DNA of 64,000 nucleotides, taken from positions 52,050,522-52,114,521 of the forward strand of contig NC_057718.1 in assembly GCF_004010195.1 (NCBI RefSeq). The letters are read 5' to 3'. Of the stretch, positions 1-64,000 are shown in pieces. The notes beneath the pieces are model-generated. The model was given only the letters and a program-made list of their open reading frames with translations, was not told the DNA's origin and did not search any database. The position numbers and the translations under genes are program-made. Positions within the stretch are counted from its first letter, which is position 1. The number at the start of each line of letters is the position of its first letter. The DNA comes from Chiloscyllium plagiosum. Taxonomy: Eukaryota.

Positions 1-160
1 TCCAAAGATGTGCAGGTTAGGTGAATTGGCCATGCTAAATTGCCCGTAGTGTTAGGTAAGGGGTAAATGTAGGGGTATGGGTGGGTTGTGCTTTGGCGGG
101 GCAGTGTGGACTTGTTGGGCCGAAGGGCCTGTTTCCACACTGTAAATAATCTAATCTAAT
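1..160 (+). mobile_element. HE1-like/V-SINE, 3' half (cut off by window start)
   Basis: V-domain tccaaagatgtgcaggttaggtgaattggccatgctaaattgccc, CR1-like tail gggccgaagggcctgtttccacactgta and (TCTAA)n end; same as full copies at 40202 and 52317. Confidence 0.85.
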
Positions 161-776
161 GCAGATGATGTTCTAGTTTTCTTGACAAATCCAGCAGTTT
201 CAGTGCCTTGCCTGATACAATGCATTCACGCGTTTGGCGCTTTTTCAGGGTATAAGATTAATTTTGCTAAATCAGAGGCAATGCCTATGGATGGTCTTAC
301 GAAAGAGTTGGCTCTTGAGAGTGACTATAGATTCCCATTGAGGTGGTCACAGGGGGGCTTTGTGTATTTGGGCATATTTATTACTCCAGTTCTGGATTGG
401 CTAATCAAAGCCAATTTTACTCAATTATTTGAAAAAATTAAACAAGATCTCCAAAGATGGGAGGCACTTCCAGTCTCATGGTTGGGTCGGATAGCGCTTA
501 TCAAGATGAATATTCTCCCTTGTTTGCTAAACCCTATACGGATGCTCCCCCTGATTTTCAATAAACAAACACTCAGGAGACTGAACAGTTGGTTCAGCTC
601 CTTTATCTGGCATCATAAACGGCCCCTCATTAAAATAGCCAAACTGCAGTTGCCTCACAGATTGGGGGGAGTAGACCTTCCGGACATTAAAAATTACCAA
701 TTAAGCTCGCTTTGGACCTACGTAAGTGATTGGGTTTGTGGGGACCCTCTTTCAATATGGCTAGATATCGAAGTCT

Positions 777-888
777 GCTGAAAATGTGTTGCTGGAATAG
801 CGCAGCAGGTCAGGCAGCATCCAGGGAACAGGAGAATCGACGTTTCGGGCATAAGCCCTCCTTGAAGAAGCTCTCTTCCTCCCTCTAC
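777..888 (-). mobile_element. PLE terminal-repeat fragment (family A) inserted in L1 with 16-bp TSD
   Basis: TSD ctagatatcgaagtct at 761-776 and 889-904; insert matches the arm of the 1925-2144 element. Confidence 0.85.
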
Positions 889-1924
889 CTAGATATCGAA
901 GTCTCCCAGGCAAGGTGCCCCCTTACCAGTTTGCTGTTTTTAGACAAGGTGAGGACAGTTAGGGAATATTGCCATAACCCAATAGTCATCAATACTGTTA
1001 AAGCATGGAGGGCAATTCGGCAGAGGGAAGGTAATATTGGCAAAACATCTTTGTTTACACCTTTAGTGGGTATGCCGAATTTTCAACCAGGTATGACAGA
1101 TTCAGGATTTAAACGTTGGGCAGCTAGGGGTATACCTTGCATGGGTGATTTATTTGAGGGAGATGTCATGATGTCCTTCGATCAGTTAATACGGAAGTAC
1201 AAGTTACCTAATAGAGACCTCTTTAGTTTTTTTCAAGTTAGGGATTTTATTCAAAAAAGGACCACACTTTTGACTGATCCCTACAAATCTGACATAGAAA
1301 GAGGGGTACTAAGGGCTAAGAGTACACTCTCTGTCAGTACTCTATATCACCAGTTGGGGGGTGCCACCTCAGATGAGTCTGATCGACTCTGCAAGATGTG
1401 GGAAAGAGAGCTGGGTGTTGAAGTTTCTTCAGAGGCATGGGAGGATATTTGGGAGAATGCAAGGAAGATATCAATTTGCAATAGGACCCATGCTTTACAG
1501 TTGAAGATTCTCCACAGGGTCCACTTAGCCCCAGACCATATGTCAAAATTTAAACCAGGGGTATCTTCAGCATTTCCCAAGTGCAAGGTCTGTACGGATA
1601 CTCTTACCCATTGTCTTTGGTCTTGCTGACAGCCTTCAAACACATTGGAACGCTGTGGTGGGTGCAATGGAGAGGATTTTAGGTGTAGGGGTGGAGAAGG
1701 ACCCTATTTCGCTCCTTTTTGGGCCTACCCATTGTATTTCCTGCAGACTCGCATAAGGCAAAACTTTTCAATATTCTTACATTCTGTGCAAGGAAGAATA
1801 TCTTGCTAGGTTGGATATCAGAAATCCCCCCAGGCCTGTCGGGTTGGCGGAAGATTGTTATGGAGCATATTTCCCTGGATTTTCTCACAAATATGGTACA
1901 CCACAAAACTGAGAATTTTTACAA

Positions 1925-2144
1925 CTGGAAATGTGTTGCTGGAAAAGCGCAGCAGGTCAGGCAGCATCCAGGGAACAGGAGAATCGACGTTTCGGGCATA
2001 AGCCCTTCTTCAGGAATCCTGAAGAAGGGCTTATGCCCGAAACGTCGATTCTCCTGTTCCCTGGATGCTGCCTGACCTGCTGCGCTTTTCCAGCAACACA
2101 GTTCCAGCTCTGATCTCCAGCATCTGCAGACCTCACTTTCTCCT
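1925..2144 (+). mobile_element. Palindromic PLE-derived element (family A) with 91-bp arms and 16-bp TSD
   Basis: Arms 1925-2015 and 2017-2107 are reverse complements with one mismatch; tail ctctgatctccagcatctgcagacctcactttctcct; TSD ctgagaatttttacaa at 1909-1924 and 2145-2160. Confidence 0.9.
2014..2051 (+). ncRNA. Minimal type I hammerhead ribozyme motif (mirror copy on - strand at ~1981-2018)
   Basis: GAAUC-CUGAAGA-A-GGGC(UUAU)GCCC-GAAAC-GUC^-GAUUC: stem I GAAUC/GAUUC, conserved core boxes, stem II, palindromic ACGU stem III, GUC cleavage triplet. Activity not testable from sequence. Confidence 0.75.
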
Positions 2145-3199
2145 CTGAGAATTTTTACAAGACATGGCAACCCTTTTTGAAATACCTGGACACAGATTTA
2201 TCTGCCATACCAACAAGGGCTTTTATATAGCCGTAACGATTGTGTTTCATGAGTCCAATATCCAGGGAGGAGGAACTGTGAATGTATGAGTGTTTTGTTT
2301 GGCTGGGCTGAGTTATTACTGTTTATTTGTTTGTTGTTAGGCATTTATTTAGTTAGTTAAATAGCTAGTTTAGGGTTTTTTAAAATTTTATACTTCTCTA
2401 TATATATGTTTATACATTCGTATAGGAGGGTGGGTTGGGGAATTTTTTTTATTATTTGGGTTTAGTTTTGTATTATTTTTGTACTGTTTTGAATTGCATT
2501 GTTTTGTATTTGTTGTAATAGTTAAAAATCTATTTTTCTTAATAAAAATATATTATAATAAAACATTATTTTCTACTAAAAAAAAAGTTGGGCTCATCTG
2601 TGTGTGTGTGTGTGATACTGCAAGTTGCTATCTGTGAATAGTTGCATTTATATGAAGAGAATGTGCAATATCATCGAAGTTTGTGCCATTTATTGAATAA
2701 GTGTAAGGTTTCTACTGTCTGGAGATGGTGAACTATGATCTTTTGCTCCTGTTTTCCTTTCTAAAACTGATGCATTACGACCTGTATGTGCTGTGACACT
2801 TGATGATTACCAGACATTGATAACTGTGAAATCCCTCAATCTACCTTTGTCTCCAGCTGTCACAGGCTTGAGGCAGCATTATTAATCTCAGGGTTTATTG
2901 GAGGTGATTTCATCCTGCTTCTTCCACTGATGTTTGCACAGGGCTTTTGTTTTACTCTCAATTTCAAAACAGCTCCTCAAAAGGACTTCTAATGGAGCCG
3001 ACAGACACAGATGCACCATTTGGATAATTCAGCTTCTCTGTTCAATGGGAGGCCTACTTTCTCAGGCATCACATTTATTTGAGTAGGAACCACTCTTAGA
3101 AAAAAATTTAAACTTAGAAATGTGACTAAATGTATCTCACATGTCATTCTAAGCTAGCTCAACCTGGAACAGAAAATTATATTGCTTCAATAGTGGTCT

Positions 3200-3800
3200 C
3201 TCTAGGATTCCTGGGAAGTTCTCTTCTATTTTCTCCCATAAGGATAGATTCAAAGTACTTGCTTAGTTTTTCTATCTTTCCTTATTCCACATTATAAATT
3301 ATTGTACCTCTGTCTGCTATGCCACCCTCTCCCCTCATTCCCTTGAATATAATAAATGATTGCTTTAAATATATTGAAGCTTGTACAGTTTGTTGTTATG
3401 TTTCTATTTTCTCTAGCGCAGTTTCATGTCCTATGCTCTCTTTCTTTGCCAGTTTCTTGGTCATCCTTTGCTATAAAATGTTACAAATCCTTAGTCTTTG
3501 CAGTCTTTGATCGCTGAATGGTGTAAAACACTACACATTGCTTGTTTAATGTAATACTTTTCAATTTTGATTCCAAATCTGCAAAACACATTTTGCCCTG
3601 CATACCTTTGTGCTTGGCTTTGTTTAGATTTAAGATCCCACTTTGATATTGTACTAGTTTTGAACTTAATCTAAAATTCTATCATATTATGGTCACTGTT
3701 CCCGAGAGATCCTTTATGATAAGATTATTAATTAGATCTAAATTAGGCTGCTCTCTATTAGGTTCCTCAATTTACTGTATTAGAGAACTGCCTTGCATAC
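3200..3800 (-). mobile_element. Highly decayed CR1 ORF2 fragments
   Basis: Patches such as aaagtacttgcttagtttttct and atcatattatggtcactgttccc (rev: GNSDHNMI, the APE SDH motif). Confidence 0.5.
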
Positions 3801-3907
3801 ATTCCACTAGGTGTATCTTGTCTGTACGTAGACATAAAACCTATATATATTACCCTTGTTACATGTACTTTTAATTTCCTGGTTAGCGTCAAGGGGGGAT
3901 TATTACG

Positions 3908-4625
3908 TAGTTGTGGGTATGTTCGCTGCAATGAAGTTGATTTGCAGATGTTTCATCCCTGTCTAGGTGACATACTCAGTGCTTTGGAGCTTCCTATGAA
4001 GTGCTGCTGTATTGTGTCTTCTGGAGTTAAAAATCACACAACACCACGTTATAGTCCAACAGGTTTAATTGGAAGCACTAGCTTTAGCCTTTGGAGTGTC
4101 GCTCCTTCATTATACATTGAACAATACCTTGATTGTCTGTTGAGTCTTTCATCTGTTCGAATACCCTGATAGTTTCACTTCTTTCATGTGTAAATCACAA
4201 AATGTTTTTTTAAAAGTTGCATTCTCCAGTTAACTGTAACAATTGGTGATAGCTAGACAATATGTTGAAGGTGTTAGCCCTCTGTGTTCTCTGTCTATGC
4301 CATAATGCTTAGATTGATTCTAATCTAAAAAGTGAGATAACAGAGTTTTACATGTGTTGTCCCCTTGAATTTGTGGTCCTTGTCATTTGTGTTTCCATTC
4401 TGTCCTACAGTGATGGCCTGTTTGATTATTGTTCTCTGTTTTTGAAATTAACAAACTTTGGCATGCGATTTCTTGTCTGTACCTATGTAGTCGGTTGTGT
4501 GTGTCTGTAATCATAACCTGGATCATCCTGAGATCACTTTGTCTGACTGTTTCTCTGGCATGTGGGTTGTTGATTGGTGGTCTATACCTGACACAGGATG
4601 GTAGCATTTGATTCCTTCGGCATCC
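3908..4625 (-). mobile_element. Nested PLE remnants: family C (Poseidon-like) terminal repeat and GIY-YIG remnant with a family B 3' end inserted at ~4025-4355
   Basis: 3910-4020 resembles 38670-38770; 4025-4110 matches 30575-30657; 4110-4355 is the reverse complement of ~30980-31215. Confidence 0.7.
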
Positions 4626-4784
4626 AGGTAGAGATTATTACCTTTGAGGACTGTTGTCTCTAAGTAGAAGCACTTGGCTCATATTCCCTAAGTTGATTAC
4701 AACAAATGGACCCATCCTGTCTTACTGCATGTTCCTCTCCAACACAAAGTAGATACCCTTATCCTTGGCACCAAAATTCCAGAA

Positions 4785-6035
4785 TCTCAGAATTGGAACA
4801 GCACAGAAGGAGGCCATTTAGCCCATTGTGTCTGTACTGGCTCTCCAAATAAACATCTCACCGGCTGCCATTTTCCTGCATTGTTCCCATAATCTTGCAT
4901 ATTGTTCCTTTTCAAATATTTATCTAACATCTTTTGACAGCCTCAATTGAAATTGCCCCCAACACAGTCTCAGGTAGCACATTACAGACCCCATCTTCTA
5001 GTGTGAAAATAAAACACTTTTCCATCCAGATTACTTTTGCTACTTTAAGTAATTACTTTAACTCGATTCTCTCATTGTTTGTCAAAAGATGAGAACACTT
5101 TCTTTCTCTTTTCTCTGTCTCTACTTCTCATGATTCTGAATTCTTTACTTAGATCTCCTTTCAGACTTCTCTTCTCCAAGGAGAACAGTTTGCATTCTTC
5201 AACCTATCTTCATAACTCAAATTCTTCATGCTCAAAGCCATCCTCATGAACTTTTTCTGCATGCCGTCCAATGTCGTCATATTCTTACTAAAGTTACGCT
5301 CCGGAACTGGATGCAATACTCCAGCTGAGACCAACTGATATATCTTTGGGATAAGCTCAGTATTCTTGTACTCCATGCCTCTAATTAATATCTAGGATAT
5401 GGTATGCATTATTAACTGCTGTCTCAACCTATTCTATCACCTTTAATGATTTATGCACTTGCATATCTAGGTCCCTCTATTGCAGTTTGGAGTACTACTT
5501 TTGAGTTGTACCCTTTAATTTACATGGTCTCTCCATGTCCTGCCTTCCAAACTTATCACTTCACGATTCTGTGCATTGAACTTCATCAGCTGCGAAACCA
5601 ACCCCTTCTCCAATTTGTCCCTGTTTTATAGAAATTCTACACTGTCCTCCTCACAGTTCACAATGCCTCCAAGGTTCATAATATCCACAAATTATTTAAA
5701 CTGTGCCCTTTACACAAAACGTTTAGATCATTGATACAAATCAGGCGAAGCAAGGACCTCCACACTAACCTCCGAGGAAGTCCACCATAAACTTTCCCCA
5801 GTAACTGTTACATTCTGTTTTCTGTCACTCAGTAAGTTTTGTAACTATGTTACTACTGTCCTTATTATTACCCAGTCTCTAACTTTATTCTGTGTGGCGC
5901 ACTGTATCAAATGTCTTCAGACGTCCATGTACACCACATCAAAATCCTTGCCCAGCTTAACTATCTTTGTTAGTCATGTAAAATAAAACGTATTAGTTAA
6001 ATATGATTCTTCTTTAAGAGTTCTGCACTGGCTCT
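4785..6035 (-). mobile_element. CR1 LINE 3' fragment
   Basis: Tail cagcacagaaggaggccatttagcccatt; minus-strand peptide LDGMQKKFMRMALSMKNLSYEDRLK typical of the CR1 ORF2 C-terminus. Confidence 0.75.
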
Positions 6036-6140
6036 TTGGGCAACATAGCATTCGGACTTGTGCAGCCAGATGCACAACACTGACTTATACATACTGTTTC
6101 CTATTATCACTTCATTCCTGTTAAGTTCCATCACTTAAAT

Positions 6141-6495
6141 GATTAGATTAGAGTTAGAATCTCTACAGTATGGAAACAGCCCTTCGACCCAACAAGTCCT
6201 GACTAACCTTCCGAACAGTAACCTACCCAGACCCACTCCCCTACCCAGACCCATTCCCCTACCCTATCTTTACCCCTGACTAATACACCTAACATTATGG
6301 GCAGTTTAGCATGGCCAATTTACCTAACATGCACATCTTTGGATTGTGGGAGGAAACCAGAGAACCTGGAGGAAACCCATGCAGACACGGGAAGAATGTG
6401 CAAACTCTACACATTAAGTTGCCCGAGGCTGGAATCAAACTGGGGTACCTGATGCTGTGAGGCAGCGTGCTAAACACTGAGCCACTGTGCCACCC
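6141..6495 (-). mobile_element. HE1-like/V-SINE, full length
   Basis: tRNA-like head (rev: gggtggcacagtggctcagtg), V-domain, (TTAGA)n tail on + strand. Confidence 0.85.
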
Positions 6496-6699
6496 CAGTT
6501 ACCTGTGCCATGGAGATATGATCAGTTTGTTCATTCACCCTGAGCCTCCATATTCATCCATATAAAGAGGCTGCTAGAAGCTCAACTCTGTTGGACAGCT
6601 ACAAGAGATGAAGCTCCATTACTTTTAACTTCTCAACCCCCATACATTACTCTCTCATGGTCAAACTATCCCGTTCCTGATCATGGACAAAATCAGACA

Positions 6700-6868
6700 G
6701 GGAGAAAGTGAGGGCTGCAGAGGCTGGAGATCAGAGCTGAAAAATGTGTTGCTGGAAAAGCACAGCAGGTCAGGCAGCATCGAAGGAGCAGGAGAATCGA
6801 CGTTTCGGGCATAAGCCCTTCTTCAGGATTCCTGAAGAAGGGTTTATGCCCGAAACGTCGATTCTCCT
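6700..6868 (-). mobile_element. Palindromic PLE-derived element (family A), one arm truncated, 13-bp TSD
   Basis: Fold-back centre cagga-t-tcctg at 6824-6834; TSD acaaaatcagaca 6687-6699 / acaaagtcagaca 6869-6881 (one mismatch); hammerhead cores on both strands. Confidence 0.85.
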
Positions 6869-7924
6869 ACAAAGTCAGACAACCTTATCCAAAGGGGTGT
6901 GATTACCCCCGGACCAAAACCGTCCAGAAAACTTTCCTCATCACCAATATGTTACAATGTTTGCATTTCAGCTTCCAATTAAATGATTCAGAGTCAAAAT
7001 TTGTCCAGCTGCAGATACTTACTGCATGTGTATTTGTGTTGGATCACTGGATTTCCATGCGTCCCCACAGTCTGCAGCTGTCACCTGTATACCATCTTTA
7101 TAGTGTTTAATTAATGATTTTATTGATTTAATTTCAATTACTATCTTTAGTCCTGCATGTTTATATTATTTTCATTTCATAGCACTGTTAAATTATAGGT
7201 CCACCACACTCAGATAGTCTGGCACTGTCACAGTTACTGATACATATGGAGCTGTAGATTCAGATCATGATCCTACTTAAAACCTTAGTTCCACACTCGT
7301 GCCTTCATAATTACCAGGTTTTACATGAGAAACAGCAATCCCACTGAACACAGGAGGCCACACATTACCATAAACCCTATCATATGTAGTATCTGCCAGA
7401 GCCAAGCGGTAGGTGTGGATCAGGAATTTTATCAGGAAAGGTGTGATTGTCCACACAGATGTGCATCAATAGAGACTGCATATTACCTGTATTGCCAAAT
7501 GGGCTTTGAGAAGGAACAACAGGAAGCACACCCCATTATGACTGAGGCACGACAGATTATTTATTAGGATGAACCAAATGGTGAAACTGGGAACAGAGGA
7601 CAACCGTCAATCTCAAACCATCAAGAAGATCACCCAAGTCCAGTCAGTAAATCACAATTCTTCAAAGATTAAAGAAAACATATGGTAAGGAGAATACTGA
7701 AACATCCAGACCATCTAAATTTGTAAAGTCAAAGAGTTGGATAGGTTGTAGGAAATGCAAATATATAAACAAATGTATAACCATTAACCCATGAGTGAAA
7801 GAGAATGTAGGGTATGGCAGGGGTGAGATATGGTTTGTGGGTCTGAAAGGACTTGCAAAGATTTATCATTAATTCAGTGCAGTAAGCCTCATAACCTGTG
7901 ATGATATTGTGGGACTTGGCCAGG

Positions 7925-8030
7925 GCAAAGAAGAAATAAAAAGTGCTGAAGAAACTCAGTAGGTCTGGCAGCATCTGTGGGCAAAGAGAAGCAGAATTCA
8001 CATTTCAAGTCTGATATGATTTTCCTGCTG
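7925..8030 (-). mobile_element. Decayed PLE terminal repeat (family D)
   Basis: gctgaagaaactcagtaggtctggcagcatctgtgg; related to 20030-20125, 31548-31645 and 31888-31998. Confidence 0.6.
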
Positions 8031-8439
8031 ATTTAGAGCATCAGATTATTTTGCTATGATTGTTGCTACCTAGTAGTCTCTTCACAACAAGATCTAATTA
8101 CTCTAAAACCATTGCACAGTATCCTGACTAGTATAGCCTGTTCTTGGGTCAGCCCAACAACATGCTGTTCTAAGAAGCTACCCCAAAAACCTTGTGTGAA
8201 CTCCTCATCCAAGCTGCCTTTGCTCATCTGAATTTTTCAGCCCATATGTAGATTGAATTCTCCCTTGTTTCTCATTGTGCCTTACTGAAAAACTCTCATT
8301 ATTTCTTCTACTGAGTTTCACCCTACCAAACAGTTAGTCTAAGGGGGTTTGTATTCCATTTCCATAAGTGACTCATTGACGTTATCATTTTTTCTCTCTC
8401 ATCAAACTGTTTGCAATCAGTTTGAAGGAGAGAGGAGTA

Positions 8440-9826
8440 GGTTTAAAACTACTTCTTTAAAGTTAAATATGGGGACTTATGGGCTTGAAAACAGTGCTGA
8501 TTGAAGTAAATTAGCAAATTGGGTTAAAGCTTAGGTCAATAAAAATGCTGTGGAAGACTCTTAAGGGAATATTTTAGAATGCACAGATTAGATACATTAT
8601 AGCAAGTATGAAAAACGCTAATTGAATTCACATTTCATCACTGTTGGTCAGTCAAAAATCTTAGATACAATACTGCACTAAAAGCAAAAACATAATTATG
8701 GAAAAACAGGTAGCTGGTCAGAACACTGAACATAAAATTCTTAAAAGTGAAGAATGACTAAAAAAAAGATGGAAAACTTAAGAGGATTGGTGAAAGCTAA
8801 CCAGAAACAAAAAAATGATAGGAAGAATTTTGACAAATATTTAAAAAGAAAAGTTGACAAAATGTGCATTGGACTTGTAAAAAGTGAGCCTGAAGAATTA
8901 ACGATGGTAAATGTGAAAATGGTTAGTAAATTGAACAGGTATTTTACATCGCTCTTCAAAGTAGAAGATACAAATAATATCCAGAAGCAGTTGGCTATCA
9001 GGAACCTGAATGAAGGTGGGGGTGGGAGTGGGGGCGACTCAAGGATATCGTAATTGCCAGAGAAGTGGTTTTGAATAAATTGCAGGATTTGTGGACTGAC
9101 AAGTGCTCACCTCTGGGATTGATTATACCCGAGCATCTTAAAAGAAGTGGCCAGTGAAACAGTTGATAAATTGACATTCATGTTCTAAAATTAATTGATC
9201 TGGGATGATCCCATTAGATGCGAAGGTGGCAAATGCAATTTCTTTCATAAAAAAAATGAAGATAGAAAGCAGGAAACTACAGGCCCATTAACTTAATATC
9301 TGCCAAAAGGAAACGGTTTGATTCTATTATTAACGAAGTTATAGTAAGGCACTTAAAGATGTTCAAAGTAATCTGCAAAGTGAACATGATTTTGTGAAGG
9401 AAAATCGTGTTTGACCAATCCATTGTAGTTCTTTGAGGAGATATCACATTCTGTCAATGAAAGGGATCCCTTCACTTAGATTCCAGACCATTTATTAAGA
9501 TGCCACATCAAATATTATTGTGGAAAATAAAAGCTCAAGGTGTAAGGAATAACATGTTGGCACAATAGAAGATTGGCTAGTCAATAAGAAATGGCTAGAC
9601 ATCAATGGTCTATTTCTGGCTGGCAAGATGTAATGCATGGTAAGCCACAAGGATCCATGCTCACACCTCAACTGTTTACAATTTATACAAATGTCTTGGA
9701 TGAAGGATATGAAGATACTGTTGCCAAATTTGATGATGACGCAAAGGCAGGCATGGAAGTAAGTTATGAAAAGGACATTGGGAGGCTGCAGAAAGAAATT
9801 GAAAGCTTAAGTATGCATGCAAAGAA
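8440..9826 (+). mobile_element. CR1 LINE ORF2 (RT) fragment, decayed
   Basis: KLNRYFTSLF, GNYRPINLIS, GKPQGSMLTPQLFTIYTNVLD, AKFDDDAK (degenerate PQGS and FADD motifs). Confidence 0.85.
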
Positions 9827-10757
9827 TGCAGTGGTTCAAGTAGGCAGTTCAACACCACTTTCTCCTGTGCAATTTGGGATTGACAATAAATATTAGTGTA
9901 GCTACATCCCATGGATAAATAAAAGAAAGATTGCAGACCCAAATGTCATCACCAACTTTAGACAAGTTGCCTCTGAATGCAGAAAAAAAACTGTCAGCAG
10001 CTTTCTGACTTAATTAAAATGAGGCCCAAGGCTAAATTCTATGGAAGCCTCAGGCTTCCAACCTCTGGCGCAAACTTGCAGGACGCAGGACATTGTCTGT
10101 TTTGACATGAAAAATGAGCTGAAATCCATTTCTACTTGGCACTCTTTCAGTCCACTTCAGTATTTACAAAGGTTCTTCCATTATTTTAACAAATGTTAGT
10201 ATTCTCTTTCTAATGGCCAAGTTGAAAGCATATATATATAAAAATAAAATGAGAACACTGACCACCTGATACCATTTCTAACCATTCTGCAATCCGAGAA
10301 AAATCAATTTGCTTCTTGCTTTTTGCCCATCAATGCATTTTTTTCTTAATTTATGTGCAACGTTTTCCATTTTTATGTCTCAAATTTATTTATTTATTTA
10401 TACTCTTCAGCCAGAAACCTTTTCATAAATCTTTTGAAGGTCCATGTATGCTGCACTTACTGCATTTCTGTTGTCTATTCAATTAGTCACTTCTTTGAAA
10501 ATTTTTATGAATTTATCTTGCTTTCAACAAATCCATACTGGTTGTCCTTATTTAGCCTTGGGCCTCATTTTAATTAATTCAGAAAGCTGCTCACAGTTTT
10601 TCTGCATTCAGAGGCAACTTGTCTAAAGTTGGTGATGAAATTTGGGTCTGCTATCTTTCTTTTATTTGTCCATGGGATGTAGCTAGACTAATATTTATAG
10701 CCAATCCCAAATTGTCCAGGAGAAGGTGGTATTGAACTGCCTACTTGAGCCACTGCA
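9827..10757. repeat. Inverted duplication, arms 9827-10037 and 10550-10757
   Basis: Arms are reverse complements over ~210 bp with about 13 substitutions and one 3-bp indel by hand count; spacer includes a minus-strand CR1 remnant. Confidence 0.9.
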
Positions 10758-10974
10758 ATGTTTAGAATACAGTGAACTCTAAGCACTGTTAAGAAGGGAT
10801 CTCTTTCTACCTTATTGTACCACATGCTCCTTTAGACTCTCAAACTGCATTTTAAATATTTGTCCAAATCTGATATTTCTTACATTCTATAATTAACCTG
10901 GTGTATCAGTCATGTGTCTGGTAGTCATTGAGCACAGTGTTTCAGTGTTTTTTATCCTCTCTACTTCAGTGTGA

Positions 10975-12000
10975 TATGGTGGCACAATGGTAATGTTACC
11001 AATCTGGTAATCCAGAGGTTCGGACTAATGTTCAAAGGACACGTGATCAAATCCCTGAAGAACAGCAAGGAAAATAAGAAACCCAGCAATTCATTCACTC
11101 CACTATTGCTTTCAAAGTGAAAATCAATACTAATTCTATGAGGGCTGTCAAATAAATGCCAGGAATGGCACCAACTTACATAAAACGATGCACCAATTTG
11201 ATAATTCAATGGCATGTGCAACATGCATCCGAAGCAGTGGAAGCAGTACGTAATGGACAAAACAAAATTATTCCATAGAGATCAACAGATCAAAACAAAG
11301 CCTTGCAGTCTTGGCACATTTAATCATTGATGGTGGTGGTCAATTAAACGACAATCTAAAGAAGCCCTAAAAATATCCCCATCTTTAGTGATGGTGGACC
11401 CCAGCCTATCAGAGCAAAGGATAAGACTGACAGATTTGCAATCATCCTGAACAATGAGTCAATGACCCATTTCAATTTCCTCCTGAGGTCACTGATGTTA
11501 TAAAAGCTAGTCTTCAATCAATTCAATTTATTCCATATGCTATCAAAAAATGTCTAAGTCACAAAGGAAGATGATTGTGGTTTTTAAAGGTCATGAATTT
11601 CAACCCCAGGACATTGCTGCAAGTATTCCTCAGAGTGGCATCTTAAATCCAAACATCTTCAGTTATTTTATCACTGGCTTTCACTCTGCTATAGGGTCAG
11701 AAGTGGGAATACTCAGTTAGAATTGCAGAGCCTTCAGTTCTGTTCAGAACTTTTCAGATGCTGAAGTAGTTCCTGCTCAGATGATTGGCATTCCCAACTT
11801 AGAATAATAAGTACCAAGAAGTGCTGGGCATCTCCAAGAAGACAGAACACAACTACCTCCCCTTGACATTCAATGGCATTAATACTGACATTCTCGGGAG
11901 ACCACTTAAAAGAAATTTAACTGGGCCAGCTACATAATAACAGTGGCTACAATAGCAGGTTAAAAGATGGATACTTTGCAATGAATAACTTACCTCTCAA
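10975..12000 (+). mobile_element. Decayed L2/CR1-group LINE preceded by a tRNA-like head
   Basis: Head ggtggcacaatggtaatgttacc...gatcaaatccc (similar to 46170-46265); degenerate RT motif cctcagagtggcatcttaaatccaaacatcttcag (PQGS-like). Confidence 0.6.
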
Positions 12001-12819
12001 TCATTCATCAGATGGGCAACATTCAGTGATTCTCATACATTTCTATGTCTGGTTCAAAATAAGAGCAGAACTTGCAATTATGTGAAGTTTTCATGGAGCC
12101 CAGGTGTTCTAAAGTCTGTTACAGTCACTAGTGTTCAATCATCGTATAGAATCTTCTCCTTTAGCTCGTGATGAAGTTGGAGGTGGGAAGGACATTTAAT
12201 TAGGGCTGGTGTTGCACCTGAACATGGCTGTCTTTCTGCATCCACTCGAATTAAATTCTGGGCAGGAAATCCCATAGTCGAATTCTTGCCTTGGCATTAA
12301 TTAAGGTCCTTAAGCGGTCAGTTAAGGACAACTTAAGGGCCTAGTCCCACTGCTGCTGGGATTTACTCAGTGGCAGACATGACTGTCACCACGGGGAATG
12401 CATGACAGGTCAAACACTGCAGGTCGCTTCGTAAATCGTGGGGGAAGGCAGTTAGTGTGTGTGTTGTGTTTTGTCATATGGAAGATTAGTCAGCTTGTAT
12501 TATCATTGCAACATAGCACATGACCTGAGAGTATAATGATCACATTGTCCATCTCACCTCAGGTCACATGAAGCAAAACACTATTTGGAAGTAAACTTCT
12601 CTGCTGAAAAATGATAACTTATTTTTAGCTCAGACATATTATTTCCTGAAAGATTAAATTTTTCTGAATAATAGTTAGTTACAATAAATATCTGTTGGAT
12701 TCTCCATTGGCACAATATCCACACCCAGTTTCATGTGTTATGCGAGATAATATAAGCACTGCCTTACTACGTCAAGCACCCTGCTGGCAGCAATTTAGGA
12801 ACTGTACATTGAGGGAAGT

Positions 12820-13197
12820 AAGGATAGATATTCCTCTCTCCTTACTTCTGACCCCTGCCCTACCCCCATTCTCTCATTTCCCCACTCACCTTCCCACATT
12901 ACTTATCCATGGCTTGGATGCTTCATCATCCTGAAATCCAGGGCTGTCCTTCCAGTAACCATCATGGAACCGCAATGATGCTCAAATGTTCCTGGCTTCT
13001 GATTTTCTAGAACTCTCTACAAGTGGAATTTCTGTCCCCAGATTTTTTTATATTCCAGGGAAAGGTGCAAGGGTGACCCTGCCACTGCCTGATTGGCATG
13101 TAATTTTGGCAGGCCTTTCCAAAAAGAGGTTTAGCCAGTCTGCCATTGGCTCTTCAGCTTTCAAGAAATACCACTGATGGCACCAGAAAATTCTACC
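12820..13197. mobile_element. Probable MITE / non-autonomous DNA transposon; an inverted related copy lies at ~13873-14105
   Basis: Imperfect termini ggatagatattc...gaaaattctacc; ccttacttctgacccctgc is matched by gcaggggtcagaagtaaag near 14080. Confidence 0.45.
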
Positions 13198-13584
13198 AAA
13201 GCAACAATGATCAGATATTTCTGTTCATTAATCCTGTTGACTGAGATACAAATATTAAACAAGAAAGCAGGCAGAATTTGATTCTCATCTTCAATTCATC
13301 CAATCGAACATTTGGAGTCAACCTAAGATGACAGATAGGGTTCCAGTTTAGAGTCTTATCAGAAAGAAGGATCTCCACTCCACCTATTATTGAAGAGATC
13401 TCCTTTCTCTGACTGCCTGCAAGGAGTAGAAGTCTTACAAAAGCTGTTGGAGACATGTTCCATGGTAGCTTTGATAAGAAGGTGAAAATACATAAGAGTA
13501 CTACAGAATCAGGTTGATAAAGAGCAAGTTAAAGAAGTCTCAGTATGGTTTTGATGATGATTCCATCAGCAGAGATTGTAAGCC

Positions 13585-13825
13585 AATGGGCATCACAATG
13601 GGGAGACAAAGAAAATATGGATTATCCAGATGGTGGTAAGGGTCTGAAACTTAGAGTCTGAAAGGGTAATAAAGACAGAACTCCTCAACCCATTTAAAAG
13701 GTGGTTGGATATGCATCTCAAGCACCACAATGCTAGGACTACGGACCAAATTAGGATTGGTGACTTGATTTTTTTTGCTGGTACAGAAACAAGAAGTCAA
13801 ATGGCCTTCTGTCTTCTAAACTTCC
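13585..13825 (+). mobile_element. CR1 3' tail remnant
   Basis: catttaaaaggtggttggatatgcat...caaatggccttctgtc, the CR1 C-terminus/3' UTR pattern seen elsewhere in the window. Confidence 0.55.
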
Positions 13826-16800
13826 CATGTGTCAACAACTTCCTATAAGGCAGCTATGTGTCACACATGGTTCTTTCCTTGGGATTAAAAATCCAGGGAG
13901 AGGAATCCTGTTTGGAGTCAGTTCCAGAAAATCAGAGCCCAGAGCTCTTGTGCTTAACGGCATGACTGAGGTTTCATGGCGGTTGATGGAAGGAGAGTCC
14001 TGGAATCCCAGAATGTTAGAGCACCCAAGCCATAGAAAAATAATGTGAGCAGGGTGAATGGGAAATGGGGGAATGGAAGCAGGGGTCAGAAGTAAAGATA
14101 GAAGGTGGCTCTATCAGGTTCTTTCTTTCAAATGTTTGTTGTCAACAGGATGTTTTATGGTCATTTAAAGGAATATTTCCTGTCATTATTTTCAGGATTG
14201 CAAAGCAACATTACATGATATTTCACATAGAAGCAGAGGTTTAGCTTGTGTGCTGTGTCCCAACAGCTTGTGTGAAAGTCTTGAGTTATTTTGGGTCAAA
14301 AAGAAAGATGGACACCTGTGAAGGACACTCAATCTCTATGTTATGTACCAACTGCCTCATTTGCACTGTACCTTCATTATAAATAGCGACTATTTTGATA
14401 AAATAAATGATTCTCAACCACATACTTTCCTAATGAATCCACAAATTTGCAGACTAAAAGTGACACATCACAAATTTACATACTATGCAAGTTGCTGGAC
14501 AATTTTCTTTGTTTTGTATAGCTTTGTTTTGTGGCTGCCAATGGAACCTAACAATGATCATGAAACACTGGATATATAATGCTGCTGCAAATTATGCCTG
14601 CTCTATTCAAAATCAAACTGAAAATTAATGCAAAAACCGTGTTGCGTGCCATGTCAAGACCTTTCATAATGCCATGTACAGGACATTAGGAAAATTATAT
14701 GATTCATTGGTCCATTTATGCCAGTAACTCTGGAGGCCCAGGAAGAGAACACAGAAAACTATGGGATCTCACACTTGCAAACTGTACTTTTAAAATTCAT
14801 TTTCGCGGCAATATTGAAATGTGATATTTGTATTATGCATGTGCCTATCTTGTCATTCACACAAATTACATATTTTTCCAAAAGATATTTTTTTGGAATA
14901 CAGCATGATGTAAATTAAAATGTGATATGTGGGAAGTGTGCCTGCTGAAAGGAATTCAGTGATTGTGGACCAATGGCTCTCAGAACTCCATTACTCTGAA
15001 TTCATAGAGGTTGATTGCTCTAATTGGTTAACAACTCTATCGTAAATGTACTTTGCAATTACCAGGAAAGGAGAACATAAACTATATGGACCTTTGTAAA
15101 CATGGAGTAATTCCAACGTCTCGAAGAAAGGAGTGCAATGGATGTTCTACTATTTATGTTTGTGATTGGCAAAATCTTAGTATTCGATCAAGAACTTTTA
15201 TACACTTTACGTTCCTATGCTGCCACATACTTATCAACTTATTTAGGTCAATGACATTGCAATGATCTTTACTTCTGATGAGGTTTTAAATTATTTTCTT
15301 ATTTTTTTTTCTCATTGTCATCTCATCTCTTCCACTCTAGTGCCTTTCCTCTCCGTCTTGTAATAACTTGTCTCTAGCTCACACCAGTTTCTTCTCTATC
15401 TTTTATCCTTTCTTTTGACTTTGACATAAAGGGTTAAATATACCTCATTGGTATGATTCCATTTGCAACACTATTACATCACTATTTCAACAATTTGTGA
15501 CACAAATGTAGTGAGATGCCAAGAGTGAGCATAAAAGGTCCTGGAACTTTTGCATTGCATTGGTTGTACCCCAAACTCTGGGCTAGGAAGTCCAGGTTCA
15601 AATTCCACCTGCCATGGAAGTGTGTTATAACATGACCCAAGAGTTTGATTAAAAATGAGTCCAAATGATCTTAATCATTGCTAAATCTGGATCTGCAACG
15701 CATCTGGTCCATCAATATTGCAAGTCCCAGTCAGAAAAGGTTTTAAAGTTTGAAGGGACCTGTTAATGTCTAATTTCTTCATTATATTCTCAAAAGCTTC
15801 AAAATCTCTAAGATGGGATTTCTATAAGCAAATATTGCCAAGAGAGTGACAAAATATGGACTATTAGTGTTGAATTCCACTGTCAGACTTTGATACCGAG
15901 GACTTCCACGGACTAAAATATTTTTAAAACAGACAAAATACTGAATTAAAAAACCTTCAGCAATCTCCTTACTACAAAGGTTAGCTCGGCTTCATGAAGC
16001 CAATGTGGAACAAACAGAAGTGTTTGAACTAAAATAAATATTTTATCAAAGGCACTGAAATTATTCTGACATGAAGAGGCCCTCATCTCATATTCTGTTG
16101 TGCACATTTATGGGAATTTTCAGACATTGGAGATGGAACCTTGGCTACATGAAACAAGCTTATAATTCAAGGAGCTGCTGTGGCAGAGCTAAGGAGATTA
16201 ATTTTTGACTGCAGAGCTGTCAACAGCTGGAAGAAGTTTTCTCTCAGTCTCTTAAGAAGAAAAAGTGCCTGAAGTCAAGAAATAGTCACTACTGCTGATA
16301 GTTCAAGACATGAATTAAATAATCATGATCTCTGACTAAAATGTTATGCCTAAAGGACCCCAAAAGATTTTACTTAGTCTTTCCTTTTATCTTCCTTTGT
16401 TCTGGACACTGACCTTTTTTTCACATTATAATTGTGTGTGGAGGCTTGAACTTGCACCCTCATTGTTTTTCTTGGGTTAAGCAGACAATAGATGTGCTGT
16501 TTATTTCACTCAATCAAATGTGTTTAATTGGCTCCTTATTGTTCCTGGTGAATACAGTTAACTTTTTTTAATTGGAGAGATGGAAGCCTTGTCCTAAATA
16601 AGATAATATATAAACATCATGTATTACGTATTTAAGATTGTATATGCTGTATAAAGTGCAAGAATGCTGCTATGTATTGATCTCAACATTAATTATGTTC
16701 ATCATGATGAATTTATACCTCATTGCCAGCTCATAGGTTGTCGTATGTGTTTCTAGTACAACAACGTCAAATGTATTCTCTTGAGATGCTTGATGGATAA

Positions 16801-18672
16801 CCATGTTGAGCATATGTCAAATGCTGCACATTAAGTTAACACATTCGTAGAGATGGTCCTGGATTTTCTAGGTACTCATTCTTTCCTGAATGACTTTAAT
16901 AAAACAGTTGTATTTATATTAAATAGCCAGTAAATCTCACGGTCTTTTTTTTCAAAGCCAGCTAATTACTAAATTCAACTTAACACCTTCTTTAGGTGAG
17001 AAATGGATGCACCACCTCTAGAATGTCTGTACTATTATTAATATATGCTGCACTTCAATAATGAGAAGTAGTGGAACATTTGTAAACAATATCACAAGCA
17101 CAAGCCTGGAGATATTCATCAATTGCTGTGTCTGTGACCTTACTTACTAACTAGCTGAACCAAGAGTCTAGGGACACCATAAGTTTGATTCCAAATATGT
17201 TCTAAATTAGCTGCTCACAGTTAGGACAGTGGCAGGAATGCTGCACAATTTATCAACACCTTCTTGTATCAGTCAGTGCTACCACTGTTGATTTCTGATT
17301 CGTGACTGTTCCTGGAAGTATATGTGCATTAATCTAGAAATAGGCTGTGTCAATTTTGTCTGCAATATCCTCTGCAGTCAAATAAATTTTCAAAGCTCAA
17401 TATGTGAATAAAACACTATTTTGGAAAGCACTACGGCCGATAGACACAATCACAGGAAGGAATCTGGTGAGGAATGCGAGCATGTAGAATCTCTTTTGTG
17501 TAAGAAAGGTTGAGTCAGCAGCAGCAGCACTGACAATCACATTCTACAGTAGCTTGATGGAACGTTTCAGAGTTGCCAACAAACCAGTAAATTCTCCAGA
17601 GGACAAAGTACTGAATTTTATCTTGAAAATTATTTAAATAATTTCAACTGAACATCAACTGAAACAACCATTGGCAGATATGATTTGAGTGAGAGAAGAC
17701 AAAATTAAATCAGGAATAGAAACTTTTCATTATGAAACTTAGTCAAGGATCAGTCAGAGTCATAAAAATGTATGTATCCACATCACTTGCCATGTGACAA
17801 AATGACCAGTGACTTGAATCAGTGCAGTTATATTAAGTGGACACTGTTATCATTAACTTCACACTAGGAACTGTGCAATGTTCATAGATCAGAACTACAT
17901 TTTCTATTCTTTCATCTTGTCAGAGCAGTGTGTTCAAGGCAGAATGTTAGTCAGATGAAATAATGTGTCATTAGAACAAATCATGGCTTTTCACACAACT
18001 GCATGAGTCAAATATTTCAAAGGTTCAGAACATTTTTGCTTTGGTTTATTAGCAGAAGGCAGCACTGGCAATTCTGAAATACAAATGGGGGATACTGAAT
18101 ATTGAAATTTGTAATCGAAGTATTGTAAACACAGAGTCATTATTCGTTTGAAAACGAATATTGGGCTAATCAACTGAGATGTTAGCAGATGACTTACAAA
18201 AAATGGACAGCATGTAGAAGAGGCAATCTGCTATTGCCTGTTTCACTTCAATGTTTAAAATTCTTTCTCAAGCACACAATCAATGGTTGAAGTAAATGGT
18301 ATAGTTGCTTTTAAGGGAAAACAGATAAGCAAATGTTGGATAAGGGAAAAGATGCTAAACAATGGTAAATTTAGATGAAGAAAGTTGAAGACTAGTTAAG
18401 CGGAGTATGAACACTAGCATGGACTGGTTAGGTTTTCTGCACTCATATTTAAAAGTAATCCAATGCAAAAATGACACTTCTAGTATGGGGGGGTTGACTA
18501 TGTGCACTATAGTTTACAATTTGATAATAAATAATAACTGCATGGGATAAACACTGCTAAATACATTCTAGAGCAATCTTTTATCATACTGAACAGTCTG
18601 AAAGGGGAATTTTATTTCTTTATTCTGGATCACAATCAAAATGGAATTACTGCTATTATCAAACTTCAATAT

Positions 18673-19278
18673 TGTGACAATGCTGCCCCTGTAACAAGGT
18701 TATTCTGTCCTTGGGTTTTTTCGAGAGGGAGCGTAAAGACAGAGGTTCCTATATGTCTGGAAATACCTACTTAAAAGAAAACTTAAAAGCTGTTTCAAAA
18801 ACACTTGTGTAATGAAAGGGGAGTGGCTTGTTCTCCCAGTTCAGCCATTCCCTTGGGTTTGCTTTGGTATTAGCAAGCAGTCTGTTTGAAGTTGCTGGTC
18901 AAGTTTTAGCTGGGCATCCAAAGAAACAACTCCATGTTGATCCTCTCTCGCTGACATCTCTCCTGTAAGAACTTCTGTTTGATTTTCTATTTTTTGTCAA
19001 GGGGGTGTTTATGGGGATGTTGCAAGTATTTGGAACAGCACACTAAGTTTTGATAGAGTCAATTGAGTTTTCCGATAGTCATTCTAAATTTGGTTCTCTT
19101 TTGTTGGTGTTTCATTCAGTTGTCTGTAAAGAAAATCTGTTTTGTCTAAAACTAAGTGGTTAGGTCAGCTGCATCACTTCTGGAATATCCACTAACTCCT
19201 ACTCAAAGCAACTAGTAAAGTTAGGGTCTGGGCTACCTTCTTGAAATATTTTGAGGGGGTCTGGCCTGGTCTAGAACA
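18673..19278 (+). mobile_element. Solo LTR with 4-bp TSD
   Basis: TG...CA termini (tgtgacaatg...ctagaaca), ATAT on both sides (18669-18672, 19279-19282); homologous over its length to 44821-45437 in the opposite orientation. Confidence 0.8.
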
Positions 19279-19639
19279 ATATTGATAAGAAACTGCAACA
19301 GAATGCCATGTTTCATCTCTTTAATATTTGGATGGCTTTTGTGTATATGAAAACATGCCATGTTCTCCTGAATATAGAAAGACATCTGTTTCAAGTAATG
19401 TGTTTAAGAGCTGCCACAAATTAAAATGAAAACACTTGAAGTATAAATTTGGTAAGCCAGTGAGGACACAAAGGCATTTACGCAAATGTCCCACTTCTCA
19501 TAAAAAAATGAATACTACTATCTTTTGCAGCTACAAGTTGCTGAAGTTAACTAATATCATGGTCAACAACAAAACCATGTGTAAATTCTTTGCCATCACA
19601 CTTTCATCAATCCTTGCAACATACCATTAGAAAACATGC

Positions 19640-22420
19640 ATGAGCTAAAGGTTAAGTGCATGTGTTGTCATTGTCTGAGCGTCTGGTATCTAATCATTCA
19701 TAGGGTGATGTTGCATCGCTTGGGAATGTTCATGTGGTGAGTGCTGTAGCTGTGGCAGCTGTTGTTGTGAATCCATTTCTACTCTTGGGAAACAATGGAT
19801 CTCTCGGACCAATAGTTATTCGGAATGCTGTGCAGATGGCAAAATTACATTTTCCTGATCAGCTGGTTGTAGTGATATAACAGCTTTTCTAATTGCACTA
19901 AGATGTCTGTGGTTTTTACAATGTATCTGGATATTCATAGTCATGTTGCACCATCAATACAACAGCTGCATCATACAAGTTCTAAGTTGTGTTACAGGCT
20001 GATTCTGGTGAAAAGTGTTCAACATTATATTAAGGAAGGCTCACCAGACTCAAAACGTTAACTGTGATTTCTCTTCTCAGATGCTGCCAGACCTGCTGAG
20101 TTTTTCCAGCAACTTCTGTTTTTGTAGGAAATGTTCTCATCTGGCAATGATTTTGCATTTTTATCATATGAATTTTGGCTTATCATTATTTTACCTTAAT
20201 GCTGTCATTCATGCCTGTTACTGCTTTTGGCTTCAGTTGTTTTTATTATAATACAAGTGGTTTTGGTGCAGCATTACATTTTCTTTGGAATGAACAACTT
20301 TCCATTGCTTCAGTGGCATGTTTCCTGACTCAAGGATTGTCCCGTACAAGTCCGTGTTGGATTTGGTCAATTCCTTTATGATCCTCAGCCTTTCCTTTTG
20401 ACTAGGGAGAATGTGGGGATGTTGCATGAATTTCCCAATAATTTCTGAATTACTTACTCATGAATTGAGGACACTTGTCACTTGGCACAATGCCAGGAAT
20501 GCCATAATGTTTGAATTGTGCTTTCAGCTGTTCTACAATTTCACTATAATCATAGACATCAGCTTAACCAATTCCCAGTATTCAGGATAATAACCAAAAG
20601 TCAGAAGATAATTAGTTCCTCTGAGAATGGAATGGTCAACTCCAAACTTCAGTCATGATCTGGGATGCTGGGTATGTTAAGCAGTTCTTTAACTTGTTTA
20701 GTATTCATTACAAGCACTGCGCTGGTTGATAGAGGGCTTAATTGCATTTCTAATCGTTTTCCCAAAGAGCCTTTCTCTTGCCTTCTCCATGTGTGACTCA
20801 ATTGCCAATCGCTTGCATGGATGCACACCAGCATCTCTATTCTTTGGGATAATGGTTCCATTTCTGCTATATATATATATATTATATATGGACATCTTGG
20901 ATTTTCATATCATTGCTGCATCTTCAAATTATCTCTTACGGCAACAGGAATGTCCTTTATTTTCTCAGGCTATCATTTCATCACTACATCGTGGAGTAGA
21001 TGGTCAGTTGCATCTTGTTGTGAAGTTTCTTTGATTTGAGAAAGACCATTGTCTTTCAAATTCAATGTCACTGATGGCTTAATGATATCCAGAACATGTT
21101 AAGTGTATGATAGATCCACTACTTTCTTCATAGGGAATGCTGCTTTTGACAGCAGTTGGTAATTTACATCTATTTCCCTTGCCTATATGTCCAGATGAAA
21201 TGTCTGCAGATGAAATAATATTTTCTACACATACTTTGAAATGGATACAGACAATTTAGGGGAGATACGTCGTAGTAGTAGCTTCTGGTCAAACTCCACT
21301 GTCACTTTCTGTCTACTAAAAAATGTCTTGATTAAAATACTCACAAGCAAAACAATAGCCAGAAACTCTTTCTCAATCTAATAGCAGTGTCCTTTAGTTT
21401 GAGCCCTGGATGCAAATGTAAATCAGTTATGTTCACTGGCCTCTCATTGCAAGGTTAGCTTGCCACTGATGTAGTTGTATGTCAGCACTGGCAATGTCAA
21501 CAGTAATTGTTTGTGTCCAATGAAAGCTACTTCCTCTTTTGAGCCCTATAATCATTCTATATCTTTAAGTGGGTTTGCATACAAGTTCACTCTTTAGTAA
21601 CAAATCAGACAGGAATTTTGCTAGATAGTTCACAAATCAAACATGGTACTAAACAGTTTTCACTTTTGATCATTGCATCCCTGACACAGCTCTCACCCTT
21701 TCAGAATCCACGACCAGTACTTTTGCTGTCAGCATATGACCATTGCATGAGTTCAGGCATCTTAAATTGCATCTTTTCCTTGTTAAGATTCAGGTTCATC
21801 TGGTGCACTCTCCCTCACAGTCACACTGGATTCTGATTGTGGTCAGTGATGATTTATTCCATCTTATCTTCACATCTGCAGATTATCTGCAATATTGTCT
21901 ACTCCAGAAGGATTACTGACTATCTTGTACTTCTTTGCTGATACTCTTACAGAGCTGTGGAAATGCCAATTGGCATGCATAATCATTAATATCATCTGAA
22001 TGGCAACCAAAATGCAGCCAGTAATTAGAAAACTGCTTGTATCAACCATCTTTACTTGTTATTAAAAACCTTTGCATTGAGAGCAACAGCACTTTTTCCC
22101 AATAATAAGGTTGCAATTTTGACTGTCTTAGTCACTTTATTTAATTTTGCAGCTATTTCAGCCTGTGTGTGTGGAAAAGATCCAGTTCTGCCTCATATCT
22201 TCTTTTATCCCCATAGCAGCAGTCATTGGAAAATTCACAACAATTCTGACTCAGATGGAATTTCAAATTTGCAGCCTGCAGATTTAATTTTGCCTTGCTT
22301 TTGTTTTTTAGAAATGGTGGTTGGCTTTCTTACAACCGTGAAAATGCATTGAATTTCAGCTGGAAACCTCTGATCTATGTTTCACTTAACTTGCATTATG
22401 GAAGACACAAACGGAAATGA
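19640..22420 (-). mobile_element. Ty3/Gypsy internal region, decayed (RNase H, integrase; gag-like remnant upstream)
   Basis: Minus strand TFASRAQT...IEKEFLAIV (RNase H, ~21340-21420); IESHMEKARERLF...SACNEY (integrase Zn-binding region); HATSPHSP*SKGKAE...IIKELTKSNTDLYGTILESGNMP (integrase core). Outer limits approximate. Confidence 0.75.
20030..20125 (+). mobile_element. PLE terminal repeat (family D) inside the Gypsy remnant
   Basis: gactcaaaacgttaactgtg...cagatgctgccagacctgctgagtttttccagc; degenerate hammerhead 3' half. Confidence 0.7.
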
Positions 22421-23010
22421 AAGCACTTACAACAAAGGTAGAGGTCAAATGACTATGGCAAGCTAGCAAATACACTATGTACAAAGACATTTCTCAAAAT
22501 AGTATCATGCATAACTCAGTCTATTTATTAAATCCTATTGGTCTCCATGGTTGAGAGGCAATTATATTATTTTTGAAAGATATATTCAAAAGAGAAAACA
22601 AACCTCTGCTTAATGTCCTGAGAAAGAAGTACTGTATTTTAGAAAATTTCCACCTACACCATTGACATTTTTATTTTCTAATATAGTTGATGTTACTTTG
22701 TGTTTGTACTACTTATCCCACTGATTTTCTAACTATTAAAGCTAAACCATGTGTAAGATCAATATTTTTGGCTGACTTTCAAGAAATATAACACACCAGA
22801 AATGTTTTGCAGAAGGAAACTTGACAACATTGGTATAGTAGGGAAGAAGGAAACATTTTTCTCAAAATTCAAGTTTTTGTACTATTGTTGTCAAAAACAT
22901 CTATTCAAGTAAACACATGAAATCAAAAGCTGCTCAGTTCACCAGACAATTTATTCAAGGAAGAATGTTAAAGGGTTAATTCCTAATCTTTATTAACTTA
23001 TTCTTGCCAG

Positions 23011-23510
23011 NNNNNNNNNNNNNNNNNNNNNNNNNNNNNNNNNNNNNNNNNNNNNNNNNNNNNNNNNNNNNNNNNNNNNNNNNNNNNNNNNNNNNNNNNN
23101 NNNNNNNNNNNNNNNNNNNNNNNNNNNNNNNNNNNNNNNNNNNNNNNNNNNNNNNNNNNNNNNNNNNNNNNNNNNNNNNNNNNNNNNNNNNNNNNNNNNN
23201 NNNNNNNNNNNNNNNNNNNNNNNNNNNNNNNNNNNNNNNNNNNNNNNNNNNNNNNNNNNNNNNNNNNNNNNNNNNNNNNNNNNNNNNNNNNNNNNNNNNN
23301 NNNNNNNNNNNNNNNNNNNNNNNNNNNNNNNNNNNNNNNNNNNNNNNNNNNNNNNNNNNNNNNNNNNNNNNNNNNNNNNNNNNNNNNNNNNNNNNNNNNN
23401 NNNNNNNNNNNNNNNNNNNNNNNNNNNNNNNNNNNNNNNNNNNNNNNNNNNNNNNNNNNNNNNNNNNNNNNNNNNNNNNNNNNNNNNNNNNNNNNNNNNN
23501 NNNNNNNNNN
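23011..23510. other. Assembly gap (exactly 500 N)
   Basis: Run of N; the round length suggests a fixed-size scaffolding spacer. Confidence 0.99.
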
Positions 23511-23900
23511 CATTTAATTTATGCCACTGTAGGACGTCAAATACTACTTATGCTAGACACTGCCAATACCATTGCTGACATAGGTGACCAACAAGGCAAC
23601 AGAGCACTAAAACACTGGCAACAAAGGAAATGTTAAGAATTTACATAAATGCAAGTACATCGATGATATTCGGAGTCAACAAAGTTAAAGACAAAATTCA
23701 CTGAATGATCAACTTTCCATATTGTTAACTTCAATGCCATGTTGATGATAGAAGGCAACCTGAAGCTTGCACAGCCATTGATATCTTACGCACTTAAAAG
23801 GCAGGACCACACATATTAAAAGCTAAAATTGACACAGGATCTAGTGCCAACATATTGTCATTATATGTCCTTAATGATGTGTACCTTAACGAACAGGCAC
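23511..23900 (+). mobile_element. Gypsy gag-protease remnant
   Basis: HILKAKIDTGSSANILSLYVLNDVY; retroviral-type aspartyl protease DTG motif at 23831-23839. Confidence 0.7.
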
Positions 23901-26900
23901 ATTCTTAATCCATGAATATTTGGGCTCATGAAACAAGGTGTTCCATCAGGTAGTACAATCCAATGCAATTTCTATTCCTGTTCTGCCATATCATCAAGAT
24001 GTTGTGACTCAAAGCATAATTGCCAAACTGCTGCCATTTTGAATGATTAGTAACGAGCTCTTTTGGATATTCAGTGTGAATGCTGCTGTGCTACATGGAG
24101 AGATTAACAGTCTATTTGAATCATTTCCTTTGCTCTTTCCTGGAGCTTTGGCCATTTGAGAGTTGAGGGAGAAGGACTTGTGGGAGAGATGCTCCTTAAC
24201 CATCTATTCACAATGTTCAGTTAATTCTTCTTGATTTTGCAGATGTTTACCTGAACATTTGTGGAGTTGGCTTTAGGAAGGACACTAGCATTTATTTGAC
24301 AGTATTCCCACAGAATCTGCATTGGTCTATGGACATTGAAGAATATTATTATATTTTCTACTGTGGACCTAATGTTAAATTCAATTATTGTGTATTTTTT
24401 TAATGTGAACATACAAAGAAAGAATTTGTACATATATATGCAAATTATTTAAAAATACATTTAAAATATTGCATCAGCAATGTGCAATAAATAATGACTA
24501 ATTAATCTTTTATTCATTCATGAAATATTGCTGGGCCAATTCTTATCACTCATCCCAAGTTCCTCTTGAGAAGATGATGGCTGTTGTTTTAGAAGTATTT
24601 GCTTCAGGGAGGTTGCTGGACTTCAAACTGCAGTTTTGAGATTTTATTATCTGTCGGACCATTAGCCCATAAATCTTATTAGAAAATATAATTATGTCTA
24701 GTATGGTGGTCCTTCCTGAGATCATGATAAAGGAGTGCACTATCGGTGAGGACTCAATTTAAAAATGATCCCACAGTATGATGGGTTTACACATGCACCT
24801 CTTCCAGCAAATTGCAGAAATTTTCATTGTTGTTATCTCTAAAACTTTCAAAATTAGCATGTAAATACATTACTGTTGCAGATTGAAATATGCATGAAAT
24901 TATCAATATCGTTTTTTTCATTCTCGACTCTACAATAGCCATAATGGCACTGAAAATAGCTGATGTGATGAGCAGGGAAGCAGAGATGATTTGGTTTCCC
25001 TCTTTTCAACTTTTTGTTGGACACAACAAACAATACTTTTTTGCTCACATCTACAATAAAATAAAATTGAAAACATACATGTGTGCTTCATGTCACATTT
25101 TTTTCTTATTTTCTCAGCATTAGCAGGTAACAACATTGTTGTTTCTTTCACTCTTGACTCGTTCCTAATTCAAGAGAAATTAGGCAACTATATTTTATCT
25201 TGAGAGACAAAGGAAACTCGGGTTAGAATCTAGTACAGAAGGAAGATGAAAGGAAAATATAGTTTATGTGTCCTTGCAACACAAGAGTTTAATCTGAGAC
25301 TCTGGTTATTTGAGTGATGTCTTAGACCAATGACATCACTTACCCTTGGAGTTCTCTGGCTGGTATCAGTGGCTTTGGATAAAATGTCAATTTCAATTTG
25401 TCTGTCTGTCCTCTAATGCACACTGAAATGTGGTAATTTGTGGTCAAGTAATGCCTGTAGCCATTTTAAATCAGTCTTTTTGGTTCCTTTTCCAAACTAT
25501 TTCAGATTATAAAAGTCTCAAATTATTAAATTGGATGGCAAAATATAAAAATCAATAGCCCATATTATACATCATCATGACACCTATTACTGTATTAAAT
25601 ACCTGATTAAATAGTTATTGAACGAGTCAAATGGCTACCAGTTCTGACTGTTCAAATAGTGTTTTGATCCACCATGACCTACTAATAAAATATGAAATAT
25701 TTCGTGAAATTCTGTGAAAGGCCAAATGGAAAATCTGACAATTCCTGGAGATGTGAATGTTTGCAAAATATCCTGAAATTCAGCACATGACATTCAGCAA
25801 ATGGAAACATTTTATATTAAGAAACCTGAGCAGTTTGCTGAAAGTATTGTGACCGGAGTGCTATTTTTAGCATCTTGTACCCAGAATTCAGCAAACTGGT
25901 AAAAGCAGATAAGTGTATTTGCCAGAGTCATGAGAAACTCTATGCATTTCCCTGTAACCCTAAAGTATGATATCAATGAACATGAGAAATATATGCTTGT
26001 AAAGCACTTTTGATGATTTTATCCCCACTGCTTGAAGTGAGCCAATAACTTACCAGAGTGCTATGATTAATTTTGCTGCTGCAGATGCTTTTAGAACTCA
26101 CATAGTAGATTGCACAGTTCTTTGATTACTTTGCTTTAATCAAACTCCTCACATAGAAATAGAAAAGGTTGGAATAAAGTAGCTCCCTTCTACTTGCTCT
26201 TTTTATTTGACACACGTGTTTTATTTTGTCTGATAACAATGTACTTGGTCAATTAGTGAGTACTTGACTGAATATGACTGATCATTAAATAATTAATTGG
26301 ATTGGTTTTCTTGAGTTTAACAAATAAAGAAACATGATCAGTTGAAGCATAATAATGCTAAGGAAAGGTAAAAGAGCACACAGTTCATAGTCTGGTGATA
26401 CGGCTGCCTTCAGGCTGAATAAGTAGTTTAAAACTGCAAATAGACACAACTGTGAAATTGAGTTCTTGCTTTAAAATCTATGTATGCGAGACATGGAAAA
26501 AGAATCAAACAATAACCCAAAGGGCCCAAAAGCTTGAAAGTTGGGTCGAAAGAGAAAAAGAGAGAAGCAGGAAAATTCCCTTTTCGGTCATCTTCTTAAA
26601 TTCTCCTCACTTCTACTGAGCGCACATACTTACAGCAAACAGAATGCCGTCAGATCTCCCTTCCCTAACTATTGGGGGTTCAAAATGGGTTCAAGATATT
26701 ACCCTTCAATTCTAAAGATGAGGTGAATAGTTTATGTCTGAAAATGAATTTAACCAAGGCTGCATTGTCTAAACAATTCGAATTAACAGCTGCCTCTAAC
26801 AAATTATTGTCATGGATGACTTTCTAATAAGACAGGAGATGGGAGATTGGAGGGTTTTGCAGACATAGCATCTCCATCTCTATGGTGATTGGAAGATACA

Positions 26901-29900
26901 ATGCATCATGCAGCAATGCAAATTAGGTGATCATCTTGGATATAAGATAAAAACATTTTCAGTCTGGATTTAAATAAAATGTTGGGACCATTATATTATT
27001 TATAAAATAAAACTGATAGTTGTTTCACGCAACACAGTGATAGTGTCCCTAACTCTGAGCCACAAGGACTATCCTGGAGATGTGTGACAGCATGACTGAA
27101 CAGGTTGATTAAACTAACTAAAAATGCGACTTCCATTCAATTGCTAAATTAACTAAGCTTTAACATTGACTTTTTGAAATATTTTCAAGTTGAATTTAGT
27201 TTTGCATTTCCGCAGAAAACATTCAATGAAAGAACAAATTCTAATGAGTAGAATATGAAATGTAAATCAGTTATCATACTAATGCTGGACTTTGGATCAT
27301 AGAAACCAAAACTTATCCCTTGAGTCTTCTTTTATAAGCCTCTAAATTCAGCTTTGCCTTTCTGGCTCTTGTTTAGATATTTGAAATCATCACTTTCCTT
27401 GTCTGTTTTTTTTCAACCTGGCATAACCTGGAGAAATACCAAGTTTTAACAGTGGAATTAGAAGTCCATTTCTTATGCTTCTTTTACCCTCTAACTTAGA
27501 GCAAAGTTCCTGAATGATTTACCTATTATATCTAAGGGTATAACCAAAGTCAGATGCAGGCCGGCACAATAATGTGTCCAACAATATTTGAATGACTGTA
27601 TCCAAATTGGTAAACCAATTTCCATGAGACGATTTGAATGAAGACATAAAGAGAGCAAATTAATAGGACATGAGAAAAAGCACAGATGTTACAGCACATG
27701 TTCAACTCTGGTGCCTGGATGAATACAAATATGGTGGTGCCTGAGAATGTGAGTAGCATGTAATCCTGTGCCAAGGATGCTTTGAAGTTTATGTAATCCT
27801 CAACAATGGGTCCAAGTTCATGCAAAGTTAGCACCACTTAAAGCGAGCCTGCACTCCATAATGTCAGTTCGCAGCATTCAAAGGTGAGCTGCGTCTGGCT
27901 GAAGCAGGTGCTGGAAATGGCTCATAACTATGGAAGAGAATATGACCTATAACATGTTTGACTAATGGCACAATGGGTCAGAGAGTGTTTACAAGTTTCT
28001 GGAGCTGCTGCCAAAGCCTTGGTGCAGAAAGTGCACATGAGGAGAGCAATATTTTCCCCACTTTCACCCAGGCAAACTCTGAGCTAGCAATCAGAATAGA
28101 TAATAGTCAGTCCAAGCAGTGCAACCTCAAGGATGTGGTGACACAAAAGCTTTAATAATCTTGCACATGATCTCAAGGTCAGAGAATGCAGTTTTAAATG
28201 CCAACTCCTTAAATTGTGCTGCTAAGCTTATTGTTAAATTTTTCATATTCACTGGCTCAACCACAAGCTGCTGTATAAGGTAGTAGTTCAGAAAGAGTTA
28301 CTGTTTATGCCGCATTGTGGGTCCGGCCAGTCTGTGGTTGGAGATAAGGAGTCCTACTCCAATCTTCAGAGGGAGCAGATGTATTTGGACAAGCTCGCAA
28401 AAATGTAGTTGTACATATTGTTGGCATGCAATAAACCTTATTGGTAGCTAAGAAAGTGCATTTCTGTGGACCCTAAAAGCTGTTTTTCCCTTCACTACTA
28501 ATCACTTGACTGTTGCTTTGACTGAAAAAAAGTAGGACAGGTGGTAGTGAACTATCTCAAAGAACATCTACCCAGAACCTCAGACTGCTAAAAGTTACAA
28601 AGTATCACAAAATACGAGATTAATCACTTGGAAAATACCACATGAATAATCTTTCTCAATATTGACTCACTCATTCATAGCTTCAACTCACCACCTCATA
28701 ATCTCAGTAACGCTAAAAGTCTCCCATCCAGGATTTGTACACACGGATACTTATTCAAGGATGACAATAGATCACCAGTTTACACTGCATTTAGTGGCAT
28801 TGGTTTCTCTTTCTTACAGGACAAAGTGAAGTGTTATGGGCGGGGGGTAGCACCAACTAACAGCCTAGAGACCAGGTTACAGGCTCTTTCCTGCTTGGAT
28901 GATACCAAACAGTGTGGTGGATTCTGGGACAGTGCATAAATTTAAAAAGGAGACAGACAGATTTTTAATTAATAATGGGTTGAAGGGTTATGGAGACCAG
29001 CCAAGAATATGGAGACGGAGATGAGATCAGCGATGATCGTATCAAGTAGCTTTTAGGTCTTATGCTGTCTAATATGGTGATCTGCATCATCTATATTAGT
29101 CTAATGATTACTCCTTGCATCTGCATTAAGCCTCACTCAAGATAACAGCTAACAGAGGTGCGCACATGGAGGCTACAAATGACACACTGGAATAAAAACA
29201 CCACCTGTAGTGCCAAAGGTATGGGGCCAACATAACTGAAATGACAGCAGATGCAGGTACTTCATAGAATATTGGAGCTGCCATTATCAGTGATTTGTAT
29301 TTTCTGCACTGTTTTAACAACTATTAACACACTTAAAGCAAACAGTTAACCAGTTTAAAATATCAGATATTATCATAAAGCAGGTTTCAGCTGGGAGGGG
29401 GGGGGGTATGGGGCATGTGAATACATCTGCCTGCTGATATAATAGTCCAGGCCTCACAGCTGGGAAAAGGGAACAAAATGAGGAAAAGTTCAGGCCATCT
29501 GAGGTTGCATTCTGTAAATGCCTGGGAGGATTCAGAGACCTCTCATGGGAGGGATGAAAGGGAGTTCAGGAAAGTGCTCTTGCTCTGTCAAGACGCAAAG
29601 CAATTTTGTTCACTTACTGAAAAGGGCATGCAGGTGGCTGCTTCTGATTGACATGTGTTTAATAGCTAAGCAGCTGGTTCAAATTAATTTCCTAGCTGTT
29701 TTTCTCAAGATATCAGCAAGTATATGTGCCTTCCCATTGTTGCTCCTAATCAAACTTGCCATTCACTTTGCTCCATTACCACCCAGAAGAATGAAGTAAG
29801 GCCCAACTTGAAGCATGGAAGTAATCTCCAAGAGGTTCAAGCTGCTAATCAGTAATTACATCGAGCAAAATTAATGCACCCAATTAATAACCTGGGCTAT

Positions 29901-30539
29901 AATGCCCAACATCCATCACTATATTGATTTTTCATTTGCATCTTTCCTGCTTTTCAGACAGGAAACAGATGGCCAGTGGTTGAAATTTTTCTTCTGAGTA
30001 GTTTAGATATAAGTGCACAGAAAGCATAACGCCAACACAATGAAACTTTTATAAATGTTGCTAATGTAAAGAACAATTTACAAGGGATGATTTCACAAAA
30101 TCATTCAATTAACAGGCAGCAAATTAGAAAGAAAAATATCTTGTAGTTCCAGACATCATATCCTGAAACTATAATGTTATTCTACACATGGGCAGGAGTG
30201 ATGATCAATGCTGATCCTTATATAAAAACTTATAGATTTAGAAGAGACAATTATGCAACATTATTTTACTGACTGTTTAGTGTAACTTCAAGTACATCAG
30301 TTTGTGTGATCAGAAACAGTACATCAGAGAGTTACGGGCCATTCTTCCTTTGATCCTGTGCAGGTTTTTTTTAAAGAAGTGGGTCAGTTGTATTTGCTGT
30401 ATCATTACATAAAATTCCAAGGCATGCACCTTTAAAATGGTTATATGATACCACTATGTGACATCCTCGTATAAATGACAGTCAGTATCACAGTGCAATG
30501 AAGTTAGTTTAGAGTGCTCAGGCAGCCTTGTCTATACAA

Positions 30540-31369
30540 GATTTGGAGATGCCAGTGTTGGACTGGGGTGTACAAAGTTAAAAATCACACAACACCAGGT
30601 TATAGTCCAACAGGTTTAATTGGAAGCACACTTGCTTTCGGAGCTTCGCTCCTTCATCAGATGATAGTGGAGGGCTCAATCCTCCACACACACACACACA
30701 CACTGACACACATATACACGGATGCGCACACAGACACCCACATACACCCTTACAGACACACACACAAACACACTAACACACACAGACACACACAGACTTA
30801 AGACACTCTACACTCAATACACACACACATACACTTTCTCACACTCACGACCCCCAACCCAGACAGACAAAGACCCACATGCACACATATATTTTGTGGG
30901 GTGAATTTGTACTTGCAGTACTTTGCTCAAAAACTGCATGCATTCATGTAGAACTCTGATCTCAAAAACTGCATGAATTAATGTAAAACTCCGTTATCTC
31001 ACTTTTTAGATGAGAATCAATCCAAACATATGGCAAAGACAGAGAACACAGGGGGTTAACACCTTCGACATATTGTCTAGCTATCACCATTGATAACAGC
31101 TAACCTGAGAATGCAACTTTATAAAAAAGGTTTTGTGATTTACACATGAAAGAAGTGAAACAATCATAGCATTCAAACAGACGAAAGACTTAACAATCAA
31201 TTTTTCATGTATAATTTCAGTAACATCACACTGTAAATTTTTGCTATAAATTCTGTGTGTTAGGATTGAGCCCTCCACTATCACTTGACGAAGGAGCGTC
31301 GCTCCGAAAGCTAGTGTGCTTACAATTAAACCTGTTGGACTATAACCTGGTGATGTGTGATTTTTAACT
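30540..31369 (+). mobile_element. PLE 3' fragment (family B) with inverted terminal repeat at its 5' end, internal (CA)n-rich tract and 12-bp TSD
   Basis: 30575-30682 is the reverse complement of ~31262-31369; TSD ttgtctatacaa at 30528-30539 and 31370-31381; hammerhead-like cores at ~30629-30663 (-) and 31282-31316 (+). Confidence 0.85.
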
Positions 31370-31547
31370 TTGTCTATACAATATATTGTAGTAGTCAGTG
31401 AGTATAGAACTGAAACTATGAACAAGTCTAAAATATTACAGCAATGCAAATTTTGTTAACAAGGCTCAAGATATCTGTGTCAACTAAAATCTAGTCATTC
31501 CTGTGTGTGTTATGTGAGCTAACATATAGGGCAAGACTCAAATCATA

Positions 31548-31645
31548 TCAAACAAAAGCAGAAACTGATGGAGTAAAAGTCTGGCAGCATCTATGGAGAG
31601 AAAACAGAGTTAATGTTTTGAGTTCTGTGACCCTTCTTCAGAAAC
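31548..31645 (-). mobile_element. PLE terminal repeat (family D), decayed
   Basis: gtctggcagcatctatggagagaaaacagagttaatgttttgagttctgtgacccttcttcaga (rev: CUGAAGA-AGGGUC...ACUC-AAAAC). Confidence 0.65.
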
Positions 31646-31887
31646 ATATCTTACTCGCAGTGAGTGGTGTTTGATCTGGCAAACCATATCATCATGACAT
31701 GTCAAGATGGCAGCCAGTGGGCTCTCAAAGTTAATGGTGACAGGGAGCTAATGGCAGCTGGTTGGTACTGAAAGCTGAAATATTCAACAGCAGTGATAGT
31801 TGGAAAGTGTCCTTTTCCTAATAGTGATTCTTCATCAGCTAACTGAGATCATAACTAAAGTTAAGTGGAGAAGAAATATTTTTGAAG

Positions 31888-31998
31888 TAACAAGCATATA
31901 ATGCTGGAGAAACTCAGTGGCTCTAGCAGCATTTGTGGAGAGAGAAACAGGGTTAACATTTTTGAGTCCAGTATGACTCTTCTTCAGAACTGAAGAGT
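31888..31998 (-). mobile_element. PLE terminal repeat (family D) with short fold-back
   Basis: rev: CUGAAGA-A-GAGUC(AUACUG)GACUC-AAAAAUGUUAAC; fold-back tcttcag-aa-ctgaaga at 31981-31996. Confidence 0.7.
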
Positions 31999-32744
31999 AC
32001 CCTAAAAAAGCTACAGCTGATGAATGTTAAAGGTACTGAAGAATGCTTCAATCTAAGAATCAATTTTTGAGCAAAATACAGAGAAACGAAGCACTGAAAG
32101 GTGTTGTTTATGAACAGGCCTAACTTAACAGTTGATTCTGTCATCTTGCTTTTCCACAGAAGCACAAAAATGAAAAATGGGCATCTGTGACATTACTACC
32201 TTCTTTTTAGAAGTGTGAAAGCTGTCAAAAACTGGTTTCACCTTCTTTGATATACAGTCATAGCAAGGCATCGATATAAAGATAAACTTCAAGTGTCACT
32301 CACTGCTGCAACCAAGTGGAATTGTTTGATCATCTATTCTGAAGATGTACCAGCAGATCTGTTGAAGGATTGGCTATTGGCGACAGATCTTGGCATATGA
32401 GATTTTTAAGCAACCAGTGTCATTGTGAGTATGTGCTACTGCTCAGTCACTTAATAAAGATGTACCAGACTAAGTGTTGTGTTCCATTGCTGTCTGGTTC
32501 TGAACTTGTAGACTACATAAGTGTTTCACTGCAAAGATCTGGAATGTGATTTAAGTGATTCAAACTTTGCCTTAAAGAAAGTAATCATTGTCTCTATTCC
32601 TTCAGAAAGTCACTTTGAGACAAACCCAAAAAATACACTATTGATGCATTGCTAAAATGAGGACGTAAACTCAATGTAGTTGCAGCTAGTCAATAACATT
32701 GATAGGTACTCAACTCTGCAACAAGTCAAAAAAAGTTCAGCAAA

Positions 32745-33068
32745 ACATGGTAGCTCAGTGGTTAGCACTGCTGTCTCACAGCACCAGGGACCTGGTTTTG
32801 ATTCCAGCCTCGGGTGACTGTGTGGAATTTGCACATTCTCCTGTGTCTGTGTGGGCTTCCTCTGTGTGCTCCAGTTTTCTCCCACAGTCCAAAGATGCGC
32901 AGGTTAGGTGAATTGGTCATGCTAAATTGTCCATGGTGTTTAGGGATGTGTAGGCTAGGTGTATTGGGGAATGGATCTGGGTGGGTTTCTCTTTGGAGGG
33001 TCCATGTGGACTTGTTGGGCCAAATGGCCTGTTTCCACAATGTAGTGATTCTATTCTATTCTAAATTC
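32745..33068 (+). mobile_element. HE1-like/V-SINE, full length
   Basis: A-box-like tagctcagtgg, B-box-like ggttttgattcc, V-domain, (TTCTA)n tail. Confidence 0.85.
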
Positions 33069-33149
33069 TGTTGAGATGTAGCTTATCTCACTTCCCAAGA
33101 CAGTGTTCAACAACACTTGGTGTCAACATTTGCAAACTATGTTTCAGAA

Positions 33150-35510
33150 AAGAACACTGGACTAGAATGTATAGAACATTGAATTGCCCAGTGCAGCACA
33201 ATGTTCCATAGCAGAATGTGGAGAAAACTCAGCCAGGGAACAATGCCAAGCCTGCCAATCAAGTCCCAGAAGTATCTGCAACGTCACAGCTACAGATCCC
33301 AATCCAATGATACATGTCTTCAATTTGCCACACCACATGGATATTATCAAAATTCTGGAAGCCTTTACTTTTTTCAAGTGATAAACCACACTCATTATGG
33401 ACAACATGCACTAAATTCCAAGATTGACACTGACACAAGTACAAATATCATCATGCAGGAGATGTACTTGGTTGACTGGTACATCATGCAGGAGATGTAC
33501 TTGGTTGACTGGTGTAGTGCTGGGAAAGCACAGCAGGTCAGGCAGCATCTGAGGAGCAAGAGAATTGACGTTTAAGGCATAAGCCCCTCATCAGGAATGA
33601 GGCTTGTGGGTCATGGCTGAAAGATAAATGGGAGGGGGTGGGGTTTGGGGGAAGGTAACTGAGAAAGCGATAGGTGGATGAAGGTGAGGGAGAGGTGGAT
33701 AGGTCAGAGGGGGGAGTGATCGACAAGTCCGAAGGGCAGTCCGAGTTGGAGACTTGGAACTGGGATAATGTGGGGGGAGGAGAAATGAAGAAGCTGTTGA
33801 AATCCACATCTATACCATATGGTTGCAGGGTCCCAAGGCAGAGTACAAGGTGTTCCTCTTCCTCCAGGCGTTGGGTGATAACGGTTTGGCAGTGGAAGAG
33901 GCCCAGGATCTGCATGTCCTTGAAGGGATGCGAGGTGGAGTTGAAGTGTTCAGCCACGGGGCATTGGGAGTGGTGGGTGTGAGTGTCCCAGAGATGTTCT
34001 CTGAAATGATCCACAAGGTGTCCTGTCTCCCCGATGTAGAGGAGACCACACCAAGTGGTCTCACTCTGATCTCCAGCATCTGCAGCCCTCACTTTCTCTC
34101 TTGGATGCAGTAGATGACATTGGTAGAGGTACAGGTAAATTTCTGACCGATGTGGAAGGATCCCTTGGGACCTTGGATGGAGGTGGGGCGAGTGGCGTGG
34201 GCGCAGGTTTTACACTTCCTGCAGTGACAGGGAAAGGTGCCAGGAGTGGGGTGTGGACTGGTGGGGGGTGTGGACCTGACGAGGGAGGCGTGGAGGGAAT
34301 GGTCTTTTTGGAACGCTGATAGGGGTTGGAACACAGGATAAATGTGGATTTCAACAGCTTCTTCATTTCCCCTCCCCCCACATTATCCCAGTCCCAAGCC
34401 TCCAACATGGCACCACCGTTCGAATCTATCCATTCACTCCCCCCTCTGACCTATCACCTTCTCCTTCACCTTCATCCACCTATCTCTTTCTCAGCTACCT
34501 TACCTCAAACCCAACCCCTCCCTTTTATCTCTCAGACCCGACCCACACGCCTCATTCCTGATGAAGGGCATGTGCCCGAAACATTGATTCTCCTGTATCT
34601 CGAATGCTGCCTGACCTGCTGTGCTTTTCCAGCACTTTACTCTCGACTCTGATCTCCAGCATCTGCAGCCCTCACTTTCTCTCTTGGTTGACTGGTACAT
34701 CTGGTACAATCCAGACAAGGTAAGCTAACTGTTAGATGCATTGGCATTATCCATCTTAAATATCAATATGAATTCTCAGGATGAACAATGAAAAGTTCTA
34801 CATTGTTGATTAAGCAGGACCTCAGTAATTGATTGATCATCATGCAATATCTATGTGTTATCATGATCCACAAGTTAAACACAAGTTGCAACCACAAAGA
34901 TTCCAGACTGAGATATCAAGACTATCCATCAATCTCAACAATCAAGAGAACCTTTCATTCTACGTGAGATTCTATCTGAACTGTTAGAAGTCAATCACGG
35001 ATATTTTCCATGTTCAAGACACAATTACATTCTGATGGCTGACTACATTACTAAATTAACTTCTCTGTGACAATTCAAATGTACCAAAAGTGCAACCAAC
35101 AATAACTCCATGTTCATTACATTTGGCGCTCCTCACAACTTGTTTGAGAAAAAGATACTCTGTTGTCATATCCAGCATAGATCATGTGATGTTGTAATGA
35201 ACAGTCGTCAAGTCTGACAAAGAAATAGGCAACACATCCAAACTGCATGCAGTCAACCATCCACCACACAATGATGGATCAAATACAGAAGAATGCCAGA
35301 TAACAACACATATCAACAAAAAATAATCACATTAATCTGTGACAGTGGACTGCATAGTAAAGCTACAAAGCTCTCTTTTCATAGGCAATTAAGGATTAGA
35401 TCTGGTCATGCCATAAAGTCCACCAAAGTGTTTTGTAAATGTATAGAAATAGTGTGCCTGTATGTATCCTTCTACATGATATCAAAAAAGGGTCCCATTC
35501 TTTAAAAGGA
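33150..35510 (+). mobile_element. Decayed Gypsy internal region (gag Cys-rich, protease, pol C-terminus) split by a PLE
   Basis: ECGENSAREQCQACQS (knuckle-like), KIDTDTSTNII (degenerate DTG protease) at ~33420, RIRSGHAIKSTKVF (TRSGR-like integrase tail) at ~35395. Confidence 0.55.
33514..34682. mobile_element. Rearranged PLE 3' region (family A, Neptune-like) with inverted termini and 14-bp TSD
   Basis: Minus strand PCHCRKCKTC...FTCTSTNVIYCI // CGLLYIGETG...FREH...VAEHFNS (Zn linker plus GIY-YIG); plus-strand copy of the 3' end at ~34335-34682; TSD cttggttgactggt 33500-33513 / 34683-34696. Confidence 0.9.
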
Positions 35511-36289
35511 AATGCCTTACGAATACTGTGCTATTGCATAGACTCCAAGCAGACAGGCAATATACTCTTAAGATGGCTATAAGACATCACGGCATATGAA
35601 ACTCAGAAATAAAAAGGTACACCACCTCACGTGTAGTCACCTTCTCAGTGCACTGGCTCAGTGAGTCAGTGTAATGTGTTCCATCAATTATGTGTATGAA
35701 TTCACGATCATAACCAGTAAGCACAAAACTTAGAATATGTACAGGACTATGACATCTGAGACAACGAGAACCCAATATTTGTGGTAAATGTTATATGAGC
35801 TCACAAACAAGACAGTACTTAGGCCCTATCAAATTGGCATTGATGTTTGACCCAAAAAAAACATGTCATGATGGTACTTCAGTACTTAGCTATGTCCGTC
35901 CAAGTAGGAACAAAGGAATATCCCAAAAATATTTAATAGATTATAAATTGTGGCATTGATCATATATTGTAACCAATTACCAGGTACTTCAATTTTTGCT
36001 GAATTCCACATTTAATTGATGAGTGATTATCTTCTATTCATGTTCCATCATCCTAGTTTAGTACGCCAAACCATCTTTGCTATATCAAAGACAAAGGTTT
36101 TGTTTCGGTAGACTGCTGGTCTTATTGAATGCATGGAGTTTACAAAGATTTCAGTTTTATAATATTAATATAATAGTATAGTTCTATAATATTAATATGG
36201 TGAGGGAGAGAACTGGATCAAGTGGAAGAATGGAGAGTTGGTGCTGAGGTAGGAGCAATTATGATAAGGAATTTTATCCTTGATAATTT

Positions 36290-36760
36290 ACTGGCCTTAA
36301 AACATCTACTTCTACCAGTTTCTCACTCTCTTCTTCATCTTCTTCATTCTTCATTTTTCAACACATCCTCCTCAGGAATCTTCAAGGAAATTATCCACAT
36401 TGTGAAGCATATAGCAAACAATGAACCTGGAAACACTTCCTGTCGTATACTGAACAACCCCAGCTGATCCGATAAGGCAGTTGAATCATTTGCTCACTGA
36501 ATGAGATCCCTTATTTACATGGTGCCCTTATTCCTTTAGAGTTCAGTATCTAATCCTGAAGTAATTGAGTGTGGGTATGCTGTTGGGGGGATTTCACTTG
36601 TATTACAATGAACGTGTCATCGTTATTACCAGGAAACATATTTACAGGGACCCTGGGAAGCATGATGGAGTAAGGAATAGATGGATATATCATGGGTCTG
36701 GACAGACAGAAGATAAGAAAAGACTTGTAGGGAACACAAATTCCCACATAGTCTAGAGCC
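36290..36760 (-). pseudogene. PIF/Harbinger (HARBI1-like DDE) transposase remnant
   Basis: Minus strand VNMFPGNNDDTFIV (cf. FPGSxHD) and K*FNCLIGSAGVVQYTTGSVSRFIVCYMLHN (cf. KxRFRCL...LQYxP...CCxLHN), followed by an acidic GAA-rich tail. Confidence 0.7.
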
Positions 36761-37587
36761 AAATGAGCTCTTTTCGATGTAACAGCACATAAAGAAACAC
36801 TAAAATGATGCAGCTACTCAATCAAAAATAGAAGCAAAAAAGAAATTACAGTGCCTCATTAGAACTTGGCTAAAGAGACGTTTATAAACACATGTTGTAT
36901 TTTGACTTAAAAAATACATTTTACTTTTCTCATATTGAATAAAATGTCATAAATTGCTGTCCTTTCAGAGGATCTTTGTGTAGCTATTAAATATTTTAAA
37001 TACAGTTCCTTCGATTATTGTATTGATACACAGAATGCAATGCAAAAGCTAATCAGAATGCTGCTAAGACTTGCAAATTCTGTATACTTTCCTTTATATC
37101 CATTAAAGATTTAAGGATTGCTTTTACATTTAGCTAAATGCAGGAAGCAGGCAGGAGAAAAGGGAAAATAACCTGAGCAGGAAGAATGACTCCTATTATC
37201 ATGTTGCTATCAGTGGGAGAACTTTGCTCTTTAATTTAACCAATGTTACCTCACAATGTCACGTTTGTCTGCTGATCAACTGTCAATACAGTCTTTGCAA
37301 AAGTTCAAAACATGGGTTAAAGCTAGAAAAATCTGCATTATTTTCCTTGATATAGGGTGGCTACTAATTAAAATAATGCTTTTCTTCTCCTTAATTAAGT
37401 GAAGAATAGAATTTATTACAAGTGCATGTAAATTGTGGTCACCAAGATGATTAGTATCTGCAGGGTGTAATTGGAAATTTAAATTCACACTATGTCAAAC
37501 AATGTGTTAAAATTCATTTTGTGAAAATAAAGACATATTCAAGTAATGTCTTGGACTAAATTATAAAATATGGTACTGAGTCAAGAG

Positions 37588-37686
37588 TCAAGAGTGTGGA
37601 GCTGGAAGAGCGCAGCAGGTCAGGCAACATAGGAGGAGCAGATGTTGAGAATCGACTGTTCGGGAATAAGCCCTTCATTAGGAATG
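37588..37686 (-). mobile_element. PLE terminal repeat (family A) abutting the 5' end of the long PLE
   Basis: gtgtggagctggaagagcgcagcaggtcaggc...ttcgggaataagcccttcattaggaatga. Confidence 0.75.
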
Positions 37687-38669
37687 ATCACACACCAGGA
37701 CGTCCAATCATATCAGGCAATGGAATCCTATGTGAGAACCTCTTTGGCTATGTCGAAGGTGTCTTGAAACCCATTATACAGGGAATCCCCAGCTTCTGTT
37801 GCAACACTACAGATTTTGTACAGAAACTCAGCACCCATGGACATTTGAACCAAGAACATTCCTCATCACAATGGACTCATCAGCACTCTACACCAGCATC
37901 CCCCATGCTGACAGCATCACAGTAATAGCCTCAGTATTCAATACCAACAACTGCCAATCTCCAAGCACCGTCCTACAACTCATCCGCTTCATCCTCAACC
38001 ACAATGTTTTTACCTTTGACAACCAGTTCTTCATCCAGACACATGGAACAGCCATGGGGACCAAATGTACACCCTAACATACCAACATTTTTATGCACAA
38101 ATTCAAAAAAGACTTACTTTCTGCACAGATCCTCCAACCAACACTATATACCAGATATATTGACAATATTTTCTTCCTCTGGACCCATGGCGAGGAATCA
38201 CTGGAACAGCTACACAGTGGTATAAACGAGTTTCATTCCACCATCAGACTTACCATGGATTATTCTTTAGTATCTATCTCATTCTTGGACATGCATCAAG
38301 GATGGGCACCTTAGCACCACACTCTACTGCAAACCCACAGACAACCTCACAATGCTGCACTTCTCTAGCTTCCACCCGAAACATATTAAAACAGCCATCG
38401 CCTACAGACAAGCCTAACGCACACACAGGATCTGTTCAGATGAGGAGGAACATGACGAGCACTTGGAAATACTCAAAGGTACCCTCATAAGAACAGAATA
38501 CAATGCTCAACTCATCGACTGCCAGTTCCGAAGAGCCACAGTGAGAAACCGCAATGACCTCCTCAGGAGACAGACATGGGCTGCAACAGGTACCCTTCAT
38601 TGTCCAGTACTTCCTGGGAGCCAAAAGACTATGCCATACTCTTCACGGCCAGCAACGCATTATCGATGA

Positions 38670-38877
38670 TGTTGTGGTTCTGTTTGCCGAGCTGAGAATT
38701 TGTGTTGCAGACGTTTCGTCCCCTATCAAGGTGACATCCTCAGTGCTTGGGAGCCTCCTGTGAAGCACTTCTGTGATCTTTCCTCCGGCATTTGTAGTGG
38801 TTTGAATCTGCCGCTTCCGGTTGTCAGTTCCAGCTGTCCGTTGCAGTGGCCAGTATATTGGGTCCAGGTCGATGTGC
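38670..38877 (-). mobile_element. PLE 3' end (family C, Poseidon-like) nested in the Neptune ORF, 10-bp TSD
   Basis: TSD ttatcgatga 38660-38669 / 38878-38887; minus peptide KHIDLDPIYWPL. Confidence 0.85.
38707..38746 (-). ncRNA. Minimal hammerhead ribozyme motif (family C)
   Basis: GCA-CUGAGGA-U-GUCACC(UUGAUA)GGGGAC-GAAAC-GUC^-UGC: intact core, stem I GCA/UGC, stem II with one mismatch. Confidence 0.7.
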
Positions 38878-39607
38878 TTATCGATGAGGATGAGCACCTT
38901 GCCAAGACCTTTCCTACGCCTCCACTTCTCATCTTTAAACAACTACCAAACCTCAAACAGATTATTGTTTGCAGCAAAATGCCCAGCTTTCTGGACGACA
39001 TTGACCACAACACCGTACAACCCCATCATCACAGCCACTGTAAGACATTTCAAAGAATCGACACTGATACCACTATTATATGTGGGAACACCTCCCACCA
39101 ATTTATGCAGCAGGTACTCATGTGACTTGATCAACATTGTCTATCTCAAATGCTACAGTCAGTGATGCTCTGAGGCTTGGTACATTGCCGAGACCGAGCA
39201 GAGACTACGGCAATGGATGAACGGACACTGCACAATGATCACCAGACAGGACGGTTCCCTCCCAGCTGGGGAACATTTCAGCAGTCCGGGATATTCAGCC
39301 TCAGAACTCCGGGTGACCATCCTCCAAGGCGGATTTCAGGACAAGCAACAATGCAAAGTGGCCGAGCAGAGGCTGATAGCCAAGTTCAGTACCCAAGGGG
39401 ATGGCCTCAACTGGGACCTTGGGTTCATGTCACACTACAGTTGACCTCACTATGCGCATGCATGCACGCACACACACATACACATACACAAACACAATCT
39501 CAATCTCTCTCTCATACGCACACACATGCACCCCCCGCGCACACCCCCACGTACGCACCCTCTCACAGGCTTATACCCCATCACACTCATACACATGCTT
39601 GGCTAAG

Positions 39608-39647
<40 letters not shown>

Positions 39648-39893
39648 TACATGCATCCACTCTGTCTCTCCTGCATGCACACACATATAGGTTTATGGGG
39701 TGAATTTTTATTTGCAGAATTACATTTTATTTTGCTCAAAAACTACATAAATCCATGTATGATTCTGTAAGTGCCACTTTAGGAATAAAATTGACTCAAC
39801 ATTTGTACAGACTTTACCTTCACACATTTAATGCATTGTCCGAGCTGAAATGACACCTATTATAAGATAAGCTGATGCCAACTTGAGAATGTA

Positions 39894-39990
39894 TTCATCC
39901 TTCATCCAGAGGCTCACTGATGATGTTACCTAGCATGGTGATGAACCATCTAAAAACGAGCCGACCAGCACAGCGAGCAAACCTACATCC
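39894..39990 (+). mobile_element. PLE terminal repeat (family E) insertion with 8-bp TSD
   Basis: TSD agaatgta 39886-39893 / 39991-39998; CUGAUGA-U-GUUACC(UAGCAU)GGUGAU-GAACCAUC is a degenerate hammerhead. Confidence 0.7.
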
Positions 39991-40201
39991 AGAATGTAAT
40001 TCTGGGATTTACATATTAAAGAACCTAAACCACCATATCCCATTCTAAAAGATGAAAGACTTAATTTAAATTTGTTTAAGAACTATAACCTGGTGTTGTG
40101 TGATTTTTAAATACAGTTGTTTAATATCTTATCACAACTCCATGACACTGTAACCCTTTTGCTATACATTCTGTGTCATATGGTCATGCTCCACAACCAC
40201 C

Positions 40202-40512
40202 ATGGCGGCTAAGTGGTTAGCACTGCTGCCTCACAGTGCCTGGGACCCGGGTTAGATTCCAGCCTCGGGCGACTGTCTGTGTGGAGTTTGCACACTATCC
40301 CCGTGTCTACGTGGGTTTCCTCCAGGTGCTCCAGTTTCCTCCCACAGTTTAAAGATGTGCAGATTAGGTGAATAGGTCATGCTAAATTGCCCTTAGAGTT
40401 AGGTGCATTAATTAGGGGGTGTGGGTCTGGTGGGTTACTCTTCAGGGGGTCAGTGTGGACTAGTTGGGCCGAAGGACCTGTTTCCACACTGTAGGGGATC
40501 TAATCTAAATCT
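40202..40512 (+). mobile_element. HE1-like/V-SINE inserted in the PLE terminal repeat, 8-bp TSD
   Basis: TSD caaccacc 40194-40201 / 40513-40520; A/B-box-like head, V-domain, TCTAA tail. Confidence 0.88.
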
Positions 40513-42889
40513 CAACCACCTGTTGAAGAGATAGCACCTCGAAAGCTAGTGCTTCCAAATAAACCTGTTGGACTATAACCTGGTATTGTGTGATTTTTAT
40601 CTTCAGACTCTTAACATTACAGTTCCAGTTCATGTCTTTCATCTCCCACAATCTCTTCAAACATTCCACAGGAAGTAGCATGAGAGCAAGATGAAGCTCC
40701 TCAGAGGATGTTACCTACTCTGAAAATACACCATTATGGGATTCATACATATCATCTACCAGGTAAGTTTCACACAACGTAATGCGACCACCCACAGAGA
40801 AGGTTGGGTTTTCACGAAATGAAATGGGCTGTATTTCGTGGGGCTTATAATAGCAGCTAAACTTATAGCAGGAGATAAATTCTCAATTTCCCAATGTCTA
40901 GGATGGAGCTGTAGGTTGCTTGCGTCCTCAAGTGTAGCACAGTGAGATACTGACCTGTTTAGGGATCAGATGGGTGTGGAGGAATGAAAAATCTCCAGAG
41001 AGCCAGGCTCAGGTCTATATGACTTGTTCAAGATGTTCATCTCTTTGTTGGAGGTTGAATCAGACAACTGTGCTCATGCTGTTGTTCCTCTTGTCTGCGA
41101 CATGATTGAAGACAAGCTTGTATCTATTGCTTAGTTGCTGCTGCTGGTTATCTTATTTCTCATCTCATTTCCAAACTAGAACAGTAAGCTGACAACGAGG
41201 AAGTGTAGATCAATTGCACTGCATTTCAAAAGTACGAGAAATTACTTTTCAAGCAATGAAAAAGTATTCTCAGAAAAATAAATCTCAATATCAAACTTTT
41301 ACCTTGGAGGTTGTTTGGCTCAATCCCTGGGATGGTGGTGTGGATCAGATTGATGCCAACAGCATGGGGTTCAACTGTATTCCTGGTAGATGGAAACAGG
41401 ATGGGACTCTGAGAGCTACCTGTGGGGAGCACTGTGGCACTACATTTCAGACCAGTCTTTGGGCAAAGAATATCTACATGCACTTTAATGCATGTTGTAT
41501 AAAGTAGTTCTAAAAGCATTATCATTGGAAATTGCATAAGGATCTACAAATCTGATAATGTCAAAGAGCCTTGAGTGGACAACTGGGGAGTGTGGTTCAA
41601 GATCCTGATTGAAAGACATAGATGTCATGTCTGACCCAATCATCTCTGTAATAATGCCTCAATAGCCAATGTAATTTAGACCAGTTTTTTTTAATTGTGA
41701 TACTACAATGAAATACATTTTGTTGTTAAGACAAGGGTCTCTGCTCTTTAAGTCTCAAGAGTGGTTCATCTTCTGCCATTATTATTCAAACTCATTCTAA
41801 GACTCAGCACTCAGATTCACAGAAACACTCTATTCCAACCGCAACCTGCTAGAGGCTGGTTTCATAGAAATAGAAAAAGAGTAACAGTCATTACACATCT
41901 CAGTATGATATGATGTATTAGTCCCATGACTTATTAGGCTGTTGAAGCACAAGTGATAAAAGTCAGATGTACAATATATAACCTCTAAAAGAACACTACC
42001 TGTAACCAGCCAGATTTTCATAAAAAGAACCAACAATGATGGTTCACCAATCCTTATACATGATTGGTTTATTTGTGCCAAAAAGTAAAATGTACCTCTT
42101 CTGGTTACTCCGTGGATCAAGCTCAATATTTCTCGATGCCACCAAAAAATGTGTTCCAAGTTGCAGCACTCAAAACAGGTAATATTTTATCCTATGGGGC
42201 ATACTTCACAAATGTCCAGGCAAAGTGGTGCACAGACAAAAATCAATGCAGAAAATAATACAAACGTCACAATTATAAGGAGAATTTGAGGCAAACACAG
42301 ATGGATTAAAAGGAGGAACTGGATAGACATCTGAGGGACAAAGGAACAGATGTAATGCTGGTGACATTAGTTGAAGAAGATAGGGGAACGTTCTTGTGGA
42401 GCGGATGCAATTCATCAAACAGTTTCATCAATCATCAGTCAGTTTGGCTGACTAGCCTGTTTCTGTAGTCTAACTTCCATTTAATTTCATGGACAGTGAA
42501 CAAACCCTCTTAAGATTTTAGACTTTCTTTAGACAGGTTATTTGATGATTTGAGTCAAATATCATTAACTAGACAAGCCGTCATTCTCAACTCTGGGTGT
42601 GACTTTGAATGCTAATTGTGTACTCCCAGCAGGCAGAATTCAAATTAGAATGTTGTGCTGTTATGTCAAAATGTGCATCTCCTTACTTGCTGTGTAATTG
42701 TGGCATAATGATTCATCATATTGGACGTCATGCAACCAAGATTGAACAAATGCCACTTATTTTATTTATCTTATTAATCTATGTAGAAACAGAATGAAAA
42801 TAATATTGAGAAACCAGCATTCCATTTTATATGTTTCCCATTCTTGATTTCCATAATTTTAATTCCTTCTTAAAGTATGGAAACTACTT

Positions 42890-43203
42890 AATTACTTGGG
42901 GACACAGATTCAAGGTACCAGGGAAGGGGGTTGGGGGTGGGAGGTGGGGGGGAATTGTTTAAAAGATACATGTGACGCAACTTTTTCACACAAAGGCTGC
43001 CTGGAATGCACTGCCAGTGGAGGTGGTAAAAGCAGGCATAATAGCAGCATTCAGGATGCTCCTGGATGAATACATGAAAAGGGATGGAATAGTGGGATAC
43101 GGATCCTGTAAGTGAAGTCAGTTTTAATATGGAAGGACAAAATGTGTTGGCGCAGGCTTGTAGGGCCAAAGGGTTTGCCCCTGTGCTGTATTATTCTTTA
43201 TTC
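42890..43203 (+). mobile_element. CR1 3' end
   Basis: ctttttcacacaaagg...ggaatgcactgccagtggaggtggt...gggccaaagggtttgcccctgtgctgta; similar to 51370-51605. Confidence 0.75.
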
Positions 43204-44820
43204 GAAATAGCCACAAGTCTTCACTCATTGTAATGTACCTAAAATATCTTATCAACAATTTTGTGAGAGTTTCTGCTGAATCTCTACTTTTTGGTCCTCA
43301 GAACATATTGTGAACTTGGAAATATTCCTCAATGCTTTTATCCAATATCCTTAGAAGTTTAACCCCCCCAAAAATTCAAAAGAAGCTTTTAAAATCAAAC
43401 AAAATAAACAATCATGTAGGAATCGGGCATGGTGAATATTGACAACTTCAAGTACATCTTCGATAGCAACAGCAGTTTTCATCTTAAAATTATTAGAGAT
43501 ATTTTGTATCCAGTTATGAAACCCATTTGACACAACTATTTGCCTGTGGACATTTTACAATTAAAGCATGAATATATGAACAGATTGCTGTCTCAACTAA
43601 CTGAGAGTTGCCTAATTATGCTTATTAGATCAAAGTCATTTAAAAAGCACAACGATTAGAAGACACTGGAACCCTCTCAGGCCAACAGTAATCGGCTATC
43701 TGTTTGAACTGACTACAATATAATAATTAAGGCAAATAAGTTGATTACTTATTTTTCTCCGACCAAAAGAAAGACCCCTGTGGTATTTCTAGCTAATAGG
43801 AGTATACATTTTGATTTTCAATAAATAGACTCGAAACACAGAACAATTACAGGAATTATTGGCCAAGTGTCAATTTTGGGGAGTTTCATGTGGGCTTCTC
43901 TCTTATCTCTCACGAGTTACCTTACTCAATTATATGCAGCTTGCCTCATTATTTCTGTACCACTCCCCTATGGCACCGCAGGCACTAGCATGCTCTTGCC
44001 GGCAGTGCACCACTGCCAGGGCATCCTGGGATTTCCCATGCTGGCACCATTTTTAAAAGGCACCTAATGTACCAACTCAAGTATGGTCACTCAAGTGCCA
44101 TCCTCCTCAGTTCCTGTGTGTTAAAAAATGACCTCAAGATGGCTCAGACAGGGACGTTGGCACCCTGCTATGCCAACAGGGACCGGAAGGCATCCTAACT
44201 GTACTCTTTCCATGTTCATCTAATTGAGGACTATCTTTCTTAGACTTTCAGACAAGACCATTTGGTAGAAGCACATGGAGTATTTTTGTCACATCCACCT
44301 CTGGAATATGCTGTAGGTGTAACATTGATGTAACATGGTGCCATTCAGCAAAGTATCCACCCCTTGACTGATCATTGTTGACAAACACGGTGTGCTGCCC
44401 GGCTTTGTATTTGCAATAAAAAGTAAGACAAGACAGGAGGACTGTGAGCCAGCAAGTTCTGAATGAGGGAGGATCAAGCTAAAGACCCTGAGATGCAGCT
44501 GTGTCTAATCCATTAAGTGGGTGCCTGTCACTGTACATAGGTTATGCTGGCAGCAGCATTACAATGGAAGGTGCTAGTGCATTCCACAGTGCAGCAATGA
44601 AATAGGGAACTGTATACTCAGTTAGTTAGAAATATGTCTGATGATGGGTGAGGCTGGTACATGTCTGATGCCAACCACCCTGCATGGAGTGTGCAGGTGG
44701 TCACTGCATCCAAACCCTTCTCATAGTCACCATAAGAGTGTTGAATATATCAATGTAACCTGTATCTAGTTGCAATAAATTACTTCTTGTTCAATACAAC
44801 AGAGTCTTCAGATTACATTG

Positions 44821-45437
44821 TATTATGGACCAGGTCAGACCCCCTCAAAACATTTCAAGAAGGTAGCCCAGACCCTAACTTTGTTAGATGTTTCAAGCAG
44901 GTGTAAATTGGATATTCCAGGAGGGATGCAGCTGGTCAAACCAATTAGTTGTAAACAAGACAGAATTTATTTACAAGATTACTGAATAAAACACAAACAA
45001 AAGAGAAAAGAATACAGAATGACTTAACCTATTCAAAAATCCAATAGATTATCCCAATTAATGATGCTGTTCCAAATACTTGCAACAATCCCCATAAACT
45101 CGCCTTGACACAAAAAATAAAATTAAACACAGAGTCTTCCAGGAGAGAGAGAGGGATTCAGCACGGAACACCTTCTTCCATGTAGCTGTTTCTTGGACCA
45201 ACAGCCTCAAAATGCCTGACTGCTTTCAGTGAACAGCCAAACTGCTAAAGTCAAACCAAACCAAAGCTGAGCTGGAAAAAACTGGCCACTCCCTTTTCAT
45301 TGTCCCAGTTATTTAAAAAAAAAACTTGAAAACCTTTTTCCTGAGGCCAGACCTTTTTTTGGAATTGCTGCTTTCATAACCTCTCTGAAAACAAACCAAG
45401 GACAATTTAACCTTGTTAAAGGAGCAGCATTGTCATA
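44821..45437 (-). mobile_element. Solo LTR, same family as 18673-19278
   Basis: ggaccaggtcagaccccctcaaaacatttcaagaaggtagcccagaccctaacttt is the reverse complement of ~19217-19272; the other end matches 18673-18720; AATAAA on minus strand at ~44966-44971; no clean TSD seen. Confidence 0.8.
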
Positions 45438-46169
45438 ACAGTAAATATAAAAATCAAAGAAACCTGAATGCTGGGAATTTGAACATCTGCAAATGACAAT
45501 TGAATAGTATTCCTTTACCATACTATGCCAAACAAGCCTATAGCTCCTTCACTTAAAGAGGATGGTGACAGCTAACCTAGCATATGGTGAGAGGCACACT
45601 CAGTATGATTAAACCTACAGTACTTATCACTCCAATGCGCACACTCAGTATACAGGCAGTATCTGGGTTACAAATATATTCCATTCCTGAGTATATTAAT
45701 AAATTGATTTGTACACAAATTGGAACACAAGTCAGTATAGTATAAATATTTAATCGTAACTTCAAGCAAATGTTTGCATGCCGGTACCTTAAAATTAACA
45801 GTAATATGGGATCTCGTTCATAACCATGAGCATTTGTAAATCAGACATTAGTAAGTTGGGGAGCCCTTCTGTTAAAGAAATGACTGTGATTGCACTTGTG
45901 TTAAATATAAAATTAAGCAATACTGTAAAATATGTCATGCACTGATAGGGCATTCTGTGAGTTGAACTGGATGCTGAAGAATTTCATAGATCACATATGC
46001 GTATATCTTCAATATTCTTGAGGCTAGACTGGAAAACACTTTATAAACGAGTTATTAACACTATTTTATTTTACAGCAAATTAGCATAAACTTTGGACTT
46101 ATTTAACTCAGTGAATACAACTAGTCTTCTCACAAATTTTGTTGTATTATGTTAATAAGTAACATTATT

Positions 46170-46268
46170 TGGCCTAGTCGTATTATCACTGGACTGTTAA
46201 TCTAGAGACCCAAATAATGTTCTGGGGAACCTGGGATCAAATCCTGCCATGGCAGATGGTGGAGTTTG
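46170..46268 (+). mobile_element. tRNA-derived SINE/LINE head fragment
   Basis: ggcctagtcgtattatcactggactgttaatctagagacc...gggatcaaatcctgccatggcagatggtgga. Confidence 0.6.
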
Positions 46269-46665
46269 AGTAAAATTTGAAGGGCATCGTGGAAGACCAT
46301 CCCTGGTGACAAGCAGATGGAAGAGCATCCAACCAGGGTGGTGCAGAGGCATTTTTCATTTGTGTTCTGGGATTGGGCTTTGCAGTCAGCGTGGGTGTGA
46401 AGGACATTGTGGAAAGCCATTCCTGACATTGTGAGGATTAATTAAGTTACAGGGGTAAGACATGGCAGGAGAGTTCCTAATCATAGTCTGCTCCTCTTGC
46501 TCAATGTGGAATGCCGGACACATTTCCTGTGCCTGGGATCTGTGCGTGTGTGAAAAATGTCTCCAGCTGCAGCTCGGGAAGTTGCAGTTTCAGAGTAGGA
46601 GTGGTGTTTGAGGACACTGTGGAGCATTTACGATGCGGAGAGTATCATGGATAGCATGTGGAGAG

Positions 46666-47143
46666 AATAGGAACAAATTACTGCAGACACTGGAATCTGT
46701 ATTGAAAATCACAAATGCTGGAGATCACAGTGAGCTAAATAGCATCCATGGAGAGAGAGCAAGCTAACATTTCAAGTCTAGATGACTTTTTATCAGAGCT
46801 GAAGTCAAGTCTGGAGGGGACAGTGTTTATGCTATAGTTTGGGGGGAGACGGAGTTAGTGGGTGTAGGGTGCTGATGGAGAAAATATGTTGATAGTTCAG
46901 ATTTACAGATCAGAATGCGTTTGATCTGATCACTTAATCTGAACTATCAACATCTTCTTTCCATCAGCACCCTGCACCAACTAACTCCACACTCTGCAAA
47001 CTATGGCATAAATGCTGTCCCCTCCACACTTCACTTCAGCTTTGATGAAGAGTCATCTTGACTTGAAAATGTTAGCTTGCTCTCTCTCCACGGATGCTGT
47101 CTGACCCATTGTGATCTCCAGCATTTGTTGTTTTCAGTACAAA
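46666..47143. mobile_element. Fold-back PLE-derived element (family D-like) with ~220-bp arms in CR1 ORF1, 7-bp TSD
   Basis: ~46698-46914 and ~46920-47141 are imperfect reverse complements; TSD tggagag 46659-46665 / 47144-47150; degenerate hammerhead in each arm (UUGAUGA-AGAGUC...GACUU-GAAAAUGUU). Confidence 0.85.
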
Positions 47144-48262
47144 TGGAGAGGTGGTTACACTGCAGAGTCAGAGTCCACAGGCAGGAAGAGAATGGGTGAA
47201 CACTAGGCAGATCAGGATGGCTAAGCAGGCAGTGAAAGGATCTCCTGTGGCTATTCCCCTGCAAAACAGGTATACCATTTTGGATACTGTTGAGGGGAAT
47301 AGTCTCTCAGAGGATAACAGCAGCAGCCAAATTCATGGCAATATGGTTGGCTCTGCTGCAGAGGGAGGGAGAAATAGCAAAGAAATGCTATAGTTACAGG
47401 AGATTTAATCATAAGGTGTACAGATAGGTGTTTCCGTGGCCGTAGACAAGAGTGCAGGATGGTGTATTGTCTCCATGGTGCTAATGTTCTGGATGTCTTG
47501 GAGCAGTTGCAGGACATGCTGGAGTGGGAGGGTGAACAGCCAGTGGTTGCATTACACGGTGGTACTAATAACAAAGGTAAAAAAAGGGATGAAGTCCTAA
47601 AAGCAGAACGTAGAGAATTAGGATGAAAGTTGAAACGTAGGACTCCAAAGGTAGTTATCTCAGGATTACTACCAGCTTCATGAGCTAGTCAGAATAGAAA
47701 CAGCAGGATTTATAGGATTGAACACGTGGCTGAAAAGATGGTGCTGGTGGGAAGGTTTCAGATTCATGGGGCATTGGAGAGGTGGGACCTGGATGAGTTA
47801 CACCTGGGCAGGACCAGGACTGATGTTCTTCGAGGTAGAGTGGGTGGGGAGGGTTTAAACTGGTGTGGCAGGGGGATGCGAACCAAAGGAATAGGGCAGT
47901 AGATGCAGAAATTGAGGGAGAGTAGAAACTAAGGCAAACATGAATAAGTACAAGTTCAGGCAGGGGAGGTGGTCTGAAATGCATGTGTGTCAATGCTAGA
48001 AGTATAATAGGCAAGATAGTTGAACTTAGCGCTTTGCTAAGTACTTGGAACATTATTGTGATAATGGAAACTTGGCTGAAAGAAGGACAGGTCTGCCAGA
48101 TGAATGTCCCAGGATTTAGATATTTCAGGTATGATAGAAGAGGATGTAAAAGGGGTGGGGGAGTTGTATTACTGGTAAAGGAACATTTCACAGCTGTACT
48201 GAGGGAGGATATAGCAGAGGACTCATGCAGCGAGGCAACTCAGGAATAGGAAAGATGAAATC

Positions 48263-49026
48263 ATGATACACCCCTCCAACTGTAACAAGGATAGAACCCC
48301 CCCCGGTGCTCACCTTCCACCCTACCAACCTTCGCACAAACCACATCATCCGAAGACATTTCCGTCACCTGCAAATGGACCCCACCACCAGGGATATATT
48401 TCCCTCCCCACCCATTTCCGCTTTCCGCAAAGATTGTTCCCTCTGTGACTACCTGGTCAGGTCCACGCCCCCCAACAACCCACCCTCCCTTCCTGGCACC
48501 CTCCCCTGCCACTGCAGGAATTGCAAAACCTGTGCCCCTACCTCCTCCTTCATCTCCATCAAAGTTTTGCCTGCACATCTGCCAATATCATTTATGGTAT
48601 CCGTTGCTCCCGATGCGGTCTCCTCAACATTGGGAAAACTGGACACCTCCTAGCAGAGGTCTTTAGGGAACATCTCCAGGACACCCGCACCAATCAACCA
48701 CACTGCCCTATGGCCCAACATTTCAACTCCCCTTCCCACTCTGCCGAGGACATGCAGGTCCTGGGCCTCCTCCACGGCTGCTCCCTCACCACCCGACCAT
48801 CCCCACCCCCATTCACCTTTATACTCTATGCTACTTTCTCCCCCCCCCCACCCCCCTCGCATTTATCTCTCCACTCTGCAGGCATCCTGCCTCTATTCCT
48901 GATGAAGGGCTTTTGCCCGAAATGTCGATTTTCCTGCTCCACGGTTGCTGCCTGAACTGCTGTGCTTTTCCAGCACCACTCTAATCTAGACTCTGGTTTA
49001 CAGCATCCGCAGTCCTTGTTTTTACT
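48263..49026 (+). mobile_element. PLE 3' fragment (family A-like, Neptune-type GIY-YIG) inserted in the CR1 endonuclease
   Basis: LTFHP...IIRRHF, PCHCRNCKTC, NIIYGIRCSRCGLLNIGKTG, AQHFNSPSHS; terminal repeat with ctgatgaagggcttttgcccgaaatgtcg at 48899-48927. Confidence 0.9.
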
Positions 49027-50010
49027 TATACTACAAGCCTCCAATTAGCCAGCGAGGACATAGAAGAGAGAATATGTACACGGATTTTGGAAAGATATAA
49101 AAAAGCAGAGCTGTTGTGGTGGGTAGTTTTAACTTCCCCTATATTGACTGGGACTTACATTGTGCCAGGGGCTTGGATGGGGCAGAATTTGTAAGGACCA
49201 TTCAGGATGGTTTCTTGACACAGTATGCTAACAGTCATATCACAAAGGGGTTTTAGGAAATGGGCCCAGCCAGGTGTGCGAGGTTTCAGTAGGCGAGCAT
49301 TTTGGGAATAGTGACCATAATACCGTGAGTTTAAGACACTCTTGGATAGGGATAACAGCAGTCCTCGGGTGAAGATGTTAAAATGAGGCAAGACGAGCTA
49401 CAACAATATTAGGCAGGAAATGAAGAATGTTTATTGGAGACAGCTGTTTGAGAGTAAATCTGCATAGGACATGTTGGAGTATTTCAAACGGCAGTTGATA
49501 AGAGTTCAGGAGTTGCACATTTCTGTATAAATGAAGGAAAGGTATGGCAAGTTACATGAACCTTGGATGACCAGGATATTGCAAACTCAGTCAAAAAGGA
49601 AAAAGAATCATATGTAAGATCAAGGAGGATGGGAACTGATGAAGCCCTTGAAGGATGTAAGGAAAATAGGAAATAACTTGAACAAGGAATTAGAAGAGCT
49701 GAAAGGGACGTGAGAAGTTGTTAGTAAACAGGATTATGGAGAATCCCAAGGCTTTTTATATATATCTAAAAAATAAGAAGGAAATCAGGGAAAAGGTTTC
49801 AAGGACAACGGAGGGAATCTACGTGTAGAGCCAGAATAGGTAGGTGAAGTCCAAAGAGAAGGAATTGTTGGAGGATGATCTTGGGTAAGGGAATGTTGAA
49901 TTTCTAATCCAAGTAGATATTAAAAAAGTAAGAGATGAGTGCATCGTAAAAAGTATTGAGGGTGATAAGTCCCTGGGTCCTGATAGGATCTATCCCAGAA
50001 TATTGAGGGA

Positions 50011-50128
50011 AGAGAAAGTGAGGACTGCAGATGCTGGAGATCAGAGTCGAAAGTGTGGTGCTGGAAAAGCACAGCAGGTCAGGCAGCATCCAAGGAGCAG
50101 GAGAATCGACGTTTTGGGCAAAAGCCCT
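50011..50128 (-). mobile_element. PLE terminal repeat (family A) in CR1 ORF2
   Basis: agagaaagtgaggactgcagatgctggagatcagag...gacgttttgggcaaaagccc; no TSD visible. Confidence 0.85.
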
Positions 50129-50618
50129 TGCTGGAGCACTAACAGACATCTTTGTATCCTCTTAGGCTACAGGTGAGGTCCTAGAGGACCGGAGAATAGC
50201 CAATGTTGTTCCATTATTTAAGAATGGTAACAGGGATAATCCAGAAAATTACAGGTCTGTGAGCCTCATGTTAGTGGTAGAGAAATTATCGGAAAAGATT
50301 CTCAGGGACAAGATCTATACATATTTAGAAGCAAATGGACCTATTAGTTATAGACAGCGTGATTTTGTACAGGGGAGGTCATGCCTCACTGATTTGAATG
50401 AGCTTTTAGAGGAAGTGACGAAGATGAGGATAAAGCGATTGATGTTGTCTACACGGACTTCAGTAAAACCTTTGACAAGGTCCCTCATGGCAGACTGGTA
50501 GAAAAGCTGAGGTCACATAGTATTAGGAGTGAGCTGGCAAATGGATACAGAACTGGCTTAGTCATAGGAGAGAGAGGCGGAAGGATGCTTTTCGGAATCC
50601 ATGGCTGTGACTAATGGT

Positions 50619-50641
50619 AGGAGAAAATGAGGACTGCAGAT
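50619..50641 (-). mobile_element. 23-bp PLE terminus micro-insertion with 15-bp TSD
   Basis: gctgtgactaatggt at 50604-50618 and 50642-50656 flank aggagaaaatgaggactgcagat. Confidence 0.8.
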
Positions 50642-52316
50642 GCTGTGACTAATGGTGTTCCACAGGGATCAGTGTTAGGATCTCTGCTGTTATTGAACTA
50701 AATAAATGATTTGGAGGAAAACATTGCTGGTCTAATTATTAAGTCTATGGAGGATACAAAGGTTGGTGGAGTTGCAGATAGTGAGGAGGATTGTCAGAGG
50801 ATACAGCAGGATATGGATCAGTTGGAGTCATGGGCAGAAAAATGGCAGATTAAGTTTAATTTGGACAAATGTGAAGTGATGTATTTTGGAAAGTCAAGTA
50901 CAGGTGGCAATTATATAGTGAATGGCAGAACCCTTAGGAGTATTGATATGCAGAGGGATCTGGGTGTACAAGTACACAGATTACTGAAGGTGATAGTGCA
51001 GGTAGGTAAGGTAGTAAAAAAGGTCTATGGCATGCTTGCCTTCACTGGAAGGGACGTTGAGTATAAGGACTGAGAAGTTATGCTGCAGCCTTATAGAACT
51101 TTATTTAGGTCACACACAGAATATTGTGTACAGTTCTGGTCACTGCACTATCAGAAGGATGTGGATGCTTTGGAGAGGGTACAAAAAAGGTTTGCTACGT
51201 TGTTGCTTGGTATGGGGGATTATAGTTTTGAATAAAGGTTGGATAGACTGGGTTTGTTTTCACTGGAATGCAAGAGGTTGAGGGGTAACCTGTTTGATGT
51301 TTATAAGGTTGTGAATGGCCTGGAGAGAATGGAAAGTATGAGACGTTTTTCCCAGGGTGGGGAGTTTAAAAGAGATATGCAAGGGAGGTTTTTCACACAA
51401 AGGGTGGTGACGCCTGGAACATGCTCCAGAGGAGATGGTGGAAGCAGACACAACAGCAGCATTCAAGAAGCACCTGGATAAATACATGAATAGGAGGGGA
51501 ATAGTGGGATATAGATCCTGTTCAGTGAAGACTTTTAGTATGCAAGGGCAAAATCTGCCAATGCAGGCTTGGAGGGCTGAATGGCCTGTTCCTTCTGCTC
51601 TATTGGTCTTCGTTCAAAAGACAAAAAAGAACCATACTACTCTTTTGCATTCTAAATTTCTGACAGGTAAAAGCTTGCCCTAACAGCTTTTGATATGACA
51701 ATCTGACTTTCCGTCAATCCTGGCCGTTTTCTAAAAATTGGTGGTTTTAGCACTGAGGGAAGAACCCCATTGGACAATCTTTGCCAAACGTCTGAGGCCA
51801 TGGATCTCTGAAAGCTATGAGTTGTGGTGTTTATCAATTACAAAGACAGTTAATGAATTAGTTACTGATTACAGTTTTCTGGTAAACAGGTTTAAGCCCT
51901 AACTAATTAACCTTTTAATTATATTTTATATTGGGTTTTCTTTAAGTGATGTGACTGCACATTGATGTGAGCAACCAACATGTAAATTTGCAAATTATTT
52001 TGTGTGTCCTAACCAGGGTAGCCTACTCTGACTGATGTATCCTGTTGTATAAGTAATCTATATCACTGTTCATCTTATTGTATGAACTCCACGTGATCGC
52101 TCACTATAAGGCTGATTTTGTAACAAAATCCACTTTCAGGCTAGGGATCGACAGGGCTTGCTTGATCTAATATGGTAGAAAAATATCATTCGGTAGTCTG
52201 GCAAGAAGAGCCTCAAAAAATATGTCGCTTATCACTTGATGTAAATTTATCGTTCTGTATTTTTGATTGTGGACTGAAATAGGAAAATAACTATTTTAAA
52301 GCCAAAGTTTGCTGAA

Positions 52317-52630
52317 GTGGCAGGGTAGCTCAGTGGTTAGCACCACTGCCTCACAGCACCAAGCACCCGGGTTCAATTCTAGCCTTGGGTGACAGTGTGT
52401 GTGGAATTTGTACATTATTTCCATGCCTCATGGGTTCCCCCCATTTGCAACGGTTTCCTCCCACAATCCAAAAGCGAGGTGAATTGGCCACGCTAAATTG
52501 TGTGGGTTAGGCCCATTAGTCAGGGGTAAACATAGGGTAGGGGTCTGGGTGGGTTACTCTTCAGAGGGTCGGTGCGGACCTGTTGGACCAAAGGGCCTGT
52601 TTCCACACTGTAGGAATTCTAATTCTAATC
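52317..52630 (+). mobile_element. HE1-like/V-SINE, full length
   Basis: tagctcagtgg A box, gggttcaattct B box, V-domain, (TTCTAA)n tail. Confidence 0.85.
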
Positions 52631-53154
52631 ACTATATGTTATTGGAAAGCAAATAACCTGACACTCTCTGTAGTAACAATTCAAGCAGTAGTAGGAAAAA
52701 GATGTAGATGAGCTGGAACTGTGTGTGTACAAATGGAGAGTCATCCAACACCAAGTAGCTGATTGGTCTATAGACTAGTGACCAAGTCAAAAGGACAAAG
52801 GCCTTCCACTGCTAATAACTATGTGACAAATAACTGAACAGCCTGGGGTCTGAGCAAGGTCAAGAGAAGTGAGCAGATCTCCACTGGCTGAGAAGCTCCT
52901 TTGTTATAAGCCACTTATGTTTGAAGAAAACCAATACATTAAATGCTGTAAACTGTGATGTTTAATTAATAAATCAGAGACCTACTTATTAGTGTGAAAC
53001 AGTCACGCTATGCTTCCTGCAAACCAGTGATAGCAGTCAGACAACCAAGACTGAGGAAGCATTGTAAGTAGCACAAGAACAATCTAAGAAAATTGTGTGA
53101 ACAGAAACAAACTGCTTTCTGAATCTTTCCTTCACTCTGCTGCACTCCTTTTAT

Positions 53155-53525
53155 TTGTGTGTGTGTGCGCGTGCATGCGCATGTGTGTGTCTGTGTATAT
53201 GTATGTCTTTGTATGTGTGTGTGTGTGTGTGTCTTGAGTCTATAGAATGTGTGTGTGTGAGTGTGTGTGTGTGTTTGTGTGTGTCTGTGTCTGTGTGTAT
53301 ATGTCTGTCTGTGTGTCTGTGTGTGTGTAAGGGTATGAAGCGTGAGAGTTTTAATTGGTCAAACTATATGCTGATCATACATAATCATTGAACTTTAGCT
53401 TGAGTCTATAGAATGTGTGTGTGCGTGTGTAAGGGAGTTTATGAAGAGTGGGAGTTTTAACTGGTCAAGCTATACGCTGATGATATATAATTATTGACCT
53501 TTAGCTTGAGTCGAGAGAATGTGTC
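53155..53525. repeat. (TG)n microsatellite with ~100-bp tandem duplication
   Basis: cttgagtc(ta/ga)(ta/ga)gaatgtgt recurs at ~53233, ~53399 and ~53505; unit aaggg...ttttaa(t/c)tggtcaa...ctttagcttgagtc occurs twice. Confidence 0.85.
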
Positions 53526-53829
53526 TGGACAACAGTCTTACTTCTTTGAGATCCCAAACCAAGTCTGTATGGCATCATCATAGTTTGTGATTCTTAATAC
53601 ACTTCTCAGCATTAATCCTTTCAGACCCTTTCACCCTGATGCAACATTTTTCATGGAGGTTTCATTATACAACCTCCCAATAGCTTTGTATGGGCAATTT
53701 CAAGATTCCTGCTTATAATAAGTTCGCCAAATATTTTTTTGAAGAATTTTCTCCACAGAATCTCCAGTAGCGACCAAGTGGTTAGTCTTCAATTTCTGGA
53801 GACACCAAAGCATTTCTAGAGGTTTGACA

Positions 53830-54190
53830 TCCAAGCATAAAAACTAGCAGCAGGAATGAACCCATCCAGCCCCTCAAATCTGCTCTGCCATTCATGGCTG
53901 ATTTTACTGTAACCTTAAATCTGCATTCCCGCTTCCCCCAATAACTCTGTTAACATAAATCCATCTATTCTGCCTTGAATATATTCAAGAACTCTCTTCC
54001 AAGTGTTGGAAGCAAAGTTCCAAGTTTCACAGCCCTGTGGCAAGGAAGATATTGTTGGTTTTCTGTTTAGAATGGGTGACCCTCGAATTTTTTTTGAAAC
54101 AATAATCCCTAGTTCTAGAATCCCCGATAAGAGAAAACATCCTCTCCACATTTACCCTCTCAAAACTCTTCAGAATCTCACATATTTCAA
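53830..54190 (-). mobile_element. CR1 3' end
   Basis: catccagcccctcaaatctgctctgccattc tail; rev MWRGCFLLSGILELG. Confidence 0.7.
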
Positions 54191-54979
54191 CCAACCTTAA
54201 ACATCAAGTCAGCAGCAGTTGGAAGATTCTGAGACCAGTGGTCAAACTCACAACTACAAGCCTCAGGGTAAAAACTCATGCCTATTTGAATTTAGCCAAG
54301 AAAAGGTACACAAGGTTCATTTTAAGGATCTTAATAAACAAATGACAAATTCTCACATTTTATTCATGTTTCATTTTCAAGAGGCAGTGCAAAATAAAAT
54401 TACAGTCCTTTACTGTTTTTAGTAGTGCTACTAAGTTGGATCTTTTTTTTGCTAATATTAGTAAAGAGAAAAAAAAGTGAGTTATATTCAAGTGTGTGTA
54501 TTAGATTGCCTGAAGTTTCTGATTCCTTTTGACTATTCTTCATGAAAGATTAATCGACACATGGGATGTCATCTAGATTAATTTTGCCCAACTCAAATAT
54601 TTGGAGAACCAATGTGTAAACTCCAGTAATTTCACTGGATTCCCTTTAAAGAGAACAAGAATGTTTTGTCATAGTTGTGCCTATCATGCGGTCAAATGTA
54701 CTTTTCATATCATCGGTATGAAAAGTGTAAATTTGCCAAACCACTGACGAAATGTTAAAACCAATGTCACTCTACAGCATCAATAAATCTCGCCCCATGA
54801 AATTCGAGTTGATGTGAGAGTGCAGCTCTCACTCTGCTTTGAGAAAGGGTATGTGCTACTCTCATCTCTATTCGAGCTACTGACCCCATTGAAATATTTC
54901 TCTTTTCTGAAAAAGATTATGAAACATCTATAATGAGTTATGATTTAATTTCAATATAAAAACTTGAAAAATACAAATT

Positions 54980-55670
54980 AAAAGCAGAAGCGCATCATTT
55001 GGGTCTCCTCTGCCATTTGATAAAGTCATGGCTGTATTGTGATTAGAGCTTCATCTCCATTTTCCTGCCTCCCGAAGGTACCTTTTCACTCCATTCAAAA
55101 TGGTCAGTGATTTTGCCTCCATTACTCTCTGGCAATGACAGTTCCATCGATTCGTGACATAGAGAAAAAATAAATCTTCTCCTTTCCATCTGAAACAAGT
55201 CCCCCCAATTTTTAAGTTGTGTTCCCACATTCTAATCTCTCACACAAGGGGAGCCAATCTGTCAAGCCCCCTAAGCATATATTTCAAAAAGGTCACCTCT
55301 CTTTCCTCTAAACAGATACAGGTCAGATCTGATCAATGATACCTTATCAAATAATGCTGTTACCCCAAGAAATGCTGACAACACAATTATGTCCTTCCTT
55401 AAATAAGGAGACTAAAGTTATCCTCTTGAAGAATTCGCACATTCATCAAAGCTTGTACAAATGTAGTGAAACATCTCCATTTTTCGATACAATTCTCCTT
55501 GCAATAACTTATACTTGACCTTGCTAATTACTTGCTCTATGTACATATTAATGTATTGTGATTCAAATACCAGGACCTACAACCCCACCCCCAACAAGTA
55601 GCTCTGGTCTAGGAATTCTGCAATCTCACTCCATTTAAATAATGTGCTATTTCTATATTCTTCCTGCCTT
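54980..55670 (-). mobile_element. CR1 3' fragment, decayed
   Basis: Tail ctctgccatttgataaagtcatggctg; rev FQMERRRFIFS. Confidence 0.6.
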
Positions 55671-58600
55671 GAAAAATATGTAAGTTCTCTTGTGATAAAG
55701 ATAGTCCATGGATAACTCAAAATAATAGAAATTGTTTCCTGTTTGAAATTTATTTATGATGTTTCGACTTCTACATTAATCCTATCCACATGTTCAATCT
55801 TTATTTCTCTCTCTTATCAAACTTTGAAAAAAGAAGTTAGTGTTTGCTACAATTTGGTTTGATGTTTATTAGAAGTTTTCAATATCATTAGTTGTTTTAT
55901 GTGGTTGAAGGTATTATTGTTGCTAGACACCAGAGATCCTCTGTAGCTGTCATCAGAATTAATATTGTGTAATGTAAAATCTAAAGCTCGATTGCCAGAC
56001 CTTTAAGGACAACTTTCTTTGAAGTCAATGATCAGTGATATCATTGGAGACTGACCACAAAATCCTGAGCATGATTCTTACTTGCCAAAGAATTCTCCTA
56101 GCACTGTATTCATGTCAGGTGGAAATATTTTATTCCTCAGTGCCATCCACCTAAAGCTGATTAGAACTGGTAATTATGAGATGCATTTGATGTTGCAGCT
56201 TTACTGAGAGTCTTTCAAACATCCTTTGTTCAAGATTGCACCTCAAGGCATTTATCTTTCTCTTTGTATTCTAAAGTGCAGTTATTTTGCCCTCACCCAA
56301 ACTGATGCACTTGCTTTGCCCCAATATTCAAAAGCTGCTCCTCAGCATGAAAAAGGAACACACTCATAGCATTCAGTATTTTTGGACTGTTACTATCACA
56401 GTAAAGCTGCACAAAGTACTCGGAGAGCTTAGAAATCTGGGAATACAACTTATGCACCACGTGGGAAATTTTCTTCAGCACTAACTTGGGAAACCTTTTG
56501 TTTTTAAGTGCAATCGTTTTTACACTACAATTTCCAACCGAAGCTTCAAGTATAAGGAACATGGAAATGTCACAGAAACATACTGTCAGATTTGATATAA
56601 ATTATAATCGAGTGATAAAATGCAATCTTTAATGTCTGGGCAATTTTCAGCACCATAAATATTATTCTTTTTAATCTCAAAATAAAATCATAGACATCAA
56701 GCACACTTTCACGCAAAGTAAAAATATTCAAAAAGCATAAAAGATCATGACCAATAACTTTCTCACATTTATCATATCCTAGTTATGCTAATTCTTCAGT
56801 GAAACATTTATTCAAAATAACTGGGAGGATAAAAAGTTATTTACAAATTCATATTATTTATGAGGAAGTCTTAATTTTATTCTGTTTAACTTAATATTGT
56901 GCAATAGTTCTAAATTATAATTAAACTTAATTTAATGATCTGAAACAAAAAAAACAAACTTTTTTGAGGTATGATTATTATATTAATTTATTAGCATACT
57001 CCATTGGTTAATTAAATTACAAAATTTTAAAATAATGCAAATTCAAACCCAAAATTTCATAGATTCTACTTGCAGAGCTTTTCATTGTGTATTTAAAACA
57101 AAAATGTCATTGCTTAGCATTAATCTCTTCGAACCATTTCATTTACCCTTCAAATTTGAGAGTAAAGCCTTATTCTTTGAGGAGCTGGATCTATGTCTGG
57201 GGCTGGTGATAAGCCCTGGCACACAGACAGAAATCAGCTTTCTCTCAGATGATCATGCAAAGACTGCCAGAAACATTAATATTACAAAGAAAACTGTTTG
57301 CGCAGAATGAAGTTTAGACATGAGCACCTATGGTAAGCCAAAATGAATCCTTGAGATGTGAAAGAGGTATGACAGTATAAAACAATAATTTTAAGAAATG
57401 ATATTGTCAAAAGTAATTTGGTTTTAGTTGGCCCTTGAAATGAATAATATTGAAACATTTATTCTCCTTCAAATTCATTCACTATCAGAAATGCCAAAAT
57501 CTTTCCACCACAGTTCTGAACTTATTTAATAGATAAATAGATTCTCTTATTGAGCAGTTCAAAACCGAATAAGTTAAATTTGGGAAGCTTATGACAAATA
57601 ACAAGATTATTGATTTGAGGCATATTCCAGGTGCATTCTGATTGACCCTGAATTTCTTCATTCATTGGTACAACAAGAGTATAACTGCCACATTGTTTTT
57701 TTTAGGAAATGTATGCATAATTAACTAACCTCAATGCAACTCCCAAATTTCAGTAGGACCAATTTTCTTGAATAATTCATGCTATTTTCAAGAATTACCC
57801 CAAACCATCCTAAACCAATAGACAGGGCTCTTATTTATATGTAAAAATAAAAGATTGTTTTAAAAAGTAAGTTTTCTGCAATCATACATGTTCAAAAGAG
57901 GCAAAAATGCATATTGCAATGTTTAGGGATAACATATCCCCACCTGACCAAAAATGGACCAAATGAGCAGGCGCAGCCACAGAACAGATGTCATATATGA
58001 TTTCTAGGTGTTGCTAATTGTCATTGTTTCGTCTTGTATCTCAAATTAGGTTAACTCAAACAAAATGATCCAAGCTGACAATGTTTACACCACAGTAGAT
58101 TTGCTTCATATTGGATTTTTGCAGTGACTAACAATCAAGTGTGTTAGTTCATCATCATTACACCAGGCAGCAACTTCTGGAATCTGCACATATTCAAAAT
58201 AATTTGGAAATCCAGAAATCCTTGCCACAAATTCAATAATTTTCCAGAGACTATGCTGTTCGGGTGCTCCCAAACTGTAATCAATGAGCTGATGAGAATC
58301 GTTACCTTTCAGTTATTATTCAACTTTTAAAATAAAACCTGAAGGAAGTTACATTTGTTGAAGGAGGTGCGATTGGTATTGCTAACATAGTTATTGCTAA
58401 CCATCCTCACCAGTCCTGAGATGCTAATTTTTTTTAAATCATGTGCAGGCTGTTCACATTCTCCAGGATGACAAAAGGTTCCTCATAGTACATTTTAACA
58501 AGCTATCTTAATTTTCTATTAATTTCCAATCCAATTTTTTAATCAGATGTCTCACTGCCTGAAAGTTTAAATTAACAGCAAATTATGTTTAAGGCCAGAT

Positions 58601-59314
58601 TTTGTTAAGACAGGAAGAGTCTGCAGACTTTTGCAAATGACAGGTGAGACCCATATACTGAAGTGATGTTCCCATTTCAATCCGTGTTTGCTGGTGGAAG
58701 GAAAATTGGGCAGTATGAATCATCCACAGGGAAGGAATGAAGGGGCATGGAAGAATGGAGTGTGTCAAAACGTTTTCTCTCAAGCAAACAGTTGTAACCC
58801 CTTTGTAAATCTCAAGTAAAATATTTGATTAAAAACAACCTTACATCTATTGCCTTCAAAACAGCACACATATGGCAATATTTTCTTCCAATCCACTCTG
58901 TCCAGAATCCTCCTGATTTTGAACAGAATTTTCTCTCTCCAGAAGACGCTGGTTTCTAACTGGGTGAGTACATTGCCATCAATCCTTCTTGCTGGTGTCA
59001 GTGTAAGTTACTGATACCATGTAGAGAAGGATACCCATGCAAATTCTTCAGCAGACATAGGATCAATAGATTTATTACATATTACATATCAACCGGTGCC
59101 TTGGGCGGAACCTTGTCAGGCACTGAGCAATGTGGGCACTGATGAGAGAGTTGAGAATGTTAGTGAGGAAGTTCCCATCATTGAGAGTAAAAAGTCCCAT
59201 TTTTAAACCAAATGTTAAACTCACAAGGGAGCGGCGAGAGGTCGACTTGCATTAGCATACATGAACAACATCATTATTACATCACCTTGCCTCATTTATA
59301 CAAGGTGATAATTC

Positions 59315-59772
59315 CCAACAATTTCCAGGAATGAGAAATAACAGCTAGGAGGATAGTTGAAGAAGTTTGCAATGTTGCCCTTGGAGAGAAGAAGGTTGAA
59401 AAGAGATTTTATTGAGGTTTTCAAAATCATGAGTGGGCTGGATGGAGTAGATAGGGAGTGGTGGTTCCCACTCCAAAAAGGAAAAAAGAACAAGGGGGCA
59501 TAGATTGAAAATGATGTGCAAATGCAGGTAGGTTGATTTGAGGAAGATCTTTATCATGCAGTGTGTTTTGGGGTATGGAATGCATTGTCTGGAAATATGG
59601 TGGTCACAGCTTTGATTGAGGAATTCAAGGGGGCATTGGATGACGATTTAGATAGAAATGGTGTGCAAGATTATGGGGAAAAGGTAAGAGATTGGCACTA
59701 GGTAATAGAACTGGTACAGGCACAATTGGCTAAATGGCTTCCTTCAGCACCGTAACAGTTCTGTAATTCTGT
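59315..59772 (+). mobile_element. CR1 3' end
   Basis: LERRRLKRDFIEVFKIMSGLD, tail ggctaaatggcttccttc...ttctgtaattctgt. Confidence 0.8.
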
Positions 59773-59804
59773 GAACATGAAAGCCAGAGTCGTTACCTGG
59801 TAAC

Positions 59805-60974
59805 TCCAGCTTACCGCTTGCTCTTCCATTTGTCAGCATCTCTAAACTTCCGTCTCTGTAACGAGATCCTCGATGTACTAACCCATAGACCGCAATCAGT
59901 AAGAATAGATGACATCTCTTCCATCATAATCCTCAACATCATTGCACCGAAGGTCTGTGTACTCACAGTGTCTTTCCAGATACTCATAAATCCTATCCCT
60001 CAGTACCCTTTCCATTACTTTGCCTACCACAGAAGTAAGACTAACTTCTTCCATCATAATCCTCAACATCATTGCACCGAAGGTCTGTGTACTCAATCCC
60101 CTGCTATATTACCCACACACTCACAACTGTATGGCCAAATTCTGCAGTAACTCCATTTACAAGTTTGCTGATGACATCACTGTTGTAGGTTAGGTCTCAA
60201 ACAATGACGAGACAGAATACAGCAAAGAGACTGAGTGCTTAGTTGCATGTTGTATAGGTAACAATTTTTTTCATCAACATCAGCAAAACAAAGAAGGTGG
60301 TCATTGACTTTAGGAAGCAGAGCAGAGGGCACTTCCCTGCCGGCATCAATGGAGCTGAGGTGGAGATAGTCAAGGGCATCAAGTTCCTGGTAGTAATGAT
60401 CACCTACAATTTGTCTTGGCCACCAATGTTGATGTGATGATCAAGAAAGCACAACAACACCTCTATTTCCTCAGGAGGCCGAGGAAATCTGGCACACAAT
60501 TTTTAATGATGTACCTTAAAAAGCTTCTTATCTGGACACATCACAGTGTGGTATGGCAACTGCTCTTCGTAAAATCGAAAGAAACTAAGGAGAGTAACCA
60601 GCCTTCCATATTGACTCCATCTATACTTCCTGCTACCTCGGAAAAGCAACCAACACAATCAAAGACCCCTTCCACCCCAGTTATACTCTCTTCCATGCTC
60701 TTCCATTGGGCAGAAGATAATAAAAGTTTGAATACAAATAGATTCAAGAACAGCTTCTTCTCCACTGATACCAAAGTTTTGAATAGACATCTCAAATGGC
60801 AATGTTGATCACCCTCTCTATACCTTCTCTGCAGTTGTAACATCACATTCTGCACTTTGTTCTTCTACCCTTATGCACTTTGTATGGTATGATCTGCCTG
60901 CATAGCACACAAAACAACACTCTCATTCTATCTCAGTACATGTGACAACAATAAGTCAATCAATCAATCAATCA
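59805..60974 (+). mobile_element. Rex1/Babar-type LINE 3' fragment (RT) with (CAAT)n tail
   Basis: ILDVLTHRPQSVRI, APKVCVL, YKFADDITVVG, KTKKVVIDFRK, KKAQQHLYFLRR, TNRFKNSFF; ends aataagtcaatcaatcaatcaatc. Confidence 0.85.
59966..60046 (-). mobile_element. 81-bp internal CR1 RT fragment between 49-bp direct repeats
   Basis: Minus peptide VSLTSVVGKVMERVLRDRIYEYLERH; repeats at 59917-59965 and 60047-60095. Confidence 0.85.
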
Positions 60975-61585
60975 CTTGCATCACACATTTAGCACAACCA
61001 CCAGGTCCTCATGAGCAAATTAGATTGCCAATTTCCCTCTGTCCAACATTTCTAAGGAAAATAGAATGCACCTTGCAGGACAGCCGTGGACAGCTAATGC
61101 ATGACCATGTGCATGCTGAGACTTAAACATGACGCTGGCACCAGGAATCCTGGGAAGTCCCACCAGTGACCAGTGCTTCTACCTGTAGCAAGCCAGAGAA
61201 TATGATAAGTGATGCCACAAGGGAATGATACACAGGCAATTAGAGATATTTGTGATGATATCATGAGAAAACCCACGAGAGCTCACCAGAGAAAGCGCCT
61301 CTGTGAAAATCACCAAAAAGGACACCGCCAATTTCTGGTAAAATGCAATCCATTACATGTGAAACAAATGGCAGTTTCATGAGAGTAATTCAGGAACAAT
61401 TTAAGATGAAGTAACGTTAGTTATAAGAGCAGTCATAGAAGCACTATACACCCTCTGGTTAACACATGTCGAACTCATGGGACACACACAGTGAACAGGT
61501 CAGCTTTTCCTTGGAACAACCCTTACTTCCTGATGGTTAGAGCTTATAATGTGATGTCAATTAAATCTTTCAGCTACTGCCTTAT

Positions 61586-62735
61586 GGAATCATAGACACA
61601 AAGTTGTTGTATCACAGAGCAGGGCCATTTGATCCATTATGTTTTTACCAGCTCTCTGAGCATTTTAAGTTGGTGCCAATCTCCTGGCATTTCCCTGAAT
61701 CCCTGCTCATTGTTCATATTTAAATAATCATCCTGATGTTCTCCTGAATGTCTCAACAGAATCTGCCTACATCACTCTTCCAGAGAGTGCATTGCATACT
61801 TTAACTACTGAGTGTGTGAAAAAGGTATTTCTCACCATGCTTTGGCTTAATTTAGATAGTACTTTAAAACAGTACCCTCTGGTACTCAATCCTTTAACCA
61901 ATGGGAACAGTTTTTGCCTATTTAGTTTGCTCAGACCTTTCATGATTTTGTGTAAACTTCGATCAAATCTCTTCTTTGCCTTCTCCTTGTCAGAGAGGAC
62001 AGTCCCATCTTCTCTAATCTTTCCTCATAACTGTCACATCTCATCCTTGGAACCATCCTCGTGAATGTCTTTGAACTCTCCAAAAAGCATTAACTTCCTT
62101 TCTATGGTGTAGCCACCAAAACTGTGTGCAATATAACAGCTGAGGTCTAATTAAGCTCCTGTATCTTAGTTAAGTTCAAAATTTCCTTGTTCTTGCATTC
62201 TAAGTCCCTATTTATAAAGCCTAGCATACTGTATGCCTTTTTTTAAAAAAATCTCTCTTTATCTGATCTGATTTTAATGACTTATGTACATGTACAGTCA
62301 GATCTCTCTGTTCTGGCATATCCTTTTAAATAATATGCTTTTGTTTACACAGTCTCTCCATGTTTCTTATACAAAAGTGTATCACCTCCCATTTCTCTGC
62401 ACCTTAGATAACTCAATACTCTCTTCTCAAATGAAGAGAGTCCCAAGTCTACCATCACATCCACACAATTGAAGTCTGTAATTTATGAAACAATTATCAT
62501 AAATCTTTTCTGTGCCCTTATCAATGTCTTCACAACATTCTTAAATTGAGATTCCCAGAATTCAGTTCAGGTTGAATCAGTATTTTATAAACGTTCACCA
62601 TAACGTCCTTGCTTTTGTAATCCCTGCCCTCTTTCTAAGCCTAGGGTCCCTCTTGCCTTATTAACCACCTTCTCAGCATTCTTTGACACCTTCTATGATT
62701 TGTGCACAAAAACTGCAGATTTGTCTGCTTGAAAA
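61586..62735 (-). mobile_element. Two adjacent CR1 3' fragments
   Basis: Tail atcacagagcagggccatttgatccatt at ~61610; the C-terminal ORF2 pattern appears at ~61960-62400 and again at ~62415-62730. Confidence 0.7.
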
Positions 62736-63494
62736 GCTTTCCTTTTTTTATACAACAAAACATCACAGAAGCTGATTTTAGTTAAGTACAATGTATTTTC
62801 TCAAAAACAGGTCTGAAAAAATGTCACAACCTCAAGGCATCATTCTGGTTCAACATATTTTTCTTTAATTCTTGTAGTTTTTTTTACACCATCTGCTGCC
62901 TCTTCAACTTGCTCTGAAAAAAAATCATGCTGAAGAATTGCAAATCTTCTGTAGGTTGTGCTACTCTCCCATAAATGTGCAATCAAAATCGCTACCAAGA
63001 TTTTTGAGATTAGTTTTCTCGTCTGTGAGAAAATCCATTCGAACAGTTATATCACCGAGTCATGCCACAAAACACTCGTCTCCTTTTCGCTTTTTAACCA
63101 AATCCATCTATTTGACAAAGCTACTTGACCCTCATCTGATATCTCAGAATAATCTCCACATTTTCTCTAAATATCCAGTGTCCCTTTGTTTTGCTTTTGT
63201 TGAGTTTATCCTTAACTTTATTGACAGCCACTAAAATTTTACTTTCAGATGAACTTCAGAGGGATAGTATCTAAAAGAGGTGCCAATTTGGACAAAGAAA
63301 AAAAAACTACATGACAGATAAAAATCAGTATTGTATAGATAGACAAGTAACCTCACAACCAATGAGTTAGAACTAAGCTCTGCAGCCCTGATATGTCCAG
63401 TAATGAATGGTGGTGGACAATTAAACATCTCGATGGTGGAAGAGACTGCACTAATATCCCATTTCTCAATTACAAAGTGCCCAGCACATAGGGC

Positions 63495-63860
63495 CCGAGA
63501 GTCACACAGCACGGAAACAGACCCTTAGACCCAATTCGTCAATGCCAACCAGGTTTCCCAAACTGAACTAGTCCCATTTGCCTGCATTTGACCCACATCT
63601 CTCTAAACCTCTCCTATTCATGTACTTGTCCAAATGTTTATTAAATGTTGCACCTGTACCCGTCTCTACATACATGGCAGGTCAATCCACGTACGAACTA
63701 CCCTCTGTGTAAAAGGTTGTCCCTCGGGTTCCTTTTAAATCTTTCTACTCTCACCCTAAAATTATGCCCTCTCATTTAGAACACCCCTACACTAGGGAAA
63801 AGACCTTTGCTATTCACCTGTCTATATTCCTCATCATTTTTATAAACCTTTATAAGTTCT
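63495..63860 (-). mobile_element. CR1 (HER1-like) 3' end
   Basis: acagcacggaaacagacccttagacccaa tail (same tail type as the SINEs); rev IKVYK...RQVNSKGLFP. Confidence 0.8.
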
Positions 63861-64000
63861 TTAAAAACAGTGTGAAGAAATGAAGATGAAGCATTTGCAC
63901 TCATCTTCAACCAGAAATGCCAAGTGGATGATCTAATTTGATCCATTTCTTCTTTATGTCCCCAAATCATGAATGACAATCTGATGCATTTACTTGATGT

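What the first reader, a model, noticed from the sequence alone, without database searches (positions are those of the whole stretch)
1925..2144. Mobile palindromic hammerhead element: two independent insertions share one fold-back junction
Seen: a 220-bp insert with a 16-bp TSD is a near-perfect 91+1+91 hairpin with a complete hammerhead-like core on each strand. A second insert at 6700-6868 (opposite orientation, own TSD) folds back at the same nucleotide (cagga-a-tcctg versus cagga-t-tcctg). Both read CUGAAGA, whereas the ORF-linked copies at ~33590, 34558 and 48899 read CUGAUGA. The fold-back itself supplies a perfect 5-bp stem I (GAAUC/GAUUC). Known: PLEs carry minimal hammerheads in their terminal repeats and often have inverted 5' ends. 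Inference: the palindrome is either propagated as its own ORF-less retrozyme/SINE-like family by PLE RT-GIY-YIG in trans, or inversion is programmed just upstream of the ribozyme core.
Basis: partly seen in the sequence, partly recalled or inferred. Interest (0 to 1): 0.75.

Follow-up and report, generated by a model that had tools for sequence, protein, structure and literature searches.

The report
Twin-primed Penelope stubs meeting at cap
This 220-base DNA palindrome is one of about 1,400 back-to-back stubs of a common Penelope-type jumping gene; each was likely built on the spot from two DNA copies that ran off the capped front end of the element's RNA and stuck to each other, so it is likely not a self-spreading ribozyme element but a record of how these elements copy themselves.

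Summary
In detail: both inserts, their target-site duplications and the shared centre are there, and about 1,435 loci in this shark-type genome carry the same junction. The reading as a separate retrozyme/SINE is not supported. CUGAAGA arms are mostly non-palindromic (21,200 exact matches), one sits behind a GIY-YIG frame, CUGAUGA palindromes exist (196), and palindromic arms interleave with ordinary arms in a tree. Long arms end at ~128, most short arms at ~92; both are also 3' ends of ordinary copies and flank the known PLE 'tail'. Many copies begin at one A two bases before the hammerhead core, often after an extra G, the signature of a capped 5' end. The centre base is A in 26 and T in 26 of 53 loci; a second register splits 8:8. 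That fits two cDNAs, primed from both target nicks, annealing through an A·A mismatch; it does not fit one fold-back or one master. The hairpin sequesters the ribozyme (53 kcal/mol). The layout is published; this mechanism contradicts the published self-priming idea but is inferred from DNA only. The scan reached similar readings before, in this and other genomes.

The parts
1909..1924 (.). left target-site duplication of insert 1 (16 bp)
   Evidence: identical to 2145-2160
1925..2015 (-). short arm (element positions 1-91, no tail); inferred cDNA primed at the inner RT start site
   Evidence: 90 of 91 complementary to 2017-2107; short arms end at 85-95 in 42 of 56 loci with a TSD
2016..2016 (.). 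centre base; inferred resolved A·A mismatch of two annealed cDNA ends
   Evidence: A in 26, T in 26, C in 1 of 53 genomic loci relative to the long arm
2017..2144 (+). long arm (element positions 1-128); inferred cDNA primed at the outer RT start site
   Evidence: long arms end at 122-131 in 56 of 56 loci with a TSD
2014..2051 (+). minimal type I hammerhead motif (stem I 5 bp, CUGAAGA, unpaired A, 4-bp stem II, GAAAC-GUC without loop III); predicted cut after 2046
   Evidence: sequence and fold of the isolated motif; sequestered in the full insert
1981..2018 (-). mirror copy of the minimal hammerhead (stem I with a U·U mismatch)
2108..2144 (+). 37-nt PLE 'tail', present on one arm only
   Evidence: unpaired in the hairpin; matches the 30-40 bp tail between two RT start sites in PMC11167929
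2145..2160 (.). right target-site duplication of insert 1
6687..6699 (.). left target-site duplication of insert 2 (13 bp, one mismatch)
6700..6828 (-). long arm of insert 2 with tail, 93% identical to the long arm of insert 1
6829..6829 (.). centre base of insert 2 (same register; A before the long arm when read on the minus strand)
6830..6868 (+). short arm of insert 2 (39 nt)
6869..6881 (.). right target-site duplication of insert 2
777..888 (.). third two-armed insertion of the same young subfamily with a different junction: inverted arm (positions ~92 to ~7) joined to a ~25-nt piece from the start of the element's ORF; 16-bp TSD 761-776 / 889-904
33514..34682 (.). older (CTGATGA) two-armed copy with GIY-YIG remnants, tail-less arm at left, tailed arm at right, internal tail at 34064-34098; 14-bp TSD 33500-33513 / 34683-34696
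48240..49016 (+). older 3' fragment of a related PLE: RT-thumb/linker motifs, CxxxxCxxC linker, GIY-YIG remnant, 3' UTR and arm (left boundary approximate)
   Evidence: translations; 63-70% identity to the GIY-YIG frame of CTGAAGA copies

Best explanation
Each palindrome is a very short insertion of an ordinary endonuclease-bearing Penelope-like element (likely Neptune clade), likely assembled anew at its landing site from two cDNAs that were primed from the two nicked target strands and likely annealed to each other after both ran off the capped 5' end of the element's mRNA. Steps: (1, inferred) transcription starts at the A of TCA-TTCC, two bases before the arm, inside the pseudo-LTR; (2, shown in vitro for the anole PLE, inferred here) the GIY-YIG/RT protein nicks both strands ~15 bp apart and primes reverse transcription at two internal sites that flank the tail, here ~128 and ~92; (3, inferred from the extra G) each RT copies uncut RNA through the hammerhead to +1 and adds C opposite the cap, so both cDNAs end in GAATC; (4, inferred from the 50:50 centre) the two ends pair as GAATC/GAATC with a central A·A mismatch, each is extended on the other as second strand, and repair or replication fixes A or T at random. 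Other registers of the same two ends (2-nt AT overlap; 1-nt overlap) give the two other symmetric classes; when one cDNA stops early the junction is asymmetric. The product lacks the ORF sequence beyond the tail and buries its ribozyme in a hairpin, so it is likely dead on arrival.
For: Both outer ends are element 3' ends: long arm 122-131 in 56 of 56, short arm 85-95 in 42 of 56 loci with a TSD, and non-palindromic sense arms also end at ~91-99 or ~128 (loose ends at both places in independent runs). PMC11167929: the anole PLE protein cleaves and extends both strands, starts RT at two sites that bound the tail, uses uncut RNA, and needs ORF sequence beyond the start sites. Centre base 26 A: 26 T: 1 C of 53, mixed within each of four sequence subfamilies (11:10, 8:7, 5:2, 2:1), 5 A: 9 T: 1 G of 15 older CTGATGA loci, and 8 C: 8 G of 16 loci in the third register. 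The mix persists where the short arm is 68 nt or less (6 A, 8 T of 14, read), so it is not a read-polishing artefact of perfect palindromes. 5' hotspot: 19 of 50 arms in a sample chosen by the 3' end alone stop within -4..+2; in 12 of 18 loci with a downstream tandem arm, that arm starts right at ATTCC after unrelated break points in the ORF (by eye). Extra G: 6,170 matches have a non-native base before ATTCC; among the first 100 listed G 62, A 19, T 19 (hand count), and 46 of 76 after removing 24 palindromic rows, against 24% expected (p 2e-11); in L162 and L165 the G lies outside the TSD. An extra G from the mRNA cap is described at full-length L1 5' junctions (PMC11702581). The A sits in a YYANWYY initiator match (consensus recalled) and TTTATCT begins 31 nt upstream in 35 of 38 arms that carry it. 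Arms of one copy share subfamily marks (1.4 versus 4.5 differences to foreign arms, 0 of 10,000 permutations) and no position separates long from short arms as a class.
Against: No RNA evidence for the start site or the cap was obtained. Many of the extra Gs also fit microhomology with target or left arm (about 8 of 22 G loci looked untemplated by eye). The samples are the first loci listed on contig C1, not random draws. About 5 of 41 full-armed loci have arms that differ at subfamily positions, which needs two RNAs or later change. The RT of this exact subfamily was not read; RT identity rests on relatives at 71-84%. Some junctions carry short templated inserts (L117, L131, L138), so host end-joining may do part of the joining. 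Twin priming from one RNA versus two RNAs is not resolved.
Confidence: 0.68

Rival explanations
1. One cDNA snaps back on itself (or an RNA self-primes, as proposed for an antisense template in PMC3846280) and copies itself backwards to make the second arm.
For: Arms of one copy are near-identical. PMC3846280 reads junction palindromes as self-priming. Short templated inserts at some junctions show local re-priming.
Against: Snap-back of the long cDNA fixes the centre (T before the long arm), but A and T are equal and so are C and G in another register. It does not explain why the second arm ends at the independent 3' end ~92 next to a clean TSD, nor why either arm can be the one that reaches +1 in asymmetric junctions. 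An even AT/AT register without any loop holds ~760 loci.
Confidence: 0.14
2. The palindrome spreads as its own ORF-less retrozyme/SINE-like unit, copied in trans from palindromic masters that are transcribed from either side.
For: About 1,435 loci share one junction. A few loci have two tailed arms (L103, L117, L142) and could in principle be read from both sides. Non-autonomous PLE derivatives exist (bioRxiv 10.64898/2026.07.22.740005; PMC8557442).
Against: Needs separate masters for five subfamilies, three registers and two centre bases. Palindromic arms are not clustered in the tree and some are identical to native-context arms (weakly resolved). No arm-specific fixed differences. No tandem arrays, which define animal retrozymes. 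The units lack the ORF sequence that the anole RT needs beyond its start sites, and RT would have to melt a 91-bp hairpin (-192 kcal/mol).
Confidence: 0.07
3. Two cDNAs are joined as above, but the common stop is not a capped start: it is a strong RT stop or a nuclease/protein-protected RNA end at the hammerhead boundary, with non-templated C addition.
For: The stop coincides with the 5' edge of stem I; in D. virilis Penelope that edge is an intron end (PMC4209133). No start-site data here.
Against: An RT meets the 3' side of a stem first; the native bases before the A are TC, not a splice-acceptor AG, and the sequence upstream of truncated copies is heterogeneous; initiator match and G excess fit a cap. 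The predicted ribozyme cut lies ~30 nt downstream and is intact in these copies.
Confidence: 0.11

Closest known systems
EN+ Penelope-like element insertions with inverted 5' pLTR, junction palindrome and one-sided tail (Adineta vaga Pen2/Pen3, PMC3846280, passages; PMC8557442, passages)
   Same: Head-to-head inverted repeat, tail of 30-40 bp on one side only, TSD around the whole unit, palindromes at the junction, pLTR overlapping the start of the ORF.
   Different: Here the unit is reduced to the two ends only, occurs in thousands of copies, and has a nucleotide-exact hotspot. The published reading (self-priming on an antisense template) does not predict the 50:50 centre or the extra G.
Poseidon element of Anolis carolinensis, PAc (PMC11167929, parts 1-2 of 4 read)
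   Same: Two RT start sites bounding the tail; both target strands cut and extended; uncut RNA as template; hammerhead near the ORF start.
   Different: The paper leaves second-strand synthesis and 5' joining open in the parts read; this family likely belongs to Neptune (CxxxxCxxC linker), not Poseidon.
Minimal hammerheads of metazoan PLE pLTRs (PMC4209133, parts 1-2 of 4 read)
   Same: Short stem I, unpaired base between positions 9 and 10.1, G-C closing pair of stem II, palindromic stem III without loop; oppositely oriented motif pairs already noted.
   Different: Here the two motifs abut on opposite strands, so they cannot dimerise in one RNA and are buried in a hairpin.
L1 twin priming and cap-derived extra G (PMC11702581, passages)
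   Same: Second RT primed from the reciprocal target end, clean 12-18 bp TSD, microhomology at the inversion junction, extra G from the cap at full-length 5' ends.
   Different: In L1 the two cDNAs copy adjacent, non-overlapping parts of the RNA; here both copy the same stretch to its 5' end, which yields a near-perfect palindrome.
Animal non-LTR retrozymes (bioRxiv 10.64898/2026.07.22.740005, part 1 of 5 read)
   Same: ORF-less, hammerhead-bearing, derived from PLE pLTRs.
   Different: Retrozymes are head-to-tail arrays with same-sense ribozymes; these are head-to-head singletons with uncut, sequestered motifs.

Membership tests
EN+ Penelope-like element (parent family) | C-terminal GIY-YIG endonuclease upstream of the pLTR | tested here: met
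   L090, a CTGAAGA copy: PF01541 24.2 bits, above the 22.6 cut-off; window copies align to it
EN+ Penelope-like element (parent family) | PLE-type reverse transcriptase in the same element | tested here: inconclusive
   Six candidate full-length loci have N interiors; relatives at 71-84% identity in the EN region carry RT motifs and a weak RVT_1 hit
EN+ Penelope-like element (parent family) | pLTR at both ends, partial tandems, inverted 5' copy, one-sided tail, TSD | tested here: met
   L228, L229 have arm-ORF start-gap-arm; partial tandems; inverted arm in 20 of 30 loci; TSD in 56 of 70
Neptune clade | Zn-finger-like linker between RT and EN; placement in an RT tree | tested here: inconclusive
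   CxxxxCxxC seen in the window copy and in P0005; criterion from PMC8557442; no RT tree made
Minimal type I hammerhead | CUGANGA and GAAA boxes, stems I and II, NUH site, palindromic stem III | tested here: met
   no Rfam hammerhead hit at E<=1, as expected for a motif without loop III
Minimal type I hammerhead | self-cleavage | not testable with these tools
   within the insert, forcing stems I and II costs 53 kcal/mol
Non-LTR retrozyme | head-to-tail array with two or more same-sense hammerheads | tested here: not met
   palindromic loci are head-to-head singletons within one TSD
Independent SINE-like family | descent from palindromic masters: one clade, fixed junction and arm-specific marks | tested here: not met
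   interleaved tree, no arm-specific marks; three registers; mixed centre
Independent SINE-like family | existing Dfam/Repbase entry | not testable with these tools
   neither library is available here

The most novel reading that the evidence does not exclude
Penelope-like elements integrate by symmetric twin priming in which the two first-strand cDNAs serve as each other's second-strand templates; the cap-copied C gives them self-complementary ends, and thousands of 50:50 mismatch-resolved centres in this genome are the direct fossil of that intermediate, overturning the antisense self-priming model and mapping the element's transcription start from DNA alone.
Probability: 0.6. Interest if true: 0.62.

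Novelty: new member of a known kind. Interest (0 to 1): 0.4.

Why it matters
How PLEs make their inverted ends and complete second-strand synthesis is called undefined in PMC8557442 and left open in the parts of PMC11167929 that were read. The junction statistics here give a sharp, cheap test between the published self-priming idea and twin priming: a random centre base, three registers predictable from one cDNA end, and an extra G. With an active PLE protein now available in vitro, the prediction can be tested directly. The element itself is ordinary, and the ribozyme appears to play no part in forming the palindrome.

Tried and rejected
Rfam scan of the window: 7 matches at E<=1, none at gathering score; the miRNA hits only reflect the hairpin. 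Sequencing runs: no RNA holder listed on record; laying four runs on a native-context stretch gave 2,639 reads in one RNA run (93% running on into unlike sequence, i.e. from embedded genomic copies), 0 in the other, and no pile-up of molecule starts: no verdict on start site or expression. Pfam did not recognise the window's decayed GIY-YIG frames or the N-terminal ORF region; the N-terminal search found 3 shark proteins without informative names. Six loci fetched for a full ORF had N interiors. Rejected: ribozyme cleavage as the cause of the junction (cut site ~30 nt away and intact); splice acceptor at the junction (no AG); polishing artefact for the mixed centre (persists with short or diverged arms); CUGAAGA as a palindrome marker. 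PMC4245944 and PMC3681739 passages added nothing decisive. Literature searches found no paper that describes this unit, a cap-derived G or a mismatch-resolved centre in PLEs; subscription papers, Repbase and Dfam were not searchable, and supplements of PMC11167929 (not opened) may bear on insertion ends.

Full report
Observation. Insert 1 spans 1925-2144 between perfect 16-bp direct repeats; its arms are 91 nt with one mismatch around base 2016, followed by a 37-nt unpaired tail. Insert 2 spans 6700-6868 in the opposite orientation, with a 13-bp TSD carrying one mismatch, a 128-nt arm, the same centre and a 39-nt arm. Both carry CTGAAGA; three older window copies carry CTGATGA. The motif is a minimal type I hammerhead of the kind described in PMC4209133 (parts 1-2 of 4 read): no loop in stem III, so it needs a same-sense partner. 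Rfam gave no hammerhead match.

Genome census. The 28-nt junction has 1438 forward and 1433 reverse matches, about 1,435 loci, control 0. CTGAAGA arms without that junction give 21,200 exact matches, natively preceded by CCTCAT. The same junction with CTGATGA has 196 loci. Two more symmetric registers exist: a two-base centre, nearly always AT (~760 loci) and an AT-N-AT centre, nearly always C/G (~408 loci). These exact-match counts miss diverged copies.

Parent element. A CTGAAGA arm lies behind a GIY-YIG frame in L090 (PF01541 above cut-off); relatives are from carpet sharks and carry RT motifs, a CxxxxCxxC linker and GIY-YIG, which suggests the Neptune clade by the criterion in PMC8557442 (passages); no RT tree was made. 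About 991 copies continue past the tail into the start of a long ORF. Six candidate full-length loci were fetched; two show arm, ORF start and a terminal arm about 4 kb apart, but all have N interiors, so this subfamily's RT was not read.

Anatomy of the palindromes. I examined 70 loci: the 53 distinct CTGAAGA loci among the first 100 rows, 15 CTGATGA loci and the two window inserts. A TSD was found in 56 (41 of them 14-16 bp). In those 56 the long arm ends at 122-131; the short arm ends at 85-95 in 42, earlier in 13, and at 126 in one. Ordinary sense arms also end near 92 or 128, so both outer ends of a palindrome are element 3' ends. The 35-nt difference is the known one-sided tail, which PMC11167929 (parts 1-2 of 4) shows to lie between two RT start sites; that protein cuts and extends both target strands, uses uncut RNA and needs ORF sequence beyond the start sites.

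The centre base. Relative to the long arm it is A in 26, T in 26 and C in 1 of 53; A 5, T 9, G 1 of 15 older loci; mixed in each of four subfamilies, with six unassigned loci all T; and 8 C: 8 G in 16 loci of the third register. It is also mixed where the short arm is 68 nt or shorter (6 A, 8 T of 14), which argues against a polishing artefact. A snap-back of one cDNA or copying from one master would fix this base; annealing of two identical 3' ends with a central mismatch randomises it.

The 5' end. In 30 loci chosen only by their 3' end, 20 have an adjacent inverted arm, none has the one-base register, most junctions are asymmetric, and 19 of 50 arms stop within -4..+2; either arm can be the one that reaches the site. 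Of 30 loci chosen by ORF-start sequence, 18 have a downstream tandem arm, and 12 of these start at ATTCC after varied ORF break points (by eye). 6,170 matches have a non-native base before ATTCC; my hand count of the first 100 rows is G 62, A 19, T 19, or 46 G of 76 after dropping 24 palindromic rows, against 24% expected from window composition. In some loci the G lies outside the TSD, in others it forms microhomology. An extra G marks cap copying in full-length L1 (PMC11702581, passages). The A matches the initiator consensus (recalled) and a TTTATCT motif begins 31 nt upstream in 35 of 38 arms that have it, of 51 examined, many of them close relatives. RNA reads gave no verdict.

Not a separate family. 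In 41 loci with both arms of 80 nt or more, arms of one copy differ by 1.4 non-CpG sites against 4.5 between copies, and no site separates long from short arms. In a tree of 65 palindromic and 15 native-context arms the label needs 13 changes, as in shuffles (mean 13.9; 144 of 500 as low); the tree has only 128 columns, 4 strong branches, and the native set was biased to one subfamily. The insert folds as one hairpin of -192.0 kcal/mol; forcing hammerhead stems I and II gives -138.8.

Mechanism. Best: twin target priming at the two start sites, run-off at the capped +1, annealing of the two GAATC ends across an A·A mismatch, mutual extension (0.68). The run-off, the cap and the annealing are inferred from sequence statistics; two-strand priming and two start sites are shown only for the anole element. 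Rivals: snap-back or self-priming (0.14), a non-cap stop with the same joining (0.11), a self-propagating palindromic family (0.07). Against the best reading: no RNA data, non-random samples, about 5 of 41 loci with discordant arms, and short templated inserts that hint at host end-joining.

Relation to what is known. The layout, including junction palindromes, is described in PMC3846280 (passages), which reads it as self-priming on an antisense template, and in PMC8557442. Animal retrozymes (bioRxiv 10.64898/2026.07.22.740005, part 1 of 5) are head-to-tail arrays, a feature not met here. Seven literature searches found no account of the mixed centre or cap G in PLEs; subscription papers, Repbase and Dfam were out of reach. 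My reading was noted before the scan's earlier notes were opened; several reach the same capped, head-to-head reading in this and other genomes and are not independent support.

Verdict. Real feature, new member of a known kind, first reading partly supported. Interest 0.4: ordinary element, but a clean and testable record of an open step in PLE integration.

Noticed in passing
L176, L179, L186, L191, L192, L194, L197-L202: Partial tandems in which a piece of the ORF start is joined directly to an arm beginning at ATTCC: cDNA apparently jumps to a new template on reaching +1, a possible route to pseudo-LTR formation.
   Followed up: partly
L189, also L182/L183: A two-armed insertion in which both sides contain the 3' UTR starting near -190 joined to ORF-start sequence, suggesting an internally deleted template or a second 5' hotspot.
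   Followed up: no
window 777-888: A young two-armed insertion inside a LINE reading frame, whose right arm is a ~25-nt piece from ~45-70 nt beyond the tail, i.e. primed at a third, more distal site.
   Followed up: partly
window 155-1629: Fragment of a non-LTR retrotransposon ORF2 (weak RVT_1 match), interrupted by the 777-888 insertion.
   Followed up: no
native-context arms, 31 nt upstream of the inferred +1: TTTATCT sits where a TATA box would be in young and old subfamilies; its reverse complement is a GATA-type site (recalled).
   Followed up: partly
L117, L131, L138, L097: Junctions with 6-9 nt inserts copied from nearby arm sequence, resembling templated insertions of polymerase-theta end-joining (recalled).
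   Followed up: no
L174, L175, L224-L229: The element's ORF has a long Thr/Ala/Pro-rich low-complexity stretch after a conserved N-terminal block; database relatives are named 'mucin-2-like'.
   Followed up: no
window 46695-47144: Another long nested inverted repeat of unrelated sequence (arms 46695-46841 / 46997-47144 and a central hairpin 46887-46952).
   Followed up: no
window 4025-4304 and 30572-31373: A second family with inverted termini (112-nt arms, 93% complementary) and a partial open frame at 38670-39125 of similar style; possibly another PLE family.
   Followed up: no
arm position 23 in 41 loci: G-to-A change in 7 short arms versus 1 long arm at a CpG site; probably chance after many comparisons.
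   Followed up: no
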